Program-made: the position numbers and the translations under genes
Shown here: positions 1 through 30,619 of the stretch, one piece after another
Position numbering within the stretch: the stretch's first letter is position 1
How the letters are laid out: the number at the start of each line of letters is the position of its first letter
From: a virus
Lineage: Duplodnaviria > Caudoviricetes
Length of the DNA: 30,619 nt
Virus record (IMG/VR): IMGVR_UViG_3300006118_000028
Span: 1 to 30,619 of that record
Strand: one strand, 5' to 3'
Notes under the pieces: model-generated
Told to the model about the DNA's origin: nothing
The model's database searches: none
The model's input: the letters and a program-made list of their open reading frames with translations, nothing else

Positions 1-1
1 A

Positions 2-1186
2 GAACGCCTTAGAAGACTCAATCTTCGGGTTCTGGAGCTGCACCTTTGACATGGTAACAACCATGTTGTTCGACGACACCGGGTCAGCGAACGAGATTGC
101 CATGCTGTGGTAACTAGTGGCAAGACCGTAGTTCATCCAACTGTCGTTGTTTTCAACCACGAACGTCAGCTTACCGGTAACCACGATAGGACCAGCCCAC
201 AAACGGTAAGGCGACTGCGTGTTGTTGATGGTGTGGATCGGAGCAACGTTACGCTTGATGTTGATCGATCCGCTCATGAGCGTACCGTTAGCGGTTCCGT
301 CAAGAGAGAACCCACCGTTCCACGCCGGAACGAACACCGTAGACGAACCGTTCCAACCAACGCTGGTACTAGAAACTTCAGTGAACGCGTTAGACATCAT
401 CTTAGACGAGTACGTAAGAGCACCATCAGCGGTGAACTCAAGGTCCAAGTCAGTAAACATAGCGCCACCAAATCGCTTAGCAATTTGCGTGTCACTAGAC
501 TGAGACGCGTTGTCGACGTCGTAGCCCGTGAATGACGGGGGCTGTGAACCCTCATAGCCGGTACCAACACCCGAAACACCAGCCTGATTAAGAAGGCCAA
601 TGGTGTGAGTGTATGGCGGACCACCGTAAACAGCGTCAGTAGTAGCGGTGGGGGTGAACCCGGTAAATCCGGTCGGACCTTGTCCCGTGTTAAGAACAGC
701 CCCAGTTAACGTGTTAGTACCAGTGCCGGTGTAAGTACCAGTAAAAGTCCAAAGCGTAGTACCGATAGTGTGAGTAATTTCAAACGTACCGCCACCAGCG
801 CTAAATCCAGTAGACGAAGCAACAGGCAACGTTACGCCAGCGGCAGGTGAAACACCAAGAGCAGTGGGCGAAGAACCGACTGTGGTTGAAACCGACTGTG
901 AAGTTTGAATGTCGGGTCCGCCGAGAACGCCCATTAACAAGTTCGGAAACGAGTCCAGGAACACGTTGCCCTTGAATGAGTACTCGTCGTGACGAACACC
1001 AGGAACCAAACCGTAGTCAGTGTTAGGCGACCCACGAAGTCCCTCGTCCTTAAGCCAGTTGACCATAGGCGAAAGGGTGGGGGCACCGCTAATCGGAATC
1101 CAGTAAGTGGGGGTAACCGTGGTTCCACGAGTTGAAGGCGATTCCTTACCTAAGGCAAAGAACCGCTGTGCTGACATAAATGGCAT
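2..1186 (-). CDS. Major tail (tube) protein, 3'-partial (runs off left edge)
   Basis: Not in ORF track. Manually translated from ATG 1186 with RBS AAAAGGAG: MPFMSAQRFFALGKESPSTRGTTVTPTYWIPISGAPTLSPMVNWLKDEGLRGSP...NPKIESSKAF. Open to the window edge, tail-tube-like N-terminus, downstream of head-completion genes. Confidence 0.75.
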   Translation of the reverse strand, partial: MPFMSAQRFFALGKESPSTRGTTVTPTYWIPISGAPTLSPMVNWLKDEGLRGSPNTDYGLVPGVRHDEYSFKGNVFLDSFPNLLMGVLGGPDIQTSQSVSTTVGSSPTALGVSPAAGVTLPVASSTGFSAGGGTFEITHTIGTTLWTFTGTYTGTGTNTLTGAVLNTGQGPTGFTGFTPTATTDAVYGGPPYTHTIGLLNQAGVSGVGTGYEGSQPPSFTGYDVDNASQSSDTQIAKRFGGAMFTDLDLEFTADGALTYSSKMMSNAFTEVSSTSVGWNGSSTVFVPAWNGGFSLDGTANGTLMSGSINIKRNVAPIHTINNTQSPYRLWAGPIVVTGKLTFVVENNDSWMNYGLATSYHSMAISFADPVSSNNMVVTMSKVQLQNPKIESSKAF

Positions 1187-1225
1187 TATGTTCTCCTTTT
1201 TTGAGAGGGACTATAGGATGATTTA

Positions 1226-1576
1226 TTACTTGCTACTGGCGGCGGCTGTACCGCTACCCTTGGCGGAGGAATCCCCACCAGTCTTAGGGGTAGACGACTT
1301 TTTAGGAGTCGGTACCTCTGTCTTCTCCTCCTTGGTGTCCCCCTCAGGGTTCGCCTCAGAAGCCTTGGGTGCGTCCTCAGACGCAGGAAGAGTGGCGACG
1401 TAAGCCACCACGCGAGGGTCAGCTGAATCAAGTTCGATCAGCGAAGGTGACCCCCATTCACAGTTATCGGGAACCCCGACGACCTCGCCGGGCTGAACGT
1501 CCGCCACTCCACCAAAAGGGTCGGGAGCGCTAGCCAAGACAACGTCATAGCCGCCAATGTTGTATAAGTACTTCAT
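1226..1576 (-). CDS. Hypothetical virion-module protein with low-complexity Ser/Lys/Glu/Pro C-terminus
   Basis: RBS AGGAGG upstream of ATG; sits in the structural operon. Confidence 0.75.
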   Translation of the reverse strand: MKYLYNIGGYDVVLASAPDPFGGVADVQPGEVVGVPDNCEWGSPSLIELDSADPRVVAYVATLPASEDAPKASEANPEGDTKEEKTEVPTPKKSSTPKTGGDSSAKGSGTAAASSK

Positions 1577-1584
1577 GTTACCTC

Positions 1585-1755
1585 CTAGTAGAGTTGGTGT
1601 AAGGCCGCGCGCCTAGTGCGCCTAAATGCTTCTCGTTTTGCAAGAACTTTAGAGTGGTGAATTACTATGCCTTGACGCTTAGGCTTTTTCTGCGATTTTT
1701 GCTGTTTTTGCTGGTATTGCTTTTGAATCTTGTAATTAGAAGCGCTACTGTTCAT
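1585..1755 (-). CDS. Small highly basic protein (56 aa)
   Basis: ATGA overlap with the upstream stop; MNSSASNYKIQKQYQQKQQKSQKKPKRQGIVIHHSKVLAKREAFRRTRRAALHQLY; fills the gap up to the next RBS. Confidence 0.6.
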   Translation of the reverse strand: MNSSASNYKIQKQYQQKQQKSQKKPKRQGIVIHHSKVLAKREAFRRTRRAALHQLY

Positions 1756-2297
1756 GTGTCAAGAATCTCCACAACTGTAATGTCTACTGTACTGAACACT
1801 TGGCTTGCTCCGTTTTTAAGCGCACGTGGCATGCCTGCTCTAACGTGAATGTCGTGCGTTCCGAATCCGTCTCCTTCACCCCATTGAAAAATTGCGCCAT
1901 TAGAGTTTGCAGTTCGGTTTTGAAGAACCCACGATTCTAACGTGTCTAGAAACGCGTCGTTATCTTCTCCTGCTGCTTGAGTCGTGTTTTTTTGTGAACG
2001 TAACAAACAAATAAGGCCAACTTCGTGCACTTTTTCTTTACGTGCCGGAGTTTTGGGGTTTTCAGGAGTGGCCGCTGGCCCAATCGCAATTCGTCTTTGA
2101 GACGACTCACGAAGGTGAATGTAAATTACTGCGCCACTCCCTAACCCAGGATCTTCGCCGTTAACAAAGTCGCCTTGATTAGTTAACTTAGGTGGGTGAG
2201 GAAACACGGTGGACAGGTACTGAATGTATCCGTTTCCTGCGATTGAGCCTTCTGCTAAGTAATTGGCGATAGCCAAACGTACGCCAGCACGACTCAC
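1752..2297 (-). CDS. Putative tail terminator / tail completion protein
   Basis: 181 aa, GTGA-coupled to the upstream gene, positioned between head-tail adaptor and tail tube. Confidence 0.55.
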   Translation of the reverse strand: MSRAGVRLAIANYLAEGSIAGNGYIQYLSTVFPHPPKLTNQGDFVNGEDPGLGSGAVIYIHLRESSQRRIAIGPAATPENPKTPARKEKVHEVGLICLLRSQKNTTQAAGEDNDAFLDTLESWVLQNRTANSNGAIFQWGEGDGFGTHDIHVRAGMPRALKNGASQVFSTVDITVVEILDT

Positions 2298-3283
2298 GAC
2301 TTGACCTTGGTAACAATTCGGTAGTGGTCTAAGTATTCCATCGCCATTGCCATATCTTCGTAAGCGTCGCCCTTCATCTTGGCTTCACGCTCTGGCTCAC
2401 CAATTTCCATGATACTAAGTGAGTCGTCGCCACGCTCCTTGATAAGGTAGGTGGTCATGAAAATAGCGGCTTGCTCAACGTCAGAAGGAATCGTAGTAAC
2501 AGGCAAAAAGTCAGGATCGTCAGGGACCATGTGGTCGTAGTTAATCGGGCTAGCGGTAGTTACAACATTACCACTAATCGAAGCCACGGTCACTGTTTCG
2601 GTGTCAGCTCCGTCAACAATTCGAAGTTGCGTACCTGGGTAAACCCCTGCAACTCGACCGTCCGGTGTGGTGGCGTACACTGTAAATGACGTAGCACCAG
2701 CGCTAATGTTACTAGTCAACTTGGTGTGGGGGTACCCATTAATGTAGGACCACGCCACAAACACGCGACCATAAAGGGTGCTAACCGTGTTGAGCAGTGT
2801 GGTTCGACTAGGGGTGGCGTTGAATGCACCTTGAATCGGAACGTAGATCGTGCTGTGTCCAAACCGAATACGGTTAGCGGCAGTTTGATCAATGTCGACA
2901 ACGGTGCTTGGGTCCATGCCTGCTGCGATACCGGTAACTTCAACGATAGGCTTGTAGTCACAAATAAGTTTAAGTTCGCCCTGCAGCACTCTCAGCCACG
3001 CGGTTTCAATAGACTGAGTTGCGCAAAGACTAGCGCCCTTAGCTGAAGGGTCTGCGCCAAAGCAGTATCGGTCGATCATAGCGCTGGACCGACGAATCAA
3101 GTCAGACAGTGCTTGGTCTTGCGTGCGATAGTCGCCGGCAACCACTAAGTTTGTAAGGTCCATAGCGGTCGGCGCAAAACGGTATTGCGAAGGTGAAAGG
3201 TAAGGTACGGCTAATCCGTAACCACCAACAACTGGATTAATAACAGGATTAGCGAGGAGGCCGGGAGCGTAAGGAACAGTCAT
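2294..3283 (-). CDS. Putative head-to-tail adaptor/connector with inserted beta-rich domain
   Basis: N-terminal LIRRSSAMIDRYC and C-terminal IPSDVEQAAI...LDHYR resemble adaptor proteins; synteny after the capsid. Confidence 0.65.
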   Translation of the reverse strand: MTVPYAPGLLANPVINPVVGGYGLAVPYLSPSQYRFAPTAMDLTNLVVAGDYRTQDQALSDLIRRSSAMIDRYCFGADPSAKGASLCATQSIETAWLRVLQGELKLICDYKPIVEVTGIAAGMDPSTVVDIDQTAANRIRFGHSTIYVPIQGAFNATPSRTTLLNTVSTLYGRVFVAWSYINGYPHTKLTSNISAGATSFTVYATTPDGRVAGVYPGTQLRIVDGADTETVTVASISGNVVTTASPINYDHMVPDDPDFLPVTTIPSDVEQAAIFMTTYLIKERGDDSLSIMEIGEPEREAKMKGDAYEDMAMAMEYLDHYRIVTKVKS

Positions 3284-3513
3284 TATTTCTTCCTTCCTCG
3301 CATCCTATTTCGACTTCGGGTGCTTTCGCCTCCCCAAATGCCGTATTGTTCGTTATTTTCTATTGCGTAGTTTAAACAAGGAGTACGGACAGGGCAGGAT
3401 TTGCAAATTTGAAACGCTTCATCAAGCGGTTCACCTTGTCCAGGATAAAAAATCTCAGCGCTTTTACCTTTACACGCTGCCCTGTCCGCCCATTCCCCAG
3501 GTAAACTTTGCAC
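3283..3513 (-). CDS. whiB: WhiB-family (Wbl) transcription factor
   Basis: W-x4-AC, C-x2-CPV-x2-C, GIWGG turn and basic C-terminal tail. Confidence 0.95.
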   Translation of the reverse strand: MQSLPGEWADRAACKGKSAEIFYPGQGEPLDEAFQICKSCPVRTPCLNYAIENNEQYGIWGGESTRSRNRMRGRKK

Positions 3514-3800
3514 TACTCAGATTCGTCCTCAACTTCAACCTCGGCCTTGGCCTTGGTGGATCGACGAGGCTTCTTGTCCTCTTCAACAGGCTTTGGTGCC
3601 GGTGGCTTGAGAACAACAGCGTGTTCTCCTGCAGGGTCCCCGGCCTTCCAATGTGGGAACTTGGTCATCATAAGGCCAACTTCCTCAGGAACGTCAAAAA
3701 CTCCGTGACCGTACTGACCTGGCTCGCCAAGTTCAAAGTACTCCATGCCTTCGTACGTGATAGTACCGGGGCGATGCGGTCCTTCGTGGTGAATAATCAC
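3513..3800 (-). CDS. Hypothetical protein after major capsid
   Basis: RBS AAGGAG; stop overlaps the whiB start. Confidence 0.75.
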   Translation of the reverse strand: MIIHHEGPHRPGTITYEGMEYFELGEPGQYGHGVFDVPEEVGLMMTKFPHWKAGDPAGEHAVVLKPPAPKPVEEDKKPRRSTKAKAEVEVEDESE

Positions 3801-3820
3801 AATTTCTCCTTCTGTTTATG

Positions 3821-3853
3821 GGTTGGGTTGGGGGGCCGACCCCCCCACTCCAA
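3821..3853 (-). terminator. GC-rich hairpin just downstream of capsid gene
   Basis: GTTGGAGTGGGGGGG-TCGG-CCCCCCAACCCAAC on minus strand; no U-tract. Confidence 0.4.
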
Positions 3854-5371
3854 CTAAGCCTCGGTCGGGCTAATGTTGCAGATAACGCCGTTCGTAACAG
3901 GCGCACGAACAACCAGCGTTTCGAGTGCACGAACCGCAATGTCGTTACGAGGGCCACCACCGGCGACTCCAGCAACGTAGTTAGCGGCGTACTCGAACGC
4001 GTAGTAGTCGTCCAACGTACGAACCTGGAACGGAGCGTCGATGTTTGCACCGGGGTACGGAATCTGGTCCGTAAGTGCAATAATCATGCCAGGAGCCATG
4101 TGAGGGTGAACCTCAATAGCAACCGGACGACCACCAACGGCCTTGTTAAGGTAGTACTTAACGTACGCGCCAGCCGCAAGGTCAGCACGTGCCTGTGCGT
4201 CAGTCGGAGGCAGGACGGTGTAGGCAAGACCAGTTGAGGTCATCAACGCGGTAATGTCTGCAGCGGTCTGCGACGACATGAGGTAACGCGACGGGCTTAA
4301 CAAAGCGTTGTTCCACAGCGCCTGGTTGAGGTCGTCAAGTTCCTGAATACCGGTGCTTGTAGCGGTAAGCTGACCACCATCGTTAGAGTGGAAGTAAGCG
4401 CCCGATGAAGTACCAGTTCCCGGAGTAACGATGCTGCCGTTGCTGTAGTCACCAAGTAACTGAGCAATAAGACCGTTCATCCAAGCCGCAGCGTTGTACG
4501 AAGTGTCACCAGCGGCGGTCACTGCACCAGCGTTAGCGTAAATCGTGGACGACAGGAACGGAAGGCTAGAAGCCGGGTTCGCTGAAGCCGGAATGCGCGT
4601 AATGGTGTTGACGTTGGTGGTGGTGGTTCCGTAGTAGTACTGCGTTGAAGCAGTAGCCGAAGAACCAACGTACCAGTCGTAAGCAACCGCACCCTTGACA
4701 GCCGGAACGTAAACGCTGACCGAGTTGGTCGACGTGCTAGAACCGATGGTCGGGTGAACTGCTGCGGCCAGAGGACCAGAACCACCGTAGAAGTAGTTCG
4801 AGCCTGAACGAGCAGCGCAGGTGATGTACGGCGTGGCGCTTGCAGCAATCGTACCACCAGTGGTGGCCGGGGTTGCAACGATAGCGCCAATGGTCGGCAG
4901 AGGGTAGTTGCTGGAGTTGATGAGGTTAATGTCCTCAGAAATCAGCAACTGGTTAAGGTTCTGCATGGTACCGATCGCCAGAGCGTCAGCGTATGACCGA
5001 GCCAAGTTCACAGCGTCACGAGTAACCGTGGTCACGAGTTCCAGCGGGTAGTAACCCGTTGAAACGTTGACCTCGGAGTAGTTCACTCGCGAACCGGCGA
5101 AGTCGAAGTTAACGGCTGCGTTCGGCTGTGACGAGTTGACGTTAAGAAGGGCGCGCCACTGTGTGGTGGACGAACCCTGAGGCGGGGTAACACGCGGAAC
5201 TGACTCACGGAAGGGGGTCACAACCGGGATAAGAGAAATCAGACCAGTAAGGTCAATTCCCTGAATACCGGTGGTAGCGTAGATACCAGAGGTCGTGGAC
5301 TTAACCCACGCATCCAGCGTCTCGTCAGTGACCTCGCTCATGCTGTAGTTTGGGTCAAACACATTGTCCAT
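3854..5371 (-). CDS. Major capsid protein (HK97-like) with inserted Ig/FN3-like domain
   Basis: 505 aa directly after scaffold, strong RBS GAAAGGA, biased codon use; central VPAVKGAVAYDWYVG segment is FN3-like. Confidence 0.8.
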   Translation of the reverse strand: MDNVFDPNYSMSEVTDETLDAWVKSTTSGIYATTGIQGIDLTGLISLIPVVTPFRESVPRVTPPQGSSTTQWRALLNVNSSQPNAAVNFDFAGSRVNYSEVNVSTGYYPLELVTTVTRDAVNLARSYADALAIGTMQNLNQLLISEDINLINSSNYPLPTIGAIVATPATTGGTIAASATPYITCAARSGSNYFYGGSGPLAAAVHPTIGSSTSTNSVSVYVPAVKGAVAYDWYVGSSATASTQYYYGTTTTNVNTITRIPASANPASSLPFLSSTIYANAGAVTAAGDTSYNAAAWMNGLIAQLLGDYSNGSIVTPGTGTSSGAYFHSNDGGQLTATSTGIQELDDLNQALWNNALLSPSRYLMSSQTAADITALMTSTGLAYTVLPPTDAQARADLAAGAYVKYYLNKAVGGRPVAIEVHPHMAPGMIIALTDQIPYPGANIDAPFQVRTLDDYYAFEYAANYVAGVAGGGPRNDIAVRALETLVVRAPVTNGVICNISPTEA

Positions 5372-5399
5372 GATGAGGTGTCCTTTCTAATAGTAGTTG

Positions 5400-6959
5400 T
5401 TAAAGCGCTGCGTTCGGCGCGGTGTACGGTCGGGCACCAGTGTCCTCATACCCACGACCAGCGAAGGCCGCGCGAAGAATGTCCTGTCCTAACTTCCTGC
5501 GAAGTTCGGCACCCTTGCTAACGTTTCCACTTGCCTCCGCCTTAACAATATCGGACTTGAGCGCCTCAAAAGGCGTCTTGTCGATACCACCGCGGGGACC
5601 TTCGGTGGGGATACTCTGAGAAGAAAGAACCGGACCGCCCGGTGCCGGTGCACCAAGAGCCTTCGCCAGTTGAGTCTCTAACTCAGCGTTCTTCTCGGCA
5701 ATAGGAGCCACGGCCTGCTCAATGGCGCTCTTGAGAACGTCAGTCAGCTCCGATGGGATTCCTGCCATGTTGGGGGTGCTGGTACCCATGACCTGGGTAA
5801 CCTCGCTAACAACGCCCATTGCGGGGTTGTTGGATTCAGTCATATCGCCTTCTGCCTTAGCGAGAATCTCGCGGGCTGCGGCAACTTCCTCCGGGGTGGG
5901 AGGGGTTGGGGCCTTGGGAATCCTAGCGTCCAAAGCCGCATCCACGGACTTCGACACAAGGTCGGCAAGCTGCTCAGGTGTCAGATCCATGTGCAGCATC
6001 TCCTTTCTAAAGTCGGTGTTTTCGGCACCGGTTGGGGTTTGGACGCCAGCCTGGTCAACCATCTTCTGCAGAAGATTGATAGTCTGACTCATTTCACTCA
6101 CCGATTCTTCGGTAAGAGACTTGACAACGTTGGCTTCGGCTTCCTCGTTGAAAGCCGTTGCTGCAACGCCGTGTAAAGCGTGTTGAATCATCATTAGTGC
6201 TTCTTGGAGAGTCCACACGTCGTCTTCATCGTTAGCGTGACCAGCGTTAACTTCTGCCTGCTCGCGTGCGATTGAGAAGTTTACAATCTTAGACGCCTCA
6301 GCGAGGTGCTGTCCTGCCTCGATAAGGGTGTCGGCGTCTTTGCCTTCCCACGAAGGAGAACCTGGAATAAGGTCGGGGTTTCCTCCGTCGTCCATCATCA
6401 TCATGCCACTTGGGTTGTCAGGCGAAGTTAACCCGCCATTGGCATCGGACCCAGGAGCCATAGAAGTGTCAGGCATGCTGTCAGGGTCACCATTAATGTA
6501 ATCTTCGGCCTTCTTAACCTTCTTGAGAGAACCATTTCCGTTCCAATTCTCGGGAATCATATCTGATTTTCCAAGTGCCTTGGCCCTCTTAATAATGTGC
6601 TTGCGGATGGCGTCATGATCTGCGCCACCCCTGCCAACGGCCTTGATTGCCTTAGCAAGGTCCTCCTCGTCCTTGATCGGGTAAGATGGGTTGCCCTTAT
6701 CGTTAGCAATAGCGTGACCCTGACTCATCATGGCTTTCTTATCGGCCATGGAGTACTTAGCCTTCATGAACTCTTCGTCGTCCTCGTCATCCTCGCAACC
6801 GTCGCACTCGGGGTCATCGCAAACGGTGCACTTCATGACAGGCTCGATGCTCTTGATAAGAACAAACTTCATGCCATTGGCTGGTGAGCCAACACCGTGA
6901 ACTCCGTCTTCAGCATCGATTTCTACTAATTCGGTGATACCATCAGTTTCAAGATCCAT
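5400..6959 (-). CDS. Capsid scaffold / maturation protein (N-terminal protease-like segment, Cys cluster, YPIKD...IPENW domain)
   Basis: Acidic helical 519-aa protein between protease and capsid; repeated 'K-S/K-A' motifs resemble protease cleavage sites; RBS AAGGAG. Confidence 0.7.
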   Translation of the reverse strand: MDLETDGITELVEIDAEDGVHGVGSPANGMKFVLIKSIEPVMKCTVCDDPECDGCEDDEDDEEFMKAKYSMADKKAMMSQGHAIANDKGNPSYPIKDEEDLAKAIKAVGRGGADHDAIRKHIIKRAKALGKSDMIPENWNGNGSLKKVKKAEDYINGDPDSMPDTSMAPGSDANGGLTSPDNPSGMMMMDDGGNPDLIPGSPSWEGKDADTLIEAGQHLAEASKIVNFSIAREQAEVNAGHANDEDDVWTLQEALMMIQHALHGVAATAFNEEAEANVVKSLTEESVSEMSQTINLLQKMVDQAGVQTPTGAENTDFRKEMLHMDLTPEQLADLVSKSVDAALDARIPKAPTPPTPEEVAAAREILAKAEGDMTESNNPAMGVVSEVTQVMGTSTPNMAGIPSELTDVLKSAIEQAVAPIAEKNAELETQLAKALGAPAPGGPVLSSQSIPTEGPRGGIDKTPFEALKSDIVKAEASGNVSKGAELRRKLGQDILRAAFAGRGYEDTGARPYTAPNAAL

Positions 6960-7494
6960 TACGGCTCCTTGATCGAGCGGTGGCTAATGCCTCCGGGGTT
7001 GGGGTACGGCGGACACCCTTACCCTGAGGGGACCAACCGTTAATCATTTCTTTCATAACAAGATCGTAGCCGTATTCATCCCAAATCGCGCCAAGCATCC
7101 AGTCCCCTGCTTTGATCACACAGGAAGTACCATCCGATTGACGAATTTCCCAGTCTGGGCCGCGGTAAATGTAAGACTCCACAACTTCGGCGTGACCGTA
7201 CGTACCCTCGGCGTGAAACATGCCGATTTGAGCGCCTTTTCGAAGGTAGCCCCACGCACACTCCTCTAACGCTTCGGGACTTGCAAAGTCTTGATGCTGG
7301 TCCATGCCCTTGCCAACATCAATCTTGTTAGCAGCGTAGGCAACACCTAAAGTAAACCGCTTTGGAGCCTCGGACTTAATAACCTGGTAGGCGGTGGCGT
7401 CTTTGTCAATTTCAACAGCAGTAATGGACTCGTCGGTTTCTACCGTCTCCTTGATAAGGAGTCCGTCTACGTATTCACGAACAATACGTTCCAT
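6949..7494 (-). CDS. XkdF-like prohead serine protease domain
   Basis: D-x-HQDF...IGMFH...VVESYI...KAGDWMLG...INGWSPQG pattern typical of XkdF-type proteases. Confidence 0.8.
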   Translation of the reverse strand: MERIVREYVDGLLIKETVETDESITAVEIDKDATAYQVIKSEAPKRFTLGVAYAANKIDVGKGMDQHQDFASPEALEECAWGYLRKGAQIGMFHAEGTYGHAEVVESYIYRGPDWEIRQSDGTSCVIKAGDWMLGAIWDEYGYDLVMKEMINGWSPQGKGVRRTPTPEALATARSRSRNGS

Positions 7495-7775
7495 TACTTA
7501 CTCCACCTAATCGTACCCTCAACCGCACCAGTAATCACAACGAACATGCCGTTCTGAAAATTGATAGCCTCAAGAATTGGGTAGTGAATGTCCACAGAAG
7601 TACCGGCAAGAAGACCGATAGTGGCGATCAGCTGACCGTTGGTAGAGTAACCGTTGTAGATTTTGACTGAAGCAGGAGCGGAACCGGACGTTTCACGGAG
7701 GTTGTACCCCTTGAACCACCCGTTATTGCTGCCAAGTAAACTACCGGCTGTAACAGTAAGAGGGACAGACGCCAT
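7494..7775 (-). CDS. Small beta-rich hypothetical structural protein
   Basis: 93 aa, TAATG-coupled on both sides within the head module. Confidence 0.7.
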   Translation of the reverse strand: MASVPLTVTAGSLLGSNNGWFKGYNLRETSGSAPASVKIYNGYSTNGQLIATIGLLAGTSVDIHYPILEAINFQNGMFVVITGAVEGTIRWSK

Positions 7776-10021
7776 TAATTGCTCCTATCTGCGGAGAACG
7801 CACGATCTACGTCTTCCTTGGTCGTAGCCTTGGACAGTACCAACCACACGTAGTCGGAAACTTCTTCAGGCAGGTCTTCATCTTCGAATCGTCGAATCTT
7901 GCGTCCCTTGGCTACTTGGTTTTTGGCGTGCCTGCGCCACTGCTTCAAAATCTCGGACGTGCGCTGTAGGTCAAGTTCTGGCCCGTACAGGCTGACCAGG
8001 TGGTCAATGTTCTTGGATACCTTTTCATCTTCCTTTAAGATACCGTCGACCCACGACTTTGCTGGGTCACCGCCCCATGCTGCCCATGCGACTCGACCGG
8101 GAGAGGGGTAACCTTCTTCTCCAGGCGAGAACCCCTTACCCTTCTTGTCTACTTCATGACGTGCTAGGTAGTTGGCGATTCGGCCAATGGTTTCGCGACT
8201 AACTGTCGCTCCTCTAGCAAGGTCAGACGCACGCTTACGGCCGACAGAGGTGAAATTATCGCCGTGTTCTTTCTGCGAGATCCATTCTAGCGCGCGCTTT
8301 GCTTCTTCTTGCACAGCCTTGGGCGGCGTGTACGTTTCGCTCTTAGCAAATGCAGTGTCGTCGCTGTTGTCCTCGATTGTAGGCTCGGGGTTGGTGGTGT
8401 TAATTTCTGCCCCAGCGGTGTCTGAAACCAAATTGGTCTGCTCCACCAGTTTCGACGCTGGGTCTGGTCCCGGTGTACCCGGCATGACGTACTCGATAGA
8501 TTCCACCGTACCGGGCATGGGTGCACCGGTAGCGGCGTCCACATCTCCAGAAACTCCCACAGCCCACCGGAGGGGGATGAAGCCAAGGCGCTGACTGATG
8601 ATCCCACGTGGCGTCATCTCTGCCGGGTTTACCTCGTAACCAAGAATGTCACGTCGTACTTCGTCAGGAGACTCGGCACCCATCGCAACGTAAAGTTGGT
8701 GAGCCTGTGCTTCCATCAAGCGGTCTTCTTTTTCACGTCCAGAGTCGAACGACACCTTGACACGCAATCCCAAGTCCTCTTGAGTGACACGGTTCATGAT
8801 GTGCTGCAGTGTAATCGTCTTTGGCGCAGTTGAAATACGGAACTGCACGTCCATCTGCGTGTCACCGGTAGAACGGTTTACGTCTTCGGTGAATCCAAGG
8901 TCGTTAGGAACCAAACCATACGCTGCGATCGTACGACGAAGCAGGTACTGTGGGAACTCACGATCAAAGTGAGTGTCCTTAGATTGCTGGTATCGCGATC
9001 CTGCCGGTATCCAACGAATCTTGTGCTTCTGCCCTTGGTCGCCTGCTAACCATGCTTCCCAAGTCTCTTGCCATTCAGCTACCTGATCAACGGACGACTG
9101 GTCAGGCGGTGCCTCCATGAAACCGTCAGGAACTGTCCCTTCGGTGAAATACTGGAGAAAGAACCACTGAAACCGCATATCGATGTTCGCATTGAGCATC
9201 ACCATTTCGATAGGCGACACACCATAAACATCTTCTGGAATCGGATTGAACCGAGTGTATACGATATCGTCCCTTGTTAACCAGTCCCACGGCAGCCCCT
9301 GTACAAATTGAAGGTAGGCCGGCGCACCGTTTGAAGGACGACGTCCGAAAAAGTCAATAAGTGGAGCGATGGTTGTGGTATCAACCACGTCTAGTGCAAT
9401 AACTTTACCGTTAAGATCGCGTCGCTTGTACAGGCAACCACCATCGTAACGAAGAATGTCCTGCAACCAAAGACCAAGCCACTCTGGCCAATCGTGGTCA
9501 CCGTCAGGAGAAGCCCAGAACTTTTTAGCCAACTTAATTTCTTCGCTTACGTCGTCCGACATACCCTCGATAGGGTTGAACTGTAGCGGCATGGAGCGCA
9601 AGTCGTCGATGATGTGACGAATACAAATCTGCGCAACGTCGTACTTCTCGATTAAGTTGCGTAACGTCTCGAAGTTAGTGCGATACTGGCGAGGACGAGT
9701 CGAAATGTTTCGACCGACTGAGTAGTTGAACGTACGTGGGCGACCGCCGTAAGCGTAAAACGGGTTAAGAGGGCGACCTGGCGTGAATGGAACTACCGAT
9801 TCCATTCCCTCGTTAATCAACGCTTGCTCGATAGCGTCCGGTGTCATCTTTACCGTCTCAGCTAACTGATTAGCAGCGTTGCGCATCATCTCTGCAGTGT
9901 CGATGGTCTGAACGCTACCCGGCTGTGCACCGGTTGGAAGTCCGCCTCGAATAGCCTTAGCAACTAGCGAAATCTGCTCTTGGTCAGACAGAGGGCGACG
10001 TCGACGGTTAAAAATCGCCAT
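7775..10021 (-). CDS. Portal protein with C-terminal extension
   Basis: YGVSPIE...YFTEGTVPDG...IAAYGLVPNDLGF...PDEVR portal motifs; immediately after TerL. Confidence 0.9.
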   Translation of the reverse strand: MAIFNRRRRPLSDQEQISLVAKAIRGGLPTGAQPGSVQTIDTAEMMRNAANQLAETVKMTPDAIEQALINEGMESVVPFTPGRPLNPFYAYGGRPRTFNYSVGRNISTRPRQYRTNFETLRNLIEKYDVAQICIRHIIDDLRSMPLQFNPIEGMSDDVSEEIKLAKKFWASPDGDHDWPEWLGLWLQDILRYDGGCLYKRRDLNGKVIALDVVDTTTIAPLIDFFGRRPSNGAPAYLQFVQGLPWDWLTRDDIVYTRFNPIPEDVYGVSPIEMVMLNANIDMRFQWFFLQYFTEGTVPDGFMEAPPDQSSVDQVAEWQETWEAWLAGDQGQKHKIRWIPAGSRYQQSKDTHFDREFPQYLLRRTIAAYGLVPNDLGFTEDVNRSTGDTQMDVQFRISTAPKTITLQHIMNRVTQEDLGLRVKVSFDSGREKEDRLMEAQAHQLYVAMGAESPDEVRRDILGYEVNPAEMTPRGIISQRLGFIPLRWAVGVSGDVDAATGAPMPGTVESIEYVMPGTPGPDPASKLVEQTNLVSDTAGAEINTTNPEPTIEDNSDDTAFAKSETYTPPKAVQEEAKRALEWISQKEHGDNFTSVGRKRASDLARGATVSRETIGRIANYLARHEVDKKGKGFSPGEEGYPSPGRVAWAAWGGDPAKSWVDGILKEDEKVSKNIDHLVSLYGPELDLQRTSEILKQWRRHAKNQVAKGRKIRRFEDEDLPEEVSDYVWLVLSKATTKEDVDRAFSADRSN

Positions 10022-11622
10022 TATCCCTCCATCTCCTCAGGCGAAATTCCACAATAGACGCATTTTCTGGTCGTCTCTCCGATAAGAGCGAGTCCGAAAA
10101 AGTGTTTCTTGCAATCAATCGCAACCGTTTTTTTGCTTTCTGTATCATCAGGTGAAACGTCGTCAATCGCTATGAAGTCTTGAACTGTAGGGCTAGGTGA
10201 TTGACCACTTGATTGTTTCCAGTACTCTAAGAACCCCGACCCTTGCCCACCATCTGCCAACGTCAACGCAATAGCGTCCGCTTCATCCGGTGAATGAACT
10301 CCACGGTTCTGCATGTGATCTTTGGATTCGAGTACTGTTTTACCTTTCATGTTGACCGAAGACATTCGGTCTGTCAACTGCTGGTACAAGATCGGGCTTT
10401 TCGGAATGTCGATATCACCGTCTTGCATTAACTTACGAAGGCGTGCCCACCAAACCCCGGCGTTCGTTGTGTACCAGCGATTGCCAGCGCCGCCGAACGT
10501 AACTCCGTTAATGGATATTCTGACAGCCCCTCTTGGCCTATCTTTTGCGACCATGCGCAAAAGGTCAGTCACTCCGCCACCCACACCGTCGTCGTCAATA
10601 ATAATGCGTACGGATTCGTCACTACTGATAGTAAACTGATCAACCGCGTCTAAAACTTTTTGCGTGAGTTCTGGATTACCCAACTTAGCGTAAGATAGAA
10701 GAGGATAGACGTGGCGACCGCGACGAGCAGCAATTACCGATTTGTCTTTCCCGTATCGGGCGACATCCACGCCCAAGATGAGCGTTCCATCAGCCGAGAA
10801 ATCAGCGATTTGGGCGCTGTCGACGAGTTCTGGCGATATGAAACCTCGGGAGTCACCTCTCGGAGGTAAGCCCAAAACGCGTACCCGGTACTCATCAGAA
10901 TCGACTCCCCAATCTGCCGCAACCTCTTGTGCCCAAGTTTCGGAAACTCGCTTGGACTCTTTCGACGAGATGGTGGCAACGTGCCATTTCTCGTTGTCTT
11001 CTGTAAACCGTTTTGCAAAAAAACCAGTAGGGCGAGTCGGATTTCCCGTCATCACCAACTGTGCACCTTCGGTGGTCAAGGCTCCGGTTACGACCGTCAT
11101 GTTACGATCCGCTACACCGGACGCCTCGTCCACCACGAATAACAAGTTGTCGGAGTGGAACCCGGCAAGGTTCTCCGGCTTGTTATCCGGTCCCGCGGCG
11201 CGCATCACTGCGAAAGAAGTGCGTTCGCGTCCGCGGTAATAAACCCTGCGTGCTTTCCACAGGATTCGTTCATCAAGACCCATCTTTGAGCGCGTGAGCC
11301 AGATGTTCATTTCTGGCCACAGGTGGTCTTCCAACTGATGTTCAGTAGGAGCGGCGCAAGGTACTTTAGCGTAGCCTTTGACGTCTAACCACCATAAAAC
11401 CACCCACGCTAAGAACGTCGTTTTGCCGACACCGTGACCGGACCGAATTGCAATATGACGTCCCAATGCGAGTGATTGAAGTGCTTCACCTTGCCAAGGA
11501 TCGGGAGTAGCTCCGAATTGTGATTCTACCCAAGCAATGGGGTCTGATTCCCATTGGCCTTGAGTTGCTTCGGCGTCTAAGAGACTCGCTGCGATCTTAA
11601 ATGGACTAGGACCGGGCGACAC
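10021..11622 (-). CDS. terL: Terminase large subunit
   Basis: PDPWQ, Walker A SGHGVGKT, Walker B VVDEASG, TGNP coupling motif, nuclease GVDVAR and SPDEADA. Confidence 0.95.
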   Translation of the reverse strand: MSPGPSPFKIAASLLDAEATQGQWESDPIAWVESQFGATPDPWQGEALQSLALGRHIAIRSGHGVGKTTFLAWVVLWWLDVKGYAKVPCAAPTEHQLEDHLWPEMNIWLTRSKMGLDERILWKARRVYYRGRERTSFAVMRAAGPDNKPENLAGFHSDNLLFVVDEASGVADRNMTVVTGALTTEGAQLVMTGNPTRPTGFFAKRFTEDNEKWHVATISSKESKRVSETWAQEVAADWGVDSDEYRVRVLGLPPRGDSRGFISPELVDSAQIADFSADGTLILGVDVARYGKDKSVIAARRGRHVYPLLSYAKLGNPELTQKVLDAVDQFTISSDESVRIIIDDDGVGGGVTDLLRMVAKDRPRGAVRISINGVTFGGAGNRWYTTNAGVWWARLRKLMQDGDIDIPKSPILYQQLTDRMSSVNMKGKTVLESKDHMQNRGVHSPDEADAIALTLADGGQGSGFLEYWKQSSGQSPSPTVQDFIAIDDVSPDDTESKKTVAIDCKKHFFGLALIGETTRKCVYCGISPEEMEG

Positions 11623-11641
11623 TCTTAAATCCTACCTAAGT

Positions 11642-11671
11642 AGTCTACCACACCGGGTACGCGCCTGTCAA
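11642..11671 (-). promoter_or_regulatory. Sigma-A-like promoter for terL operon
   Basis: TTGACA-18 bp-TAGACT with extended -10 TG. Confidence 0.75.
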
Positions 11672-11688
11672 GAATGGGTATAACCATT

Positions 11689-12261
11689 CTATTTTTCTTC
11701 TAACCTAGATGCCCTGATAGCCAGCGCCATGCGGTGTTCACGCTCAAAACTGAGGTGGTCCGTGTTGCCAGGAACCTTTTTCCAGCGCATCCACGCTTGG
11801 TGGCAACGAGGGCAACGACGACTTTTGAGTCGGTCGTTCGCAGTTCCCCTACACCACTTCTCGCAGACGACGCACTCACCCTGTCCCGGCGTTAAATGCG
11901 CGCCAGTTTCGTCGCTGTTTTGTACGTGGCGAATAAGAGCGATTGCGTTTACGATGGTGGCGGCGTTCTTATTAGCTGTACGCAGCGCGTTCACGATTTG
12001 CTTGAACGCTTTGCCCTGCGGATCGCCTTTGTCCTCATCGTAGCCTGACACATTTGCTATTGCTTGAGAATAGGTGGGGTCGGCGTGGCCACCCTTCCCG
12101 GAACCGGGTGCCCCCATGGAGGAAGTCGAAAATCCGTCCGGCTTGGACGTGAACCGCATACGCCGATCGAGTTCTGCAATTTCTTCGTCTGTCAATGTTG
12201 ACAGCAAAGCTATTGTGTCGTCTCGGAGTTTGGTGAGTTCCTTTATTCGAGCTTGCCCCAT
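11689..12261 (-). CDS. Hypothetical protein with C-terminal CxxC...CxxC zinc ribbon (possible regulator)
   Basis: CVVC...CPRC; ATG lies 7 nt after a -10 box (leaderless). Confidence 0.75.
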   Translation of the reverse strand: MGQARIKELTKLRDDTIALLSTLTDEEIAELDRRMRFTSKPDGFSTSSMGAPGSGKGGHADPTYSQAIANVSGYDEDKGDPQGKAFKQIVNALRTANKNAATIVNAIALIRHVQNSDETGAHLTPGQGECVVCEKWCRGTANDRLKSRRCPRCHQAWMRWKKVPGNTDHLSFEREHRMALAIRASRLEEK

Positions 12262-12268
12262 GGGGACC

Positions 12269-12298
12269 AGTATAGCATACCCCGGTTCAAGTACGCAA
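12269..12298 (-). promoter_or_regulatory. Promoter, leaderless start
   Basis: TTGCGT-18 bp-TATACT, extended -10 TG, 7 nt to ATG 12261. Confidence 0.65.
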
Positions 12299-12308
12299 GT
12301 ACCCCAAG

Positions 12309-12467
12309 TTACACGTCAAGACAATCGACTGGATTGTGGTGACCTGTACCTTCACAGAAGAAACACGGCTCAATCAGCATGTAGCGTGTACGTACGACAG
12401 GAACTTCAAGAACAGCGCTGCCTTTGCATATTGGGCATTTCGGGATTGTGGTTTGCGGTTGGGTCAC
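12309..12467 (-). CDS. Small DnaJ-type zinc-finger protein (52 aa)
   Basis: GTGA overlap start at 12467; CPICKGS...CFFCEGTG. Confidence 0.65.
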   Translation of the reverse strand: MTQPQTTIPKCPICKGSAVLEVPVVRTRYMLIEPCFFCEGTGHHNPVDCLDV

Positions 12468-12832
12468 GCCACCTGCTCCCTCAGTTGAATGGCGGTGAAG
12501 CCGATGTGGTTCAGGTCCAGGTTGATGATCCATGCCTGCATTTGCATACCAGCGTAGCAGGTGACGACAAAACCGTCGATGACACCGTAACTGTTGTCTT
12601 TGCGCACTTCGGCTGTCGCCTCGGCAAAACGCTCAGCGCTGCACGACTTCGGTGGAAAGTTGTGCTCCACACCGTCGATAATGACGCCATGCAGACGCAA
12701 CTTGGTCGGGTCCTTGATTTCAGCTCGCGTGATAAACGACTTCACCAAGTTGTTGTAGTCTTTGAGTTCGAGACGGTCCGCCTCTTTCATGACCTGGTAT
12801 GAGCAGGGAACGTGGTATTTTGACCTTGGCAT
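12464..12832 (-). CDS. Hypothetical protein
   Basis: RBS AGGAGG; own promoter upstream. Confidence 0.75.
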   Translation of the reverse strand: MPRSKYHVPCSYQVMKEADRLELKDYNNLVKSFITRAEIKDPTKLRLHGVIIDGVEHNFPPKSCSAERFAEATAEVRKDNSYGVIDGFVVTCYAGMQMQAWIINLDLNHIGFTAIQLREQVA

Positions 12833-12864
12833 ATTAGCCTCCTAGTTGTCGGTGTTGCTACTAT

Positions 12865-12894
12865 AGTCTAGCACACGATTTGCCACGCTGGCAA
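12865..12894 (-). promoter_or_regulatory. Promoter
   Basis: TTGCCA-18 bp (contains GGCAAAT)-TAGACT. Confidence 0.7.
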
Positions 12895-12897
12895 GCG

Positions 12898-13077
12898 CTA
12901 CTTCTTTGCAGCCCACATGTTTCGAATCGTCATAGGAGCGCCGTGGAAAGCGAGGTACGCTAACCAGGTCAACATGTCCTTAGGCTCGATAGGAGCGCCA
13001 AGGATAGCAATAGAGTGGTCGATAATGAAGCAACGGTCGGCTTCGTCTTGCGTGCGGTAAGGAGTGAAGTCAGTCAT
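12898..13077 (-). CDS. 59-aa protein in frame with upstream lysin (possible detached cell-wall-binding subunit)
   Basis: RBS AAAGGA; MTDFTPYRTQDEADRCFIIDHSIAILGAPIEPKDMLTWLAYLAFHGAPMTIRNMWAAKK. Confidence 0.55.
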   Translation of the reverse strand: MTDFTPYRTQDEADRCFIIDHSIAILGAPIEPKDMLTWLAYLAFHGAPMTIRNMWAAKK

Positions 13078-13089
13078 TTTTTCCTTTGA

Positions 13090-13725
13090 TTAGCTGTTGA
13101 GAAGTAGAATGTTGTTATGATATGGGGGCGTTTGGGGGGGTTTGGGGGGGCTAGGTCGCGGCATTTGACCAACGTCGGGCTTGCACATGATGTTTAAGTC
13201 TGTGTCCGGTACCGGCGACGCGTCGAACTTCTGCTGCAGGTGCGTGATAGGCAACGTGGTGGAATTGCCGGGGAAGGAGGTAGACTCTGATTGCCAGAAC
13301 CACCGGCACAGGCCGAGACTAGAGAGAGTTTCACAGAGAGCGCCCTCGCCATACACCCCAAGTGTTGAAGGCCCGAAAGCCGTAGACAGGCCCTGGAAGT
13401 AAGGCACCGCGTCTTGTGGGTTGACTGAGGTGTCAACAGCGAAGTACACAGGTGGCGTAAACGCTGGGTCCATGCCTAAATTGTAGAGTGCGCCTTGTGC
13501 GTCTAAGGCGTTAGCGTGCCCTGCATTATAACCGCCTGCAGCGTCGTCGGCGGTATTTTCGTACACGAACACGACTGAAATACCGGCGTCGAGATAAGAG
13601 TGCAGTTCGGCGGCGTCGATAGCCTTGCCTTGTCCAGTCAGGTACCGAATAACGGTGGATACACCTGCGGCCTTAATCGAGTCGATCGAGGGGCGGGCAA
13701 ATGAAAAATCTAATGCGATAGCCAT
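13090..13725 (-). CDS. Endolysin, DUF1906/Rv2525c-like (GH25-like) peptidoglycan hydrolase
   Basis: LDFS...VIRYL...VFVYE...PVYFAVD...GVYG...WFWQ...DLN motifs and Pro-rich linker. Start revised to ATG 13725, 6 nt after a -10 box. Confidence 0.85.
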   Translation of the reverse strand: MAIALDFSFARPSIDSIKAAGVSTVIRYLTGQGKAIDAAELHSYLDAGISVVFVYENTADDAAGGYNAGHANALDAQGALYNLGMDPAFTPPVYFAVDTSVNPQDAVPYFQGLSTAFGPSTLGVYGEGALCETLSSLGLCRWFWQSESTSFPGNSTTLPITHLQQKFDASPVPDTDLNIMCKPDVGQMPRPSPPKPPQTPPYHNNILLLNS

Positions 13726-13731
13726 GGTTAT

Positions 13732-13761
13732 AGTGTAGCACACAAGTTGCCCTCCTGTCAA
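13732..13761 (-). promoter_or_regulatory. Promoter, leaderless start of lysin
   Basis: TTGACA-18 bp-TACACT with extended -10 TG. Confidence 0.75.
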
Positions 13762-13964
13762 CGATAGTATTTCAATGGGAGGGGGGTATTTTACGTTTAC
13801 GCGAATTTAAATAGAGTATATATATTCCCCCCCAGGGGGTTGTCGCGTAGTCAAATCCCCTTGGGTTGGGTTGGGTTCGTCGCGTCAGAGGATCAGGTGT
13901 TCAGGGAAGGGCGCAGAGGGGGAGCGACCACGATGTGGCGCTCCCATCAGATTAGGAGGTTATT

Positions 13965-14120
13965 ATGGATGCGGTTACTAGGTGTTGCACTGTTCGGCCT
14001 GCGCCGGACGGACGTATGCGGATCGATCAGATGCCCGCGCTCCGAGCGTACTTCGGACCTGATATGTTCAAAGAGCCAGAGGCGTTCGCGCGCTGGATTA
14101 GCGAGAGAGGAGGTGAGTAA
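13965..14120 (+). CDS. Small hypothetical protein (51 aa)
   Basis: RBS AGGAGG; MDAVTRCCTVRPAPDG...ERGGE; TAATG-coupled to the next gene. Confidence 0.6.
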   Translation: MDAVTRCCTVRPAPDGRMRIDQMPALRAYFGPDMFKEPEAFARWISERGGE

Positions 14121-14227
14121 TGACTGATCCTAACATGGATATCAGCAACATCCTGTCATGGGGTGTTGTTATCGGTGTTGCCGTACTTGCGGTATTCATC
14201 CGCGACTGGTGGCGTAACCGCCGCTAG
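14120..14227 (+). CDS. 35-aa single-pass membrane protein
   Basis: RBS GGAGGTGA; MTDPNMDISNILSWGVVIGVAVLAVFIRDWWRNRR. Confidence 0.65.
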   Translation: MTDPNMDISNILSWGVVIGVAVLAVFIRDWWRNRR

Positions 14228-14306
14228 TTCCCACCGTGAGGTGGCACGCAGTACATGGTGAACGTAGGGGTCACTATCAGTTCTAGCCCTCGAAAGGAGG
14301 TGAAAT

Positions 14307-14495
14307 ATGAATCGCGAATACATTATCAGTGTGGACGTTGTTATGGCCCTTATCGGGGCTGTGGCTGGCACCGACGATGTGCGTATTGCTGGTTTTGGCC
14401 AGCTTATGCACCTTGAGGTTAATGGCGAGCGCGTTGGGGAGTTTTTTTACATTCGCCCCAACGACGGAGCGCCTATGCCCGTCTACACGCACTAA
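14307..14495 (+). CDS. Hypothetical protein
   Basis: Perfect RBS AAAGGAGGTG. Confidence 0.75.
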   Translation: MNREYIISVDVVMALIGAVAGTDDVRIAGFGQLMHLEVNGERVGEFFYIRPNDGAPMPVYTH

Positions 14496-14542
14496 GGGGT
14501 GACGCCCTTAGTTAGTTGCGGACCCGAAGCCGCGATCACCTC

Positions 14543-14575
14543 ACCTAGGGCGGTTTCGCCACCTTCCTAGGTACT
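14543..14575 (+). ncRNA. Minihelix-like structured element, copy 1
   Basis: ACCTAGG-GCGGT-TTCGCC-ACCTT-CCTAGGT-ACT. Confidence 0.45.
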
Positions 14576-14669
14576 GGGCGTGTTGGCGCGCCCGACGATC
14601 TGGACACCCAACGGGGTCCAGGCCATGACCGGCAAATGTTCGGCCATGGAGTCATAAAAAGGAGCCAAA

Positions 14670-15080
14670 ATGGCTGCTAACACCAACAACAGCAAGGGTG
14701 TCGCCTCGGTCAAGGAGGTCGCTCCGGCGAACCTGTGGCCCGAGGTTGTCCGCGCTAAGGGTGACTCTGTCAACTCTTGCCTGTGCATCACCCGTCGCCC
14801 TGACCTCGACGAGGGTCAGATCTGGGCCTTCCAGATCGGCTGCTCTGACGGCAGGACGACCAAGATGACGTTCAGTCAGGGGCACGACGCGAGGCTCAAG
14901 GGCATCTTCCAGGAGATGTTCTGGACCAACCGTGACATGGTTGTCTACAACGCGGACGGTTCGACCAAGGCCTACGGGTCTGGCATGGACTTCGCTGCGA
15001 CGCGCCAGTGGGAGCACTTCCTCACTGACAGCGCCACGGCCAAGAAGCGCCTCGCCAAGTTGAACGGCACCAAGAGCTGA
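14670..15080 (+). CDS. CxC...C...GHDA putative zinc-binding protein, paralog 1
   Basis: CLC...GC...TKMTFSQGHDAR...WEHFL; RBS AAAGGAG. Confidence 0.85.
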   Translation: MAANTNNSKGVASVKEVAPANLWPEVVRAKGDSVNSCLCITRRPDLDEGQIWAFQIGCSDGRTTKMTFSQGHDARLKGIFQEMFWTNRDMVVYNADGSTKAYGSGMDFAATRQWEHFLTDSATAKKRLAKLNGTKS

Positions 15081-15158
15081 ACCCGTTAGTCGGGGGAGGG
15101 TTTCCTCCCCCGGCCTCCGGGCCGGTGTCCACTCATCTAGCAAAGAAAGGAGGACACC

Positions 15159-15305
15159 ATGAGCAAGCGCAAGCAAGCCACTTACGGCAACGCTGGTTCA
15201 GTCAAGGGCGACGACCTTTGGCACGAACTGGTTCGTCAGGCTGAGGAAGCGGCGGCGATCGAGATGATCGAGCGTGCCTTCCCCGGCGTCATTGAGGTCA
15301 ACTGA
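15159..15305 (+). CDS. Small hypothetical protein (48 aa)
   Basis: RBS AAAGGAGG; MSKRKQATYGNAGSVKGDDLWHEL...IEVN. Confidence 0.7.
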   Translation: MSKRKQATYGNAGSVKGDDLWHELVRQAEEAAAIEMIERAFPGVIEVN

Positions 15306-15310
15306 CCTCG

Positions 15311-15344
15311 GCCTCGGCTAGGCTCGACACCTAGTCGGGGCGCT
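15311..15344 (+). ncRNA. Minihelix-like structured element, copy 2
   Basis: GCCTCGG-CTAGG-CTCGACA-CCTAG-TCGGGGC-GCT (12-bp stem, 7-nt loop). Confidence 0.55.
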
Positions 15345-15385
15345 ACTACCGAACGCGTCGGTAGTAATAACAAGGAGGAACCCAA

Positions 15386-15739
15386 ATGGGTGACTACACG
15401 TTGGAAGAGGACCCCGACTTCATAGCGAACAATAAAGCAATCGCTTCGCTTGGTATCGACGGGTTCCCTTACACTACCAACTTGGTGATGGATGCTGTGA
15501 TCATCGCTTGGCGGATCGACATTCTGTCGTTCTGGAAGCAGTTTGAGTTGGTCAACGTGCACCTGGAGCGCTTGGAGTGGATCGTCGATCAACTTCAAGA
15601 CGAGGTGCACCCACATCAGGGGTGGGCGAACTTGAACACGGTCACTGGCCGAGCTTACGCTCGCGAGTACCACATCGCGTTGATGTGCCTCGTTAGTGCG
15701 CGTGAGTCAAGTTTCACCCCACCAACTGAGCAATGCTAG
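15386..15739 (+). CDS. Hypothetical protein
   Basis: RBS AAGGAGG. Confidence 0.8.
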   Translation: MGDYTLEEDPDFIANNKAIASLGIDGFPYTTNLVMDAVIIAWRIDILSFWKQFELVNVHLERLEWIVDQLQDEVHPHQGWANLNTVTGRAYAREYHIALMCLVSARESSFTPPTEQC

Positions 15740-15753
15740 GTCAGCAATGACCG

Positions 15754-15787
15754 GCCTGGGTTGGGTTCGCCACCCTTCCCAGGCGCT
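15754..15787 (+). ncRNA. Minihelix-like structured element, copy 3
   Basis: GCCTGGG-TTGGG-TTCGCCA-CCCTT-CCCAGGC-GCT. Confidence 0.55.
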
Positions 15788-15817
15788 CCCGAAAGGGAAG
15801 AAAGGATGGTTAGCCAA

Positions 15818-16045
15818 ATGAGCACCATCAATAGAGAGGCGGACGTCATGAACTGGGTAAATGCCCAGATCGAGGCGGACCGCGCACTTGCCGAAGCAAA
15901 GCGGACAGCCCGTACGGGTCCCGCAGTTAAGGCAAGGGACGCGTGGCGTAAAGCGGCGGAGGCGCAAGACCGAGTTGGTCGGTTCGTCGGTCGTGACTAT
16001 GCCATTCGTCAGGCCCAAGGTTGGGCCGCTCGCTGCGAGGACTGA
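15818..16045 (+). CDS. Hypothetical helical protein (75 aa)
   Basis: Start revised to ATG 15818 after AAAGGATGGT. Confidence 0.7.
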   Translation: MSTINREADVMNWVNAQIEADRALAEAKRTARTGPAVKARDAWRKAAEAQDRVGRFVGRDYAIRQAQGWAARCED

Positions 16046-16060
16046 CCGCCCAAGTGGTCG

Positions 16061-16093
16061 GCTCAGGTCGGGTTCGTCCCCGGCCTGGGCGCT
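16061..16093 (+). ncRNA. Minihelix-like structured element, copy 4
   Basis: GCTCAGG-TCGGG-TTCGTC-CCCGG-CCTGGGC-GCT. Confidence 0.5.
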
Positions 16094-16181
16094 GAGCGTG
16101 GCGGCGCTCAAAGGTCTGTCCCTAATAGGGGCAGGACACAACCGGCAAATGTCCGGTTGTGTAGTCAATAGGAGAAATACC

Positions 16182-16577
16182 ATGGCTACCGCCAACCGTA
16201 AGGCAAGTGCAACCCGTGAGACCTCGATCAACGAGGTGTTCACGGTTCGAACCCCTCACAAGGAGGGCAACAACCCCTGCATCTGCGTCGTGCGTGACAC
16301 GGCGTCCGATGAGGCGGGTGTCTGGGCCTTCATCACGGAGGCTTGCACTGGTCACACCAAGAAGAGCTTCGCTCAGGGACACGACGCCCGCTACAAGTCG
16401 AACCTGATCGCGGCGAACCGGGCTGGCATGAAGGTGAAGATCACCAATGCCAAGACCGGAGCCACCTTCACGGCTTTGCCGCTGGAGTGGGCTGCGTTGA
16501 GGGAGTGGGAGCGCTTCCTCACCGAAGGTGCGGCCAACAAGAAGGCACTGGCCAAGCTCAACGGTGAGCAGGGCTAG
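16182..16577 (+). CDS. CxC...C...GHDA putative zinc-binding protein, paralog 2
   Basis: Start revised to ATG 16182 (RBS AGGAG); CIC...AC...TKKSFAQGHDAR...WERFL...LAKLNG, clearly similar to 14670-15080. Confidence 0.85.
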   Translation: MATANRKASATRETSINEVFTVRTPHKEGNNPCICVVRDTASDEAGVWAFITEACTGHTKKSFAQGHDARYKSNLIAANRAGMKVKITNAKTGATFTALPLEWAALREWERFLTEGAANKKALAKLNGEQG

Positions 16578-16682
16578 CGCCTAGGGTAACCAACCGAGGG
16601 GTGGGGGCAACCTCACCCCCCGGTCATGCCCAACTGCACGAAAGGAGGCAACAGTGCAGAATCACGTTCATATCCCCACGAT

Positions 16683-17002
16683 GTGGAGGAGACTATTAAA
16701 TTTTGGTTTGGTTTGATTTAATTAAATTAAGCGCTCGGCGGGGGAAACAAAACCAAAAGAAAGGAGATTTAGTTTGATTTATTTAAATAGAATACCATGC
16801 GCCGTTCGATTTGGTGGAGAAGACTATGTTCTCTCAAACTGGTTTGATTTAGCTAAATTGAGCCGACGCCGGGGGACGGTTTGGTTTCACCAATCTGAAT
16901 TTGGTTTTTAAAAATTAAATTAACCGGGCAAGCCGGTTGTGTTCCTGAACCTAAATCAGATCAGACCAAAAGAGACGCGACGGCTTGGTTCGGTTAAATT
17001 AA
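16683..17002. repeat. AT-rich non-coding island with imperfect 131-bp tandem duplication and ATTTAnnTAAAT palindromes
   Basis: GTGGAG(G/A)AGACTAT at 16683 and 16814; GTTTGATTTAnnTAAAT at 16711, 16772 and 16842. Confidence 0.75.
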
Positions 17003-17102
17003 AGCCCCCTTTTCACGCTCAGCAAGCGTAAACCCCGGCTCCGACCCCCTGTTCTGTTTATAACAAGCCAACCCTCCCATGGGGTCTGCTTCAAAACCGG
17101 GC

Positions 17103-17132
17103 TTGACAGCGCGGCAAAGGGTATGATACGAT
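17103..17132 (+). promoter_or_regulatory. Promoter
   Basis: TTGACA-18 bp (GGCAAA)-TACGAT, extended -10 TG. Confidence 0.75.
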
Positions 17133-17181
17133 TTTTGCGGTGGGGCGGTCCCGCCGATGAGCCAAGTTGAAAGGCAGGAGA

Positions 17182-17340
17182 ATGAAGCACGATGAAATCG
17201 AAGCGCAGCGTGCGTTCGACTCGGAAGTTGAGAAGGGAATTGAAGAAGGCGCGGCTGAGCGTCGGCTTCACCAGTCCCGCTCGATTGAAGACGCCGTACG
17301 TCGCCTTCACTCAGTTCTCAACCCGACCCCCGACCTTTAA
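17182..17340 (+). CDS. Small hypothetical protein (52 aa)
   Basis: MKHDEIEAQRAFDSEVEKG...TPDL; first ORF after the promoter, purine-rich RBS. Confidence 0.6.
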   Translation: MKHDEIEAQRAFDSEVEKGIEEGAAERRLHQSRSIEDAVRRLHSVLNPTPDL

Positions 17341-17357
17341 ACCAAGGAGCATAAACC

Positions 17358-17879
17358 ATGTTGACACAAAACGAAGCAAGGTACAGTCAGACATACGAAA
17401 GTTACAAGGCGTCAAACTACGTAAATATCAGCATAGAGAAAGGTTGGACCGTCTTCCGTTACGCCACCGCCGCCGGTCTTTGGCGAATGGCAGTGGAAGC
17501 CGAGGCACGACGAACCCAAGAGTTGGGCGAGGCACTTGTCTTAATGGGTTTCGATGAGTACGGCAAGAATGGCGAAGACAACGAAATTCGCACGCAAGTG
17601 TTCGCCAAGCGAGCGAGCGACTACTTTTGGTACGCTCGAAGCATGGCCAACTTGGCTTGGGATGCGGTGATTGCGAAGACGAATCTCGGTGACGTTCGCT
17701 GGTCAAACTGGCGAGACGTTGCCTCTGCTTTCGACGATGTGATTCGTGCAGGCAAAGCGTTGGAGCGAACCCAAGGGTGGATAGATGAAAAGGAAATAAA
17801 GCGAGCGATCGAAAACCAGAGATACGCAAGACAAATGGCAGATGAGCGTCGCGACCAGAATCAGATTGAAGGGAATTGA
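17358..17879 (+). CDS. Hypothetical alpha-helical protein
   Basis: RBS AAGGAG; 173 aa. Confidence 0.8.
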   Translation: MLTQNEARYSQTYESYKASNYVNISIEKGWTVFRYATAAGLWRMAVEAEARRTQELGEALVLMGFDEYGKNGEDNEIRTQVFAKRASDYFWYARSMANLAWDAVIAKTNLGDVRWSNWRDVASAFDDVIRAGKALERTQGWIDEKEIKRAIENQRYARQMADERRDQNQIEGN

Positions 17880-17880
17880 A

Positions 17881-18123
17881 ATGAGCGAAAGCACCGAACC
17901 CAAGATTTGGAGAGTAACGTTTATGTCTCCAACCGTTGAAGTTGTTGCCAAGACAGAAGAGGAGGCAAGGCAGAAGGCAGTTTGGGAAGCGTCAACTTGG
18001 GGAATTGACCTTATCATCGAAAGTAAAACGATTGAAAATGCAAATGAGGTGACGCTAGAAGAATCAGATGACCCTTGGTGGTGCCAACAGTTGTTGGACC
18101 ACTACGCAGAAGAGGAGAACTGA
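17881..18123 (+). CDS. Hypothetical acidic protein
   Basis: Start revised to ATG 17881; VEVVAKTEEEA motif is common in small phage proteins. Confidence 0.75.
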   Translation: MSESTEPKIWRVTFMSPTVEVVAKTEEEARQKAVWEASTWGIDLIIESKTIENANEVTLEESDDPWWCQQLLDHYAEEEN

Positions 18124-18124
18124 A

Positions 18125-18643
18125 ATGAGTTACGAATACTTCACCAAATCACGCCGGTCAACGTTCGAAGCGTGGGAACAAACGGCAACAGTCACCGTGT
18201 TGGAAAATGAATGGAACCCAGAATACGACCAAATCGCCATTCTTCACAATCAAGCAGCACAAGCACACTTGAAAGCAGCAAGGGAGACAGCCGATTTGTT
18301 TGACACTGATCGCCAGTTTGACAAGGCTTGGCGAAGTGGCGAGTTGTTTGCCCACATTGCGCAAATCGTGCGACACGCAGAGAAAGCGAAAGCAGCAGCC
18401 TTGCTTCAATACTACGAAACGTTGAAAATCAACAAGGGTGAGATTCTGTCAGACAACTGGGTCACGCTTGGCATGACTTACAACGAAGCAAGGGAGGCTG
18501 CGGATTGCGTGATGCAAGCAACACGACTGAGAGTGAGGAACCGACAGGAATCAGAGAACATGAGGCAGACTTGGTTTGAGATTGAAAGGGAAATGTACGC
18601 CAAGTCAGAGCAAGCATACGAGTCAGCAAAGGAAACCGCATGA
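18125..18643 (+). CDS. Hypothetical alpha-helical protein (possible paralog of 17358-17879)
   Basis: Start revised to ATG 18125 with RBS AAGGAG. Confidence 0.8.
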   Translation: MSYEYFTKSRRSTFEAWEQTATVTVLENEWNPEYDQIAILHNQAAQAHLKAARETADLFDTDRQFDKAWRSGELFAHIAQIVRHAEKAKAAALLQYYETLKINKGEILSDNWVTLGMTYNEAREAADCVMQATRLRVRNRQESENMRQTWFEIEREMYAKSEQAYESAKETA

Positions 18644-18873
18644 GTGAACACGAACAAATCGACCGAGACATTCTGAGTTATCTTGCCGAGATGATGGAAC
18701 ATTTCGACGATTGGCTCGCAGACAACCGACTGAAAGTAGATTGGATTTCAAATGACGAAAACGGAACAATTGAAGTCGGGTTCAAATTGGAAACTCAGAT
18801 TCAAACCGAGGTCGGAGTAAGGACAGACGAAAGTCGTTTCGTAACCAAAATCACAGCATGGAGAGTGGACTGA
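18640..18873 (+). CDS. Hypothetical protein
   Basis: ATGA overlap with the upstream gene. Confidence 0.75.
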   Translation: MSEHEQIDRDILSYLAEMMEHFDDWLADNRLKVDWISNDENGTIEVGFKLETQIQTEVGVRTDESRFVTKITAWRVD

Positions 18874-18874
18874 A

Positions 18875-19162
18875 ATGGATGAAATTACAATCACAAGGCA
18901 AAACGCGCTCACAGGAGGAGACATTTGTTCACTTGCAATTCGCAAGCTAAGGCAGGCGTACCTTCAGATGCAGGAAGCAGAAAACGCGTTGAAGTCGATG
19001 CACAAATTAACCGTCTTCACGGATTGGGAAGCGGTAAGCGAGGATTGTTGGTTGATCGGAGACTCGCTTCCCAAAGAAAGAATCGAGAACATGCGAATTC
19101 AACTGATGAACATTCGAGCCAAGTTCCACGCTCACGCAAACACTTTTAAGGAAGAAGATTAA
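18875..19162 (+). CDS. Hypothetical protein
   Basis: Tight operon spacing. Confidence 0.75.
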   Translation: MDEITITRQNALTGGDICSLAIRKLRQAYLQMQEAENALKSMHKLTVFTDWEAVSEDCWLIGDSLPKERIENMRIQLMNIRAKFHAHANTFKEED

Positions 19163-19169
19163 ACACCGC

Positions 19170-19199
19170 TTGACAGACGGACAAATAGTGTGATAGACT
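19170..19199 (+). promoter_or_regulatory. Promoter
   Basis: TTGACA-GACGGACAAATAGTGTGA-TAGACT. Confidence 0.8.
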
Positions 19200-19241
19200 G
19201 GTTTATCGGTGGGGCCACGCCCCTTGTGTAAAGGAGACAAG

Positions 19242-19523
19242 ATGATCACAATCGAAGGAAACGACATCAGGCTGAAAGGCAGCACGCACAAGTTCAATTT
19301 CAACGGCATGGCCGAGTACGTTTACCAAGCCTCGCTCGACCCTTTATGGGGAGGCGAGATGACAGGTGACAGCGACTTCGGCTGGGCTGTGATTAAGGGG
19401 AAGCGAGTGTTGTGGTGCGATCCCAACGGGTCGGTCTGGCTTTCTCGATACGCCACCCCCACTGAAGCCGAATCCTCCTACCAGGAGTTTTACGACCTTT
19501 TCCAAGGAGTAGACGCAGAATGA
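19242..19523 (+). CDS. Hypothetical protein
   Basis: Start revised to ATG 19242 with RBS AAAGGAG. Confidence 0.75.
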   Translation: MITIEGNDIRLKGSTHKFNFNGMAEYVYQASLDPLWGGEMTGDSDFGWAVIKGKRVLWCDPNGSVWLSRYATPTEAESSYQEFYDLFQGVDAE

Positions 19524-19544
19524 AAGTGTACAGACTGACCAGTT

Positions 19545-20082
19545 CAGATGACAGCACGCCTAACAATCAAGGGGGAGCGATGAGCAAGAACACAAACAAA
19601 GGAAAGATCATGACAATCCACGATTTCAAGGACGGCAACGGACCAGTCCCAGCCCACCAGCACTCGAACGGAGGCGGGTGGGTTGCAGACACAGCCACAG
19701 TTGAGGATACCGTTTATGTCGGTCCTGACGCTCGGGTCTACGGCGACGCTTGGGTCCACGGCAACGCTCTGGTCTACGGCAACGCTGAGGTCGGTGGAAC
19801 CGCTGAGGTCTACGGCAACGCTGAGGTCGGTGGCACCGTTCGGGTCCTAAGCGGCTTCGCGTTCGTCATCAAGAAAGACGACTGGCAGATCACCGAGGTA
19901 CCGAATGGCAACGGCACCACCACCCTCTACGCCAATGCTGAGTTTGAGCCAGTGGAGATTGAGACGACCAAGCCCGACCTGCCACTCGTCATTCTCGATA
20001 ATGTCACCTACGAACTGCGACCCTTTATGGGGAGGCGAGATGACAGATGACAGCACGCCTAACAATCAAGGGGGAGCGATGA
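19545..20082 (+). repeat. Exact 39-bp direct repeats (19545-19583 and 20044-20082) flanking the hexapeptide-repeat gene
   Basis: CAGATGACAGCACGCCTAACAATCAAGGGGGAGCGATGA occurs twice. Confidence 0.9.
19580..20050 (+). CDS. Hexapeptide-repeat (left-handed beta-helix-like) protein
   Basis: VYGDAWVHGNALVYGNAEVGGTAEVYGNAEV repeats; alternative starts at 19520 and 19610. Confidence 0.8.
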   Translation: MSKNTNKGKIMTIHDFKDGNGPVPAHQHSNGGGWVADTATVEDTVYVGPDARVYGDAWVHGNALVYGNAEVGGTAEVYGNAEVGGTVRVLSGFAFVIKKDDWQITEVPNGNGTTTLYANAEFEPVEIETTKPDLPLVILDNVTYELRPFMGRRDDR

Positions 20083-20225
20083 ACTGTCGAATCTGTAGCC
20101 ACGCTGCAAAGGACCACACTCCCGACTACTGCATGGTGAACGGTTGCAAGTGTGAGGTTCCCGACACCATCACCATCACCATCACGATCAGCCGAGACGT
20201 CGCTAAAGACCTTGCCGGATCATAG
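20079..20225 (+). CDS. Small Cys/His-rich protein (48 aa)
   Basis: MNCRICSHAAKDH...C...GCKC; RBS GGGGGAG. Confidence 0.6.
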   Translation: MNCRICSHAAKDHTPDYCMVNGCKCEVPDTITITITISRDVAKDLAGS

Positions 20226-20227
20226 GA

Positions 20228-21487
20228 ATGGCACGCGTCTCTGTCTTCACGCCCAGCCACCGCAGAACACATCTTGATGAATGCGCACGTTCGATGCTTG
20301 CCCAAACCTACGAGGACTGGGAGTGGATCGTTGTCCTGAACGGTTCAAACCGTTGGACGCCTTCGGTTAGCGATCCGCGTATCAAGGTCTCAGTTGCCGA
20401 CTCGTCAGTCACTGGCGTCGGCGCTGCGAAGCGGTGGGCCTGCTCACTTGCCTCGGGAGAGTTCCTAGTTGAGTACGACCATGACGACATCCTGGCCTCA
20501 AGGTGTCTTGAGAAGGTCGTCAAGGCCTTTGATAGCCATCCCGACGCGGGATTTGTCTACAGCCACTTTGCACAGATCAATGAGGACGGCAGCCGGAACG
20601 ACGATCGATTTAATTCGGTCATGGGTTGGATCTACGATGAAGTTGAGGTTGATGGGAAGGCCTATCTGCAATGCAGATCGATGGAACCGCTCCCAAGCAA
20701 TGTCAGCTACATCTGGTTCGCACCCAATCATGTTCGAGCGTTCCGTCGCACGGCGTACGAAGCGATCGGCGGCTACAACCCAGAGTTAGACATCTTGGAC
20801 GATCAAGACATCATGTGCAGGCTCTATCAGCACTCGGATTTTCACATGATTGATGAATGCCTCTACCTCCAGAGAATGCACGACAGGAACACCCAGCGCG
20901 ATCCCAAACTGAACGCAAGGATTCAAGCTGAAACGGTCGCACTCTATGATGCCAACATTGAGGCGAATGCGTTGGCTTGGGCTCAACGACGAGGACTGCT
21001 ATGCCTCGATCTCGGAGCCGCTCATCGGAAGCCTGATGGCTATATCGGTGTCGATCAGCACGAGGCTCAGGGAGTCGACATCGTGTGTGACGTGACCAAG
21101 GGAATCGATTTTCCTGACGGAAGCGTCGGGGTGATTCGCGCCGTCGACTTCTTTGAGCACATCCCTGACAAGATCGCTTTATTTAATGAGCTCTACCGGC
21201 TTCTCGAACATGGAGGGATTCTGCTCAGCAATACGCCGAGCACTGATGGCCGAGGCGCTTTCCAGGACCCGACGCACGTCGCCTTCTACAATGAGAATTC
21301 GTTTTGGTACTTCACTGATGCCAACTACTCAGCGTTCGTGCCCGAGATCATGTGCCGCTTTCATTCGTCTCGTCTTGTGACGTTTTTCCCGAACGAGTGG
21401 CACGAACAACGCAATATAAGTTACGTCAACGCCAATCTCGTGGCGATCAAGGACGGACCTAGAATTGCTGGCATCAATTCCATATGA
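20228..21487 (+). CDS. Family 2 glycosyltransferase fused to class I SAM-methyltransferase-like domain
   Basis: RVSVFTPS...QTYEDWEWIVV...YDHDD (DxD)...DDQD; C-terminal LDLGAA...VDIVCD...FFEHI...DPTH. Confidence 0.9.
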   Translation: MARVSVFTPSHRRTHLDECARSMLAQTYEDWEWIVVLNGSNRWTPSVSDPRIKVSVADSSVTGVGAAKRWACSLASGEFLVEYDHDDILASRCLEKVVKAFDSHPDAGFVYSHFAQINEDGSRNDDRFNSVMGWIYDEVEVDGKAYLQCRSMEPLPSNVSYIWFAPNHVRAFRRTAYEAIGGYNPELDILDDQDIMCRLYQHSDFHMIDECLYLQRMHDRNTQRDPKLNARIQAETVALYDANIEANALAWAQRRGLLCLDLGAAHRKPDGYIGVDQHEAQGVDIVCDVTKGIDFPDGSVGVIRAVDFFEHIPDKIALFNELYRLLEHGGILLSNTPSTDGRGAFQDPTHVAFYNENSFWYFTDANYSAFVPEIMCRFHSSRLVTFFPNEWHEQRNISYVNANLVAIKDGPRIAGINSI

Positions 21488-21615
21488 GTTACCGAGAACT
21501 GGACCGACTCGTAAAGGAAGGTCACATCAACGATTTTGATATGAGTGACTGGACGTTGCGAGAAGGCAAAATCATCTACCGAGTTGAAGTGTGGTTCGAC
21601 GATAAGGAGGAATAG
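21484..21615 (+). CDS. Small hypothetical protein (43 aa)
   Basis: ATGA overlap; MSYRELDRLVKEGHINDF...DKEE; fills the gap. Confidence 0.55.
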   Translation: MSYRELDRLVKEGHINDFDMSDWTLREGKIIYRVEVWFDDKEE

Positions 21616-21617
21616 CA

Positions 21618-21815
21618 GTGACTAAAATGGTTCGATGGGAAGCAAAGTGGCAGATTTGGTTAGAAATCGACTTGCCTGAGGATTACAAAGGTAGCCCAAC
21701 CGAAGCGCTGACTCAGATGTTCGACGAAATGTCGACCAAGGACAAGTTGAACATGCTTGAACTGGAAGACATCGCACAAATTGTCGACTGTTGGGAAGAA
21801 GGAGATGACGAATGA
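21618..21815 (+). CDS. Hypothetical acidic protein
   Basis: RBS AAGGAGG. Confidence 0.7.
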   Translation: MTKMVRWEAKWQIWLEIDLPEDYKGSPTEALTQMFDEMSTKDKLNMLELEDIAQIVDCWEEGDDE

Positions 21816-21961
21816 GAAACCCAGACTGGATTCCAGAACCGAACGAGTTCGAAGTTTGCGGACACTGTGAAGACGCCAATTGTTCGGGCGACGACGACAT
21901 TGACGAGTTCACTGAGTCTGACCTTGTTGACACGAACTACGATTACGACACGGGTTGGTAA
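21812..21961 (+). CDS. Very acidic 49-aa protein with CxxC
   Basis: ATGA overlap, RBS AAGGAG; MRNPDWIPEPNEFEVCGHCEDANCSGDDDIDEFTESDLVDTNYDYDTGW. Confidence 0.65.
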   Translation: MRNPDWIPEPNEFEVCGHCEDANCSGDDDIDEFTESDLVDTNYDYDTGW

Positions 21962-21962
21962 C

Positions 21963-22160
21963 ATGAGCAAGACCAAATACAACAAGGGTGATATCGTGAC
22001 TTACGTTATGCACCCTGTGTTTGAGATACATCGTCTCATCGGAGACGTGGGGGAGGTAACACAAATCAGCGAAGATAGCGAGTTTCCTTACGTAGTAAGG
22101 TGGAATGAAGCAGGGTGCAAGTTGCCCATGACAGAAATAGAATTGGAGTTGGTGAGTTAA
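21963..22160 (+). CDS. Small SH3/KOW-like hypothetical protein
   Basis: Start revised to ATG 21963; KGDIV...GEV...YVVRW...ELELV. Confidence 0.65.
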   Translation: MSKTKYNKGDIVTYVMHPVFEIHRLIGDVGEVTQISEDSEFPYVVRWNEAGCKLPMTEIELELVS

Positions 22161-22161
22161 C

Positions 22162-22314
22162 ATGCTCAGTATAACAATCGAAGTGAGTGACAAGCAAGCA
22201 AAAGCGTTGTCCACCTGTTCGTGGGTAGAGAATGACAACATGTACAACCAAATCATGAGTAAACTTGAGTTGGCTGCAGTGGAAGCGCTCATTCCAGAAA
22301 GCGAGAACAACTGA
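22162..22314 (+). CDS. Small hypothetical protein (50 aa)
   Basis: MLSITIEVSDKQAKAL...; TGATG-coupled to the next gene. Confidence 0.55.
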   Translation: MLSITIEVSDKQAKALSTCSWVENDNMYNQIMSKLELAAVEALIPESENN

Positions 22315-22754
22315 TGGGACTTGACCAATACGCATACGCAGTAATGCCACACAAGGACAACACCGACTTTAAAGTAGGTTGGGAAGGAGGAGAGGCTGCC
22401 GAAATTGGCGCAGTGAAAGAACTCGCCTACTGGCGAAAGCACCCAAACCTGCAGGGTTGGATGGAACAGTTGTGGCTGAGAAAGCGAGAAGAAGCAGGCG
22501 ACCCTGCTCAACCCGAAACCGAAGGTTTTTTTGCTGGCACCATCAGTTTCAATTGCTGCCCTATCAGATTGACAATGCAAGATCTGATTGCCCTTAGGGA
22601 CGCAATCAACGAGTTTGACCTTCCTCCCACAAGTGGTTTCTTCTTTGGTGAAGATTCAGATTTGCACTACAAGGAGTTGGATTTGCAGTTTGTAGAGAAT
22701 GCCCTTCAAGCAATCGGGCAAGATATGGAGGTTTATTACGATTCATGGTGGTAA
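22314..22754 (+). CDS. Conserved phage hypothetical protein (MGLDQY...YWRKH...YYDSWW type)
   Basis: Recognisable widespread phage family of unknown function. Confidence 0.8.
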   Translation: MGLDQYAYAVMPHKDNTDFKVGWEGGEAAEIGAVKELAYWRKHPNLQGWMEQLWLRKREEAGDPAQPETEGFFAGTISFNCCPIRLTMQDLIALRDAINEFDLPPTSGFFFGEDSDLHYKELDLQFVENALQAIGQDMEVYYDSWW

Positions 22755-22761
22755 ATCCCGC

Positions 22762-22791
22762 TTGACAGACGGGCAAATCGTATAGTAAGAT
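22762..22791 (+). promoter_or_regulatory. Promoter
   Basis: TTGACA-GACGGGCAAATCGTATAG-TAAGAT. Confidence 0.75.
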
Positions 22792-22852
22792 AGTTCCAGT
22801 GAGAGGCCAGATCGGTCTCGATCAAAAACCAAGAAAGATAAGGTAATCAAAA

Positions 22853-23314
22853 ATGACAAAGTCAACTAACACCAACGCCAACACCGACGCCACCTCCGCC
22901 GAGGTCAAGACCCCCAAGTCGAAGCAGTGGAAGAAGTGCACTTGCTACGTGCTGAGTGGAGATGCGCAGATCGAGGTTGGTTGCGGAGCCGACACCCGAG
23001 CACGTTTCGCTCCTGGCCACGACGCCAAGACGAAGTCCACCCTGCAGACGCTGTTCCGAAAGGGCGAGACGCAAATCGAGGTCCTTCACCCAGACGGTTC
23101 GGTTGAGATCTCGACTGTGGCGGACGAGTTCAAGAAGTTCGGGTGGGAGCACTTCATGACCCTCAAGACCAAGAAGGCGAAGAAGGTCGCGATCAAGGAC
23201 GACGAGATGACGTCCGATGAGCCGACCACCGAAGACTTCGCTCGCACCGAAGACGACAGGGTGAAGATCGTCAACCAGCGCCGACGCACAACCCGAGCCA
23301 AGGCCTCCGCCTAA
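22853..23314 (+). CDS. CxC...C...GHDA putative zinc-binding protein, paralog 3, with basic tail
   Basis: CTC...GCGADTRARFAPGHDAK...WEHF. Confidence 0.85.
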   Translation: MTKSTNTNANTDATSAEVKTPKSKQWKKCTCYVLSGDAQIEVGCGADTRARFAPGHDAKTKSTLQTLFRKGETQIEVLHPDGSVEISTVADEFKKFGWEHFMTLKTKKAKKVAIKDDEMTSDEPTTEDFARTEDDRVKIVNQRRRTTRAKASA

Positions 23315-23330
23315 CACTCACAGCGCGGAA

Positions 23331-23374
23331 ACAGAGAACCCCCGGTCCGTTAATTTGGGCCGGGGGTTTTCTGT
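23331..23374. terminator. Intrinsic terminator between convergent blocks, probably bidirectional
   Basis: ACAGAGAACCCCCGGTCC-loop-GGGCCGGGGGTTTTCTGT. Confidence 0.85.
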
Positions 23375-23396
23375 ATCTCTGGTCTGACGTTTGATT

Positions 23397-24056
23397 CTAT
23401 TCTACTAGTTCAGCGTCCAGGATCATCTCTTCATTTGGCATGTTCCGCAGGATTTCTGCTGCTGCTTGTCGACCCAACAACTGTTGGCCGCGATTTAGTT
23501 GCAGGGCTGGGTGCTCAAGCAACATAACCATGGCGCGGACCACCTGTTGGGCTTGATTCTCAGCCAACTGCAGTTTACGCTTGTCGATTCCTGCGTCGAT
23601 CGCCATTTTTGCCAGTCGAGCGTGTGTGATTCGCTCCTGGTTCCAAGCCTCAACCAGTGGGTCCAGTTTCTCTCCATCTCGGGGAGTACGTTGCGTAAGT
23701 TGATCTTTGCGCGTCTCAGCGATGATTTCAGCTAAGGCACGAGCCGTTTGGCTTGATTGCCTTACCTCACGCAACAGTCCTTCCTCGATAGATTCTTCTT
23801 CATCGGGGTTAAACGCGACTAGACGTTGAGCTAAAGTCACAGCCTGACGCAACTTGCCTCGCTCAAGTCCAGCATACGACTTGCCCCCATGCATTGAGCA
23901 AACAAACTGTCCCTCCATCGGTTCATTTCCACAAGGTAGATGCTGCCTGTTGTGGGCTTTACATTTGTCATGCTTATACCCTTTCTTCGGACAACCATCA
24001 TACTTGCACACTGGTTTATGTAGACTGAACTTGTCCGGTTTTCCTTTGTGTGTCAT
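23397..24056 (-). CDS. HGG-motif (HGGxSTG-like) protein, probable terminase small subunit
   Basis: CKAH...PC...VCSMHGG N-terminus, helical body, C-terminal ILDAELVE. Confidence 0.55.
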   Translation of the reverse strand: MTHKGKPDKFSLHKPVCKYDGCPKKGYKHDKCKAHNRQHLPCGNEPMEGQFVCSMHGGKSYAGLERGKLRQAVTLAQRLVAFNPDEEESIEEGLLREVRQSSQTARALAEIIAETRKDQLTQRTPRDGEKLDPLVEAWNQERITHARLAKMAIDAGIDKRKLQLAENQAQQVVRAMVMLLEHPALQLNRGQQLLGRQAAAEILRNMPNEEMILDAELVE

Positions 24057-24183
24057 AGATCAACTTCTCCAGTTGCTCAATTTGATTTGTTATATCTTGG
24101 ATGATAGAATCGACTTGATCTAGACGAGCAAGTTCCACGTCTAGATCGAAATCAGACTCAACGTCCAGTGGATCCGAATCCAT
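24016..24183 (-). CDS. Possible small acidic coiled-coil protein (55 aa)
   Basis: AGGGGA RBS; MDSDPLDVESDFDLDVELARLDQVDSIIQDITNQIEQLEKLIY...; overlaps both neighbours. Confidence 0.4.
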   Translation of the reverse strand: MDSDPLDVESDFDLDVELARLDQVDSIIQDITNQIEQLEKLIYDTQRKTGQVQST

Positions 24184-24679
24184 TAATTCCCCTATCGTGA
24201 TCGCCCAGTTTGTGAACTCGTGTGGGAACGAGGCGGTTGGCCTTGATTCCTCCCATCGGGATAAACTGCGCCACCCTCTCGCCCTGCTCGATGACCACGA
24301 ACTCGTTGTTCAGATTCTTAACGCCAGCGAACAACTCACCACGCCAACCCGAATCGATCACTGCCGTGTTGACCAGAAGATTACGCGTGGTTAGCGTGCT
24401 GCTCCTGCCCATAATCAACGCCCACGTGTCGCTGTCCATTTCTACGTGGACACCAGTGGGAACGTTGGCGAACTCGCCGGGTCCGATTCTCGTACGCTTG
24501 CTCGTGTACAAGTCGAACCCGGCGTCTCCCCTGTGCTTTTGCTCTGGCAACCGTGAGTACGGGCCCTTCAAGAGGACTGGTAGGACTTGCTGCTCTGACT
24601 CTGCAGCGCTGCCTACCGCCGTATCCTCTGCCAGAAAATCCCGGATAGTCTGGGCTACCCACCGCTTGACGCTATACAC
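24158..24679 (-). CDS. dut: Trimeric dUTPase-family protein (variant motif III)
   Basis: AGFDL, GRSS, VIDSGWRGE, GERVAQ and RGINGFGSTG motifs. Confidence 0.9.
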   Translation of the reverse strand: MYSVKRWVAQTIRDFLAEDTAVGSAAESEQQVLPVLLKGPYSRLPEQKHRGDAGFDLYTSKRTRIGPGEFANVPTGVHVEMDSDTWALIMGRSSTLTTRNLLVNTAVIDSGWRGELFAGVKNLNNEFVVIEQGERVAQFIPMGGIKANRLVPTRVHKLGDHDRGINGFGSTGR

Positions 24680-25082
24680 CCGGCCACTCTCCTACCTCTA
24701 GTACCCTCTGCATCATTCGTGCGTACACACCCACGTCCAACGGAGTGTCGGCGTGTGGCATTCTGCACTCTTCAACTGCGGTTCCCCAACGAGCCAACTT
24801 ACCGATCAGGTAGAAGTAAATGCCAGCGGACGTCGCCACCTTTGCGGTGTAGTCCACTCCTTCCTTCTTGCCCATTCGAGTGTAAATCTCACGCCCGATT
24901 TCGTACAGGTCGGTTGCTCCATACTCAACCGCCTTGTCTACCACCATGTTGATCTCGTTTTCAGCGGTGTTACGCCACCACCCCGCTAGCGTTTCACGAG
25001 GTGACTCTGGCACTGTTGTTATCGCAGCCATAGTCAAGCACAGTTTGCACTCGCAATGCTCAATTCCGCTAGTGCACCTCAT
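24672..25082 (-). CDS. Putative MazG-like all-alpha nucleotide pyrophosphatase
   Basis: K-x2-EYG...KLARW...DTPLDVGVY pattern; ATGA-coupled to purZ0. Confidence 0.55.
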   Translation of the reverse strand: MRCTSGIEHCECKLCLTMAAITTVPESPRETLAGWWRNTAENEINMVVDKAVEYGATDLYEIGREIYTRMGKKEGVDYTAKVATSAGIYFYLIGKLARWGTAVEECRMPHADTPLDVGVYARMMQRVLEVGEWPGV

Positions 25083-26116
25083 CGAAGGTCCACCACGGTG
25101 TTAGGCCCGGTACCCACCAGTTCAACGCGCTTGCCCAGCAGCACTTCAAAGTGACGCAGGACGTCTCGTCCGTAGGTGTTCAGTTCCGTCTTGTTCGCAC
25201 ACGACGGAGCCACGTAATCCAAGAACGTCAACGCCACGTGCAAGTTGTCGCTCGGAAACCCATTTGCTGCCATGGCTTCATTGGCCAACTCCTGGTCCCA
25301 CTCACCCACACGACGTCGCTTCTGCGTAACCGTCGTGTACTCTGGCTGAATGTGTCCCTCTGTGCTTGCACTCAGTTCTTCCCATGATGTTTCCATGTAC
25401 ATCGGTCCACTGTTGCCGGCGATGCGAATCGGGTACGTGCGAAACACGATCCAAATCTCCAGGTCCTTCACGTCTACAGACCAAGGGCTGAGTCCTGCCA
25501 TAGCCATGAAGTCGATAGCACGACAGTTTGACGACGTGGAGTGAGGGTAGTAACCGGCGTGCAAGCCAAGCCCATAGCCCTGCGTTCCTTCAATCTGCAC
25601 GCACGCATCGTACTCAAGGTCGTTCATCAAGATGTTTGGTGTGGATGACGTCGCGTATCCACGGTCCGCTGCACCATCATAAGCGAGCGACGCTTCACGC
25701 ATAAGGCGTGCTGCCCTTGCGCCACCGATCCCCTTGCCAGTCGTGCCAGTCGTGATCGAAGATTCCGAGTGTGCGTGCTTTGGCTCGATAATTGTGGCTT
25801 CCCCATCGACGATCAGTCTTGCTGCGCTGTGGTAATGCGCAGTTTCCATAATCTCGTCATCGAGTACGTTGAAGTCGATCTCACTACCGGCTGCAATCAC
25901 CAACTTGGAGTCCGGCCTTGCGATCGAGGCAACAGGCAGCGCACGCAGCGCATACTTGACTCCCTCATCGTCATACGCGGTGTGTCCTGCGTTTGGTCCT
26001 GCTACCCTCACTGCTGTGAGTTCACGCTTTTCCGTACGTGCAAGGTGCGCGGTGATAGCGCCCTTACCTTCACTGCCAAACTGACCGCCGACGATCACTT
26101 GCAGTTTACCTGGCAT
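25079..26116 (-). CDS. purZ: PurZ0/PurZ-type diaminopurine (2-aminoadenine) succinyl-dZMP synthetase
   Basis: PurA fold with GQFGSEGKG (Asp->Ser), GPNAGHT, EGTQG, RTYPIRIAGNSGP, TTVTQKRRRV, TFLD. Start revised to ATG 26116 with RBS AAGGGAG. Confidence 0.88.
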   Translation of the reverse strand: MPGKLQVIVGGQFGSEGKGAITAHLARTEKRELTAVRVAGPNAGHTAYDDEGVKYALRALPVASIARPDSKLVIAAGSEIDFNVLDDEIMETAHYHSAARLIVDGEATIIEPKHAHSESSITTGTTGKGIGGARAARLMREASLAYDGAADRGYATSSTPNILMNDLEYDACVQIEGTQGYGLGLHAGYYPHSTSSNCRAIDFMAMAGLSPWSVDVKDLEIWIVFRTYPIRIAGNSGPMYMETSWEELSASTEGHIQPEYTTVTQKRRRVGEWDQELANEAMAANGFPSDNLHVALTFLDYVAPSCANKTELNTYGRDVLRHFEVLLGKRVELVGTGPNTVVDLR

Positions 26117-26558
26117 TGCTTTCTCCCTTGTTTTGTGGTTTGTTGAGATAGTACCAGCCGTGAAGGAAAGCATCGGCACAATGCCCACCTTTCTTCTCCA
26201 CAACGGCACGATTCTCGATTCCTGCTGCCCTCATATGACCGGCAGCAGGTTTCTTGATGAGGGCCGGTTGTTCTACCAACTTTACCCCATACAAGACTGT
26301 TGTGATGTAGCGAATGATACCGATCGTTTCCACCGTTTTCAGCTGTGAAAACCCCTGCTCTACAGATTTCCAAGGGTAGAGCCGGTACTCCTCCATCACG
26401 ATAGTTTTGATTGTGTTCAAATCCATACGCTTAGTCAGCCACTTGTACAAATCAAGCGGCTGATACTCGCGAACCTCGATGCACTCGCTTTCAAGCCAAA
26501 CCGCTGTGCCACAATGCACTTCGCCTGGATCGATGCTAATCACTAGTCTGCGCGTCAT
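26106..26558 (-). CDS. RuvC-like Holliday junction resolvase
   Basis: ISIDPG...IVMEE...HCADA acidic motifs. Confidence 0.8.
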   Translation of the reverse strand: MTRRLVISIDPGEVHCGTAVWLESECIEVREYQPLDLYKWLTKRMDLNTIKTIVMEEYRLYPWKSVEQGFSQLKTVETIGIIRYITTVLYGVKLVEQPALIKKPAAGHMRAAGIENRAVVEKKGGHCADAFLHGWYYLNKPQNKGESNAR

Positions 26559-26564
26559 AACCCT

Positions 26565-26594
26565 AGTCTACCATACCATTTTCCACTGCGTCAA
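26565..26594 (-). promoter_or_regulatory. Promoter, leaderless start of resolvase-purZ0 operon
   Basis: TTGACG-18 bp-TAGACT, 6 nt to ATG 26558. Confidence 0.75.
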
Positions 26595-26611
26595 GCCCAG
26601 TATTACTCACG

Positions 26612-26692
26612 TGCCCGAGGCGAGACTCGAACTCGCACTCCCGAAGGAAGAGGATTTTAAGTCCTCCGTGTCTGCCATTCCACCACTCGGGC
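26612..26692 (-). tRNA. tRNA-Leu (anticodon UAA), CCA not encoded
   Basis: GCCCGAG acceptor, TGGTGGAATGGCAGACAC D-arm, GAGGA-CTTAAAA-TCCTC anticodon arm, long variable arm, GCGAG-TTCGAGT-CTCGC T-arm. Confidence 0.95.
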
Positions 26693-26696
26693 TTGT

Positions 26697-28466
26697 TTAC
26701 TTCCAGCGTTTCGATTCTGAGTACATCGGCACACCGAAGAACTCGGTCGCCATATCACTGCCGTAGTTCATAATCGCCTTAGTACCGATATCGACCTTGT
26801 CTTCAGGAATTTCCACTACAAGGGAGTCGTGAATCTGCAGCAACACTCGACTCCTCTCGTCATCGTCGATTCCCACCATCCATCGCTTAACGAACTGTGC
26901 GATCGATCCTTGAATCACGGCATTGAACGCCTTGTGCTTCTCCTCGTACGGCTTGAAATACCGCTGCCTACCGTCCGCCAGCAACACAAACCCACGTCGC
27001 TCCGCCACTTGCTCTGCCTTGCGGTTGATACGAGGGAACTCAGGGTACATCTCCCTCCACTCGTTCACGATCTTCTTCGCTTCGGCGTCCAGCAACTTGA
27101 TACCAGTGAACTTCTCCACCGAACGTGAAAACGTAGCCGGTCCGACACCGTAGATCAGCGAGAAGTTGGCTCGCTTCGCCACCTGCCTGTTCTGGAACTC
27201 GGCGTCCCCGAACAACTTCACTGACGTCTCGCTGTGCAAGTCTCTTCCATCGATGAACATCTGAATCCACGTCTCACAGCCTGCGTACTTGGCTGCGACT
27301 CTGGCCTCCGCCTGCGCAAGGTCGAACTCCCACAGTTCCCACCCCGGTTCAGCTCTAAACAGCCCACGTGGAGGGATGATTCCTTTAAGAGCCTCGGTCT
27401 GAAAGTCGTGAGGCAGAGCCTGCAGGTTGACTCGATTAGACGAGAACCGCATGGTCACAGTTCCATCTTGCTTCCAGTCTGTCCTCAATCGACCGTCTTC
27501 ACCTGCCGCGTTAGCGAACCCATCGTAGTACGTGCCAATAGCGTGCATGATCTTTTGTCTTGTGGCGTACATCTTCGCACCTGGAATGTTTTGCTGGATT
27601 AAACTCCGCACGCAACACTCGCTCACTGACGGTTGCCTTGTCTTATCCGTCACGCAGTGAGGGATTGCTTCCTGTACCTCGTAGAACCACTTCCTCGCTT
27701 CGACTGGCGTGGGCGGAAATGGGATCTGCTTGTCTACTTCCTTCATCATGGCCACAGCACGCTGGCCTTCAACCCTCGAGCGATTTACGTCGTAACCGAT
27801 ACCACGGTAACTCATCTTAGTGAGCGTCCTGGCGCAATCGATCTCTAACTCGATGTGTGGCAGAAGGTCATGCTTCAATCGCAGGATCTCTTGCTGCGAC
27901 TCGTACAACCGGAGCGTAAGTTCTGCGTCTTTCGATGCGTACGGTCCAACCACGTCCCACGGCACCAAATCAAACCGGTTACCGTTCTGCTTGAGGTACG
28001 GCTTCAACGCGTCTTGCTCTGCCTTCTCGTCCTCACCCCACAAACGTGCAGCCGTTTCTTTCAATCCTGTCGATTCGAGCGGTTCAATCACCCACTGTGC
28101 TAACTTGGTGTCCCACACCGTTTGCATGATGAGATCTTTGCCGTGGCCCCACTTGCGGTGCCCCTTGTTCAAGATCTGCAGATCGAAGTACATCTTGTGA
28201 AAAATAAGCCGCTGCCGGCCGAGCCATTCAATCAGCTGAACGTACTCTTCCTCGCTGCAGTTGTCGTCCACGTCGAACAGACTGTTGGCAACGCCGATTT
28301 TGTCTAGCGCTCCTTGGTCAAACGGATACGCTGCGCTGATGAGTTTATCTTCATGACGATACGCAATAGAAACAGCGCTAACTCTAGCACCATCGTCAAC
28401 GTGTAGGCCGCTCGTCTCCGTGTCACAAGCAACAACCAGACCACTAACATTTGGCAACTCCAGCAT
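26697..28466 (-). CDS. polA: Family A DNA polymerase with 3'-5' exonuclease (DpoZ candidate)
   Basis: DTETSGL exo I; motif A DLAQAEAR, motif B RQVAKRANFSLIYG, motif C QIHDSL. Start revised to ATG 28466 after GGAG. Confidence 0.95.
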   Translation of the reverse strand: MLELPNVSGLVVACDTETSGLHVDDGARVSAVSIAYRHEDKLISAAYPFDQGALDKIGVANSLFDVDDNCSEEEYVQLIEWLGRQRLIFHKMYFDLQILNKGHRKWGHGKDLIMQTVWDTKLAQWVIEPLESTGLKETAARLWGEDEKAEQDALKPYLKQNGNRFDLVPWDVVGPYASKDAELTLRLYESQQEILRLKHDLLPHIELEIDCARTLTKMSYRGIGYDVNRSRVEGQRAVAMMKEVDKQIPFPPTPVEARKWFYEVQEAIPHCVTDKTRQPSVSECCVRSLIQQNIPGAKMYATRQKIMHAIGTYYDGFANAAGEDGRLRTDWKQDGTVTMRFSSNRVNLQALPHDFQTEALKGIIPPRGLFRAEPGWELWEFDLAQAEARVAAKYAGCETWIQMFIDGRDLHSETSVKLFGDAEFQNRQVAKRANFSLIYGVGPATFSRSVEKFTGIKLLDAEAKKIVNEWREMYPEFPRINRKAEQVAERRGFVLLADGRQRYFKPYEEKHKAFNAVIQGSIAQFVKRWMVGIDDDERSRVLLQIHDSLVVEIPEDKVDIGTKAIMNYGSDMATEFFGVPMYSESKRWK

Positions 28467-28486
28467 CAAACATCTCCATTTTCCAT

Positions 28487-28790
28487 AGTGTAGCACACCT
28501 GTAGCACTGCTCTAGGCGTAGGTTTACATAGTGTAGCAGTAGGGGGTGCTACAGCCAAGCCCCCGGTACGTACGGTACTCCTGAAATCTCCTGTAGTCCT
28601 GTAGCATACCTGCTCCGAAATATACGCTCCCCACGTGCGCGACCCCTCTTCTCTAATGTAGTGGGTGCTACACTCCGGTAGGCTGTGCGTAGTGGGTGCT
28701 ACAGTGCTACGAGGGTCTGCCGCATACCTTCTGGCCTGGGAGGGGAGCGTAGCATACCCCCATGCTACAGCCCTGCTACACTGTGTAAAC
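28487..28790. repeat. Putative replication origin with TGCTAC/GTAGCA repeats
   Basis: Eleven hexamer copies in both orientations; 15-bp direct repeat at 28658 and 28689; 18-bp inverted repeat 28522-28539 / 28773-28790. Confidence 0.65.
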
Positions 28791-28802
28791 ATAGCCCCCA
28801 TC

Positions 28803-30617
28803 TTATACCAACTTCGTGTCGTCGACGACAAAACCAGAACGCTCGATTACTCGCATTGAGTCCTCTGCGTTCAACCTGTGGTACCTCACGACTCCACCGT
28901 GAGTGCGTGTTGAGTGGCCCTTGCCTTCGATTCCGAGGTCGCGTCGCTGTCCACGAATAGATTCGATTGTACCCAATTGGTGCTGTCTAGTAGTCAGGTC
29001 ACGCCGCCCAGACCACAAGTCAGCCAGCCTTTGCTCATTGTAACACACGATGTTCTCATCATTGACGTACACCTCAGCTCCGTTTTTAGCTGTACGTGGG
29101 AACATCAGCATACGCCAAGCCCACGGCAAAATTTCGGTTGTGAGGATATTGTCACCCTTGTAGTACTCTTGGTTGTCGCACCATGCGTCTACCTTTTCAA
29201 TGTACGTATCGTCCTGCGTCATGTTCGCTAGGATACGTGCGCCTAACCGAAGGATAGCCAGTTTGTCGCCGTGTCTACCTGATACCGGCCTCAACGTACG
29301 CAACTCGTCTACCATATCAACATGCTCTAGTGCCATAGAAACGTAGTGCCCAGACAGTTGAGTCAGATCCTTTTGGTACTGAGCCTGCAAATTGAGAATG
29401 TCGTCCCACTGCGGTCGTGTCGGGTCTACTACAGACCGACGACCTGTGGGACTAGGTACTGTCAGCTTAATAGCTCGGTCGGCAAGAGCCTTTTCTGTAT
29501 TGAGACTTGCCATACCTTCGGCACTGACCACGATAGGAGCAACCAGCGCGACACGTTCCTGTCGGTGACGATCAGCCTGCTTTTTTGTCCTAGAACCCTC
29601 GGACGTACTCTGCCGAACGAGATCCCAAATACCTTCCGGGTCCGATATGTCGTCAATCCAGACTGGCCCATTTCTATGACCAGAGGATCGGTCCCGTAAA
29701 GCAGCCATGGTGAACTCTCCGTGACCCTCATAGTTGCCTCCTAATTGCATCATCAAGGCAAAGAAACCTGTAGTCTTACCGCTTTCACTCGGGGCTTCGA
29801 GCGCCATGAATGGGAATAGACTGGCCTCCGCCATGATTTGCACCTTGAGGAAACACGCTGCCCACCACGAACCATAAACCGCCGTAACGGTTTCGTCGTG
29901 GAAGGTGAGTACCTGTGCAAGAACCCTGCGAGCGTCATCTCTAGTTCCTGCGAACCCATAGCGATATGGTGCCCAATCGGACAGAATAGAAGCAGGTCGC
30001 GTATCTCCGAATCCTTCAATCTCAGAAGATCCGCCGCGAATGACGCCCTCGTGGACAATGAAACCACCAACTCCATCGTTCCAACCGAGTGCAGAAGCGG
30101 ATTTGTAGACGGGTGCTTTCTGCGACTGAACGTAACGCTGTAGTCGTCGGCTTTCCGAGTTCCGGCCATAAACGTCCCCTTTCGGTATGATGATCGAGCC
30201 TTGCCTTTCAGCAAGCCACTTAGTCAGGTCCCGTGGCGAACCAAGGGTGGACGAGTTCAGCCTGCATTCAATAGAACGGTACTGCGTAGTCAACAGTACG
30301 AGGTAGTCGATTTCCTCTTCTCCTACCAGTGACCCTAGCACCTTGATGTCGAAATCACACCAAGGGTAGAGGACTTCGCTCTTTGACTTGCCGTTCTCCA
30401 CCAGCACTGGCGTCAACAACTGTGACCCTGTGCCGACCAGCCAGCCGTTACTTTCATCCGGCTCTGCTGTTACGATTCCCTGTTCAAGCAAGGCTTGTGG
30501 TGTGTCCAGCCCCTTCGCTTTCTCCGCACGCCACGCTGAATCGGCGGTTTTCTTTACCTCGTCCAATTCTAGTGGCTTGGGCAGTGCGTAGTTTGCCAGT
30601 TTTACCAGTTCGTGGTA
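28803..30617 (-). CDS. DNA primase-helicase, 5'-partial (runs off right edge)
   Basis: Frame is open to the edge; PriCT-like N-x4-KPLELDEVKKTADS, Walker A APSESGKTT, Walker B VWIDD. Confidence 0.8.
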   Translation of the reverse strand, partial: YHELVKLANYALPKPLELDEVKKTADSAWRAEKAKGLDTPQALLEQGIVTAEPDESNGWLVGTGSQLLTPVLVENGKSKSEVLYPWCDFDIKVLGSLVGEEEIDYLVLLTTQYRSIECRLNSSTLGSPRDLTKWLAERQGSIIIPKGDVYGRNSESRRLQRYVQSQKAPVYKSASALGWNDGVGGFIVHEGVIRGGSSEIEGFGDTRPASILSDWAPYRYGFAGTRDDARRVLAQVLTFHDETVTAVYGSWWAACFLKVQIMAEASLFPFMALEAPSESGKTTGFFALMMQLGGNYEGHGEFTMAALRDRSSGHRNGPVWIDDISDPEGIWDLVRQSTSEGSRTKKQADRHRQERVALVAPIVVSAEGMASLNTEKALADRAIKLTVPSPTGRRSVVDPTRPQWDDILNLQAQYQKDLTQLSGHYVSMALEHVDMVDELRTLRPVSGRHGDKLAILRLGARILANMTQDDTYIEKVDAWCDNQEYYKGDNILTTEILPWAWRMLMFPRTAKNGAEVYVNDENIVCYNEQRLADLWSGRRDLTTRQHQLGTIESIRGQRRDLGIEGKGHSTRTHGGVVRYHRLNAEDSMRVIERSGFVVDDTKLV

Positions 30618-30619
30618 TG

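Follow-up and report, generated by a model that had tools for sequence, protein, structure and literature searches.

Four short hairpins in the spacers between small early genes of an uncultured phage are a real, selected and lineage-specific RNA repeat. Tentatively, we regard them as signals at which one polycistronic early RNA would be cut and protected, RNase P being the most likely enzyme. What is new here is the contrast within one early gene family, which has a promoter in nearly every spacer in the phages Hiyaa and Galactica and promoter-free hairpin spacers in the phage studied here.

The phage and its early gene cluster

The window, i.e., the whole stretch of 30,619 nt that was analysed, is part of a larger genome of at least 47-55 kb. 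It encodes a terminase, a portal protein, an endolysin, a family A polymerase, a primase-polymerase, a dUTPase-like protein and an adenylosuccinate-synthetase homologue, and belongs to a tailed phage from freshwater metagenomes (at least 0.91 of the sampled words were present in six runs, of which two may be its source). All 128 polymerase matches under E 1e-60 were from actinophages, which points to a likely actinobacterial host. The synthetase homologue has a Ser in its GQFGSEGKG motif, which we take to be the PurZ signature, and its best solved relative is 7VF6; together these suggest that the phage likely encodes PurZ and has a Z-genome. The probable Z-genome module of this uncultured freshwater phage (24158-28496) comprises the PurZ-like synthetase, the dUTPase-like gene, a tRNA-Leu(TAA) and the family A polymerase.

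Some other parts of the window are variable or repetitive. The region 19337-20082 contains a 39-nt exact repeat (19545-19583 and 20044-20082) and a 37-nt repeat, and in one contig position 20043 is followed by 19545, which suggests that a 499-nt gene module is duplicated in tandem or forms a circle. A glycosyltransferase-methyltransferase fusion gene (20228-21487) is the most variable part among the compared contigs.

The early cluster (13965-16577) consists of small co-directional genes with strong ribosome-binding sites. Two of them, both on the plus strand, are paralogous and code for a 136-aa protein (14670..15080) and a 131-aa protein (16182..16577) with 37% identity. Their family carries a CxC..C..GHDA signature; the three Cys residues and GHDA are invariant and possibly form a metal site. 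No family was found for the protein in Pfam or PHROGs and no usable match in the ESM Atlas. Between 14.3 and 16.95 kb the contig depth in four runs was 1.6-2.6-fold the depth of the flanks, a value that is not a copy number and comes from runs selected for this stretch. The depth gives a weak hint of a long terminal repeat of about 3 kb (13897..17048, no strand assigned), inside which the whole early cluster would lie. One variant was listed in the region among the metagenome contigs, at 14529 in the loop of hairpin A1 (single contig).

Anatomy of the hairpins

The sequence-only reading had described four hairpins of 30-31 nt with a 7-bp outer stem, a 5-bp inner stem, a YTCG-led loop of 6-7 nt and an (A/G)CT tail, and all four were recovered at the positions given. 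They lie on the plus strand and are termed E1-E4 here. E1 (14543..14572) has 11-12 bp and a UUCG-containing loop, is preceded by an open leader of 7 nt and is followed by AC and hairpin B1. E2 (15311..15341) has 12 bp and a CUCG-led loop of 7 nt, E3 (15754..15784) a stem of 12 positions with two U-U mismatches and a 7-nt loop, and E4 (16061..16090) either 12 bp and a 6-nt loop or 11 bp and an 8-nt loop; these three are followed by GC and hairpins B2, B3 and B4, respectively. As had been noted, the inner stem is imperfect in two copies, with one mismatch in the copy at 14543 and two in that at 15754. The copies at 14543 and 16061 can equally be drawn with 11 bp and an 8-nt loop.

Every core hairpin has a 5' arm of 12 nt and a loop led by YUCG, and is followed by two unpaired bases (RC) and, directly after them, a second hairpin. 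Each has 12 stem positions, 10-12 of them paired. The distance from the 5' base to YTCG is 12 nt in every copy, and the 3' arm varies by one nucleotide. Six stem pairs change, but the loop letters U-C-G and C and the tail C are the same in every copy, which suggests that unpaired bases are recognised.

The unit as a whole reads stop codon, hairpin A, one G (in three of the four copies), core hairpin, RC, hairpin B and ribosome site. A1 (14516..14535) ends 7 nt before E1. A2 (15294..15309) spans the stop codon, and A3 (15739..15752) and A4 (16044..16059) begin within it; each is separated from its core by one G. Downstream lie B1 (14575..14594), B2 (15344..15366, directly 5' of the ribosome-binding site), B3 (15787..15798, with a GAAA tetraloop, 5' of the ribosome-binding site) and B4 (16093..16110), all flanking hairpins being on the plus strand. 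The flanking hairpins quoted in the earlier reading were thus all present, and close flanking holds for all four cores except that the copy at 14543, with its open leader, has no abutting 5' hairpin.

The core element is absent from two of the six cluster spacers of at least 60 nt. An orphan 5' half with no pairing 3' arm (13862..13884, plus strand) is possibly a decayed copy.

E1 and E4 both precede the paralogous genes, and their place 5' of a duplicated gene suggests that the hairpin copies share ancestry. A second repeat is found near the same genes: hairpins with a CAAAUG loop, D1 (14623..14649) and D2 (16136..16162), lie on the plus strand directly 5' of the ribosome sites of the first and the second paralogue and are candidate autoregulatory binding sites. 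Behind the paralogues, also on the plus strand, are two similar long, G-rich, imperfect hairpins, F1 (15082..15121, in a spacer without a core element) and F2 (16584..16632).

Statistics, covariation and strand

A descriptor written post hoc from E1-E4 matched exactly four times in the window when both strands were searched, always on the plus strand, and had no match in 300 dinucleotide shuffles of 13800-16700. Hairpins of 12 bp with any loop of 6-7 nt occurred at a mean of 0.68 per shuffle, with at most 4 in a single one. With a looser descriptor, 15 hits were obtained in 0.97 Mb of other phage loci, none of them with the RCT tail.

Compensatory changes on both sides were seen in six of the 12 stem pairs, so the earlier statement that pairing is kept while the stem sequences differ was borne out. 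Six such double-sided changes were reached in two of 500 shuffles, and the covariation score in none of 500; the comparison concerns four paralogous copies from which the structure itself was derived and is not an independent phylogenetic test. With a model built from E1-E4 the copies score 40-46 bits, and the next match in the window 13.4 bits.

On the plus strand the wobbles in the cores are five G-U and no A-C, and those in the A and B flanks four and none, which argues for folding as sense RNA. The folding energy of the whole spacer favours the plus strand in only three of the four element spacers.

Likeness to tRNA and to RNase P substrates

In tRNA, U54 and A58 are the positions of the T-loop pair. 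This pair is absent from all four cores, in which U is opposed to C, C to A, U to C and U to U. Compared with the T-arm motif used for t-elements, GGTTCRANYCC (PMC1920247), the core hairpins agree in 8, 9, 9 and 10 of 11 letters, and none is complete. In 285 kb of DNA from related phages, 125 (8.4%) of the 1486 strong hairpins reach 8 of 11 letters and 21 reach 9.

A review of RNase P describes a 12-bp ruler, pairing with RCCA, a preference for U-1 and an unpaired leader (PMC10731613). Of these and the related features the elements have the ruler, a G at +1 in three of the four cores, and a purine discriminator followed by C in all four; no N-1/N73 pairing extends the stem. They lack U-1: N-1 is G or C in all copies, never the preferred U. 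They also lack a free RCCA, since the tail is RC and then a U that is paired within hairpin B in all four copies. When folded as naked RNA, the leader is open in E1 and paired in E2-E4; with a ribosome footprint forced at the stop codon the leaders of E3 and E4 open with the core intact, and the core of E2 melts. According to the same review, a paired leader can make RNase P slower by orders of magnitude, and the enzyme also cuts mRNA and phage RNA hairpins without a T-loop (PMC10731613). Hairpins of acceptor plus T-stem are substrates as well, and replacement of the T-loop in model hairpins lowered cleavage without abolishing it (PMC10465520).

From their letters, then, the elements fail as canonical T-arm mimics, and they could still be RNase P sites. 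Of the tRNA-minihelix shape proposed earlier, the 12-bp helix and the 8-10 of 11 T-arm letters stand; the T-loop pair and the RCCA end do not, and background hairpins likewise reach 8 of 11.

Promoters in this phage and in its relatives

The promoter family of this phage has a TTGACA-type -35 box and an 18-nt spacer, often with GGCAAA inside. Seven of the 11 regular-expression promoter matches belong to this conserved family (11671, 12894, 13761, 17103, 19170, 22762 and 26594), and no member was found on the plus strand between 13.83 and 16.7 kb. One promoter-like match lies at 15632, inside a gene of the early cluster. As the head of the cluster we propose an AT-rich candidate promoter (13790..13826, plus strand) with TANNNT hexamers at 13812 and 13821, which is below the threshold of the promoter search. 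Five AT-rich repeats, 61-84 nt apart, are found at 16700-17010. The best copies resemble the TGATTTAAT -10 segment of the Hiyaa early promoters, without their -35 box; tandem promoters, an origin or a genome-end signal are candidate roles.

A profile of both paralogues found 83 proteins up to E 0.001 with the CxC..C..GHDA signature. One family member matches the Streptomyces phages Hiyaa, Galactica, Spocter and Keanu in 4-5 places each, and a search with the family alignment found 15 IMG/VR loci, some of them near-duplicates. In the Hiyaa-type relatives the order in the spacer is stop, hairpin, promoter, 5' hairpin and ribosome site. The promoter motif is present in 14 of 15 Hiyaa and 12 of 14 Galactica spacers (26/29), as against none of six spacers here. 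The comparison of promoter-free spacers with one promoter per gene suggests that the early cluster is probably a single polycistronic transcript starting from about 13.83 kb, and that the elements stand where the relatives make new 5' ends by initiation. The idea that the hairpins punctuate the early operon gains support from the promoter-free spacers, the fixed geometry and the sense-strand folding; the cleavage that it includes is a prediction.

Other layouts occur among the relatives. Near-identical promoters stand before almost every early gene of Hiyaa (L242, 18790-25900) and Galactica (L250), with an inverted repeat in the interval from -35 to -10 and T as the second base of the -10 box. 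Loci L227 (5800-7970), L234 (5800-7650) and L240 (5770-7070) have repeated cassettes with the -35 box in the loop of an 11-13-bp hairpin, 17 nt before an extended -10 box. In L238 (4174-4305) a gene of the same family is followed by a spacer that has no promoter and three abutting hairpins; its sequence is different and its layout similar.

The outer stems of E1-E4 are of a type that is generic in related phages. The promoter-linked hairpins of record G157 have similar stems and a loop that holds the -35 box and differs by one G from the start of the E3 loop; they align with E1-E4 at 58% mean column identity and score 8-9 of 11 T-arm letters. E1-E4 may therefore be remodelled cassette hairpins whose tRNA look is incidental.

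Searches for the element elsewhere

The sequence-only reading had suggested a comparison with Rfam, in which its view that the motif is not a described one held: no Rfam 15 family reached the gathering threshold, the best local match being PtaRNA1 with 18.5 bits where 47 are needed. The only Rfam match in the window is the tRNA-Leu, away from the hairpins. The literature covered, which included few subscription papers, gave no description of a motif of these four hairpins.

By blastn, the region had no match among 50,697 phages. No relatives came out of close-peptide scans of IMG/VR in which the early protein and the terminase were used, and an alignment search with the terminase gave distant loci only (up to 45%). 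Closer relatives are known as proteins, with terminases 75-82% identical and also P0122 and P0204. A scan of metagenomes recovered this genome again (L135, 100% identical) and a short relative, L136, which lacks the element. Among the early-gene-family loci (12 of the 15, the others exceeding the size limit) the best score was 22.3 bits, in five named phage records it was 25.8 bits and in four IMG/VR records 23.2 bits, so that no copy of the element was found in them; these records are distant relatives and do not address conservation at orthologous sites.

Pattern scans of IMG/VR gave 0, 1 and 35 matches, and one of the 35 was fully paired, at the same locus as the single match. This perfect hairpin (locus L081, 3001-3034, minus strand, 45.3 bits) has the E2 loop and a GCT tail and lies directly after a coat-like gene in an apparent actinobacterial filamentous phage unrelated to ours. 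The rough chance expectation is 0.2-2 such matches and no relative of the L081 phage was found, so the hairpin is compatible with chance and was not counted as support. A hairpin of Gordonia phage TZGordon (19.9 bits) has only stem and tail in common with the element, and two hairpins with a GG-CTCG loop in L227 and L234 appear on the strand opposite to the next gene.

Several other identities of the element were considered and rejected. Intrinsic terminators of the classical kind are excluded by the one or two T in the next 10 nt, and terminator prediction did not call the hairpins. For a sigma70 promoter with its -35 box in the loop, no -10 box is present at 17-18 nt. A Y-RNA-like permuted tRNA has its arms in a different order. 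The element did not emerge as a host repeat of the REP type: none of 17 pattern matches was fully paired, and only one of 151 genomes had a match, apparently coding, in a weak test that scored 46 candidates per genome.

Possible functions of the hairpins

According to the explanation that we tentatively prefer, a host tRNA-processing nuclease, most likely RNase P, would cut the long early transcript into separately protected mRNAs. The enzyme would measure about 12 bp from the UCG loop and cleave on the 5' side of the stem. Hairpin A would thereby come to close the upstream message, and the downstream message would begin with paired bases at its 5' end and hairpin B, so that both would be shielded against exonucleases. 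A second, RNase Z-like cut after the purine would be possible and is not needed. Since hairpin A overlaps the upstream stop codon, a terminating ribosome could, speculatively, open the leader. The element itself probably arose from the hairpin of an ancestral hairpin-promoter cassette. The fuller scenario, in which this phage lineage turned the promoter-per-gene cassette of its relatives into mimics of the tRNA top half, cut by RNase P with or without RNase Z and possibly gated by the ribosome, so that phage early mRNAs would be punctuated in the manner of mitochondria, we consider doubtful. Counted against cleavage and protection were the missing U54-A58 pair, free RCCA and U-1, the paired leaders of E2-E4, the generic outer stems, the failure to find the element in relatives, the two of six spacers without it and the promoter-like match at 15632.

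A close rival, and a possible one, is that the hairpins are passive stabilisers, namely U-less, GC-rich roadblocks at 3' or 5' ends, or weak attenuators, that remained from the hairpin-promoter cassette of the ancestor. The likeness to tRNA would be a coincidence: a -35-containing loop minus one G gives a UUCG-type loop, which duplication would have spread. The relatives indeed fill the same slots with stop, hairpin, promoter, 5' hairpin and ribosome site; the elements can be aligned with their stems and loops, and outer stems of this type are common. Stable 3' ends lacking U are a class described in Streptomyces (PMC8269248). The 125 of 1486 background hairpins with 8 of 11 T-arm letters and the shared ancestry of the copies, seen in E1 and E4 preceding duplicated genes, fit this explanation as well. 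It leaves unexplained, however, why the 12-nt ruler, the loop core and the exact RC linker are invariant while the stems diverge. Moreover, in spacers without internal promoters hairpin B shields a 5' end only if something creates one, and with so few T after each core the hairpins are not classical terminators.

Unlikely, in our view, is that the elements are bound by RNA polymerase or by a protein of phage or host, for example as put-like antiterminators that would let transcription pass through the cluster without internal promoters, or as start sites of a phage-specific transcription system. RNA antiterminators of the put type consist of two stems split by one base, an arrangement that hairpin A, one G and the core hairpin reproduce in three of four copies. 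The elements also occupy the slots that hold promoters in the relatives, and a cognate factor could lie outside the window. Yet of an antiterminator one would expect a single copy close to the promoter and not copies in four spacers, and there is no -10 box 17-18 nt from the loop. N4-type promoters are hairpins of the template strand, whereas the G-U asymmetry favours the RNA or the non-template strand.

We rate as improbable a fourth account, by which the hairpins are RNase III sites as in T7 early RNA, with a single cut after the 2-nt RC overhang, so that the core hairpin would stay with the upstream message and the next message would open with hairpin B. Hairpin B begins exactly two nucleotides after the stem in all four copies. 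Polycistronic RNAs of T7 are processed by such sites (PMC6938266), and in a minimal substrate of 34 nt one set of proximal and distal boxes suffices (PMC1540722). Here, however, the two flanks show no mutual pairing, and the site is therefore not spanned by a helix. GC/CG pairs are described as antideterminants at some box positions for the E. coli enzyme, and the stems here are rich in GC; its choice of site is moreover independent of the loop (PMC1540722), in contrast to the conserved loop of the elements. F1 and F2 look more like RNase III substrates than the cores do.

The released tRNA-mimic decoys that the sequence-only reading had also offered, directed against a tRNA-targeting host defence or tRNA enzymes, found no support and are very unlikely, for the hairpins have the size and shape of a tRNA top half but no anticodon arm, no CCA end, a non-canonical T-loop and no dedicated promoter or array, and occur singly between stop codon and ribosome-binding site.

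If RNase P does cut the hairpins, they would be natural minimal substrates that repeatedly punctuate protein-coding phage mRNA, and a clear case in which a transcriptional cassette was replaced by a post-transcriptional one within one phage gene family. The four natural variants lend themselves to testing how much departure from a canonical T-loop and tail bacterial RNase P accepts. As passive stabilisers they would be one more lineage-specific family of intercistronic hairpins.

Comparison with known systems

Among the described hairpin substrates of RNase P are the pATSer minihelices, a hairpin in hisCD mRNA, the M3 RNA of phi80 and the C4 phage RNA (PMC10731613, PMC10465520, PMC11221534). 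Like these, the elements have a helix of about 12 bp, a T-like 7-nt loop, G+1 and a purine discriminator followed by C. Unlike them, they have no free RCCA, no U-1, no U54-A58 pair and mostly paired leaders, and they are four natural intergenic copies in a phage, for which cleavage is a prediction.

The t-elements of plant mitochondria and acceptor-stem-like stem-loops are similarly tRNA-like and intergenic, and are described as proposed or shown to set mRNA ends via RNase P and RNase Z (PMC1920247). As described there, t-elements have the full T-arm motif and a cloverleaf-like fold, whereas the phage elements are single hairpins with 8-10 of its 11 letters.

With the RNase III sites of T7 the elements share the principle of an intercistronic structure that would let a host nuclease divide one early transcript. 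The T7 sites are described as one long duplex (PMC6938266, PMC1540722), whereas each element is a short GC-rich hairpin with a conserved loop and independently folded flanks.

Finally, the PeSL cassettes of T4-type phages (PMC2839356) and the cassettes of Hiyaavirus are, like the elements, repeated and structured and lie between small non-essential early genes, with gene duplication. Those cassettes carry a promoter, as described for PeSL (PMC2839356); the elements, with none in six spacers, have instead a conserved loop and an abutting second hairpin.
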